A DNA stretch of 64,000 nt from NCBI GenBank assembly GCA_951406725.2, contig OX597820.1, forward strand, positions 84,568,001 to 84,632,000. The letters run 5' to 3'. A program made the position numbers and the translations under genes. Under the pieces are notes generated by a model. The model saw only the letters and a program-made list of their open reading frames with translations, was not told the DNA's origin and made no database searches. Below are positions 1 to 64,000 of the stretch, piece after piece (positions within the stretch are counted from its first letter, which is position 1; each line of letters opens with the position of its first letter). Origin of the DNA: Octopus vulgaris (lineage: Eukaryota).

Positions 1-455
1 TTCATTCAACTAGATTCTACATATTGATTCTATGTATCATCATCGACCAGTAAATAAAATATATCTTTATGTAGTAAATATATACGTCTTGAATTTATTC
101 TTCATTTGTTATGAACTTTTCTAATAACATACACGTAGCCACGTCAACACCTTGCACTGACTATATATTCCCACTACATACTTATATGAATGCATGTACG
201 TATGAGTGCATTTGTATGTGTGTTTGTGGGTGTGTGTATGCGAAGTGTAGGGGATTTGATACATAGATAGAGTAGTTCTGAAAGCTTAAGAAGTTTGCTT
301 CGTAGGTATATGACTCTTGGCTTCATGAGTTTGCGTATCATTTTATTGAAGGGTGAGGCAATAACTGATGTAGTAATTGATGCTAACTTTTTCAGTTATA
401 TAAGCTCGACATATCACGTCTTCGAATCCAGAAGGCATTATCACCTTTCTTCATT

Positions 456-1530
456 TATCAGGTTGAGTGAAATGTAGGCAACCTTGTGAACCATGAAGAA
501 TTTGTATCGGATTTTTTCAAAATTTGAATCTTTTTGGTATTCAATTTCTAAAAAGGACAGCAAGTATCTGAAACTACTCGCAATATCAGCGAAACGTTTG
601 GTGAGGAAATGAGCGGTGGTGGTCAGCTCGAAAATGTTTCAAATGATTTCGACGTGGATACCGGAGCCTTGAAGATCATGAGCGTAGTGGACGCCTATCT
701 GCCATTGATTACGCTCAATTAAACACCGCCATTGAGAATGATCCGAGAAAAACCACTCAGGAACTAGCAAAAGAACTTCAAGTTCGCCAGATAACTGCCT
801 GCAGCCATTTGTATACGATCGAAATATCAGAATAGGGAGACTAATGGGTACCACACTATTTGAATGAAAATCAGAAGATGCGCAGATATGAAATTTGCTA
901 GCAACTTCTCCGTAACCAGACCTATCCATCTCTCGACCGTTTTGAAACTTACGATGAAGGATCGAAAACCTTCCCTACACTTGTGATCTTCAAATAGAAG
1001 GTTATGTTGACTGTTTCTAGTTGTGCTGATGGTCTTATCCACTACAACAACTTAAAACCCGGAAAACCCATTATTGCAGAAACATATTGCCATGTCATTG
1101 AAAAATGAACGAAAAATTGATATTCTTCTGTCTCAGAGTGGTCAACAGAAGAGAGTCAATCTTCATGACAATGCCAGACCAGACATTTCACTAATGAAGT
1201 TCGATAAGTTGTGGGAATTTGGCCACGAAGATCGCCCCCCTTTCAGCTTATTCCCCAGATCTTTCTCCAACCGACTACCACTTTTTTAAAGTCCTTGATG
1301 GTTTCCTGTGAGAGGAGTTCAAAAATCAAACCGATGCTGAAAGTTCCTTCAAGGAGTTCATCAACGCAAGAACTCCAGATTTTTATGTTAGCGGAATATT
1401 GTAACTCGTTGGATAATACTTTTTGATTGTAATGGTACTTACTTTGATGAATAAAATTTCGGCATTATTGAAATATATGGCTTTGAATTTCATGCTTCAA
1501 AACATCATTTACTTTTTACTCAGCCAGATA
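456..1530 (+). mobile_element. Degenerate mariner (Tc1/mariner) DNA transposon with imperfect TIRs and TA ends; transposase pseudogene
   Basis: Left end TAtcaggttgagtgaaatgta (456) matches the reverse complement of the right end tactttttactcagccagaTA (1530). Frameshifted transposase motifs: LEDHERSGR...DPRKTTQELAKEL (HTH), WVPHYLNENQK (~845, WVPHEL motif), LHDNARP (~1161), YSPDLSPTDYHFF (~1248) and terminal GTYFDE*. Confidence 0.9.
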
Positions 1531-2356
1531 GATATTGCAATATAGCTGATGTTTCGAAATTAAAGAATAGTAACGTTCAATTCGAAAGTTAGGAAGGCAT
1601 CGTCATATTCAAGTAGCAAGTACGAGTATATACTGTGCTACACTTAACTATATTAGATATTAAATTAGACAGGTAACCTACTTAATGAGACACGGAAACT
1701 TATATGGAAATTCTTAAATAACTTAAAGCGAATATTCGCTTACTTCAAATCTCTTACCTAAAGTGCGCTGGTACCAAACTCTATATATCTCCTGAATATT
1801 GATTCTGTAATATTGTAACCCTGATATTTCCTCTGTAATCGTTATAAATATAACGAAATATAATGTATGACTTTCTTCAAGGCATAACCAATCTTCTCGT
1901 TTACATTAAGATTTGTACTTTTATTTAAATGTATATTTATGTTCTCTTCTCTCGCTTCTTCAATTTATCCTAAAATCTCATATTCTAAATCACTATTTCC
2001 CTGTATTTCATCAGCTATATGTTATTATGTGTTAATATTTTTGTATTTCATATTTTTACATGCTATTCTTTTGTATTTTTACATACTTTTATCATATTTT
2101 ATGCTTCTCCATTTTTAAAATTCTATATTTTAATACGTGTTATGTTATTTTTTTTTATGTGTTTTATATTTTTTAACATATTTTATTTGTAAATACTGAA
2201 AAATAATTTCTACAATTTTTGTATATTCATATTTATATATTATAAAGTGTTTTTATAATATCATGCACATGAATCTTAAAGTAAACTATACAAATTTAGC
2301 TACAGATGCATATATGTGTGTGTTGTGAAACGTTATTTATGTTTTTATAGGTATGC

Positions 2357-2388
<32 letters not shown>

Positions 2389-2774
2389 TGAAAATGGATG
2401 CGTGGCGTTCATACGATTATCCATGTTTGTTTTCTTTCGGTTTCCTTATATGTCTCCACTGTCCTGTTTTTGTTCTCAATTTTGACAGTCCATATATCTA
2501 AAATTTTATTTTGGAATTTATAGGAGCAACTGTATTTGTGAATAATATTGTGTTTGAAAGCTCGCAGTAATGAGTAGATAGATAGTCAACAACTAATAAA
2601 GGGACGATCTCTGTGTTTCTCTTTTTGCTCTCGTTTTTTTGCGCATATAACTCGCTTTTTCGTACTTCACGTTGTTTACACTGTTGGTGACGCCCTGTAT
2701 ATCTATATATATATATATATATATATACATGGACATATATATGAACATATATACACAAATACATATGTATATAA

Positions 2775-2818
<44 letters not shown>

Positions 2819-2916
2819 ATGTATGTGTATAAATATATATATTTGTCATTTGTCCATATATTATATACATGTGATTACGTACATGTTTATACGTATATGT
2901 GCCTGTTATATATACG

Positions 2917-3016
<100 letters not shown>

Positions 3017-3046
3017 CTTTTATACTTTCATTTCTCTCTGTCTACT

Positions 3047-5513
3047 TCAGGGAGTGACGACCCTGTCTGACACGAGTTCCGGGCTCAGCTGGCTCCGGCT
3101 GACAGTACCCGGTATGGGCCCCTATCCAGGGTTACGGAAAGGAGACAACCTTCAAAAAAATCCGGAGTGGAGCCCCGAAGGCGGTTTAGCGTTCGACTCG
3201 ACACTCTTCCGGCAGCTCCTGCAACCAAGCTGGTGCCAAACGTAATGCTCTGCACTCCTTTGGACTTCATCAGCAAGGTCGAGATAGGAAACCTGACGAT
3301 TGGGCTACCCAGGACTTCTTATCTCTAGCCCAGACCTGCGCAAAACTGGAGAGGACACTTCAGTGCTGCTGTAAAAAGCTGCAGAAACAACACGGGAGGT
3401 AACAGTCACGAGTGATAAGTACATTCAGATTGGCGTAAAATATGGGCGCTACGGGTTACCTCTGACGGTGGGAAGGACCTCCGTGTCCTATTGGTTAGCT
3501 ACTGCCCAACTCAAGCTGGGCAGCCCCCAGTTAATAAGGTGCTGACCCGCCACAGGCCATCTGCTTCATTGGGGGCTTGGAGCTAAGAGCATGACTTGAA
3601 AAGCGGCCTGCAACCTCTGCACCAAGCAAATAACTAAAAGACAAAAAACCGCCAGTCCTGCGGTTGGCAAGCTGGAATGTCAGGATCATATTCCCTGGAA
3701 TATCTGATGATCTACTCAGGGTTGAAGACACAAGGAAAACGGCCATCATTGACCGAGAACTAAAGAGGCTCAACATAGACATTGCTGGGCTACAGGAGAC
3801 AAGACTTCCCTCAAACGGCAAACTAAAAGAGCAGGATTTCACCTTCTTTTGGCAGGGAATTGATCCAGAAGAACCTCGTCAACATGGCGTTGGCTTTGCA
3901 GTGAGAAACTCATTACTCTCCTCAATAGAACCACCATCTGGAGGCACTGAGCGTATCCTCTCTCTGCGCCTCTTGACTTCTTCTGGCTCACTACATTTAC
4001 TCAGCATCTATGCTCCCATTCTCTACAGCTCAGAGGAGACCAAGGACCAGTCCTACAAAGATCTCAACTGTGTCATAGAAAATATACCAACAACTGAAAA
4101 TCCCCTTCTAGGAGATTTTAACGCTCGCGTGGGATCTGACCATGATTCGTGACCCATTTGTGTTGGACACTTTGGTATTTGCAGCATGAATGACAATGGT
4201 CAGATACTACTCGAATTCTGCCTTTGACTCAGTAAGCAGAACATACCTCTTCATCCTGCTCCAAAAAAATGTGATGTCCACCAAAGCTGCTGAGGATCAT
4301 CAAGTCTTTCCATAATGACATGCAAGGCATCATACAGCACAATGGTTCAACATCAGCCCCCTTCCAAATAAAAAACGGGGTAAAGCAAGGTTGAGTCCTC
4401 GCTCCTACATTATTTGGCATCTTCTTCTCGCTCTTACTCTCACATGCCTTTCAGACATCAGATGATGGAGTGTTTCTGCACAGTAGAAGTGACGGGAAAC
4501 TGTTCAATCTCTCGCGCCTGCGTGCCAAGACCAAAATCAGAAACGTCCTGATCAAGGAGATGCTATTTGCTGATAATGCCGTTCTGGTATCACACACAGA
4601 CGAAGCCCTCCAAAGGCTCATTAACTGTTTTGAGCAAGCATGTAACGACTTTGGCTTAGCTATCAGCCTTAAGAAGACCAACATCATGGGTCAGGCTACA
4701 TCGGACATCCCAAACATATATATTGGAGACCACAGATCACAAGAGGTGGAGAAGTTTACCTATCTTGGCTCTACCGTCACCTACAACCTATCCCTTGACG
4801 CTGAGCTCAATATACGCATTGGCAAGGCAGCTGCTGCGATGGCCCAACTCTCAAAACGGGCGTGGGACAACAATAAGCCGACCAAGACCACGAAAATAAA
4901 GATCTACCAGGCATGTGTACTTAGCACTCTACTGTATGGAAGTGAGACTTGGACGCTATACACACGCCAAGAGCCTCGCCTAAACATCTTTCACCTGCGC
5001 TGCCTCCGGAATTTCCTCCGCCTCAAATGGCAGAATCATATCCCTAACAAAGATGTCCTCAAGCAAGCAGGAATACCAAGTATGTTTGCACTCCTCACAC
5101 AAAGACGTATGAGATGGCTTGGGCATGTTAGCCGTATGAAAGATGGCAGAATCCCCAAGGACATACTCTACGGAGAGCTTGCTAGGGATACTAGGTCTGT
5201 GGGTAGACCGTTCTTACGTTACAAGGATGTTTGCAAAAGGGACATGAAGGCCTGCAACATCAATATCAGCGGTTGGGAGGCAGTTGCTGGCAACCGTGGA
5301 GATTGGCGACGTACCGTAACAGAGGGAATACAAAGGAGTGACAGGGAGAGAGAGGAACATTCTTCGCTACGTTTGCGGTACCTGCCAGAGGGAGTGTTTG
5401 TCCAGGATAGGACTACACAGCGACAGCAGGAAATGTATCAGGACATGAAATGTAAAATCCGGACTAGACTATTTTATGCGCAACTCCATTGTCTCCCGAG
5501 ACAAAAAGGATGC

Positions 5514-5520
<7 letters not shown>
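3047..5520 (+). mobile_element. RTE-clade (BovB-like) non-LTR retrotransposon with 5' UTR, internally deleted and degenerate
   Basis: GC-rich 5' UTR. APE endonuclease (SWNVR...DIAGLQETRL...GVGFAV...LGDFNARVG, 3664-4220). RT (AFDSVSR, GVKQG*VLAPTLF, LFADN, FTYLGS) and C-terminal LLYGSETW...RWLGHV.RM...RIPK.ILYGEL. 3' hairpin gtctc-cc-gagac followed by (TA)n. Confidence 0.92.
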
Positions 5521-5554
<34 letters not shown>

Positions 5555-5891
5555 CAGGATTCAAGTAAATCAAGTCCTTAAATTGTCTTTTCTACTCTAG
5601 GCACAATGCTCGAAATTTTTGAGGAGGAGGCCAGTAATTTATTTATCGACTCTCAACGGTATCGTGTACGAAACAAAATTAGACTAATATACATGTACGT
5701 ACCGAATTAAAGATTAAGTTATATTCAAGTCGCAAGTACGATCACTAGCGTCTAACTAGATATGCCCCGAGTCTGCACCTAAATAAAAACAGAGCAGCAA
5801 TTGTACTGAACACAATAGATTTCAGATCCACGCTAATTGCAGATTTCATGTGAGATGAATAATAAATAAATATGACCGGATAGGTAACATT

Positions 5892-6300
5892 TCACTCTCT
5901 ACAGGTTTTTAAGGTGTGTTTTTTATTGAGGAATAGGGTTATTACATCATGTGAAAAAAACATATTCATCAAGTGAATATTCGGACCTGTTAAGCACAAA
6001 CACACACGCACAAATATAAATTTAATATGTTGGTGTGGTGAACTTTTCAAGAAATTAATATCCTTTTTTTCAAAGCGGTCTGAGTCAAAGGTTAAGGATA
6101 GCATTTTTACTGGACAGCCAAATAAAGACAATGTAGAGGTGAGATAAACTTGAAAAGTCAATGAGTGATATCGAAAGAGAGACATGTTGTACACATCGTG
6201 CCATAGTTCATGTCTTCCTAGGTAACAACACATATCTCAACGCGATGCAGCTGGTTGTAAAGTGTATTGAGAGTTTTAAGAACTTGGGCTCTCGTGTGCC
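5892..6300 (-). pseudogene. Possible very old Penelope-like RT fragment
   Basis: ORF 5892-6233 contains ...KKDINFLK...MFFSHDVITLFLN, resembling the PLE RT KD...F...SFDV.SLF.N motif. Weak similarity only. Confidence 0.3.
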
Positions 6301-7567
6301 CTTAGGGGTGCATTTTGTTTACATTCATATTTAGAGTACTTTACTGATATATTCTCTCACTGAGGTGACCTCAGTGATAGACTCCATCAAGGTATCTTTG
6401 CAACAGGGGATGAGATACTGAGGAGGATGAGACACTCATATGATGGGAGACTATATATGATCCCTTGTTTCAAAAGATATAGGAGCTCACAGTAGGAAAT
6501 CTCGATTTTTAATGCATTTCTAGTGTAATCTCATTATGTGCCTACTTATATTTTTGGAAATAATGTCGCACAATGGAAATAAGGTCAATAAAGCATTACC
6601 AAAATAAAGTTTTTTTTCTGAAAATAAAACCAAGATTATCACTTGAAATATCGATGTTAGGCAAAATCTAAGTGTTTTCATTTTTTTTTGTTTTGTTTTT
6701 TGTGAAATCAGAAAAAAGGATAACAACAAGGAACGTCAAAAAGAATTCAGAAAAATAAAATTGGTGTTACACAGTGTAATCAAACATATTGTACTCAATG
6801 GTAATTTATACATAACGCTCGAACAAAGACGGAGCTTTTAATAATGCTTGTCTTAGCGGGATAATATCTTTATATATATTCATTCGCTGATGTATATGTG
6901 TGTTTGTTTGTGTATGTTCTTGTGCGTGTGAGTGTGTGTGTTTGCGCATATATGTGAGTATATATGTATTTATATACATATGCACATATATTACATATTC
7001 GGATGAATGTATATATGTATGTATGTGTGTATATGTGCGTGCGTGTGTATGTATGAGTGTGGGTGTGTGATAACTATGTATACAGGGGTCATGTAAATGA
7101 CTTTTGGGAGAAATGTAAGACAACTACAAACAATTCTACACCAAATAAATAGGATATACGTGAACACGCTCAAACGACTTTACAGATTACTAATCCCATA
7201 AACCGGAGTGCAGGTTATTATGTAAGCAGATTATCTATGTGAAAGGCTTGAGGAGGTTATGTCATTCATGCTGTTGCATATATCGAAAAATGGTCTGAAT
7301 ATATGCAATCATCCACACATATACCTTCACGCTTTTTCGTTACTGGTATATCTCGGAATCGATGTTGAACATTCTCTCTTACAATTCAGCATTATTTAAT
7401 ATTTCATGCATTCCGGTTGTTGATGCATGACTTTATTATATTCAAGACACAAATAATTGGTCTGTGAGATCAGAAATCCAACAGAGTATATGTACCTAAT
7501 CTAATTTCCCTCCATAAATTTAATCGACTGTGAAAGTATGACAGAACAATACCCTTGTAAAAGGAAT

Positions 7568-8218
7568 AAGGTGGTGAGCCGGAAGAAACGTTTGCAGAAC
7601 AAGCAAAACGTTTCGCGACCATTTCCTGTGTCTTTACGTCTTCAGTTCCAATTCCGCTGAGGTTGACTATTAATTTCATCCCTTCGGGAAAGATAATATA
7701 AGTAACAGGTGAATACTGTGATTTGTGAAATCGACTTAGGCCCTCCCTAAATATTGGTGTACTTGTCCCAAACATTTGAAACCAGCATTGCATGAGTATA
7801 AAATGGGGATTTAGAATACTGGACAAAATGCTTGGCATTTCGTTCAAATCGACAAAATGCTTGTCGGCATTTCGTTAGGGTTGACATTTGGGATCCAGAA
7901 AATAAGTACAAGTTGAGCACTTGGGTTTATATAATCGACTTCTCCCACGAACTAATTTTCTGATTTTTTCCAAAACTCTGAAACAATATTACGTCAGTAT
8001 CAGGCAGGATGTTGGCACAATTATTACCATGGGGAGAAAAACGCTTGGCCGTACTTTAACCTTATTTAAATTCTGAATTTGAATTCCTCCCAGGTAGGTT
8101 TGGTTTTCTATATTTTCTGTGTCGAGGAACAAAGTACCATCCAAGTATGTAATACATATAGTCGACTATCCCAGAAATTGCTAACCTACTTGCCAAAATT
8201 TCAAACCAATATTACGTC
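7568..8218 (+). mobile_element. Cluster of about 3 tandem degenerate copies of tRNA-derived SINE family A
   Basis: Copies at ~7568-7783, ~7800-7985 (partial) and ~8000-8206 share family A blocks in degenerate form (ggtggtgagccggaagaa..., ttcatccc.tcggg..gataa.ataagta.ca..., tttgaaacc). The last copy is flanked by the 12 bp direct repeat caatattacgtc (7984, 8207). Confidence 0.7.
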
Positions 8219-9392
8219 TTTAAAATTGGATCTTCAAAAGTCTTAAATTTACTTCGTTCAGGCCTCAGAAGTTGGCTGGCCGTAAATAATATTACGGAGG
8301 AGATTTCTCACATCTAATAAAACTGTATGTCCGACAAAATCAGCGTCGATATAATTTTAGCAAAGACTTGGAATGTTAACTGGTCTTTCATCAAGCAACA
8401 ATCTGTTAAATTTCAAAGTGGGTGTCTTAAAATGCTCCAGTAAATGTTAGGCTTCAACTTGTATTGTGCAATTTTGCTCTTCAATATCCATTATTATGTT
8501 GCTTTTATGCGTAGAAAATCAATTATCTCCATCTGTATGAAGCGTCAACATACATGAATGCGTACATACATGCATGCATGTATATGTGTAGGTATATATA
8601 TATACTCACACAAACACACACACAAGCGCGCAGACACATGTACTCATATTTACACTTGCGCCCACATGCGCCTATACAGTCACAAATGTATATGCGCACA
8701 CATGCATAAGTATTTGCGTGCATGTGTATTTTTAGGAACATCACATAATGTCATAATAAAATATGGATGTCGCGGTATAGCAGGATAATAATGCAGGCAA
8801 TATATTAAAAACACACTAGAGGGATTAGTTAACTAAACTGAAACCTATTGTAAGCTTTCATTAAGCGTTTTATGGGTTAATGCATTGTAATATACGAGGA
8901 ATGTAGTCTGTAATTTATTTTTATATTTTGGTTATCCCTTCATTGTTTTTTTTTTTATTTCTGTACTTCGATTCTGGTAGGCAAAGCCGTTAAAAGCATC
9001 TGTGTTATTTTAGCGAGAGATTGTTAATCCGGAAAGACAAAGAGGAAAAAAAACCTAATGACTACGGCAGCAAAGTCGAAGACAATAATGACAACAACAA
9101 ACATAAAAAAAAAATCTACTAAAGGATAAAAGCAATTCTACAAAGATAATACGAATACATAATAACTAAAAATATTTAGAAGAAAACTACTAATAATGAA
9201 AATATAAAGAATGGCCTTACTAATACTGCTATTACATGACCACTACGAAAATTGCATTTCTTCCGTTATGAGCTCAAATGCCGTTGAGGTCGAATTCGCT
9301 TTTCATCCTTCTGGGGTCCACACTTTAATTATAAAAAGAAAAGATTATTATTGTTATTATTGTAAAAAAGATTACTATTATTATTATAAGTA

Positions 9393-9447
<55 letters not shown>

Positions 9448-9539
9448 ATACTATTATTTTTTTTGTTATTGTTGTTGTTTTTGTTGTTGCTGTTTTTGTT
9501 GTTGTTGTTGTTATTATTTTCGTTTTGTTGTTATTGTTG

Positions 9540-9755
9540 AAGCGGCGATCTGGCGGAATCGTTAGGATAGCGGGTAAGATGCTTAGCGGCATTTCTTAGC
9601 GACGTTACATTCTGAGTTCAAAAGCCGATGAGGTCGAGTTTACCTTTTATCCATTAGCGGTCGATTATATAAATAGTAGTGAAACACTGGGGCCGATGTA
9701 ATGGACTTAGACCCTCCCACCAAAAATGCTGGCCTTTTGCATAGATTTGAAATCA
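9540..9755 (+). mobile_element. SINE family A copy (a partial copy also lies at ~9255-9330)
   Basis: agcggcgatctggcggaatcgttag (A-box-like), gagttcaaa (B-box-like), gaggtcgagtttaccttttatcc...ggtcgat, end ctggccttttgcatagatttgaaatc. Homologous to 7568, 40563 and 47307. Confidence 0.75.
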
Positions 9756-9764
9756 TCATCATTG

Positions 9765-10146
<382 letters not shown>

Positions 10147-10578
10147 TAAGACATCGCACCGTATCCAGTATCGTGATGATGGTCATTGAAGATATTAAGG
10201 CGACCCGGAGGTTTGTACTGTCTGTCAAGTCACAACAAGGACCAAAGGCAGATAGTACTTTTTGTAATATGCCGATTTTTGCAATACACCTAGATTGTAG
10301 GTTATTTTTGAAGTTTCCAGATAGTTTTTGAGATTGGGTTGGTATTGAACCCAATGCTCCGATGACAATAGGGACTAACTTTATTTTTGACTCTCGAAGC
10401 TGCCACATATTAGCGATCTCAATCCCCAGGTCTACATATTTGTAAGTCTTTTCTCTTTCCTTCCTGATAATATATTGATCTCCTGGCACTGCAACGGCTA
10501 TTATTATGCACTCTTGTTTGTTTCTCCTAAAAGTTACTATATTAGGCCTTCGGTGTTCTAACACCTTGACTGTCTGAT
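10147..10578 (-). mobile_element. R4/Dong-like (restriction-like endonuclease) LINE 3' fragment between (TAA)n arrays
   Basis: Translation HRRPNIV...CIIIAVAVPGD...KEREKTYKYVDL.IEI..MW...VPIVIGALG matches the PD...D...E.EK..KY REL domain seen at 22250-22460. Confidence 0.85.
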
Positions 10579-10602
10579 TACTATTATTACTATTATTATT
10601 AC

Positions 10603-10696
<94 letters not shown>

Positions 10697-10720
10697 GTTA
10701 TTATTATTATTATTATTATT

Positions 10721-11274
10721 GAGTGAGAGAGCAGTTCATGCCATCAAAGTGACACTGGAGAAAAATATACGAAGCCCAATATACCCATCATGACTACCCG
10801 TCTGATAAAGGTACACCAGGCACCTGCATCACAACCATATGTGCGCGACATGGTGATCTCATATCAAGAGAAACAGCACATGACCTTGCAGGTGGGGCCC
10901 AGTTAGAATTGTCTTCAGGTTGAGTAGCCTATCCCGCTCAAACGGTCCCTGAATAAGGGTTGTTTAAGGATGTTGAATGAAGCACCCATGTTTCCAGAGG
11001 TGAATCATTCAAACCCCAAAGAATCCCTCTCAACACATGGCTATGATGCTCCCCCACTACTTCTGCTCGTGATCAGAGATGCACATATCGTCAGCAACTA
11101 AGGGACATGCTCAACTGGTTAAGGTCAAACAACTGACAAGCAAATCTGTGGTATTGAGCAGAATATTTGCTGTAGCCCATCTTTTATACCAAGACAAAAC
11201 AATGTACATGATAACACTTCCAATCAGTTAAGATCAGAAGCCATGAGAGCCACTGCCTGGTACTGCATCAGGGC

Positions 11275-11278
<4 letters not shown>
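10721..11278 (-). mobile_element. Non-coding ~555 bp interspersed repeat inserted in (TAA)n; second degenerate copy in opposite orientation at ~36935-37280
   Basis: Clean boundaries against TAA arrays on both sides. Blocks such as tgtgcatctctgatcacgagcagaa, ccttattcagggac and atcagacgggtagtcatga recur at 36944-37235. Strand is inferred, not shown. Confidence 0.75.
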
Positions 11279-11316
<38 letters not shown>

Positions 11317-11322
11317 CATTAC

Positions 11323-11386
<64 letters not shown>

Positions 11387-11816
11387 ATTATTAGTTTTAT
11401 TATTATTATTATTTTCATTATTATTATTATTATTAATATTGTTGTTGTTGTTATTGTTGTTGTTGTTGATTTTATGATTTGTTTTATTTATTTGTTTTAT
11501 TTTCATTGTTTTGCGTATTATACTGACTTTACTATAATTGATACATACGATAATTTGTATGGTATAAAATTGCAGGAGCTAAATAAATCATCATTCAATA
11601 CAATCACAATGTAGGTACGTGTGCTTAGATGTGTGTTAATAAGCATTTAAAACATACACACACGTATACATATACGTCTACATATAAACACACGTACACA
11701 CACATGTATATATATATATATATATATATAAACATCATATATATAATGTATATAATATTTATGTATGTATATATAATATATATATAATACATATATACAG
11801 ACACATACACACACAT

Positions 11817-11871
<55 letters not shown>

Positions 11872-12302
11872 AACACACAACACACACACACATATTTATT
11901 CATATACAATTATGTATGAATATATGTGTGCCTCTGTGTGTGTGTGTAGGGAATTGAGTCTGTGTACAAGATTGAATACGAGTGTCTCAGAGTATGTCAG
12001 AGATTATCGATTACGTGCTATTTATTTTGTTTGTATAATTTCTTTATTAGCGATAGTGATGTCCCTGCAGTATAATTAACATTGTAAATAGCTCTATTCT
12101 TGTCGTGCGTGTCATGTAGTAGTGTTCACTGATTGTTATTCTATCTTCACGTATATCTGAATCCGTTTCACCTACTCTATTTTTTACAATATCGGCTCAC
12201 ATTGCTTATTTCTTAAAGGAAATTTTCTACGTCTCTCTCCTCATCTCTATTTTCGTATGTATGTATGTATGTATGTATGTATGTATGTATGTATGTATGT
12301 AC

Positions 12303-12347
<45 letters not shown>

Positions 12348-12570
12348 ATTATCTATCTATCTTTCAATCGATATATCTCTCTAATCTAGTTATTCGTCAA
12401 TTTGTATTATGCGTAAACACATACAGAGATAGGCACATTTACGCACACATACATTTTAGGTATGTGTATGAAAATACATAAATATAAGTATACACACACA
12501 TAGACGCATGTATATGCATGTATGTATATATGTATGTATGTATATATATATATATATGGATGTGCGTGTG

Positions 12571-12641
<71 letters not shown>

Positions 12642-14420
12642 GTGTGTGTATATATACATATACATATATATATATACGTGTATATATATATATATATATA
12701 TATACCCTAACCCATATATATATATATATATATATACATACATACATAAGATTTAAAATAAGCAGAAAATGGAGTAATGTTTGATCAACAAACTGACCAA
12801 CATCGGTTATGTGACCGATGTTCGTCAATTTATTTACTTCTTGATTACAAGTTTTCTACATTTTGTGCCTCTTGTAAATTTGATTCCTGATAAACTTTTG
12901 TTTATTCTATTATTACCTGTACTCTGTTCTCTATGAGCATAGTGTGCTTGCATAGCCATGCCCAGGGATGATATAGGTAAACGATACCGGTAGTAAGTGC
13001 GGATATTCTTATCCCTTAGACGGTTATTCCAACCTATAAATCTGTTTTCCTATATATAGATAAAAAATCTATTAATACTATTCCACCCCCCCACGAGTGT
13101 GTGTGTCAGTTTGCGTCTATGTATTTATGTATGAACACACGTATATTTTTATATACACACACACTACAATTTTGTTTTTGCTGAGCATCCAATTAGTTAA
13201 TCTATTAGCCTATTTGAAAATGAGCCTTTCCCGCATTTTAAGGACATTACTGGACCAATGTAGTAACTCTTGTAAATGATAACTATAATTACATAAATAA
13301 CCTTTTATTATAATTTTCATTAAGTGTACCGCTTCAAAAGTAGAAATATTTTTATTTATTTTTCTCTCGTTTTTATTTACGTATCAAGCCGGAAAGTGTG
13401 ATTTCAATGTTTCTAGTCTGCCCATAATAAATAATTATTCCGTTCTTGGATTAATGGCCGTAGCTATGTTTTCTGAAATTGGATTTTGTGTATAGTATTA
13501 GGAGTATGTTCTCTTATTTTTTGTACCACCCAATACTTCCTTATGTATGGAATCATCTTTGCGCATTTGAACTCTCCAGCACAGATAATATAATTGACAA
13601 AATCTCTTGAAAGTTATGATAAGCAGTGGAACTTATAATTTCATGTACAACACATAACTTCATGCTTAGTCTGACTGGACGTTAAATGTCAATCTATTTG
13701 CAATGATCACGCTTCTGGTTTGTAAACAAGGAAACAGTAACAGCACCCTCGATATATCGTATATAGTTGCGTTAGATTTCACTGATCAACTTAACATCAG
13801 ATTTTACTGGTAAAAAGTTTCATGATAGTATCGGATGACACACTCTTATTTGACACAGATTTGGACTTGGAAAACCCATTTCAATCAGTTTTGATAAATA
13901 TCTAATGATTGAATTTATCCATGTGGTACATACTGCACATATCTCAGAGTATTAATAAGTATTTAACTTAGTATTATCAAATAAGAAAATTTCTTACTTT
14001 CAATTACACCAAATTAATACATATATATTTAAACAGAGTTGCATTCCGCATTTACGTTTTCAAGCTCCAGAGAGATTCAAACCACTATGATTGAGTGTCT
14101 TTCTTCAAATGCTTCACATAATGAATAGGAAGAAAGAAGCTACTGATACTGTTGGATTTTACTTTTGAAACATAAGAAAGAAATGACAATTTACCTACAA
14201 TAATGTTTGGTTTATTCCGCGAACAGAGATCTTTCACACTTACAAATATTAAGCAAGAACACATACAGAGATATGAAAGGGAATATGATAATATTTTTAT
14301 AATTTTTGCATCACTGTCAAAACATACCTAATATAATATGTTTAAAATGTATACACCTGCTTTCCAATCAACCGTTATGCATTATCAGTAACGTACGTGT
14401 AGCGGCTAAAGTAGGCATGG

Positions 14421-14553
14421 ACAATTATTTAAGCGGGCCGCAGGATGTCTCGCTGATCACAAGTTTTGATGCACCTCTAAAACCTTTCAAAATAATTTCC
14501 TGTTTGGCACGTTATTCAGAAAAACCCGTATGCCGCTGTTTGGCCATGGCCAG
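14421..14553. mobile_element. Possible small hAT/Charlie-like MITE
   Basis: Left end taggcatggacaa...gcgggccgca; the right end reverse-complements to ctggccatggccaaacagcggca. TIRs are imperfect and no clean 8 bp TSD is visible. Confidence 0.3.
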
Positions 14554-15029
14554 CTTAGGTTAGTAAATTTTTATCGAGCACTCTCACTGTAAAGAGTAAG
14601 ATGATAATCTGAGGTAGTCAAAAATATACTAAAAAGGAGAGTACTAAAGTAGGAGAAGCCAAGTGATGGATATATATTAATGTTATCCTTAACACATAAG
14701 AAATTTGAAAAACAATCATGTTAAATTGTGTTATTCTACAACCTCTGGCATTGTAGGTAATATTGCTTTTCGTTAAGAGGAGTATAATACCCTTCTCCAA
14801 TCCTATGTGTTTGGGAGGGAGTGAACATGTATGTGTGGGGTCACATGTAGGTAGGCATTAGCACATTCGCCTAAGGAACAATTATAATTGTATTTTACGC
14901 ATATAAAACTGACATACAAACACACGCATAAATAATTTATATATAAATGTATATATATATAATTACATATATATTTATTTGTGTGTGTGTATATATCTAT
15001 ATTTAAGCATTTGTATTTATATATATACA

Positions 15030-15066
<37 letters not shown>

Positions 15067-15069
15067 TTA

Positions 15070-15105
<36 letters not shown>

Positions 15106-17236
15106 TGTATGTATGTATGTATGTATAATTATATGTAAGTGCGTATGTATATATAGTTACATGCAGGTTTTTCACTTACGCAAGAATATAAGAGAAATAA
15201 TTGAATACCGATTCAAATACGGTGGCTCTTTCCTTTTCATCTCGCTGCTATATTGTTGATGCAAACAAGATGGCGTTCGCTGAATGCTAACAATTTTCTT
15301 CATAATGTCTGACACTTTGATTTGTTGCTCTTGTCTTTCTCTAAGCGCCTATTTCTAACAGATACCTATTTAATTTTAACTTTGTTATTTTTCCCCTCTT
15401 GCTATTTTTTAAAACTACAATTATTTATTCTCTTCTTTCTACCCTAATACTATGACTGTTTTAGTTAGAGAAATTGTTTTTCCCTACTACCCGAAAGCAT
15501 CGATTTTAAGTAGACAAAAGAAGAATCAGAAAATTAATCATTGCTTTTCTTTGATTTACCCTGACATCTGTCACTCTTTTACAAAGAGATATTATGTTTT
15601 GTTATCTTTTTCTCATTTTTTCTTCGTATTATTTTACAATATTTTACAATAGTTTTTCTTTACCTTGTTAATCTTTTGTTTTTTTCCCCCATTTTATTGG
15701 TATGTTTACTTCCAGAGATATATTGTTTTTATTATATTTTCTATGTTTATTTTTATTTTTCAGAGTTGAATCTGTTGGAAACAATACAAGAATCATTGGC
15801 TACTGTAACGAGTGTGTATATGTACGCATCCGTACGAATTCTGTAATGTATATAAATATATGTGTGGAAAAACAACTGACAATACACATTTTTTTTTTAA
15901 ATTTCAAATACAAAGAACACTTATCGACACAAACCTACAGTTTAAACATACAACTATACACACTATGGTTCCTATACATTAGAATACGCACTTACGAGCT
16001 TTTTAGCTGAATGACTATACACATACACACACACATGTATATATAGCTAAATAGGAATCATTGTCTCGCTCAGTGTGTTTCTGTCTTCCTTGGTATTTGT
16101 GTATATGTATGTATACATACGTAAATATACACATATTTACATTTACAGTGACACTCACACAAGCACACATGTATGTATATCTGTACAAGAATACATACAA
16201 ACGCATTTACTCACTGAAATCACCTTAACACACACGCGCGCGCGCATATATATATATACACACATGTATGTAGTGGTGTGTGTTTATATATATGTAAGAT
16301 GTAATTACTTACGCAGTAATATTATCAGCAATATAAAAGAGAACTCAATACACTGAACTACTTAAGAAAATATTATACATGCAGGCACACTCACTCTCCC
16401 CACACACTCCTCTGTACGCATGTGCACTGGTGTTACCGCGTTTGTTTCCGTTTGAATGTGTATGTTTACCTGTGCAATTTCTGTATGTTACTATCTGCAT
16501 TTATACAGTCATGAATGCTGGCTTGCCATAGAAATAGTCATTTATTATGTTTTATCTTATCTTTGATTCTCTCTCTTTCCCGCACTGTTTCTCTCCTTAA
16601 ATTCATTCACTCACTTTCACTACATCCATGTCTCTTATCGTGGGTATATTTTCACATCACCTCATTCTAGAATTTGAAGATTAAATTTAAAGCGTAATTC
16701 CTTTAAAATTAGATTTTTCTCTATTTTAATCCATTTCCCACATAAATTAGCGTTTGACAAGGAGATATATGCAGTATTCACTTGTATTTATTTGGTGCAT
16801 ATTCTATCAAATATCTACTCTTTACTTCACGATAAAATGCTCTACGTAAACCACAACACACATCAAAATTCTACCAATTTTATTTATGTGTTGCTTCATC
16901 GCTTACAGGACCATTAGTTCGTACAAAAAGAGGGGGATGTTTAATTCATATTAGTTCGCGATGGTTATTTGTGTCAAAACAGGGATAAATATTCAAAATA
17001 TTTATGATCGATTATGTATTGGTATCTTCCGTTATTATTGAGTCACTGTTGCCTTGGTTATTGAGAACGATAACTGAATTGAAAGATAATCCTTTATAGA
17101 TATTTTAACCAGGTTCGAGAACTGAACTGATGCCACTATCCATAAGAAAACTACATAAAAATGAATGAAGTTCAATCTCCTGTGCATTTCGATATGTGCA
17201 TCTTATTATTTTCTAGGAAATAGGATTTTATGATGG

Positions 17237-17272
<36 letters not shown>

Positions 17273-18798
17273 CGACGATGTTGATTATGAAAACAACAAG
17301 TATACTAATAACAGCTACAGCAATAGCACTAATAGCAGTAATAATAAACAAACAAAAATAATATAAGTGTATGTAGCAATTAATCGACTTAGAACCATTT
17401 CACTGACAGTAACAAGTTGAATGCCTTATCTACGACACAAATGCTTTAACTATAGTTTTCTCATGTATTATATTAAAGCTACAAATACTCCGTGTGTGGC
17501 GGTTTAAGTACTCAAATTTTCGAATCCTACCAGCATATCTACTCCCAACTGCTACATATGATTTCGAATAGACATACATCGGAGGTATGTTTTTGCAATG
17601 GTACATACTCGAGTTTTAAACAAACCAAATATTTAACACATACTTACTGTTTCAGAATATTTTGCTATTCAAAATACTGATCAGAACCACCGGAATATTC
17701 ATGTAGGGAATCTTATTTAGCAGTTATTCGTAAATATGGAAGGCTTACAGTTGAAATTTTTTATCTACAAATTTTTGCATTGAAGCATGAAGAATTTGTG
17801 ATTCTTCTCAAAAAATCTTGATTGATATTTTATATAATCATAATGTTGATCCGTTATCTCAATATAACCCTGGGAAGTTTGTCACTTATGCGTTGCCTCT
17901 ATAACCAACAACGATATATGACTTAGTTCTTATTTACAGATGAGGAAGGAGGTAACGCAGCAGTGAATTCAACTACATTGGGTCTTTGGATAGAAACGAA
18001 GGACGCTATGTATTTTAAAATTGTGAATCCATTGATCGAATGCCTCTGTAATTCCACCACCAGCAAGTGGCCAATTTAGAAGTTTCCTACATACATGAGC
18101 ATCTACATTCCACTCTGGATGGCAATAGTAGAATTTAATCGATGCTGATCTGTAACGTTAATCCTGACGAAACTGAATTTGCGGTTATTGTTATTGTTTC
18201 AACGCCCAGTGATCTCCAGTCACGAAGATCCAAGATTAAATGTTATCTGTGAATAAAACGAAACCAGTAACCATGTATATTTGTTTTAAGTAAAACGTTT
18301 AGTGATAAAGAGGAGGTACACATTTATCCAAATATTCTAAGTTCGCTTCGTATATCCTGAGCAATTACTTAAAAATCTTTATAGTTCGGGAATGTAAACA
18401 TAGGAATAAATTGCGCACGAAACGGCTTGAATTATGTTTGATAATTTCGACTGATGATATTCTCTATGAGGAAAACTTATGAATTGGAGTAATTGAATGG
18501 CAGTAACTTTGGTTGTCATTTGTTTTCATTTTATATGAGGAATAATGTTTCAACTATTTACACTAAAATATTTTAACTCTATTTGTATCTTCTCTAACAC
18601 CATTTATTCAATGTATTGCTAGATTTAGTGTCTCAGTTTGAAAATGATAGTTTAGTTGGAAATTTAGTCTAAATATCCATTTAGTTTCTGAAGCATCTTT
18701 AAATATGAGAATTTGTTTAATGCTTCGAGCCTTAGGTAAATAGTTCTTAGTCCTAAACTAACCAATAAAATAAATGCAAGCATAAATGATGATGAACC

Positions 18799-18842
<44 letters not shown>

Positions 18843-19031
18843 GTGTGTAAGTGTGTGTGTGCCCGCGCGCATGTGTCTAAGCATACATGTATATGCATGT
18901 GTGTATGAGTCTACTTTTCTCTCTTTCTATATATACACATATATGTATTACGTACACATTACGTGCACATGTGCAAACAAACACTCATGAACTGATACAT
19001 CTACATATATAAATACATACATGCGTTTTCA

Positions 19032-19063
<32 letters not shown>

Positions 19064-19064
19064 G

Positions 19065-19144
<80 letters not shown>

Positions 19145-19996
19145 GTTTTGCGTCAGTGCTACTCTAAGATTAGTAATAACGTGAAACCCAGAGGCAAAAA
19201 GAAATTCACAGCCAGAAATTGCAACTTAATTATCTTGTGAAGACATGTTTTGGGCTAAGCGTAAGATTGGTGCAATTGTGTTTATCTCAGAAAGCCATTT
19301 ATACCGCCAGGATTGTGTCGAGTAGTTTTGGATCAGAGAAACCTTAATCCATCTCTAGAAATACCAATAACTATCTACGGTATAATACAATAAAGAAGAC
19401 AGTTTTGTATCAACCGTTAATAAATAATGTCCTCGCTACACTTCTGAATCGGGTATGAGGTTATGATAAGCAAGCTCAGAAATACTAACTTTGGTATGTA
19501 ATAATCAGTTACTACTGGATAAACATATGTTTAAATAATTTTTTAAGCCCAATCCAATGCGGTCTAAAGAACTAAAAATACATGTAAACTGTGTGCACTC
19601 TACGAGGAATTTCGATATTTCAGTGAATAAAACGATACCAGACTGTAGGAAATCTAAAGAGAAAATATGTTTAGAGTTGGCTTCCAGAGAATAGAATCGG
19701 ATTTCCTTAAAAAGGTGTCATAACATATAACGTATTCTTTTATTGTAATCTGTGTTTATGAATGTAGATTCTCACCAACAAAGAGTCAGGTCCCAGCCTA
19801 CATTCAACGCTTTGTCATACGAATATAGTAATGCATTTGAGCACATATTATTGTATGTATATATGCATTCAAGCACGCATGTTTGCACACGTTTAAGCCT
19901 GTATGATGGCGTGCACGTCTAAGCATCACATGTATATATATATATATATATAATACCAGCGATTATAATTATTTTTATTTTATCGCAATTTGATTT

Positions 19997-20032
<36 letters not shown>

Positions 20033-21496
20033 CGGCGAATATTATTCGGTTGTGTGATTGTGTTACAACTATTACAATTGGGTGTTTGAATGGTTCTTTC
20101 AACCTTGAGATGACTCTCAAATCATGAATCTTTTACGATTACAAAAAAGTCTCTGAGTATGCTTTGAATATTTTTATTTTAAAGTAATGAAGATGTTGTA
20201 TATTAGTCTATGTTACTGAAAACGGCAGCCTTTTGCAAGGAGTTTCTTTGTCCGTCAGTAGTAAACCGAAATAGCCCAACATACGCAGTTTGCTAATTAA
20301 ATATCCCGATATTTTCAATTTCCTCCAGGTCATTTGTAACATATACCGATGTTTGATATTTTCTGTGACCTTACAGAAATCTGTGCCCTGAAGTATACCA
20401 CATTTCAACGTTTCAGGTAAGAATATAATTGGATTTCTTGATATCCCAGGGCACATAAGATGCTGTTGATCTCATGGAATAAATATAACCATATCGATTA
20501 GGCCAAAATACACTACATATATTAAGCAAGAATAAATACTCTGAAATAAATGATAAGAAGTCTATATCAAGTCAGACTTAATCATGTGTCATATGTGAAG
20601 TCGTTCATTTTATATGTTGCCAACTAGACTTCGGCTTGGCAAGACAATTGTTCCAAATCAGTGATGATGATTGACATTTAACTCCTAGGAATCACAGCAA
20701 AAGTTTTTCCAGACAAGATTCCTCCCAGAATATTATGCGAATAATTCCTCGACGGCTTTCAGTCTACTCTAATAGTGTCCGAGTCAACACGCTCACTGAA
20801 ATACGATATATATCCTCGTTGATTACTACCTGTTAGATGGGATGCAATCACTGACAAGATTAATTTTTTGATTGACCGCACCGACGCATCGTATTTCGAC
20901 CAGAACAATCTTGTTCCAGCTTACATATGATTAAGCGCATTGCATTCATGATCCTCTGAATTTTAAGTGTTACCTATGCCAAGTATCTGTTCGTTTGTCT
21001 ATTTTTTCCTTGTTTTTTATACAGCAGATGCATTTAGCAGCCGATTATAGCAGTTCGAATGACTACTTTCAAGTTTGAAAGCACCAGTTGCACACTTAGG
21101 TGGATTAATCACCTCCCTCGAAATTGTTGGCCTTGTGTCACGATTCGAAATTTCTCTGCATAATTGAGGAAAGAGGAACAACACTTTAATAAAATGAAAA
21201 ATAGAAAATGAAAGCTTTTTAGATATTCAATGAATTATATATATTTATGATATCTTAAATGTGGTTATTCAACCATACATCATATCACTGACACACCAAC
21301 AGCGAGTTAAATTACTTAGTGCCCATCAGTCTATCCAATGTTTGAGATCAGCAGACTGGGCAACGGAAAATATATAAAGAAAAGCAACCGATTTTGATGT
21401 TTGAATTACCTACTGTTCTCATACATCACATGAAATACTACGTCCAAAGACTTCCACATTAAAATCACAAATAATAATAATAATAACAACAACAAC

Positions 21497-21560
<64 letters not shown>

Positions 21561-21564
<4 letters not shown>

Positions 21565-22654
21565 AAACTGATGCAAATAGCGGCAAAACAAGAGCAAAAC
21601 AAAAAACTGTTCTCAGTATTTAAGGAAGCTGACAAATACAAACAAAAAATCATACCACCTAACAAATATGAAGAAGAAGAAGAAGAAGAAGAAGAAGAAG
21701 AAGAAGAAGAAGAAGAAGAAGAAGAAGAAGAAGAAGAAGAAGAAACAACAAAAGCTATAAAACAAATGAAATCCAAACTAAAAATAGAACAGCAACGAAC
21801 CATGATAAAACGATGGCAAGAAAAGCCCATTCATGGCAAATACTGGACTAAACTAAATGCAAAAGAAATAGACAAAGAAAAATCCCAGCAATGGTTGAGA
21901 AGTTCAGGACTCAAAGCAGAGACAGAAGGATTTTTAATTGCAGCACAAGACCAAAGCCTCCCCACCAGAAATTACCAAAAACATGTAATGAAAAGAAATA
22001 TAACAAGTAACTGCAGAATATGAGGAGATAGACAAGAAACAATAAATCATATTATCTCTGGCTGCCCAGTCCTGGCTAAGAAGGAATATATTCACAGACA
22101 CGACAGAGTTGCGACCTATATACACTGGAAACTATGCCAACATTATGGAATAACAACAGAAAAAAGATGGTATAGGCACACACCAGAAAAGGTCACAGAA
22201 AACAAGAAAGCAACTATAATCTGGGATATGCCAATACACACAGATAGAAAAATTAAGGCCAACAGACCAGATATAGTTGTCAGAGATCATGAAGAAAAAC
22301 TAAGTTTTCTAGTTGATGTATCAATACCAGCGGATGACAACGTGTCTCTAAAATAAATGGAGAAACTTTCAAAATACAAGGACCTGGAAATAGAGGTAAC
22401 CAGAATGTGGAATCTAAAAACAGAAATAATTCCTATCATAATAGGTGCATTAGGCATGATAAAACATATTCAGACAAATACGTAACAAAAACACCAGGAC
22501 TTACAAAGACATATAACATACAGAAAAGTGCACACATCCTACGCAGAACACTTTCCATACAATAACCATCAGAACAAATCACAGCACATACCCAAGGCAC
22601 ATAGAGCTGCGCTCGGTAGTGAAATGAAAGCACGATATAAAAAATATACTACTG
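21561..22654 (+). mobile_element. R4/Dong-like LINE, 5'-truncated copy A (subfamily 1), containing a (GAA)n tract
   Basis: W.EKPIHG...LKAETEGFLIAAQDQSL.TRNY, CCHC knuckle CRI*G...ETINHIISGC, RHD, NRPDIVV...DVSIP...EKLSKYKDL, IIIGALG. 3' UTR ends ...ctactg then (AAT)n. Confidence 0.92.
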
Positions 22655-22666
22655 AATAATAATAAC

Positions 22667-22728
<62 letters not shown>

Positions 22729-22735
22729 TAATAAT

Positions 22736-24733
22736 TTGTAAGAATGAGATCATGGAGAACCACACTAACTTTGAACAGTGACAATGAATGTCCAAATGCT
22801 GGTGATGTAAAAATTTCATGTGACATTTTCCAGGGTGACTCACTATCACCACTCCTCTTTTGTTTAGCCTTAATACTTCTCTCAATTACTCAATGACGCG
22901 CAGTACGAATATAAAATGTTTGATAAAAATATAAATCATCTCATTTACATGAATGATTTAAAGCTCTTTGCAAAAAATGACCAACAACTCAAGGGATTAC
23001 TAGTGATTATTAAACAATTCAGTGATGACATCAGAATGTAATTTGGCCTCGATAAATGTGCAAAAGCTACCTTTATCAAAGGAAAAATGACAGAAACATT
23101 TAACGTTAACCTTGACCAGCAGAATATCATAAAAGAATTAGATCCAGCGGAGAGCTACAAGTACCTAGGGGTAATTGAAGCGGACGGAATAAGGCATTCA
23201 GTGATGAAGGAAAGGATCAGGAAAGAATGTTATCGCAGAGTGAGAGCCATACTCAAGACAGAGCTGAATGCGAGAAACAGGATCGAAGCGATCAATGCCA
23301 GTCGTGACTTACAGTTTCAATATTGTTAACTGGTCAATTACTGAAATATGTAATCTTGACAGAAAAATACGAACACTGTTGACAATGCAGAGAATGCACT
23401 ACCCTAAGGCAGATACAGAACGACTTACTCTGTCAAGAAAAGAGGGAGGCAGTGGACTTTTACAACTGGCAATAACAATGAAGATTGCTACAATTGGCCT
23501 AGACATCTACCTGAAAATCTCTGAGGACTGGATGTGAAAACTTGTCTCAAAATATGAAAACAAGAAAGCATCATACTCAGTAAGAAAACAAGCAAAGGAA
23601 TATCTAAGTGAATTCCGAATACAACAAATTTCGGAATTAGACATACAAGAAACAAGCACAGAAAAAGCTGAACGCTTGAAAACCCGTGCTAAAACTGCTG
23701 CCTTAGATATTCTGAATGATAAATGACAAGAAAAACCTGTCTATAGCAAATACACAAAGTGAGCGAATAATGCAGATTTTGACAAAGCCCTGACCCATCA
23801 ACGGCTAATGACATCTGGTTTTAAATCTGAAACAGAAGGGTTTATCATAGCAGCTCAAGATCAATGTCTACCAACATGGAACTACCAGGCCAACATATTA
23901 AAGAACGACAGTAGCCCAACATATCGTGTATGTCAACAATAAAATGAATCCATTGATCATGTTGTCTCCAAGTGCAGTCTTCTAGCGTGTATGTCAACAA
24001 TAAAATGAATCCATTGATCATGTTGTCTCCAAGTGCAGTCTTCTAGCGTCTACAGAGTATCTCAACAGGCATGATAGAGCTGCACAAAATATCCACTGGG
24101 TAATCTGCCAAAAACCAGGATTTGCTCTATGAAAAAAATGGTGGGGACACAAACCACCTCCAGTGCTTGAAAATGACCACATCTCACTCCTCTGGAACTT
24201 CCCATTCAAACTGACAGAAAGATAGATGCACATAGGCCAGGCATCATATTGAAAGACTTCAAACAAAGAACATGCCTCCTCATTGATATGACTGTCCCAA
24301 TCGATATAAACGTATCTGTCAAGACCTACCAAAACTGAGCAAGTATAAAGATCTTGAAATATAAATTAGCAAAATGTGGAACCTGAAGACTAAAACAATA
24401 CCTGTTGTCACAGGTGCCCTGGGAATGATAGCAAAAGGGGCTGATCGCTACCTAACTCAGATACCACGAAACCCCAAAATGGCAGATATTCAAAAGATAG
24501 TGCTCATGGGAACTGCTCATATCCTACGAAAAATACGTTCTATGTAATCTCAAGTTTTAAAACAAACATAATTTTCGTTTTTTTTTACATTCACTAGTAC
24601 AACACTAAATACAAATCCAAATATATGGTACACTGGGCATAACAACATCACAAACTTCCAACCTGTTATCTCTTGAGGTCTCTGGGTGAGACTTGGAGCC
24701 AACTTGTACAAATATAAAGCAAAAGTCAAACAG
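22736..24733 (+). mobile_element. R4/Dong-like LINE, 5'-truncated copy B (subfamily 2), RT through REL domain
   Basis: IFQGDSLSPLLF, INHLIYMNDLKLF (YMDD variant), FGLDKC, YKYLGV, ETEGFIIAAQDQ, CCHC knuckle, RHD, RP.IILKD...DMTVP, VTGALG. 3' UTR differs from copy A. Many stops and frameshifts. Confidence 0.92.
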
Positions 24734-24774
24734 AATAATAATAATAATAGTTGTAGTAGTAGAAGTAGTAGTAA

Positions 24775-24824
<50 letters not shown>

Positions 24825-25049
24825 ATAATAGTAATGGTAATAGTAATAATAACAATAACAATAACAATAACAATTATAATAATAATAATAATAATAATAA
24901 CAATAATAATAATAATGATAATAATAACAACAGCAACAACAATAATAATAACAATAATAATATTAATAATAATAATAATAATAATAATAATGATAATAAC
25001 AATAACAATAATAATAATAACAACAACAATAATAATAATAATAATAATA

Positions 25050-25097
<48 letters not shown>

Positions 25098-25162
25098 GTT
25101 ATGATAATAATAATAATAATAATAATATTAATAATAATAATAAATAATAGTAATAATAATAA

Positions 25163-25248
<86 letters not shown>
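24734..25248. repeat. ~500 bp compound (TAA)/(TAG)/(CAA) microsatellite
   Basis: Seen directly. Confidence 0.95.
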
Positions 25249-25249
<1 letters not shown>

Positions 25250-25599
25250 GAGCAGATGATAACGTGTCTCTAAAAGAAATGTAGAAACTGTCAATATACA
25301 AAGACCTGGAAATAGAGGTAACTCGAATGTGGAATCTAAAAACAGAAATAATTCTTATCATAGTAGGCGCATTGAGTATGATAAAAAAATATTCAGACAA
25401 ATACACAACAAAAATCCAGGACTTACAAATATATATAACATACAGAAAATTGCGCTACTGGGCACTGCACACATCCTACGCAAAACACTTTCAGTACATT
25501 AACTATAAGAGCATCACAACAAATCACAGCACATACCCAAGGCACACAGAGCTGCGCTCGGTAGTGAAGTGAAAGCATGAAATAAAAATATAACTACTG
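25249..25599 (+). mobile_element. R4/Dong-like LINE, short 5'-truncated copy C (subfamily 1)
   Basis: Highly similar to 22330-22654 (aaagacctggaaatagaggtaac...cccaaggcacacagagctgcgctcggtag...actactg), followed by (TAG)n. Confidence 0.9.
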
Positions 25600-25607
25600 A
25601 ATAGTAA

Positions 25608-25681
<74 letters not shown>

Positions 25682-25724
25682 ACAACATAAACAACAAAAA
25701 GAACAATAACAAAAATAATTAAAA

Positions 25725-26204
25725 AAAACGAGAAAGCAACCATACTCTGGGATATGCCAATACACACAGATAGAGAAACTAAGGCCAATAGGCCAGATAT
25801 AGTTGTCCGAGATCATGAAGAAAAAATGCTTTCGAATTGATGTATCAATACCAGCAGATGACAACGCGTCTCTAAAAGAAATGGAGAAACTTTCAATATA
25901 CAAGACCTGGAAATAGGTAACTCGAATGTGGAATCTAAAAGCACTAACAATTCCTATCATATTAGGCGCATTAGGTATGATAAAAATATATTCAGACAAA
26001 TACATAACAAAAACACGAGGACTTACAAATATGTATATAATATACAGAAAAATGCACTACTGGGCACTGGACACATCCTATGCAAAACCCTTTTAATACA
26101 GGGACCATAAGAGCATCACAGCAAACCACAGCACGTACCCAAGGCACACAGAGCTGCGCTCGGTAGAAATAAAGTGAAAGCACGATATAAAATTAAAACT
26201 ACTG
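25725..26204 (+). mobile_element. R4/Dong-like LINE, 5'-truncated copy D (subfamily 1)
   Basis: Highly similar to 22200-22654 (WDMPIHTDR..KANRPDIVV) with the same 3' end actactg-(AAT)n. Confidence 0.9.
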
Positions 26205-26504
26205 AATAATAATATTAACAATAATAATGAGAAGAAGGAGAAGAAGAAGAAGAAGGAGAAGAAGAAGAAGAAGAAGAAGAAGAAGAAGAAGAAGAAGAAG
26301 AAGAAGAAGGAGGAGGAGGTAGAGGGGGAGGAGAAGCAGAAGAAGAAGAAGAAGAAGAAGGAGAAGAAGAAGAAGAAGAAGAAAAACAAGAGGAACAACT
26401 ATAGAAATATTTTATTTGCTTCAGACTTTAAGTCTAAACACTAAAACCCTGAAATTCATCAACTCAAATACTAATCAACAAATGATATACATACATACAT
26501 GTGT

Positions 26505-26550
<46 letters not shown>

Positions 26551-27855
26551 ATGTGATTGTGTATTGCTGATATAGAACATACATATGTAGAAGTTAGAGA
26601 GATAGATACACACATACTTATGTATATATATGCATATGTGTGTGTACGTGTGTGAATACACACGCACACATAAATGACTGTGTGTTCTATATCTATGACT
26701 GGATTTTTTGGAAATGCCATACAACACACATAAGCAGCTTAACGGTTGATATCTATATATGAAATGGATAACGCAGTTATATGCCTGAAAGCATAATAAT
26801 GGTTCTACTTTATCTTTTATGGAATTCAAAATACTTTAATATGGTTGATAGATGCACGAGTACAAAACATGTGATGGACCACATGCATAAGGCGTGTGAA
26901 GGGCGTGTGGATACATGCCTTAAACTATGCATACGTTCGTCCACTATATATGTTTGCTGTAGTTCGTGTTCCTTTATATATACCTTATTTATGTATGTTT
27001 CTGTGTGCATGTATTTTTATTTCATTTTCTCACTGGTCGGTTCAGTTGTCACCCAGCTTTTTATATGTGTTTTATACACATGGACATATATGTAAATGCA
27101 TGCGTCAGCAGGCATAATTTGAGTGTTCTTTTCTTTTACTTGCTGGATGTTAAGGTAGAGAAACAGCCGTCTCTTTTTCAGGTCCTCATACACCATTGAG
27201 ACTGAATCCATACATTTCATCAGAAAACTTTCTAAGATATGAGGAAGGAAGTATTTTTCTCAAGCCTTAGATCTGGAAATAAAGGAACTAGGCAGTGCGT
27301 GATTGGGTAAATCAAACGTTATCTGAAGAAGAAAGGAGGTTTGGATGAGAATGTATGAGTTGCAATGATATAAGACTGGAACGCTCTCAAGTCAGAGGGC
27401 TTTATAAATGCACTTGAAATAGCTGAGAGTGATATCAGGCATTCCGTGTTTGTAGAAATTGGAATGCTCTAAGAAAGAATTTCTCCCAATCATTCGAGTT
27501 GAAATTTTGTTGATGAAACATAAGTCATCGTTGCAGCAGCAGCACTAAAATTAATGGTAGAAGTAACATTACTAACAGCACCACCAATACCGGCAGCAAC
27601 AACAGCACCACCACTGCCACATACCTCTGAATAACATTACAATGTGGGTTTCACATAAAAATTGGAGAATATCAATGATCGTTGATGACTGAAGTATAGT
27701 CTGGTTGTGATAAAAAATAAAAAAAAATTATCAATTGACGGCATTCACAATTTCGAGTAAATTTTAAATCGCAAGTCTTCTTGCTTACATTTCCTGCCAT
27801 TATTTACAGCAACATTAAGGATGTACTGAGGCTGCCTATTATGTCGTGTCATGTG

Positions 27856-27904
<49 letters not shown>

Positions 27905-27909
<5 letters not shown>

Positions 27910-28288
27910 CTTTTACTCTTTTACTTGTTTCAGTTATTTGACTGCGGCCATGCTGTAGCACCGCCTTTAGTCGAGCAAATCGACTCCGGAACTTATTCTT
28001 TGTAAGCCCACTACTTATTCTATCGGTCTCTTTTGGCGAACCGCTAAGTGACGGGGACGTAAACACACCAGCATCGGTGTCAAGCAGACACACAAACATG
28101 TATACACACATACATATATATATATACGACAGGCTACTTTCAGTTTCCGTCTACCAAATCCACTCACAAGGCATTGGTCGGCCCAAGGTTATAGCAGAAG
28201 ACACTTGCCCAAGATGCCACGCAGTGGGACTGAAGCCCGGAACCATGTGGTCGGTAAGCAAGCTACTTACCACACAGCCACTCCTGCG
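27905..28288 (-). mobile_element. tRNA-derived SINE family B
   Basis: The reverse complement begins cgcaggagtggctgtgtggtaagtagc (A box), continues ccgggcttcagtccc (B box), has an internal TA/TG tract and ends gactgaaacaagtaaaaga-like. Matches 54095 and 46232. Confidence 0.9.
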
Positions 28289-28319
28289 TTGATGTCATCT
28301 TAAAAAATGCACGTTTGCT

Positions 28320-28382
28320 TTCTATGCTTTGGAGATAGCACTTAAGTTCTATGCTTTGGAGATAGCACTTAAGTTCTATGCT
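28320..28382. repeat. 27 bp tandem repeat, about 2.3 copies
   Basis: Unit ttctatgctttggagatagcacttaag, perfect copies. Confidence 0.9.
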
Positions 28383-30868
28383 CATGACACCATTGTGGTT
28401 TTTTCGTCTGTCTAGGTAAGAAAAAGAGTGTAAGAAACGAAGCGAAGTTTCGCTTGCTTCTTTTTTCCTTGCAAGCATATAGAATTGAAACTTGATGCAT
28501 TAGGTCTTTAGAACTTTGGAATATAAAGCAAAGAGTGCGCGGAACAAAACCCAAAATTAGGGCGGACTTGATTTAGATGGTTGAGCGATAGAAAGTGCTG
28601 CACCAACCTCATGGACTTATTTATATTTATATTTAGGAGTTAATGTTTCAAAAGATGAGGGGTATGTGAGAACCATAACCAGAATGATTTGATAGGGGAT
28701 TTTCAGAGCAGGTGCAGTATGGTGACACAAACAACATGGATTTCACAAAGTACTCACTATAAAACAGAGACTGGCAACAAGAGATCTAATGTCAACGGTA
28801 ACCCTGGGGTTACGGAAATATATGTATTAATATTTGTATGTATGCATGTAAGCATACATGTATGTATGTATGTATGTATGTATGTATGTATGTATGTATG
28901 TATGTATGTATAGGTGTATATGTTTTCGAGAGTCTGTCTGGAGTAAAAATATGTAAATACATTTACCGTGTTATTTTGTAACCAATAATGTCCTAAGTTG
29001 CATGAGATCATGATATTCCTGTTCCTAATAAATTATTGATAATGTATTGATAGTTTTATAAAATTTTGTTCGTTTACAAATAGCCATTTCAAACGTGTGG
29101 ACTTTTTAATGTGATAATTGATATTACTGAGTTGTGTAACGAATAATATTACTGAATTTTGAAACCGTGATCTTCTTCATTGGATATCCAGCTTATTCCA
29201 CACCGATTTAATTTTGATATCGTTGTTGTAATAATGACATTTATGGTGCAATATAAATTTTGGTAATGTACTCGTATACTTGATGTTATATAATGATACA
29301 GGTGATATGATAATTCTATCATTGCCGTTCATAACAAAATTTGATGTGAGACAACATAGAACCATTGGAAATCTAGGTGTTATCAAATGCATAGTATCGC
29401 TAGCACTACTATTCCGTGTGAAAAACACAATGTTATAGTTATCAATTCCAACATGGGTGCTTATACATAAATACTCTTCTGGAATCACAGTCTTTTAAAA
29501 TCACCATTAAATCTTACTGTTCTGCATATGGCGTCATTAGGAAAATAGTTCTCATGTTAACTAATATATGTTCATATGTTAAGTAATATATAAAACAGTC
29601 CTTGGACGAAAATTGTATGCATATTTTGCTGTAACGGTTAATGGCGGCCAAACCCAGGCTAGAATGGAGCTGAGAATTGGCAGAGATACTAAAGGCGGGG
29701 TGAGGATGAGAACCGCTTTGGTTAAAATTCGTAAGCTATAAATATGTAGTAGCTATGGCAAAAAAGTCTGATTTTTTATCGACTCAAGTGGGGCCAGAGC
29801 CCCTCTAGGTTTGTGCGATTGGCTTTTAATGCCCAGCGACATGCACTGCAGGCTGTTGTGCTTAATAAACATACATTTTGTCGCGAAATTCCGGCTACTA
29901 GGAAAGGACTTTTCATTGTAAAAAAACGAGTGCTTTTTGCCCTCATTTTCTTTTTAATTTTTTTTATAGAAGTGAAAGGATTTCGTGTATTTATTTCTGC
30001 TGTACACTTACGACGCTGATTTACTTGACTAGGTAAACTACACGTGATGAACATCCAATACTAAACTATTTTAATCTACATATTGAAACTGCATTAAACT
30101 TTGGCAAGCTTACCTTTACCTATTCTGAGTTACTTCAAAGGTGATGTTCCCTGCCCTCTCTTCTGATTGTTGATACTTTTTTTTTTTACCTATAATACCG
30201 TTGTTTCATTTTAAGGATGCTTCTTTATCAGGCTATTATGATATTTCGACTACTGTCCATTGTTTCAAATAAGATGTAGCATTGTCATTCCAGCCTTTTT
30301 TAAACATTCCAAAGAATCAACCTTTAAATAAGAGTTTTGCTTTCAATAGCAAAAGCTATGCGCATCTTTCAGGAAGCTCCATACCAATTTAACATTATGC
30401 AGTATTCGCTGTTAGTTTATGTGCACGCTATGTGGGAAGATAGAATAAAGGGGTTTTTGTTAGCTTTTATCTCCGAAAAAAGTAGCTCCCTTTGCTGATG
30501 AAAGAAATAAACTCGCAGAGTCGAAGTTTTAACATCTTCCTTCAATTTCCTTACACCATTTATGTGGCTGTTCCTGACAAGAAATTTCGCTTTCATGTAA
30601 AACAAATATATTTTGTAGTCATTATCTACTCCCAAAACACTTCAGTACCTCTACTTTACATCTCTTGCAAACTTATATGTTCTATGATAATCAAAGTGCA
30701 ACGACCTCCACAATAACCAGCCTTCAACTTGATTTTCCGTTCCTAAGTTAATCAGAAACAGATTGCCATGCTACACATAAACCTTCAAGTATTCGGTGAA
30801 AAAAATACCACGAAAGCAAATTGAACCACCCATATATATATGTATATATGTATGTATATATATATATA

Positions 30869-30958
<90 letters not shown>

Positions 30959-31406
30959 ATATATACAGAAGAGCCAAGAACCATCGCTGATTACAGAATA
31001 TTTAGAAAGAAAAGAGAAGAAAAGCAAAATTTTCAATTATTATTCATTTTTTTAACAAACTTACCATGTATTAAATAGTTCTAGACATTGTTATTTATAT
31101 AATGTTTGAACTGAAATAATTAAAGAATTAATTAACTTTAAAGTCAAGTCTCGCATAAACAGTCAGGTGCCGTGAAATATTACTATGTATCTTTTATTGA
31201 ATTAAACACAAGCGAGATTGTATACAAATCGCTAATTATTCTAGATTGCCATTTTCTTCCAGACTATATAACACGTCATAAATAAATTAACTACCTAATG
31301 GGTTTAACTACGTAAGTTTTTAAATAATGAAGTTTTGTACCGTTTAAACTGATGTTATACATTTAATGACAATAAACAAAATTCATGCTTTCCAGCAAGT
31401 CATTTT

Positions 31407-31451
<45 letters not shown>

Positions 31452-31454
<3 letters not shown>

Positions 31455-31993
31455 TCACTAAATTTATCAAGCTTCTGTGTTTCTAGTACATACTTCGGCT
31501 TTAATCTACTTATATATGAATAATATATGGCCGGTGCTAGAAACACCAGCGAAAATAATTAATTTTATTTTATCGCATTTTGAATTTGTTTACATATTTC
31601 CCGATAAATTTTGAGCGTTAGACTATATACCAGAAATCCCTATTTTGTCGGGTTCGTTCTGCGTCTGCGCAGTGATCTGATTAGTTAGAAAGAGCAAATT
31701 ATTAGACGCACATGTGTCTATCGAGTTGCCCTTCATAATAACAGGATTCTTACCGAAGAGCCTACCTGAGTAAATAAATATTAAATTTATATTTTTTTGC
31801 TGAACAAGGCGAAACTGCAGTCTAAGATGAACAGAGTTAGTAAAAGTTTTTATCTTCATTTCACTAAATTTATCAAGCTTCTGTGTTTCTAGTACATACT
31901 TCGGCTTTAATCTACTTATATATGAATAATATATGGCCGGTGCTAGAAACACCAGCGAAAATAATTAATTTTATTTTATCGCATTTTGAATTT

Positions 31994-31998
<5 letters not shown>
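31452..31998 (+). mobile_element. Retrozyme/PLE-terminal-repeat-like element: 406 bp unit plus 141 bp direct repeat, flanked by (TA)n
   Basis: 31452-31592 is identical by eye to 31858-31998 (offset 406). It contains a hammerhead fold at 31748-31827 and no convincing ORF. Confidence 0.75.
31748..31827 (+). ncRNA. Type I hammerhead ribozyme (minimal stem III, extended stem II, one core substitution)
   Basis: tctta-CCGAAGA-gcct...aggc-GAAA-ctgcag-TC-taaga. Stem I tctta/taaga, stem II gcct/aggc, palindromic ACTGCAGT stem III, predicted cleavage after C31822. The core is CCGA rather than CUGA. Confidence 0.75.
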
Positions 31999-32089
<91 letters not shown>

Positions 32090-32477
32090 TGTGTGTGTAT
32101 GTGACGACGACGACGACGATGATGATGATGATGAAGAGGAGAAAGTCTAATATTGATAATCTGATTCTGTTCAATATGTACAATTCAGATAATCAGTCAC
32201 TAAATAAACAAAGAATTTCGTCTCTTACGCAAAATCTTCATTAGCTTATCAAATATATGTATTTCGATATGCCTCAACTTAAAAAATTGTGTTAGAGATA
32301 TGAAATTCCCTTTTTTATATAGTGCGCAATTCGACGACATTTTACTCATTATACGACCCCCATGTCCAGTACAAACTAGCTAGTCTTATCATCATTCCTG
32401 TGGATATATCATAAATACTGGGTGTGTTTTGTTCTATTCCATGCGATAATATATAATAAGCATTATACATACTTACT

Positions 32478-32520
<43 letters not shown>

Positions 32521-32658
32521 GTGTGTGTGTGTGAGTACATTTTAAATCTGTTTATGGGAAACTTTATGAATTTGCCGCCAGTTGTATAATGGTACTGACG
32601 AGCGGGCAACTTTTTCGGGGTTGCTTCAAGTTGAACCGTTATCATATAGGATAAAGAA

Positions 32659-32957
32659 AATGATAATAATAATTCCTGGATGGAATTTATATATATTTAA
32701 AGTATAGCTACGCGCGTTTCCACTGATCACATGACTCTTAGGATCACACTCCCTATTCCTTAGATGATTGCAGAGAAATATCAATGGGTATGCAGTCGAT
32801 CGCCAACATTGACCGGCTGACCATGGATAATACGGACTATACTGTAATCATCCCAGATATACGGACGGGAATCATAAGAATCATGAGAACACTGGATACG
32901 CGCGTAGCGATTCATTATATATTTATAAATTTCATTCAAGTATCATTGTTATTATTT
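32659..32957. repeat. ~300 bp imperfect palindrome (foldback/MITE-like)
   Basis: gctacgcgcgtttccactgatcacatgactctta (32707) pairs with taagaatcatgagaacactggatacgcgcgtagc (32875-32908). Complementarity extends outward and inward (gatgattgcag / ctgtaatcatc), with the centre near 32803. Confidence 0.8.
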
Positions 32958-32979
32958 GTATTATATACATGCATGTATG

Positions 32980-33039
<60 letters not shown>

Positions 33040-33114
33040 CATGTATGTATTTATGTATGTATGCATAATTAATTATAGAATGATAGATACATGTATTTTG
33101 CATATTTACCGATC

Positions 33115-33380
33115 AGTAGTTTCAGTCATCAGACTCTAGCCTTGCTTCGGCACCACCTTGAACCCATCCCAGTAATTTTCTTTTCCTAAACCCGGAACTT
33201 ACCCGAGAGGTCAAACCGTTAATTTACGCAGACGTAAACGCACTATTTCCGGTTGTCAAGCAGAGGTGGGGACAAACAAACTCACTCACACACACACAGG
33301 CACAGACACACGCTCACAAACATATACGATGGGATTTTCTCAGCTCCCGTCTACCAAATTCACTAACAAAGCTTTCGTCG
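33115..33380 (-). mobile_element. Degenerate SINE family B fragment
   Basis: tttcagtcat..., acgtaaac, ggttgtcaagc and ccgtctaccaaattcac are colinear with the copy at 27905-28288. Confidence 0.6.
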
Positions 33381-33435
33381 GCATATATATGTGTGTTGCG
33401 TGTAATGTATGTGTGTATATGTATACACACACATC

Positions 33436-33492
<57 letters not shown>

Positions 33493-33619
33493 AAAGGGCT
33501 TAGTAAAATAAGCCCTTTTATATAATGTAATAATTTGAATTCGCCTTAAATGGTCCCTTTGCATACTGAACACTAGGTGAAATTGATTAATAATTAATTA
33601 ATTTTACCCTCAATTGTTG

Positions 33620-33676
<57 letters not shown>

Positions 33677-33742
33677 AGTGTGTGTGTGTATAGACTGATA
33701 AACAGAGAGAGAGGAAATGAGGAAAATGGGAGTGAGAGAGAA

Positions 33743-33817
<75 letters not shown>

Positions 33818-33828
33818 CATATATATGA

Positions 33829-33870
<42 letters not shown>

Positions 33871-33881
33871 TTATACATACA

Positions 33882-33913
<32 letters not shown>

Positions 33914-34169
33914 GAGAGTGGGTTTTGAGAGTTTAGAGTACGGTAGGGTAAATAGTTGGTGTATTTCGTTTACCACATTCAGAATGACAACCTGGCAACC
34001 TATGCACCAACAATATAACTAACAATGAAAAATAACCCGCTGATGCAAAACCTTGAGGTGCCTCACTCGTTAGACGCCTTATTAATAGAAATCCCGAGTA
34101 ATAAATAATATAACTAGACGAAGACTGAACAGAGTCCAAATATAAATCATAACATTTCTGTTATGATTT

Positions 34170-36870
34170 TTGATGGAATTCACTTCACTCATGTTGTTGC
34201 ACAATTAACAGGGCTTACCTCTCATGCGGCTGTTTTTCAAGGTTAGCCTGCAGATACACCAATGTTTCTTTTCTTGTAGTCAGAAATAGAGGTCAATAAT
34301 TCTCTTATATTCTTATTCGTCTAAAGTCTACAATAGGCGGCTGGGGAGATATCTGTGTGAAACGAGGATTTTTTTCACCACATGCTGGTAGCTTTCATGC
34401 AACAATTTTGAAACACCAGCGAAACTTCGGTGCCAGTTAATCACTAAAGAATTCTCTCATCTATTGTATTTGGTTTGCTAAAATTATGCGTGAAGGTTTG
34501 ACTATCTTTGTAAATCTTCCTTTGCTATTTTCTTTAATCGTGATTCACTGTAACCGCATTTGACAAAAGCATTCGCATGTTTCCAATGATCACCTATGTC
34601 AGTAGAAATCCCCTCTATCCGCAAAATTTGGGATTTCGGATTTGACCGAATAATATGATGTGGATGATTGGAGCGGCAGTGGAGAAAATGTGGGATTACA
34701 TGGGCTTGCAAAATAACTCTGTCATTATTCTGCCTCCAGAAAACTTAACTTTGTTATTCGAAAATTCAACGTGAGTTTTCGAAAACCTAGATGTAAATTA
34801 TATTTTGGACTTAAAGCCATAGTTGTTTTAGTATAACACTAACAGAAATGTAAGAATTCAATTTAACTATCTTGTGATCCTTCTCAGACAAAAAAGACTT
34901 CACCAATGAACCGTAACCAGAGAACTGGTTCACGACCATGAAGGGATTTGAATATATTCAGTAACTGTCTCGAATATCGTTACGAAGACTTGAGCGAAAT
35001 TAATTGTCATGGGGGTACCCATGGCGCAATCCCTCGTTTGGTGGTAAAATCTTTGTCCAAAATTCAGTGTGTTGCTTTGTAAAACAAAACGCAATAATCT
35101 CCAGGGAAAAGTTGATGGAACACTTTTGTTTGACCTCTTTTCGAAGGCATCTAAGCATGCTTCTATCCCTTCATCGTCGTTAATATTGGGATATAAGGAA
35201 GAAACAACCATGGTTACCAAAATCAGGTTCTAGATACGCCTCGGTGCTAAAAGAAGTTGTTGATTTTCGACAGAAAATCAAAAATATCCCGAGTATAGGA
35301 ACTTGGCTTTTTTGCGACAGGGAGTAGAAAACCATACAGCCATTCCGAAATTTTGCCCGTGCAGCATATCTGCTGCAAATTGGGCACATTGGAGGGAAGT
35401 TTTCGAACATTTTCTACTGGTGTCCTTCCTGACAGTAAATTCCTGGATTCAGCTTTATTAATGAAATTATTTTCCGCCATTTCCAGAATTATTTTTTTTG
35501 TCAAATTCCTCTTCGTAATTGGGATTTCGATGGACAGGTAATTCTTCATAAGCCCAAATATCCCCATTTTTTGTCTATAATTATGACTGCCCCTTCCTTT
35601 ATTCACCATTTTAACAACATTAGAATCGTAATTAACTAGACTTCGGAGTGCGTAATCCTGGGAATGTGTCAGGTTATTCCAGGACTACTTTCCACTTGTT
35701 TTAAAGCTTTCTCTAATACATGTTTGACAAGATTGAAGAAATTCCAGTAGTACTTGTGAACGTCCATCCCGAACTTTACCTGGATACCAATTGAGATACT
35801 TTTCAATCCAATCTTGCCAGGTTCGATCACCATCATTCTTATTTTCAGTAAATATAGGGTTTTCCGTCTCCACGTTATCAGTTTTTTCAAAAAAATTTCT
35901 TCAGCTAGTGACGGCAGACAAATTGAAAGAGACCTTGAGCTAGTTTATTCTTGTCGAATTTCTTAGTGCTTGGGTAGAATCTCAACCCAAACTCCAAGAC
36001 TGAGATATTGTTGGGAAAAAGTTTTAGTTTAGATAAATTTTTGACCGACTTATTCTATAGTGTGATGGATTTTCCCGGGTATGTGGTTTTCAGAGTCTTA
36101 CTCTCATTACATTCCTGACTACGTTTTGGGCTTTTCACGAGATCATCACTTAAACCATCGACCCTATTGAGTGATAAAATTTGTTCTGAATATTCATGTG
36201 AGAAGTTATAATTTTTAATCGTCTTTCTAGAGTCATCAATTCCTGGGTGAGTGCTAGAAGTCGGTGACTTCTGTGGTTTTTGTAAACACTTGAACAACAT
36301 TTACTTTCGGGAAAGGAACGAATTTATTGATTTTCTGGCAAAATCTTAAATGTGCTCCCATTTTTGATTGATCAAATAAAAACACGTCTCTAGTGCGTTT
36401 CAATGACCAGTTCAAATACATAGGCCAAGGCAAGAAGTCCACAGTCAAATGCGCCAACTTCGGAATTAGATATATGAACGTGTTCAACTGTATTTATTAT
36501 GTTTTTTTGTGGTGAGTACAGCATTGTTATTTGTGCTATTAGTTCTTGTGATACTGGAAATTTCATACTGTCAGAATTATAAACATCTCCAAAAAAATGG
36601 TCGACGAAACAAAATAATTGTTTCTGGTATGATGAATGAAGTGTGTGCTGTGTGGTCTGTATGTTAGAAATTCTGTGTGAGAAAAAAAAAATATTCAGTT
36701 GTATTGGAATTTCAGGAAAGATTTCCCGATGCGATTCTCAACCCGGCACCAAGAAGTTTATCAGTTTGAAGTGCATATTATCAGAAAATATTCTAAATCT
36801 TCTCAACTTTGACTTCTCGAAATGCATGAGGAGAAATATATTTGCGGGTTATTAAAACCACACCCTTCAG
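34170..36870 (-). mobile_element. Penelope-like element (Neptune-like linker), degenerate; no GIY-YIG domain seen at its 3' end
   Basis: N-terminal VKNLSKLKL...SVLEFGLRFYPS (~36040-35970), VKMVNKGRAVII (DKG motif), RT SSLYPNI..DEGIEA, FGQRFYHQTRDCAMGTPM, thumb HCRSNHPHHIIRSNPKSQILRI, CGYS, linker PQPPIVDFRR and Cys-containing RGKPC*LC. Many frameshifts. Confidence 0.85.
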
Positions 36871-37294
36871 GAATGTATAAAATGACAGTAGAATATCAAA
36901 TTCATACAAAACTGTTGTGTATGCCCCATTGTGGCTGGCAAAATGTGCATCTCTGATCACGAGCAGAATTAGTAAGGGAGCATTGTAGCCATAAGTTGAG
37001 AGAAATTATTTTGGGTTTGAATAATTCATCTTTAGAGACATTGGTGCTTCGTACATCCTTAAATGATCCTTATTCAGGGACTTTTTGAGCAGGATGGGCT
37101 ACTCGACATGGAGGAAATTCCAGCTGTGCCCTACCTTCAAGTTCATGTGCTCTTTATCTTGATGTGAGACTACTATGTCGCACACATATGTTTGTGATGT
37201 ATGTGCCTGGTGTGCATTATCAGACGGGTAGTCATGAAAGGCATACTGGGCTTCGTATATTTTACCTCAGTGTCACTTGGAAACCAGAATTTAC

Positions 37295-37500
37295 TGCTAG
37301 AAAAACAAAAAGGATGAAGGAAAATTACTAGAGGTACTTATGATCTGTACATCGACAAAGCAGTTCTAAATGAAGCAAAAGCTAGAAAGAAAAGAACTAA
37401 CAATAGAATCGGTAGATTATAAGAAAGCTTATGACATGATCCAAACTCATGGAAAAGTGATTGTCTGGGTAAATTCAGTATAGCAGACAACATAAGAGAG
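37295..37500 (+). pseudogene. R4/Dong-like RT fragment
   Basis: EKQKG*RK..RGT.D..YIDKAVL.EAK...VDYKKAYDMI..SW...CL..F.IADNI. Confidence 0.75.
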
Positions 37501-37504
37501 TTAA

Positions 37505-39260
37505 CATTACTCATTAACGTACTAGTTAGTCTTAGATATGGCTGTTACATACACTCTGTTTCTTCGCTTAATTTCTTTGACTATTTTGCATCTACATCAT
37601 GATTGACTGGCTTATCCCAAATATTATTCCAGAACTGTCTAGCTGCTCTGCATATCTTTTCTCGTCTGCAGTACTTCGTTCATCACTATATATTTGTTTA
37701 TAAAATCTCAGGTGTGTCTCAAATAAGCTATTCTCTTTATACTGATCTATTTCTTCTGATATCTGGAGGGCTTGCCAGCTACAGCTATGATACGCTGTTT
37801 TATTTCTTCTATTACTGTCTCAAATACTTTCTCTTACACTACGTCACTTTTCCCAACGGAAGATTTGCATCTTGTGTGCCTCTAGTTTGTTCAGATGTTG
37901 CAATAGAATTTTTACTTATTTTGTAGTCTCCTTTTCCACATTTGCTCTTTTTTCTTCTTTACCTGTGAAATATCAAATCTTCTAGTAGCTACTACACCTC
38001 CTCCATACAGTAATAGGTAAGTGCCTCCAATATTCTTAGTATCTGTCCTACTAATAACAGAATCTACTTCCCTTGTTATTTACAAGTCATCTACAATCTT
38101 CTGATCTTCCTCACTTAAATCACTTAAGTCACAAGTGTCAGTTATCCCTTCCTAATTGATAGCGCTATTATCATTTTTTCATTTAGGTTCTTCTTTGGTT
38201 TCAGCTGTGTCTCTTACATCTTTTTTTCTTTCCAAATGCCTGGACTTTCTTTTCCAGTTCTCTTGTGATCTCTTCTGCCCTCCAAGTTTGTCATTCACTT
38301 TCTTCTCCAAATAGCATTAGTTTGATATATTAATCTCTACTCACTTGCTAAAATATGCCCTTCTCTACCCAAAATGATATCATCTGTTTTCTCTAGCCCC
38401 TTCGTTTAGGTTCACTTTCTGAATAGCACTCTATCGCAATCTCTTTTTTTTTTTCGCAGGTCCACTTCCTCCTCCTTAATATATTATCTGCTAATGCTGT
38501 ATTAGGATAACATCTGTGATCAGTCTGCATCTTTACTGAACTACTGCTGAGCGAAAGTGCCTCTCCCTTAAATGTCCAGCTTCATTTTTACTATTACAAC
38601 CAGCATCTTTCGGGAAATCGTCTCTCATAAACTGAAGTAAGGTAACTTTTGTCACCAACGTCATCACCACTATTACTTTCCTACATCTGATAGTTTCATG
38701 CAACTTTTATATTTCATCATTTGTTGCGCATTTGTGTTGGTGGGGTGGTGTATGCTGCATTTTCAATTTTTCGAGTGATTTGGTGGGGTATTGTATCATT
38801 ATGCTTTGTTAGGAGGTTTGGTTTGAGTCTTCTCTATTAATTTTTGCATTGTGTGATTTTGTGCAACGCAGTTTGTGTTTTCTGTCGGGTATCGACCTTC
38901 CATTTGCACTTACTTCATTCTGTTGGGTATTTACAGTATGAGTTTATTCCTGTATGTTTTTGGAGGACTGTTTCATCGTTGTCTGTGTAAATCATAAATC
39001 AACTTTCTTCATAGTACTAATGGATATATATCCCCCTTCTTTCTCTTGTAGTTGGTTTTGTTATGAGCTCTTTTTGAAGTTTTGCCTTTTCAACTGAACA
39101 CCGCCCATGGATATGTGTTGATGATTCTTCCGTTGATATAAGTATTATTGATGTATCAGCGAAAAATCTAGAAGAAGTAACAATGTGCTTATATGGAGAG
39201 ATTTTGCTTTAATATTCTCCATATGAGAAAAAATCTTCCTGAGACATTAAGACATAGTTT
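37505..39260 (-). mobile_element. R4/Dong-like N-terminal (pre-RT) region, heavily degraded
   Basis: RQFWNNIWDKPVNH at ~37640-37600 is typical of the pre-RT region, and the strand is purine-rich. The upper boundary is uncertain. Confidence 0.5.
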
Positions 39261-39323
39261 TCATTCATTGTTTTTGAGGATTCTTAATTCCTGCTTCGTG
39301 ATGGTTTCAGATTTGATTGATTG

Positions 39324-39359
<36 letters not shown>

Positions 39360-39392
39360 ATTACTACTACTACTACTACAACAACAACAACA

Positions 39393-39438
<46 letters not shown>

Positions 39439-39439
39439 T

Positions 39440-40460
39440 GTACTTTTAATCTGCATGTTTTTACAATCACTCGACGAGACATATCCTCCGTTCTAGGGCA
39501 AGTGAAGGATAATAGATGTTACTGTATGAATGAAAGCTTGAAGAGGGTATGTAGCAGGGGCAGTAGTGAAATATCTTCATGTAATACAATACATTTAAAT
39601 TGATAGGGTTTTTCTAAACATGTGTGCAGTATTTGTCAGCACAATATTTTGGGTTTCTCTGAGTCATGGTTCTCTCGAGATATTATTTAGATGTTTCAGA
39701 TTTCTCTTTTCATACCAAGGGTACCCACAATTACAGGAACGGATCTCGCTTGAATATTCCACGTATTTTGTATTCTTATTTCCAGATCCTTATATTTATT
39801 TAATTTGTCAATTCCTTTATAAATATATTTTTATCAGTGGTGATACTTACGTCTATTAGTCTACAAGTATTTCTTTCTTCTCACTCTTTAATGACTATGT
39901 CTAGTCGATTATCCTGGATCATTCTGTGGGTGCTGAATAGAAAATCCCAGAGGATAATGACACTTTTACCTTCAACGACTGGATCAGGATGATGTTCATA
40001 CGATTCAGCATGGATTCTGATTTTGTAGTGTTTTCTTATTTTGCGATGTAAAAACTGTCCTGCCCTATCGTGGTGATATTTGTTATATGTTTGGTGTCAT
40101 CACAGGACATCCCGAAACGAGATGGTCTATTGTTTCATCAAATTTCCTGCAGAATCTGCATTTCTGTCAGGGCTGCTTTGAAAAACGTTAACCTAGTAGT
40201 TTTTGGTTAGCAAGCTTTGATCTTGTGCCACCAATATGAAACCTTCAGTCTCTGCTTTCAGTCCGGAGCTTCTCAACCACTGGTGAATTGGTCTCCATCA
40301 GCATTTCTGATTCGAAGTATATACAGTCCATGCAGAGGCTTCTGGCTCCACCACTCCTCAATTTGCTTCTGCCAGTGTTTGATATGTTTTGCTTTTTTCT
40401 AGGCAATGGTTCAGGTGCTTGATCTAATTCAGTATTAAAGTTACCTTTAAAATGGCCCAT
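39440..40460 (-). mobile_element. R4/Dong-like LINE 3' fragment ending in the (TAG)/(TAA) array at 39325-39438
   Basis: ETEGFILVAQDQSL, KCRFCRKFDETIDHLVSGCP (CCHC), PVIVGTLG...TAHMFRKTL. Confidence 0.85.
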
Positions 40461-40461
40461 A

Positions 40462-40775
40462 AAATAAGTACGAGTGAAACTCTGGGGTCGATGTAAGCGA
40501 ATAGACCCTTTTCCGCAAAGTTCTGTTTTGTGACTTTAGTTGAATGGGTTATTATCATCAATGAGGTTGCGAGAAACCATAAACGTCAGTAAGCTGAGAA
40601 AAATGCTTAGCGGCATTTCGTCAGTCTTTATGATCTGAGTTCAAATTCTATGGAGGTCAACGATGCCGTTCATCCTTCGGAGACTATAAAATAGGTGTCA
40701 TCTGAGTAGTGCTGTTGATATTATAAACTTCCCACTTCCCTGAAACTGAGGGACTTGTACTAAAATCTGAAGTTA
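40462..40775 (+). mobile_element. SINE family A: a 3' fragment followed by a fuller copy
   Basis: aaatgcttagcggcatttcgtcagtcttta..tctgagttcaaattc...gaggtcaac...tcatccttcgg and aaataagtac...ctggggtcgatgtaa. Confidence 0.7.
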
Positions 40776-40865
40776 TTATTTTTCTTTCCTCACTTTTAAA
40801 CGCGAATGGCGAATAAAAGTACAACTTACAAAGATGGAGAAGAAGAAGAAGAAGAAGAAGAAGAA

Positions 40866-40897
<32 letters not shown>

Positions 40898-40944
40898 CGA
40901 AGAAGTAGAAGGAGAAGAAGAAGAAGAAGAAGAAGAAGAAGAAG

Positions 40945-40975
<31 letters not shown>

Positions 40976-41590
40976 CGAAGAAGTAGAAGAAGAAGAAGGT
41001 GATGAAGAAAATGGATGAAAACGGTAAGGGAAACAAGAGGAGGGGGAGGAGGGGAAAATAGGAATAGTAGCGAAAGTATTACAATACTATTGAGTTAAAA
41101 TTCTTATTTAACGAAATATATAGGCAGACAAATTTGCGTATATAGACTGTGTACCTCTGTGCCAGAATTATCGATTTATTGAACATATATTCCCTTTAGC
41201 ACCAAAACTACTACCATAAAAATTCTCAAGTACGCCATTCACGTCCTATACTGTACATTTTGCAGTCCTAATAGATAATAGATCCCCGTAAAGCCCTGTG
41301 GTTATTTCCATCTACTTGATCAATAGAATAGATAGAGCTTGAAAAGAAGCTAGCTCCGCATATACACGATGCTTCATTGGAGTTGATCTGTTATTTACAT
41401 AAAATACAGTTTTTATGGCATAATATATGATGCTATATCACGCCATTATACCATGCTACAGTTACTAGAGATGTTCAGCGTAGATAGTTTGAGGCGCCTT
41501 TTACAAGATACATATACACTCATAATATATACTAGCATACACACACACACGTGTATGTATGTGTATGTAAGTATGTGTGTGAGTGTGTGA

Positions 41591-41635
<45 letters not shown>

Positions 41636-41690
41636 GAAGCACATATGTACGCATGCATATATAGAAACTTGTGTGTGAAAATATTTGTGG

Positions 41691-41727
<37 letters not shown>

Positions 41728-41773
41728 CATAAAAATATGTATGTATATATGTACATAAATATATAATATGTAT

Positions 41774-41821
<48 letters not shown>

Positions 41822-41879
41822 GGCGATATATATAAACATAAAAATATGTATGTATATATGTACATAAATATATAATATG

Positions 41880-41933
<54 letters not shown>

Positions 41934-42478
41934 GTGTATATATATATATGGCGATACTCACCATGGCCACAGCTCGTGAGCTGAAACTAGATAAAATGAA
42001 TGAAAAATGAAAAATATATGTATATATATAAATATATATATGTGTGTATGTGTGTGTATTACTTCATCTGTGTCCCTCTCCGTGTTTAGACATGTGTGTT
42101 TGTAACAGTATGTATATGTGTGCGTTTGTGTGTGCACGTTTGTATGTACAGATATTTATATTTGACGACTGAATATTTGAAATCTCCTTTAAATTATAAT
42201 TTGCAGTGTCTCGTCTAAGAGGAAATCGAATGTAAGTGTATTAAACTACCCCATAAGATTTAAAAGGTAATTATTATAGTCGTTGTGAATCTTCCCTGAA
42301 ACACAACAGTGAAAAAGTACACGCGTACGAAGGAACGCGCACACACTCAAGCACATATAGTCATTGAAGGGTAGATAATAAGGTATCGATATATACTATA
42401 TATATGTCTATACAAATATGCACATGTAGATATATACACACACACACATACACATGCACACACAAACACACGCACACG

Positions 42479-42560
<82 letters not shown>

Positions 42561-42566
<6 letters not shown>

Positions 42567-44504
42567 TAATCCCTCAATGGTCGAGGATGATGGTCTTCGC
42601 GCAAATTTACTGGTAATTTCGTAGGTGACTGATAAGACCAAAACTTGCTTGAAAAGATCAGTCGCAGTGCGGACATCTAGTGCCGGAAAGGAGAGTCGCA
42701 GTTGTAGTTGGCGCTCCTTCTGTCGTCGTCTTTTCTCCTCCAGCTCTGCAGATCTTTTCGACTCGAAAGTCGCCATTCCCTCATGGATGGTGGTTTTCCG
42801 GAGTGCTCTGTTTTTTGCCGTTTCCTCCCACTTAGTGAAGTTGATGTCACACTTTTTGAGGTTCGTTTTCAGGGAGTCCTCGTAGCGTTTCTTCTGGCCT
42901 CCGTTTGTACGCTTGCCGTCTTTGAGTTGGGAGTAGAAGATCTGTTTGGGAAGTCGTTCGTCAGTCATTCTAACCACGTGGCCGCTCCATCTTAGTTGGC
43001 CTTTGATGACATAGGCTTCGATGCTGGTCATTTTTGCTTCTCATAGCACGCTGACGTTAGTTCTTCTGTCTTCCCAGCTGATGTTAAGGATCTTCCGAAG
43101 ACAGCGTTGGTGAAATTTCTCGAGCGTTTTCAGGTGGTGACTATTCGGGATCCAGGTTTCGGATGCGTAAAGGAGGATTGGAATAATGACTGCCCTGTAC
43201 ACCATGAGTTTGGTTTCGGTTCGGATGTCCCGATCAGCAAAAACTCTTGTTCGAAGCTTGCCGAAAGCTGTTCCTGCACACTTCAGACGGTGTTGGATTT
43301 CATCGCAGAGGTCTACCTTTGCTGACAGATGACTCGCAAGGTCGCAGAAGTGGTTCACATTTTCCAGTGGAATTCCTTCGAGTTGAATCGATGGCAGGTT
43401 GTCAACACGGGCATTGGGAGAAGGTTGGTAGAGTGAGTCTTCTTGATGTTGATGCTCAGTCCAAGTTTAGTATATGCATGATGAAAAGCATTTAGGATCT
43501 GTTAGAGGTGATCCTCTCTGTAAGCTGCTACACTGTTGTCGTCGACATATTGGAACTCTAGTAAGATTCGCGCCATTGTCTTTGACGTACTTTTGAGGCG
43601 AGTGAGGACGGAAAGCTTGCCGACATTCTGTACGAGATCTCGATGCCAGGTGGAAGGTCATCTCGTATGATGTGCAACACTGTCGCGATAAAGATGGTAA
43701 AGAGAGTTGGCGCTATCACACGCAGCCTTGCTTCACTCCGGAGGTTTCTTTAAATGGCTCAGAACTGCCTCCGTCGGTCTGGACTCTGGCGTGCATATTG
43801 CCGTGGAGGAGTTTGAGGATCCGGATGAACTTATCTGGGCATCCATACTGGGCGAGAATATCCCAGAAGAGCTCTCGCGAGACACGATCAAAGGCTTTGG
43901 ATAGGTCGATAACGGCCAAATAGAGCGGTTGGTGTTGCTCACGACATTTTTCTTGTAGCTGTCGCAGCGTGAAGATCATGTCGGATGTGCTTCCTGATGG
44001 CCTAAAGCCGGTCTGCGTCTCAGGAAGGATCCTCTCTGACAGCGTTTTGAGGCGGTTGTTCAGGATGCGTGCAAGAATCTTCCCAGCAGTTGCTAATAAG
44101 GAAATACCCCGGTAATTTCCACACCACTCAGATCGATCGCCCTTTCGTTTGTAAATGGTAATAATGCTAGCATCCCTGAAGTCGGATGGTACAACTTCAT
44201 TTGTCCAGATTTTGACCAAGAGTTGGTGGAGCTGGTGTTGGACAAAATCACCTCCCAGTTTGTAGATCTCAGCTGGGATTCCGTCAGGACCCACGGCTTT
44301 GTTGTTCTTCATCGCTGTGATAGCAATTTTGATCTCTTCGAGGGATGGAATTCGAGCGAGAGAGTGATCTTTGGCCTCTTTAGGAATCATGCCAAGTATG
44401 CTTTTGTCGATGGTAGCCTTGTGATTGAGGACTGAACAGTAAAGACAGATCGACCATCCTGAAAAGCAACACCGAAATAGGAGACAGATGGAGAGAACAC
44501 TTTG

Positions 44505-44508
<4 letters not shown>
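42561..44508 (-). mobile_element. RTE-clade LINE, 5'-truncated with a 5' inversion, embedded in (TA)n
   Basis: KAVGPDGIPAEIYK, NYRGISLL, QTGFRP, DLSKAFDRVSR, GVKQGCV, QYVDD, LLYASETW, QLRWSGHVVRM..ERLPKQIFY. 3' hairpin cctcg-accat-tgagg. (TA)n on both sides. Confidence 0.93.
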
Positions 44509-44571
<63 letters not shown>

Positions 44572-45057
44572 TCGCTGCTTTCTTCCAAGGAATCTAATGC
44601 ACTTAGTTTTTACTTGGGCTGTCCAGATTGGAGTAATCTCGAGTATAACCAGCCGAAATTGCAAAGATAATCTAGAAGTCAACTGTTTAGAAAACTCCGA
44701 TTGACCCGACCTTGTTTTCTTTGTATGGTCTGCCTGGATGTTTTGCGTTCTTGCCCCACTTTTTGTATACATACATATACATACATACATACATTCATAT
44801 ATATATAGACATACGCAAGTGCAGGATGCAGGGGAGAGTGTAAAACTACTTCTTTAAATCCTAGAAAAAACGTATTGCCTCTGTGTGTGTGTGTGTGTGT
44901 GTGCGTGTGCATGTGTGTATGTGTGTGTGTATAAATTGAATTAGAGTTTATGTTAACCACATAAAGAGATGATCATCCGAGGAAATATTGGTTCAATACC
45001 TAGTATTTTGGGGAATTAATTTCCTTAAAATAATAGGTACACATATAAAAGCATATA

Positions 45058-45475
45058 GTTTATATTCATATAAAAGAAGAAACAGAAAATGTAGTTTGAG
45101 AAGATAACAATTGTTTATTATTAACAGCAAATAAATCACCATCATCCCTTACAGGTCTTTTCAGTTAATACTCAGTAAATATTAAATAAATATTAAATTT
45201 ATATTACCTGATCATAATGTCTTCAGGGGAGGAAATACATATCTTTTGATGTTTCATATGTGTTTATGGTTTCAAACACATATAAAACATCCAAGGGTAT
45301 ATCTTTTTCCCTCTGACGTTATTATCCTCAGATCATATAAATTTAATGTTTACTTAATATTTACTGAAATTTAATTCAAATAGCTATAAGGGATGCTGAT
45401 TAATTTGATGTTAATAACAAACAATTATTAACTTCCAAATCTCTTTTTTTTTAATCTTCTTATATATGTATAAAA
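45058..45475. repeat. ~420 bp imperfect palindrome (foldback/MITE-like)
   Basis: Centre gatgtttcatatgtgttt-atggtttc-aaacacatataaaacatc. Outer pairs: cagtaaatattaa/ttaatatttactg, catccctta/taagggatg, aattgttt.ttattaaca/tgttaataacaaacaatt. Confidence 0.85.
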
Positions 45476-46231
45476 TATTCGTAGCTACTTTAACATGGCT
45501 GCAGTTTCAGCGGGTTCACACACAAACACACATACACACGCATATGTATGTATGTATAACCTCTTAATAATTAACGAATATCAAATAGGTTGGATGCGGG
45601 AAGAAGTTATACATGTTTAGACTCCGGTAAATGTGCCGAAAAAATCATTTCTTGCAAGAAACATTTGCTAAAAGTCATTGAAATTCTATTATTGGCTGAC
45701 GAAATTCCGTCCGTAATCCTGCGGATGGCACCGCTGAAGTTATTTCAACGCATCACTGATCATCTGAGTCAGGTAGTCATGCCGAATGCTTGCTATAAAA
45801 CAATATTGTTCAAACATATTTTCTTAAACATTTTTTGCGTGTCTTGTTTGGTCCCCAATATTTAGCGACCTATTAGTAAGTAACATACAAATAAGTAATA
45901 TGAATGTAACTATTATTCATCTGCTGATCGTAGATACTTGTTCTTGTAATAAATAACGTTTAATAGTATCTCTTATTTTCGGTAGCCATACTGGTCAGTA
46001 TGTGAATGTGTTCATTGTTTCTGGTTTTCGTGTTGGTTATTTTGCTCTTCATACTGTTATTTATCTCAATTTTTGTATTTGTGAATAACCCAGCGAAAAT
46101 AATGCGAGATATTCTACATAGCTTGTAGAATATTGTTTCACTGTAAATAATTTCACTGTAAATATGACTACTATTTGTAATAATTCGGGCTAGCGCATCC
46201 ACACTGTTTTATGTTAAATTCTTCATTATGA

Positions 46232-46420
46232 GGCGCAGGAGTGGCTGTGTGGTAAGTAGTTTCCTTACCAACCACATGGTTCCGAGTTCAATCTCCCTGC
46301 GAGGAACCTTCGGTAAATGTCTTCTGCTATAGCTTCTGGCCCACCAAAGCCTTGTGAGTCGAAACTGAATGAAGGCCGTCGTATATCTATCTATCTATCT
46401 ATCTAACATCTTTCTCTTTC

Positions 46421-46490
<70 letters not shown>

Positions 46491-46760
46491 AATATATATA
46501 CACATATATATACATATATATATATGTATATATGTATATATACATATATATATATATGTATATGTGTGTGTGTGTGTTTGTGTGTCTTTATTTGTCCCCT
46601 CAACATCGCTTGTCAACCGATGTTGGTGTGTTTACCTCGCCGCAATCTAGTGTTTCGGCAAGAGATCAATAGAATAAGTCCAGCGTTTGTTCGACTAAAG
46701 GCGCTGCCCGAGCGTGGCCGCATCCAAATGATTGAAACAAGTAAAAGAATAAAAGAATAA
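46232..46760 (+). mobile_element. tRNA-derived SINE family B with an expanded internal microsatellite
   Basis: ggcgcaggagtggctgtgtggtaagtag...gagttcaatc, tail tgattgaaacaagtaaaagaataaaaga. Confidence 0.88.
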
Positions 46761-47306
46761 ATGAATCAGTTAATCCATCCACAGTAACAGCAAATTATAA
46801 AATTTATTTGCAGCACCGAATAATTCATGCATTACCCACTGATATCGATAAGTTTACAAGCTAAACAGAAAACGGCTAATTTTCTAACAAAATCTATTCA
46901 GTATTCTCTCGATTACTAATAATGAATGTATATCAACAAGTTTTAAATACATACAACATATATAATACGATTTCACATACACAATCGGAAATTCTGCAGG
47001 TGTGTAAATATATCACAAGAAGACATAAATTATTGATGAACAAACGTGTAAGAATACAAAAAATAGAAAATAAGAGGCGACTGCGTTGACAGATAATTGT
47101 TCATTATTAAAAATTTGTAATGTTTCTTTCAGGTGGTTTTTCCTTGAATTCTAATTATTATTCTAATTATTTCCAATCGTTTTTCAGTATAATTTTTGTT
47201 CTTTCTATATCACAATAGGTAAAAAAACAGACTTGAGATGACAAGCTTCACGATAAATTATAAAGCAAACTTCAGGTGCATGGCAAAAGGAATGATTTCC
47301 AATATT

Positions 47307-47513
47307 GGTTTCAAATTCTGAAACCAGCAGGATAGTGAGGAGGAACCAAATCGATTAAATCGATTCCAGTGTTCAAGTAGCACTGTAATCGGTTCCGAAA
47401 GGATGAAAGACAAAGTTGACCTCCTCGGAATTTGAAAACAGACGATAGAGACGGACGAAATGCCGCTGAGCGTTTTGTCCGGCATGCTATCCATTCCGAC
47501 TGCTCGCCACCTT
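47307..47513 (-). mobile_element. SINE family A, full length, with an 18 bp target-site duplication
   Basis: Flanked by ggaatgatttccaatatt (47289-47306) and ggaatgattttcaatatt (47514-47531), one mismatch. Confidence 0.85.
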
Positions 47514-48217
47514 GGAATGATTTTCAATATTGAAAACAAAGATAACGAGGCAAATCATTAGCTTCACTCGGGGAATGCATGCAGGACTAAGTGATTGAAC
47601 CATGCCAATCTACAAGCTTCATGCTTGATGTCTATTTTTCGTGTCTGGATGGACAGTGAATTATTCCATAACATGTCGTTGAATGTTACCTAGTGCTTTC
47701 GTGGTAAATTTCAATAAAAGGTTAGAGTTAACACGCATTGTTGAAAATTCAAACGGAAAAATGGGGTGATAAGTATAAGCTCTAAGTGATGTATCGATCT
47801 TATGTCTGCTGTTATGGAATGCATTTTTATTTTCTCCAAACATTGAGAGGCACATGGATAGGTTTCCTTGAATGTTTCTTGATAGCAGGTGAAGAGGCCA
47901 AATTTGTAGTACCAGCCAACATCGATGTATGATAATTATATCTGGTTAAGTACACAGTTCTCTGAACTTCCATTATATGGCGGAAACTATTTAGCAAGAC
48001 GGAGGATGACTCATCCGGAGGAAAATATAAGACTCACCCCTCAAACAAACACACGCCAGGAATAAACTTACATTCAGTATAAGGATATGATGATCTTGTA
48101 TCGCTACCTACCTATCATACCATAGCTTGATGCGATGTGAGGGACATTGCCCAAGTTTTGCTTGTGTCCGTCACTCCCTATAACCAACTCATACGAATAT
48201 GTATATATACACACGCA

Positions 48218-48264
<47 letters not shown>

Positions 48265-48266
<2 letters not shown>

Positions 48267-48845
48267 TAATAGTTATCACCATATATATATATATATGGCA
48301 GTCTATGAATATTAGACTAAAGCTGTCGCTGATTAGCTCCAAGAGGCCATCGCCTCTAGCTAGCTATATGACACACGAACCAGCGTCCATTACAACCTTC
48401 GAACAGGGGAGGTCAGCCGCTTCACCTTGCTAGTCAGACATCTGCAGACATGTTTCAGGGTTGTTGCCCTTTATCAATGCAGCGTAGTCAGACCCGCAGG
48501 TGTCGCCACTGACCGTCTGTTCGAAGATTTTATTTACCTAGTTACAGTGGAATGCATCCACTTGTTTTCAATAATAGAAATATTAAAATTACTAAGTCTC
48601 TCTAAAGGAGATTACGGCAGCGTCTGACTAGCAAGGTGAAGCGGCTGACCTCCCCTGTTCGAAGGTTATAATGGACGCAGGTTCGTGTGTCATATAGCTA
48701 GCTAGAGGCGATGGCCTCTTGAAGCCAATCAGCGACAGGTTTAGTCTAATATTTATAGACTGCCATATTAGTATGGCGATAACTATTAATATCCAGTAAC
48801 GCTGCCGTAATCTCCTTTAGTGAGACTTAGTAATTTTAATAGTTC

Positions 48846-48851
<6 letters not shown>
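48265..48851. mobile_element. Hammerhead-containing non-coding element with interleaved inverted repeats (retrozyme/PLE-like) in (TA)n
   Basis: 48294-48439 is the reverse complement of 48622-48768; 48571-48623 of 48799-48851; 48266-48283 of 48772-48789. Confidence 0.85.
48442..48482 (-). ncRNA. Minimal type I hammerhead ribozyme (degenerate core)
   Basis: The minus strand reads ctgca-TTGATAA-aggg caacaa ccct-GAAA-catg-TC-tgcag: perfect stems I and II, palindromic ACATGT stem III, GUC site. The core has two transitions from CUGAUGA. Confidence 0.75.
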
Positions 48852-48899
<48 letters not shown>

Positions 48900-49388
48900 G
48901 CACACATGCATATATATATATTTATATATATATTTATATATATATATATGTAAACATATACATACCAGTTTAATATATAAGGTATATGGTATATTCTTTA
49001 TTTATGCTTTCTCTACCGTATATATCATTGGTTTCATGCATATTTTTTTTATATTCTTCTCCTCCTTTTTGTTATACCAATTTCTATTTGTTTTTCATGT
49101 ATCAATATATATATACACCAATTTTTGCTATTTATAAACAATTCAGCACATTCTTCAGATTAATTGCACAGCTTTCTCTTCACAAAGAGACGTTTATATA
49201 TAATTTGCTGCAACGCAATTTAATTGTAACCGCATTTTGCATATTAGTAATGATATACCGACTTACTATTAAACATGATAGACTAAATATTAAACACTCT
49301 AGCGTTCACTTACACGGAATTTCCTTCACATTCCTAGTTGACTGAAAGTTTTGCGCCTAATTGAATTGTATAATTTAATGCAAATATA

Positions 49389-49497
<109 letters not shown>

Positions 49498-49777
49498 TAA
49501 TAATCTCGTTACAACTTTTTAACATATATCTTTCTACTCACGTTACAAAATCCAACATTTTCCGTTTTTGCTCACTGATATAACGAGGAAAACAAAATCA
49601 CAAACTAAAGCGTTGTATAAAGCACTGTCTAGTTTTCATAAAACGTTTCAGAAATTATTTTCCTGTTACAGTTAGGAAGCTAGACTCTAATATATAGAAA
49701 CATCATTCCTCACCATGTTACTAAGCAACCAAAAATCACCCAAATCCTTTTATATTTTCGATGTAATCTATCTACCT

Positions 49778-49830
<53 letters not shown>

Positions 49831-49833
<3 letters not shown>

Positions 49834-52800
49834 TGTTATTTATGCTCTAATGAGTTTAAAGAAATTTTATTTTATAAGTATGATAATTTACGTAATACAG
49901 GTGAAGAGCGCAAAATAAAATGCAGACATATGTTACTTTACCTATATAATAAGTTTCATGTTAAATAACATTAATAGCTTCCTTTAAAGGTTACTTTAGT
50001 TTAATATTAATTTTAGTTTAGAGTACCATATATATTTTTAGTTATATAGTTTAGGCTTTAATTATAGTTAGTCTTTAATTGGTATTTTCTTTGTTTTAAT
50101 TAATTCATTTTAATGTATATTAATATATAACAGTTTATGGTAAGTTAAAACTTTATTTAGTTATATTAGATTTATATTATTTTATTTACTTATTTATTTA
50201 TTTATGTATTTTATTATGTATATGTTATATGTATATATGGGGATATATTATTATGGATGATTGGGCGTATTTAGAGGTGTATATATTGTGTTTTGTATGT
50301 ATGTGTGAATGTTTACAATCCCCTTGTATTTTATTTGGTATGTTGAATATAGCAGTTTTATATGGGTATTGTTTGTTGCAATATACGTTTATATAGATAT
50401 TTAGGAGATTGTCCGTGAATAGGTAGGTATGGGTGTGTATGCACGTGTGCGTGTGTACAAGTGCAAGTGTAGATGCGTGAGTGTATGAGTGTTATGTAAT
50501 TGAGTGGGATTGTTTATGCACTTGTATATATGCATGTTTTGAATGTGAGTGTGATTGCACCCGTCTGCGTGTACACACTCATATATACATATACTAATAT
50601 TTATTTACTTTTTTGAAAGAGTGTATTTTATAAATAAGTGTATGGGATGATATGTGTGAATGTATATATTTATATATATTTTGTATATATATATATTTAT
50701 GTTTGTATATGTATTTATTTAATCATTTATTGAGAGTCGGATTGAATATATTGGTGTATATATCGAGTTTTGTACGTATGTATATGTATGTGTGAGTGTG
50801 TATATGGTTATGTTTGTGGGTGTGTGTAATTATGTGTGTGTATTTGTGTGTATTGTGGATATGGTAAGGGGGTTTTATCTTTATATTTGTATCTATGGAT
50901 TTCATTTATCATGATTTTTTATTAAGAATTTTTTAGTATTTTAGTCCCCATGCATTATAGCTTGGTATGTTGTTCTTGGTAGTTTTTTTATTGGGTATTG
51001 TTTTGCAGCCATTTATACGTATATTTAGATGTCTAGGAGAGTGTCCGTGAATATGCATATTATGGGTGTGTGTGCATGTGTGCGCGTGTATAAGTGCATG
51101 TGTAGATGTGGGAGTGCATGATTGCTATGTAAAAGTGTGTGCTTGTGTATGCACTTGTATACATGCATGATTGATGTGCGTGAGATTGCATCCATTTTTT
51201 TAGGGATATTTATATTTTATTATTTGTATGGGTGTGGGAGTGAATATTTTGATGTATATATCGAGGTTTGTACGTATGTATATGTATGTGTGAGTGGAGT
51301 GGATATATGTATATGTAGTGGGTGTGTGTTTTACGTGTGTGTATTTGTGTGTGAATGTATAGATAGGGGGATTGCTATATAGGTATGTTATAGTGTTTAG
51401 TAAAGGGAGATTTTATCGTTATATGTATATATGAGTTTTCGTTTATCATGGTAGTTTTATTAAAGAAGTTGTAGTAATTTCTGTCTGTTTAAGTGTTTAA
51501 CATATTATTCCATTTATTCCATTCATAATTTTAAATAACGTTCATTCTCCACGCGCAAAGAATTTTATAATTCCATTCTGTTCCATTCATAATTTTAAAT
51601 GACGTTCGTTCACCGAGCTAAGAATTTTTATAAATATGTTCGGTTTCTATGGTAACGTAATTTTGTTTAAAGTTATAACGGCTAGAGTTTGAATTCACTT
51701 CATAAATTAAAACAGATTAGGAGGTATGTATTTTTTTCTCCTTATGTTAATCTTGTTACTTATGATAATCTGGTTACTTATGGAGTATTTTATATATCGT
51801 ATTATGTGTAGATATGTTGTTTTTCTTTTGAGTGTTTATGTATGTGTGAATGTGTGTGTGTGTGCGTATTTGGTTGTGTAATTTTTTTATCTATATGGGT
51901 GTGGTGTGAATATATTGTTGTATATATCGAGTTTAGTACGTATGTATATGTACATGTGAGTGGGTATATGTATATGTTATGGGTGTGTGTTTTACGTATG
52001 TGTATTTTTGTGTGTGAATGTATTATGGGGATTGATATATATGTATTATTGTGTATGGTAAAGGGTGGTTTATCATTATATGTATATATGGGTTTCATTA
52101 TCATGATTGGTTTATTAATGATTTTGGAGTAAATTCTATATTTTACGTTGATTAAATATTATTCCATTCTTTCCATTCATAATTTTAAAAAAAAACGTTC
52201 GATCACCACGCGCAAAGAATTGTTTATTTTTCTTTTTCTTTTGAGTGTTTATGTATGTGTGAATGTGTGTGTGTGTGTGTGATTGTTTGCGTAATTTATT
52301 TATCTGTATGGGCGTGGGTGTGAATATATTGGTGTATATATCGAGTTCTGTATGTATGTATATGTATGTGTGAGCGGGTATATGTATATTGTTTATGACT
52401 GTGGGTTGTATGTGTGTGTGAGGGAGTAGGAATAAGTAATGTGTTGAAGTATTTGGCTATTTTATTAATTTATTCATTTATCGTTGCCTAGACGTTTTTA
52501 TGTGTATGTATAGATATATATATATATATATTGGTGTGTGAGTTAGTGTATGTATTTAGATATGGTTATATATATTTAGTTATATGTGTATGAGCATGTG
52601 TGTATATATAGTTTATTTTATTTTGTTTTTGTTTTTGTTTTCTGTTTTTTGTTTTTTGTTCTTTTGTTTCTATTTTTTTGTTTTTTTTGTTTTTTGTTTG
52701 TTGTCTTTTGTACATCTTTAAATATGAGAACTTTAATAATAGGTTTCTTTATATTCAATTGTTTCTAGGGTTTATTTTAGATTATATATTGATTATATAT

Positions 52801-53130
52801 AGGTGATATATAGATTATATACAGATTATATATATTTATATTTTTATTGATAATTTTATTATTTTAAACTTATATTTTAATATATTGATATTTTAGATCG
52901 AAAATCCACCTCACGAATGTCATTGAAGACATGAAACGATTGTAGTGGCGGTTTATTTCTTTATATTAAAAGTTTTTATGTATTGATTAAGTCTTTCCTT
53001 ATTTGTTTTGCAAAATAGTGGTTTTGTCTCGAATTAATATTATATATTATTTTACTATAAAATTGGATTTAATCCTAAATCTGATTTTTTCCCTGTAAAT
53101 TTGGATTTATTCCCTAATATTTATTATTAT
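49831..53130 (+). mobile_element. 5'-truncated Penelope-like element: ORF C-terminus plus long repetitive 3' region with a hammerhead
   Basis: 49834-49968 translates CYLCSNEFKEILFYKYDNLRNTGEERKIKCRHMLLYLYNKFHVK*, fitting the PLE C.LC..E..I...N...E....CRH terminus. A TG-rich duplicated region follows, with the hammerhead at 52906. That all of this is one element is inferred. Confidence 0.6.
52906..52948 (+). ncRNA. Minimal type I hammerhead ribozyme (one core substitution)
   Basis: ccac-CTCACGA-atgtc attgaa gacat-GAAA-c gatt g-TA-gtgg: stem I ccac/gtgg, 5 bp stem II, GUA site. Confidence 0.72.
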
Positions 53131-53489
53131 ATATTTATATATATATGGAGTTTAACGTATTTATATATATATATGGAGTTTAAAATTGTGTAAAAAATGT
53201 AATATTCTCTTCAGGGAAGTGAAGAAATGAAACATGTCAATAAGACATTTTAACAGAAAATGATGGATATGTATAGTGATTAAATTGAACCTTATTAATT
53301 TTGTTTTAAAAAAGTTATAGGATATAACGTCAGAGGTTGCCTACTGAAAGAGGGGATATAGAGTAAAGAAAAAATAAATGAGAGGTACATGGCTATATGT
53401 ATATTAAATAAAATCTTATAGACTAGGAAAAAATATATATCTAGTGAATGTGAAATGTAAAAAGAAATCTAATGTGTAAAAAGTAAATT

Positions 53490-54092
53490 AATGTGGTCTA
53501 CTTGTGGTCTCTTAGATCCCAAATTAATTTATTAAGCCCTGTACTGTTACTTTTATTCCTATCCCTAAATGTCAAGTAGTGATTAGAAATTATTCTAGAT
53601 AACTGTGAAGACGTGCTTCCTATATAAAAACATACTTGATTACGAGTATTAATTTTACACTGGTATATAGAATTTTTAAACTTGATTCTGTTGTAATTGA
53701 CTTCAGATAATATAACCTTGCTATTAATATTTCTAGAGGGATTGATGGCATTAGCTAAATTAATGTTAGTATTAGTAAATTCATTAATATTTAACAGGTT
53801 GTTATTATGTGAAGAGATAATTTGTAAGAGATTTTTTTATGTTGGAAAAACCAATCCTAACCGTATGTGAGTTGATAATAGAGTAATATCTAGGAATTAT
53901 TTGGAAGATTCCTAATAGTTTCACGAAACTACATTGGGATATTAGATTTAACTTCCTCCGGTATGTAATAATTAACCAAATGGTTTTACCATTAGTTATG
54001 TTACTTTTGGTGTAATTATTTATGAAAAACTTAAGTTTACCTTTAGAATTTCGAATTTCGAATTATTAGGAATTTTCCAAAGAATTATTCAA
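53490..54092 (-). mobile_element. Penelope-like element fragment with GIY-YIG endonuclease
   Basis: Minus strand: YYSIINSHTVRIGFS...QIISSHNN, then NSIYQCKINTRNQVCFYIGSTSSQLSRIISNHYLTFRDRNKSNSTGLNKLIWDL. Confidence 0.8.
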
Positions 54093-54094
54093 TA

Positions 54095-54264
54095 GGCGCA
54101 GGAGTGGCTGTGTGGTAAGTAGCTTGTTTACCAACCACATGGATCCGGGTTCAGTCCCACGGTGTGGCACCTTGGGCAAGTGTCTTCTACTATAGCCTCG
54201 GGCCAACCAAAGCCTTGTGAGTGGATTTGGTAGACGGAAACTGAAAGAGCCCGTCGTATATATG

Positions 54265-54322
<58 letters not shown>

Positions 54323-54540
54323 TGTGTGTGTTTGTACGTCTGGGTTTATCCCCCTAGCATTGCTTGACAACCGATGCTGGTGTGTTTATGTCCTCGTTAC
54401 TTAGCGGTTCGGCAAAAGAGACCGATAGAATAAGTACTGGGCTTACAAAATAATAAGTCCTCGGGTCGAGTTGCTCGATTAAAGGCGGTGCTCCAGCATG
54501 GCCGCCGTCAAATGACTGAAACAAGTAAAAGAGTAAAAGA
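54095..54540 (+). mobile_element. tRNA-derived SINE family B, well conserved copy
   Basis: A box tggctgtgtgg, B box ggttcagtccc, internal (TA)n, 3' catggccgccgtcaaatgactgaaacaagtaaaagagtaaaaga. Confidence 0.92.
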
Positions 54541-55941
54541 GGGTATATGTATCGCTCTGTTGTGAAATTTGATTTATTATATATTATGAGAGATGCAGTA
54601 TTAAGACGGAGAGTGAATATTTGAGCCTGGATGTTCAATTCTATATGAGTATAGTTTGTTCTAATAGAACCTCCACGTTTAAGTTTGAACGAAATACAAT
54701 CATTCTGAATAGAAAAAAAAATGCCATTCCATCAGTTACGGAGAGAGTCTGCTCATGTAATTAACGTGTAATGGCTGAAAATCCCATTGGCACGCTTACT
54801 CACAATGCAGTTCGCATTGGGATTCAAAGTAACGCAGATTGTGACGACGTTAGCCCTTTTCAATCACAGGTACCACTCATTTTTTTTCCCATTCTGATGG
54901 AGTGGAACAGCCTAAATTGTAGTATCTTGCCGAAAAACACATTTCGCCGATTTACTAGTATCTATTACTCCATCACAGTTTTATATCATCGTGCCATATT
55001 TTCGTATAAACCATTCATCAGTGTTGTATAGTGTGATACACTTGTTTACCGAACAACACATCTCATTAGCATAACTTTGAACATATTCTAAAACATCACC
55101 AATTGCTTCTATCCAGCTATTCATTATAGTATTTGCTCCAATAATTTAAGATGCAAAGCTCTTGAATGCGTTTTATAATTACAAACCTGTACCACAATTT
55201 TATATAGTATGTACTATACATAACTTGTTTTCCTCACAAGCCACTATCATTATCAATTCTTTGCACAAACACCCACTCTATATTTAATCACTCAAATTAA
55301 CTTCACGTAATCCAAATCTGGAAAACTTTATATCTTTTGTAACACCTTGAAAGTTATGATTCAACTTCACTTTCCGCATCGATATAAGCTGAAAATTATT
55401 TCACACTAAATCTTATTCACGCAATCTGAATATAAACCCATATATATAAAAAAAAATTACAACTCTCAACTAGAGAAGTTATTCATTTCTCTTTAAGCAT
55501 TCGCTATGTGTTTATTCTTTTTGTGTTCGTGGATTAAAATTTTTTAAAAAATTCTTTATTCTTAGCGTCACATCATGTCAGAGAATAGGGAGACACGTAT
55601 ACGTGATTCAGTACTTCCTGCCTGTAACACATACACACACGTGCATACATATATCCACAAATGCACACCATTGCAAGAAAACACACACACAAATATGTAC
55701 GTACATGCATACATTCAGCTATTCATACATGATACATACATTCATACATGCATGCATACACATATACATGTCATACATCTAAGTGCAATACAACAGCTTC
55801 TTTAAGAAGTTTTGTTTATAGACGCGAATTCTCATCTTCAATCGTTATGTTTGATATATTCTGCACATGTTATAGCCTTAAGCCAATCCATTAACTGTAA
55901 ATCGACTGTGCCAAAAAAGAAATTTTAGCAGCCCGTCGTAT

Positions 55942-55976
<35 letters not shown>

Positions 55977-56599
55977 CTGACTGACAAATATATGTAGTTC
56001 GATGTACGCATCACAGAATGTTCTACTTATCATCACACTTCTTAAGCTTCGTGTGTCTAGAAAAAGTTCATATAATCAGATGATCGGTGTGAAAGTTAAT
56101 ATAAAAGAAATAGAACTTAATATTTCTGTGGCACCATTAAGATCTCTGTTGATTACATCAAGTCAGATATTTCTTCAATATATTCGAACAAAATCAAGCT
56201 TTACGTTCTAAGGCCCACTTTGTAAATCAGACCGGGTGTTGTTGACAGATGTTTACCATTATGTAGAAGTGTATATCTAGCATCATCAGTCCTTATATAC
56301 GCCTCATCACCTGGTGCAACATACAGAATGTTAACATAAGTTATCAATCGTCCTCTAACGTAAAGCATTTGAGTCACAGCAATTTGTAGGTCGGCAATTG
56401 AACAATTTGATTGTGCCGGGCTACACGCAAAGTTTTTTGATTTTTCATGTAATGGGCATAGGATTTATATAATCCGCCAATGCTCCTTGCGCAGCTAGGC
56501 CAAGACCGATATATCCGAGTTATATGCAGCTAATGACTTGTATTTCATTTGCAGTGTGTCTGTCAGATTGCAGCATTTGGATATGCCGTTCTCTTATAG

Positions 56600-56940
56600 T
56601 TGAACACGAGCTGTTGCTTGAATATATATCTCTTTGATACACAAGTTTGCAAGTATGAATTCCATGTGAATAAGGCGAGAACTTGTCAAAGATAAACCGT
56701 ATGAATTTTGAAAAATCTCTTCAGTATTCTCAAATTGTGCAGATGAGGTGAGAAAGGGATTCGAAAGTTGGCGGTTGCTTCATCTGAAAGGGTGCTTGTG
56801 TTACGCGAATCTTCACTTATAATATAAAATTCTGCATAATTCTGAATAACTGACGAGAACCTCGACTGCAAATCATTGTACCCTCTTGCCATCCTATTTG
56901 ATGATATGATCGTGGATCTATGGAATACTAACATTCATAA
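56600..56940 (-). pseudogene. Possible ancient hAT transposase remnant
   Basis: ...YNDLQSRFSSVIQNYAEFYIISEDSRNTSTLSDEATANF loosely resembles the post-TRW helical region of hAT transposases. Weak. Confidence 0.25.
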
Positions 56941-58368
56941 TAGGCTGCTGGTATGATTTTCCACAGTTGCAAGTGGGAATAGGATGTCTGGGCGAAGGGT
57001 TATTCAACTTTTAATGAGCAATTTTATAAGCAATTTTTGTAAAAGCCAAAAGTGAAACATGAAGTAATGGAAACTAAAATGTCTAAAATTTGTTACTGGT
57101 TTTAAGAAATACGTTGATGACGTTAAGGTATTTCCTGGCTTTATTAATGCAAATATCTAGATTAATTAGAGGGTGGAACTAAATTAGCTAGTGTTTCTAA
57201 ATTTAATCGCAATCTGCGTTGGGTTTCCTTGATTCTTCATTTACCATATGCATTTATGTAGCAGTTAACCCACATTTCGCTATTATTTTTTATATAATTG
57301 CATACATTTTGGTGATGTTGTTCATAAGGAATGACTGTGAGTCAAGATATACGTTTTTTTTTTTGTTTTTTATATTTGAACTTTATTCAGCAACAATGTA
57401 TAACCAATATGAAAGTTTAGAGAGCGTGTCATGCAACTTAATAAAATGATTAAAAATATATTGAAACAATGTTAAAATTAAATACTTTCGTAATCATATT
57501 TATCAAGTGAACTTTACATTTATCAATGTTGTTTACACTACATACGCAATCATCTGGAAGTCTGTCCCGCTTCAATTATCGACTCCGGGAACACTGGTAG
57601 GGCGTTGATAGTATGAAACAGTGTTGCCTTTATAGGGCCTCTGCTCACATCGAGCACATTGAATGGATATAATCTCTATTTCTGATAAGGGGTTTACAGC
57701 AAATTTCTCACTTGCAGTTCATAGAAAGCATTTTGTAATTTGACACAGTGAAACTAATAATCTCAAAATACGAAACTATTGTACATGATGTACCTGAAAT
57801 TTGCAGCTAACGTCTCTACTATTTGTAGCACTGAACATTTGGACTAAGGCTAAAATGTCCATTTTCGGTGACTGCCAACTGACGCCACGAACATACCACG
57901 AACAACACATGGTAAATTTACATAAAAAAAACATTTTCTAAGCTCTCAAATGTAGGCTTAAATATTCTCACTTAGTAGCACTTATTGTTTAATTTATATT
58001 GCCTTCCGGTTGGCACCGAACATATGTTGTGAAGCTGTCTACGCGTCTACGCCGACAAAATGTAAAACCATGCAGAAACGTCAAGCACACACACATAAAC
58101 AGGAACACACACACGTACATACATGCGCGCAAAATATATTTTGGGAAAACAAATACGTTTAAGCAAATTCAGAGTAGGTGGTGAAATATTGGGGCTACTC
58201 CAGCATATAGACACTCTAAATTGCACTTCTTATTTAAATCTCTGATGAAATTGTAAGGTATTACTTAGGCACTCGAATATGAGATTTCCACATGTCATTG
58301 TAGAAACACCAGTAAGAAACACCTGTAAGTGAAGTTCATAAAACAGCTGGTTATTCCTATGTCGCTAT

Positions 58369-58369
<1 letters not shown>

Positions 58370-58416
<47 letters not shown>

Positions 58417-58476
58417 GCACATATATATATATATAGATAGATAAATAGATTGATAGATAGATAAATAGATAGATAA

Positions 58477-58556
<80 letters not shown>
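58370..58556. repeat. Compound (TC)n-(CA)n-(TA)n-(GATA)n microsatellite
   Basis: Seen directly; representative of dozens of such tracts in the window. Confidence 0.95.
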
Positions 58557-58949
58557 AGACATATATACATACGTACATTTAAAAGATGAAGCCATCGACT
58601 TGATTGAAAATTATAGACTCATTGCTTACCTAAACATTATGGATAAGCTGTACAGAAGCTACCTCATTTAAATCCTACACGTCATTGTGAGTCCAACACC
58701 ATAGTGACTGCTGAACGAGCTGGAGGAACGAAGGGTGTGTGAAAGCTGTGCTGAACAAATTCCGATAACCAAATCTTTACTATCTGAGGTAAAAAAAAAA
58801 TGTAAATAAACATGGTAGGAGCCTTACAACATTATGGCTCGCTTATAGAAAGGAATCTGACCCTATTCCCCACTGATGGCGGCTAAAGTGTATCCATTTC
58901 GTAAAAGCGTGTGTGCGTGTATGTGTGTGTGTTATTTGTATATAGATCG

Positions 58950-59422
58950 CCCTTTTTACTACAAGAGAATTTTTTTCCTGCACGTTAACTGCAGTGTATT
59001 TGCCTTTTAGCAGTTGGAATACAGGACAAACACATTTCACTATACCTAATTCTGCCCATACATAGACACTGCTTAGCGCTAACAAATCGTTATTTTCCTT
59101 CGAGCGGACGTAATCCTAGCGCAAATCAGTCAACGTGTTGACTGAATCATATATAAATCTGTAGTTTTATAAGTCCGTTTAGAGTGGCCTCTCTTTGGTA
59201 CATCTCATCGAAAATAGATTAGAAGCTTCCAACCTCGATGTCTGAGATTCCTAATAGATGACGACTTTTGAAGCACCGGGTGTTTTTAGCATAAGTGAGA
59301 TTTTTTCATTACGTTAATTACAAAGTTTATACCTTTTAGAAGTTGAAATATGTGACAAACATATGTGAACTCACCTAATTCTGCTCATACATAAACACTG
59401 CTTAGTGCTAATAATTCGTTAT
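58950..59422. repeat. Diverged ~140 bp direct repeats 329 bp apart, flanked by microsatellites
   Basis: ccttttag.agttg.aata...gacaaaca...acctaattctgc.catacata.acactgcttag.gctaa.aa.tcgttat occurs at 59003-59093 and 59332-59422, and weaker similarity extends ~50 bp upstream. Confidence 0.8.
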
Positions 59423-59888
59423 ATATAAGTATGTATGTATGTATTCTTAAAAGAAAAATGATTAATTATAACAAAAATAGTACGAAAAACAAAATGGCAC
59501 GATTATTTTGGAAGGAAGATTCCGTGTTGAGTTAAGCATTCTTGCTGTTGATAACATTTTAAACACGTTTTTGAAAAACTGAACAGCGTGTGCGCTTAAC
59601 ATAATAATACAACTTTTTTTAGAATGTTCGTGTCAGTTTGTTTTAAAAGATTTTTTAAATATCGTTGATAATTTTTAATTAAAGGAATGTTTTTTCAGCT
59701 ACGTATACTCTATACACATAAACGTACATGTACACACCGAGGCACACACTCACACGGGAATATATATATATATGTATGTACATATATGTATATGTATGCA
59801 TATGTATGTATGTATGTATGTATGTATCTATCTATCTCTGTATCAATGTCAATCTATCTATAGTTTTTGTATACATAAATATGTATGT

Positions 59889-59949
<61 letters not shown>

Positions 59950-62229
59950 TATATATATATATGTATACACGCACATACATACACAGACACATATACACAC
60001 ACACAAATATATATATACACCTATCTTTTTCTCGCCATCTTAGTGCAGCTATATCATGATATTTCGATCGTTGTCATTTCTTTGTTCCGGTTTATTATAA
60101 GAATTTTTGCATTTCATTTCTTTGACGTCGGCACGAAATTTACAATCCACTACGACGGACCTTCGATTTGTGTGGGCGTCTACAGTGAAATGCCGTATTA
60201 ATTATTCCTTTTCTTCGCGTTAATGAACTATATTCTCTGACAAATTTCCAATCACCATTAGTGTTCACTCTGTTGTTCACTCTGTTCACTCTATAGTGTT
60301 CACTCTTTTACAAACATTCATTTGTTGTTTGAGATATCTTCCTCCTCTTTAACTACTTTCTTTCGGTGAGCATGTAATGTCTGATTGGCAAGGATTTCGC
60401 GTTTGACCTCTATGTTTACGTGCGTGTATATACCATTATTCTCCTTCTCATATTACCATATTCAATTGATATCTATCGAGTTCGAATATTTCATTCGATT
60501 ACATTTGTATATATGTTCAATAATCATCGAATATAGCACCAAATCTTTTATATCTTTTCGATAAATTGTGCATATTACAGACCAGTGGGTATATCAGAGG
60601 AAACGCTTTACAAAGAATCAAATCAACGAATATTGCATTGTAATAGAGTTTTCTTATCTCATTTTCTCAAACTGATATGCTGAAAACAAATATTGTTTTG
60701 ATTTTTATCGGATACTGCTAAATCCATAACACGGGCGCTTCCCGTACAACATAAATTGTTACGTTATGCTATTGCATGAAAGAAAATTTCTGTTTGACAG
60801 GGCTAAGATTCTTTTGCACCTGAAGAATGCACAAAATATTTGTTCAATATCAAATTATCAATTTAAAAAAAAAATAATAATCTTGCATATTTATAAATAT
60901 TTCCGATAGAAAGAATAGAACAAGAGAATTGTGTTTGCCCATGTTTTCCGTCTCCAGTTTTAAAAATGATATTGTCATTCGTTCTTCCAATTTGTTTCAA
61001 GGGTATGGAAGCAATCATAACGTAACTATCCTGAGTGTGAATTCTAGATGAAATTGGGGAAATGCGTTTCAGTTTAGCCGGAAGATAGATACCATATATA
61101 CAAGGTACTACTATAAATAAGATTTTGCATAACACCGATTGTAATAGGGAGACTGGTGTACCCGTGATGTAACTGTTCCGTCAGTTTTATGAATGTGGTT
61201 CAAAATAGTCTCCTTGTGTCAGCTTGGATTCCAAAGAACAGAAAGTGTATTCCCCTTCGTTTTCATATAGTAAACCGTTATATTTTCTCTTCACGCAATT
61301 TTACATCTATAGCGAGAGGAGGGTTAACGTTGTTGTTGAAATTGATAATTGTAAGCAAACTCACAACAATCATCTTTAGCAATAAGTACAGTCTATCTTG
61401 TGAGATTTTGCTTGGAAAATAAGAAACTAGTATTTGTTGCTTAGTTGAACAAATCTTGCCAAGATGCCACACACAATCCAATGGCAATTTTTACTTTTTT
61501 CATTCTATTTTTGTGAAAACTTTTGACGTACAATATCGCAACTTTGGTTTCTGATCCTCAGAGTCTGAATTTTAAACATTAGTAATATATTATCTTTGCA
61601 TATTTAACATTGAATCTCATTTCGTGTCAAAGCTTATTTAGAATGTGGAAAATGTATGAATTCGTTAGTTGGCTACAGCAATATTTAGATATTTATTCAA
61701 AAATATTATTATATCCTCCAGATATCTATGAGTCAACGTAATCTAATGAAATTTATCGATCCAATAAACGAAGCAAATAAATATTCGCAAACGCTATCAA
61801 TTTTACAAATTTGATAATCTTTTCAGTAGATCGTTATCTATTATAAACAAAATTATGAATTTTGTCGATATGCAGAACTCAAACGTTGAATTTCACATTT
61901 GCGCTTAATCATCATGTGTATATATGTGAGTGTGCGTGTGTGTGTCTATATGTATGTGTATTTGTATGTGCGCTTGTATTCCCGTGTGCGCGGATCTGTG
62001 TGCGTGTTTGTGAGCGTGTGTGTGTGTATGTGTGAGTGTTTGAGTAAGTGTGGCTCTGTAAATATATATGTATATAGACAGATAGATGAAGTAATCTCCT
62101 ACTTATACTCAGCATTATACTCCGACTTGAAATACTAATGTAATACCCATGTATTACTTCTGGAGTTGTAAATACTACGTACTTGCATAAATTTTGTGCA
62201 TACCAACGCAGATCATATATATAAATGTA

Positions 62230-63900
62230 GCTCATCAGGCTACTGAAGAATAAGAAAATGTCCTATTTAAGACGGATGCACTTAGAAATTGGAAACAAAA
62301 ACGAACTCTCCCACGAAAAGGAAAGAGAAGGAGAGAGAGAGAGAGAAAAAGAAGATGAGAAAACATAGATTTGGAAAACATTAAAACAAGTCTTAAATCT
62401 CTCTATAAAATTTCAAAGGTAACAACCACAGTTCAGTGCAAATATGACCATGGTTTCATTTAAATAGCTGACTGTCTGCAGATGCGAAAAGGAAAGAGCA
62501 AAGTGTTAGTGAGCAATTTAAAAGCATTTTCAGATAAATAGAACCGGCTGAACTCTTTAACATGGCAGATCTCCAAACAAAGGCGGCAGCCATCGGTTAC
62601 TGCGACATAGAGGAAGCAGATGTACCAGAGGCCACAGACAAAATTAGCTTAAGCTCAGCAACTGGCCCTAATGGCTTGGCAGCGATCCTCCTAATGTCAC
62701 GTAAGAATGCTTTAGAGCGAAACTACTTCAGATCCCTTTCCAAAGATACTTTGCAAAGGGCAAACTTCCTGAAATGCTAAAAGAATGTATTATATGCATT
62801 ATTCATGAAAGTGATGGCAGAATAGAGGCTAAAATCTTTATGCCAATCTCTCTGACTTCCTTGAAGAAAATTATATATTAAAACATACGCAGCATTTCTT
62901 CCACTCAGGGAGAGGCTGCCTCACACAGATCTTACAGCTCTATTGGTTTTAAAGAAGCTGCTTAACTAATCAAGTGTCGATGGTATATATCTTGACTTCG
63001 CAAAGGCCTTTGATACGGTAGAACATAACATGATATGTCACAAGCTGTAAGACCTTGGTATAGCTAGTAATCTGAAAGTGTGGCTGCATTAATTCTTAAA
63101 ATTCAGAAGTCATGTATTTGCAGCCAATGGTACCTTCTCTGAAGAAACGCAAATTCTGGATGGGGATTCTTGGGGGTATTACTGTTATTAATAGCTCTCT
63201 CAGGCATGCCAACTGCCACTTAAACAGCCACTGTCACTAGCTATGCCGATGATACCAAATTGTCACAGGCAATACAGAATACAGACGATCTCGTAAGCTT
63301 ACAACTGCAACTGAATACAATATAGAAGTGATCAGAATAAAACGACAATCAGTTTAATTCTAGAAAACGTCAGTCACTGCGCTATCAGCTCACCAACGAA
63401 GGTACTGCAATCTCAGAATCTAAGATGGTGAGAGCATTTCAGATGCACATTACTAAGATGGCAACAAATTGCAAACAAAGTGTAGGCGTGATGCTAAGGC
63501 CGGTCAAGACAAGCGACGAAGCTCTTTGGAGGAGTTTTGTTCGCAGCCGCTTGCTCTCATTACTGCTCTCATCTGCTACCATCACATAGCGCCAAACGAA
63601 GAGCGGAACTTGAAGCGGCCCAACGATACTACACTAAAACGCCTGTGCGCAGAAGATGAACTAAAAGGAGAGGCTGCAAAAAATACGTCTTACTCCCTGG
63701 GGCAAATAATCTACACATAGAAAAGTCGAGAAGAGATAATACCTAATTTTGGTATTCAGTTGAACAAATTCTCGAAATTAACACCCATTTATTGTAAAAT
63801 CAGGACGAATAACTTCAATAGCTTACATTTCAAAAGACCATAGATCTTCATTATCCTGCAAAAGAAAGTTAAGCAAGCCTAGACAATATAGACATGGATG
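62230..63900 (+). mobile_element. Degenerate CR1-like LINE (RT region)
   Basis: SSATGPNG.AAILL, IHESDGR...PISLTS, GRGCLTQ, VDGIYLDFAKAFDTVEH (~62976), SYADDTKL (~63239). Boundaries are approximate. Confidence 0.8.
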
Positions 63901-64000
63901 ACTCCAAAAAGGAACTGGAATTCTCCTACCACTATAGTGGATGTCACAGATAAGAGCCATAATGTCAAACTCCGTCTTACAACAAATGATGTTAGAAACA

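What the first reader, a model, noticed from the sequence alone, without database searches (positions are those of the whole stretch)
31452..31998. Young 1.35-mer of a 406 nt unit carrying a hammerhead with an unusually long stem II
Seen: apparently identical 141 bp terminal direct repeats, no TG...CA ends or tRNA primer site as expected of an LTR/TRIM, (TA)n flanks and a type I hammerhead. Its stem II loop is ~40 nt and self-pairs (agtaaataaatat...atatttttttgct); stem III is the palindrome ACTGCAGT. Known: palindromic minimal stem III hammerheads can cleave as dimers, and greater-than-unit permuted copies are expected from reverse transcription around a circular RNA. Inference: a non-autonomous retrozyme family borrowing PLE machinery, recently inserted.
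Basis: partly seen in the sequence, partly recalled or inferred. Interest (0 to 1): 0.75.

Follow-up and report, generated by a model that had tools for sequence, protein, structure and literature searches.

The report
Hammerhead retrozyme copied from one circle
This is one of hundreds of copies of a small protein-less repeat carrying a predicted self-cutting RNA, a known kind of genomic parasite; its copies nearly all end at one fixed point next to TA repeats and start at scattered points, which suggests that a Penelope-type enzyme likely copies one small, probably circular RNA round and round into the genome.

Summary
Observation confirmed: exact 141-bp repeats 406 bp apart and a type I hammerhead. 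The copy belongs to a dispersed family with 397-406-nt units; one 29-nt motif has 647 exact matches. It is a new member of the animal non-LTR retrozymes. The start points are not freely permuted. 84 of 87 ribozyme-selected insertions share one 3' end, 176 nt past the predicted cut, in (TA)n; 5' ends vary. Repeats within an insertion differ by 1.0%, against 4.0% between insertions. Copying runs through the cut site in over 90% of passes, with a threefold excess of stops just 3' of it. The long stem II and the CCGA core are lineage traits, not private damage. Stems co-vary, and a sister family keeps a different stem III palindrome. Best reading: a Penelope-like enzyme primes internally on a circular or nicked monomer. 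Cleavage, circular RNA and the partner enzyme are not shown. Young intact Penelope-like elements exist here but share no sequence with the unit. The scan reported other retrozyme families in this genome before; none matched this sequence.

The parts
31452..31592 (+). 5'-truncated partial unit (pseudo-LTR-like upstream repeat, last 141 nt of the unit)
   Evidence: exact repeat; 5' ends vary across the family
31593..31998 (+). one full 406-nt unit (subfamily C), non-coding, 33% GC
   Evidence: longest ATG frame in the doubled unit 78 aa
31748..31827 (+). type I hammerhead ribozyme (predicted): stem I 31748-31752/31823-31827, core CCGAAGA 31753-31759 (U4C variant), GAAA 31811-31814
31760..31810 (+). 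stem II GCCT/AGGC with a 43-nt insert folding as an extended hairpin (36 nt in most family members)
31814..31822 (+). palindromic stem III ACTGCAGT and predicted cut after C31822
   Evidence: sister family has ACCATGGT
31858..31998 (+). terminal repeat ending at the family's fixed 3' end (inferred priming site, 176 nt downstream of the cut)
   Evidence: 84 of 87 ribozyme-selected insertions end here
31407..31451 (.). (TACA)n(TA)n left flank, target microsatellite
31999..32025 (.). (TA)n right flank, target microsatellite
   Evidence: 199 of 208 insertions have a TA-rich 3' flank
19953..20001 (+). second insertion in the window: 49-nt 3'-terminal fragment of subfamily D between two (TA)n tracts

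Best explanation
This is an insertion of a protein-less retrozyme family whose roughly 400-nt unit carries a predicted hammerhead ribozyme, and it was likely written by a Penelope-like reverse transcriptase that primed at one fixed internal site of a probably circular monomer RNA and copied it more than once round. Steps. Shown: dispersed copies with a fixed 3' end in (TA)n, variable 5' truncation, repeats within one insertion nearly identical, and ribozyme stems kept by compensatory changes. Inferred: tandem copies are transcribed and cut, probably as dimers through the palindromic stem III; the monomer is closed by a ligase or held as a nicked circle by stem I. Inferred: a Penelope-like endonuclease nicks (TA)n, and the target anneals to a UUUA/CAUAU site 176 nt past the cut. 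Inferred: copying usually crosses the cut and stops at scattered, often AT-rich points, giving 0.1 to 4 units. Inferred from a period-10 pattern: the longest arrays grew later at the DNA level. The window copy is a 1.35-unit product with one ribozyme.
For: Fixed 3' end in 84 of 87 insertions selected by the ribozyme alone; TA-rich 3' flank in 199 of 208 and 5' flank in 143 of 207. Within-insertion divergence 0.98% against 4.0% between insertions, lower in 80 of 86. 26 variants are private to one insertion yet present in both of its last units, in 19 insertions; of 136 unit-specific differences only 3 recur, each in a different pair, so copies do not mirror a shared heterogeneous donor array. 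Copying crosses the cut window in 131 of 143 passes; the 12 stops there exceed the mean rate (8.4% against 2.75%, p 6e-4), and 3 of 137 fall exactly at the cut. L067 is a permuted exact monomer with both ends at another TAT site, and L034 has a unit that ends at the cut. Stems co-vary across subfamilies that are 78-95% identical, and the sister family changes 4 of 6 stem III letters but stays palindromic. Two insertions have a directly joined inverted arm, as Penelope-like elements do. Young Penelope-like elements with intact 784-aa frames and (TA)n ends are present.
Against: No RNA evidence of cleavage or circularity was obtained. No Penelope-like element examined shares sequence with the unit, and none of 208 upstream flanks continues into a same-strand Penelope frame. 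The 28-unit array shows a period-10 pattern, so DNA-level duplication occurs and could also homogenise short repeats. The own repeat is the closest match in only 53 of 86 insertions. The excess of stops at the cut also fits linear RNAs that begin there; its window was chosen after seeing subfamily D and ranks only 6th of 345 overlapping windows. None of the 14 fixed-end subfamily C insertions holds two ribozymes, so the source of this subfamily's monomer was not found. In a 2026 preprint only 1 of 9 frog dimers cleaved in vitro.
Confidence: 0.6

Rival explanations
1. It works like a short interspersed element on a linear template: read-through transcripts of tandem donors are primed at the last unit's end plus its (UA)n tail, the ribozyme only trims the 5' end, and repeats are homogenised and multiplied by unequal exchange in DNA.
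For: A fixed 3' end with 5' truncation is also what linear target-primed copying gives. Stops are in excess at the cut. The 28-unit array has higher-order structure. A weak dimer-dependent ribozyme would leave internal sites uncut.
Against: Private variants shared by both units in 19 insertions, and almost no recurring rank-specific differences, require frequent passage through a single monomer. 5' truncation alone would shorten lineages. The permuted monomer L067 is not expected.
Confidence: 0.25
2. The unit is a detached pseudo-LTR of an autonomous Penelope-like element not yet found; partial tandems arise when the enzyme jumps from the 5' end of a linear unit-length RNA back to its 3' end, with no circle.
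For: Frog retrozymes match Penelope pseudo-LTRs (preprint). Non-autonomous Chlamys elements form multicopy head-to-tail insertions. 5' ends are somewhat enriched at the unit boundary (9 of 74 passes).
Against: No parent was found among the Penelope-like loci examined. Internal junctions are exact to the base. The boundary stops coincide with a TA-like microhomology. Jumps between different molecules would give chimeric units, and the outlier insertions inspected were deletions or microsatellite-blurred ends, not chimeras.
Confidence: 0.1
3. It is a dispersed minisatellite spread only at the DNA level, with a non-functional ribozyme-like motif.
For: The Rfam score is below the gathering threshold. 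Circular folding z-scores are modest, -1.0 to -3.7.
Against: Polar ends, (TA)n targeting, 5' truncation and compensatory changes in stems I, II and III.
Confidence: 0.04

Closest known systems
Animal non-LTR retrozymes (Cervera and de la Pena 2020, PMC7229834: passages and sections 14 and 17 read; Li, Clavereau and Pollet 2026, bioRxiv 10.64898/2026.07.22.740005: parts 1-3 of 5 read, supplements closed)
   Same: Non-coding low-GC unit of about 400 nt (mussel 350-390 bp), type I hammerhead in each unit, monomers to multimers, no LTR or primer site; mobilisation by Penelope-like elements and rolling copying of a circle are already proposed there.
   Different: Here the insertion ends are mapped: one fixed 3' end 176 nt past the cut, (TA)n targets, no visible target duplication, same-template repeats. 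Stem II carries a 36-43-nt extension. Expression and circularity, shown for coral, mussel and axolotl, are not shown here. No sequence link to a Penelope pseudo-LTR was found, unlike 24 of 57 frog families that matched known elements.
Penelope-like elements and their minimal hammerheads (Cervera and de la Pena 2014, PMC4209133: parts 1-2 of 4 read; Craig et al. 2021, PMC8557442 and its preprint: passages read)
   Same: 5' truncation, partial tandems forming pseudo-LTRs, occasional inverted 5' arm, (TA)n insertion bias, palindromic short stem III predicted to work as a dimer.
   Different: No reading frame; no 30-40-bp tail at the fixed end; inverted arms are rare (2 clear cases of 208).
Non-autonomous Chlamys elements such as MRC1 (PMC8557442, one passage read)
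   Same: Protein-less, pseudo-LTR-forming, multicopy head-to-tail insertions once mistaken for LTR elements.
   Different: Those generally resemble their autonomous partner at the 3' end; this family has a hammerhead and no identified partner.
Natural U4C hammerhead variant (Perreault et al. 2011, PMC3088659, passages read)
   Same: Same core change; reported there to lower activity in vitro yet allow viroid infectivity.
   Different: Here it occurs in two lineages of a genomic repeat; activity is untested.

Membership tests
Animal non-LTR retrozyme | Short non-coding repeat unit of 150-450 bp, GC under 50% | tested here: met
   397-406 nt, 33-34% GC, longest ATG frame 34-78 aa
Animal non-LTR retrozyme | Type I hammerhead in each unit | tested here: met
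   Rfam E 2.1e-5; 213 motif copies, 192 CTGA and 21 CCGA cores, counted by a pattern that already requires most of the core; covariation
Animal non-LTR retrozyme | Tandem copies with two or more ribozymes, dispersed in the genome | tested here: met
   Dimers to a 28-mer in subfamilies A, B, D; not seen in subfamily C, whose longest insertion is this one
Animal non-LTR retrozyme | No LTR, primer-binding site or TG...CA ends | tested here: met
   read from the sequence; repeat length varies between insertions
Animal non-LTR retrozyme | Self-cleavage of the RNA | not testable with these tools
   only indirect: excess of 5' ends at the predicted cut
Animal non-LTR retrozyme | Expression as linear and circular RNA | tested here: inconclusive
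   no run on record as RNA was listed; contigs cannot show ends or circles
Non-autonomous Penelope-like derivative | Fixed 3' end, 5' truncation, partial tandems, microsatellite target | tested here: met
Non-autonomous Penelope-like derivative | Terminal sequence shared with an autonomous element | tested here: inconclusive
   no match in the Penelope-like loci fetched; only a small part of the genome's Penelope-like diversity was examined
TRIM or plant LTR retrozyme | Fixed-length LTRs with TG...CA, primer site, type III hammerhead, short target duplication | tested here: not met
   variable repeat length, type I hammerhead, no TG...CA

The most novel reading that the evidence does not exclude
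The insertion ends record a nicked-circle mechanism. The self-cut monomer stays closed by stem I; a Penelope-like enzyme recognises it by structure rather than by shared sequence, primes internally 176 nt from the nick, and usually crosses the nick but sometimes falls off there. This would give genomic evidence that dimer-type hammerheads cut in vivo and that unrelated small RNA circles can recruit Penelope enzymes.
Probability: 0.3. Interest if true: 0.7.

Novelty: new member of a known kind. Interest (0 to 1): 0.42.

Why it matters
Copying of animal retrozymes from RNA circles by Penelope-like enzymes is proposed in the papers read but not demonstrated in the parts read. This family supplies a defined test: a 400-nt template, a predicted priming site, a (TA)n target, natural core and stem III variants, and young intact candidate enzymes in the same genome. 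The class itself is known, and the scan has noted similar footprints in other families here, so the gain is a cleaner test case rather than a new kind of element.

Tried and rejected
Expression: no RNA holder was listed. Contigs of runs guessed to be RNA cover the element, but they cover the neighbouring decayed Penelope-like fragment at similar depth, so this is no evidence either way. Presence/absence: contigs of two other runs stop at the flanking microsatellites and none bridges the site. Partner search: an old decayed Penelope-like family, a family sharing the ACTGCAGTC stem III (465 matches), two young intact families and the sister family gave no sequence link to a coding element. A pattern for short-stem-II versions of this ribozyme found 0. 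Penelope-like elements next to two insertions (L342, L343) are separated from them by (TA)n or other sequence and are read as independent insertions. Template switching between subfamilies, suspected from L010, proved to be a deletion. RNA editing fixed into copies: no A>G excess among private shared variants (4 of 26). Twin-armed insertion as the rule: only 2 clear cases of 208; 2 further hits were a neighbouring sister-family element and a chance match. One search extracted the subfamily D unit wrongly and was redone. Rows dropped before counts: 11 short opposite-strand self-hairpin hits of 128; matches under 120 nt that did not reach the 3' end; 3 arrays over 1700 nt; 7 insertions with large indels or blurred ends in the first variant count.

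Full report
Observation. The stretch 31452-31998 consists of a 141-nt repeat, 265 nt of unique sequence and the same 141 nt again without a difference, between (TA)n tracts. Rfam finds a type I hammerhead at 31747-31828 with E 2.1e-5, below the gathering score; nothing in the window reaches a gathering score. The core reads CCGAAGA, stem II encloses 43 nt that fold as a further hairpin, and stem III is the palindrome ACTGCAGT.

Family. The window lies in a 2.8-Gb assembly of 227 contigs. A search with the element gave 57 matches from 40 scored of 591 candidates. Exact patterns gave 127 matches for the ribozyme 5' half, 50 for one terminal junction, 195 for a variant seen at window 19953-20001 and 647 for a degenerate 29-nt terminal hairpin, each with 0 control matches; these count units, not insertions. 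From the loci fetched, a part of the family, I delimited 214 insertions, assigned to four reference units: A 399 nt, B 404, C 406 (this copy), D 397. The references are 78-95% identical and have no long frame. Other notes of this scan call the animal a cephalopod; I did not test that.

Ends. Of 87 insertions selected only by the ribozyme pattern, 84 end within 15 nt of the same point. In the larger set, partly selected by 3' patterns and filtered for length, 208 of 214 do; of the other six, one is cut by the edge of the fetched region and one is an old diverged match. The 3' flank is TA-rich in 199 of 208 and the 5' flank in 143 of 207. Among 149 pattern-selected insertions under 1700 nt the median length is 303 nt; 62 reach one unit and 12 reach two. 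The fixed end lies 176 nt downstream of the predicted cut, at a TTTA/CATAT junction that resembles the target. The 1.35-mer is therefore a 5'-truncated partial tandem of the Penelope type, not a freely permuted copy. Target duplications cannot be read in (TA)n.

One template per insertion. In 86 insertions with overlapping repeats the mean within-insertion divergence is 0.98%, against 4.0% to other insertions of the same subfamily; it is lower in 80 and higher in 3. The between value includes sub-lineage structure, and the own repeat is the closest or tied match in 53 of 86. Twenty-six variants are found in one insertion only but in both of its last units (19 insertions); of 136 unit-specific differences three recur, each in a different pair. 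The outliers inspected in the first set are deletions or microsatellite-blurred ends, not chimeras. This points to passage through a single monomer. Against a pure rolling model, the 28-unit array has a period-10 pattern that indicates later duplication in DNA.

The cut site. Copying passes the 9 nt just 3' of the predicted cut in 131 of 143 passes. The 12 stops there are three times the mean rate (p 6e-4; rank 6 of 345 overlapping windows), and 3 of 137 are exact (p 0.009); the 9 nt on the other side hold 4 of 134. At single-base level the other favoured stops are mostly AT-rich microhomologies. I chose the window after noticing exact stops in subfamily D, so these p-values are optimistic. 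One insertion has a unit ending at the cut (L034), and one is a permuted exact monomer with other ends (L067). I read this as mostly closed or end-held monomers with a minority of cut ends. That is inference.

The ribozyme. Among 213 copies matched by a pattern that requires most of the core, 192 have CTGA and 21 CCGA; position 17 is C in 182 and A in 31. CCGA occurs in subfamily C and in a second lineage that includes multimers, so C31754 has been transposed rather than acquired in place. A natural U4C variant is reported to be slower in vitro yet sufficient in vivo (PMC3088659, passage). On 18 distinct copies, 99.3% of cells in stem I, the stem II extension and stem III pair; stem I has one double change, and one extension pair appears as UG, CG and UA (related sequences, so not a probability). 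The base of stem II reads GCCT/AGGC, GCCA/TGGC, ATTCT/AGAAA or ATCT/AGAC in different lineages. A sister family of about 434 nt, 60-65% identical over 200-300 nt, has 90 exact pattern matches, stem I TCCCA/TGGGA and stem III ACCATGGT. Both palindromes give about -11 kcal/mol as intermolecular duplexes and +2.9 as hairpins, as expected for dimer cleavage described for short stem III hammerheads (PMC4209133).

The enzyme. The genome holds young Penelope-like elements: of 125 scored matches about thirty are 99-100% identical to the query, many in 784-aa open frames, and a second family is 74-75% identical. The query frame has reverse transcriptase and GIY-YIG domains, and copies end in (TA)n, often with inverted arms. 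None of the Penelope-like loci examined resembles the unit, and no upstream flank of 208 runs into a same-strand Penelope frame. Two family insertions carry a directly joined inverted arm. Mobilisation by a Penelope-like enzyme is thus inferred from anatomy and target, and the partner is unknown.

Expression was not resolved: no run on record as RNA was listed, and contigs were uninformative.

Comparison. The family meets the testable features of animal non-LTR retrozymes (PMC7229834; preprint 10.64898/2026.07.22.740005), where circle-templated copying by Penelope-like enzymes is already proposed. Searches for retrozyme with cephalopod and for octopus with Penelope and hammerhead ribozyme returned only Craig et al. 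2021. A search for retrozyme with target-primed, rolling circle and truncated listed 20 of 30 papers, none of which by title or abstract start maps insertion ends. The library lacks most subscription papers. Earlier notes of this scan describe other retrozyme families in this genome with similar readings; none matched this sequence. They are leads, not support.

Verdict. The feature is real and is a new member of a known kind. Confidence in retrozyme membership is about 0.9, and in the circular-monomer mechanism 0.6. Interest 0.42.

Noticed in passing
window 34150-36200 (-): Decayed Penelope-like element (reverse transcriptase with downstream nuclease region in relatives); the family has many broken copies and no intact frame among those scored.
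   Followed up: partly
L369-L380, L343:1377-3497 (+): Two very young Penelope-like families with intact 784-aa frames, many copies 99-100% identical, ending in (TA)n in two registers; my hammerhead pattern found no canonical motif in them.
   Followed up: partly
L372:6760-7001 and L381-L400: Sister retrozyme family, about 434-nt unit, stem III ACCATGGT, two clusters of 3' ends (about 130-145 and 215-250 nt past the cut) and frequent inverted arms.
   Followed up: partly
L166:4979-5618 (+): Unrelated older 1.2-mer repeat with a long-stem-II hammerhead, ending at TA-rich sequence; 68 matches from 40 scored of 3831 candidates, the best ones 81-89% identical.
   Followed up: partly
L186-L215: A repeat family with a short hammerhead sharing stem III ACTGCAGTC and a C-A mismatch at the base of stem II; 465 pattern matches, some in inverted pairs; no frame found within 1.5 kb.
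   Followed up: partly
L342:5480-8090 (-): 5'-truncated, nearly intact Penelope-like element of another family with a minimal hammerhead whose core reads CTGTTGA; retrozyme insertions lie in the (TA)n at both of its ends.
   Followed up: no
L246-L247 (G000 C5, 112.64-112.65 Mb): 28-unit subfamily D array with a period-10 higher-order pattern.
   Followed up: yes
window 3634-5522 (+) and 42408-44609 (-): Fragments of LINE elements (Pfam endonuclease and reverse transcriptase matches; RTE-like by my recall).
   Followed up: no
window 50001-54000: Strong GC skew (0.37-0.52) with low GC and several degenerate short tandem repeats; not examined.
   Followed up: no
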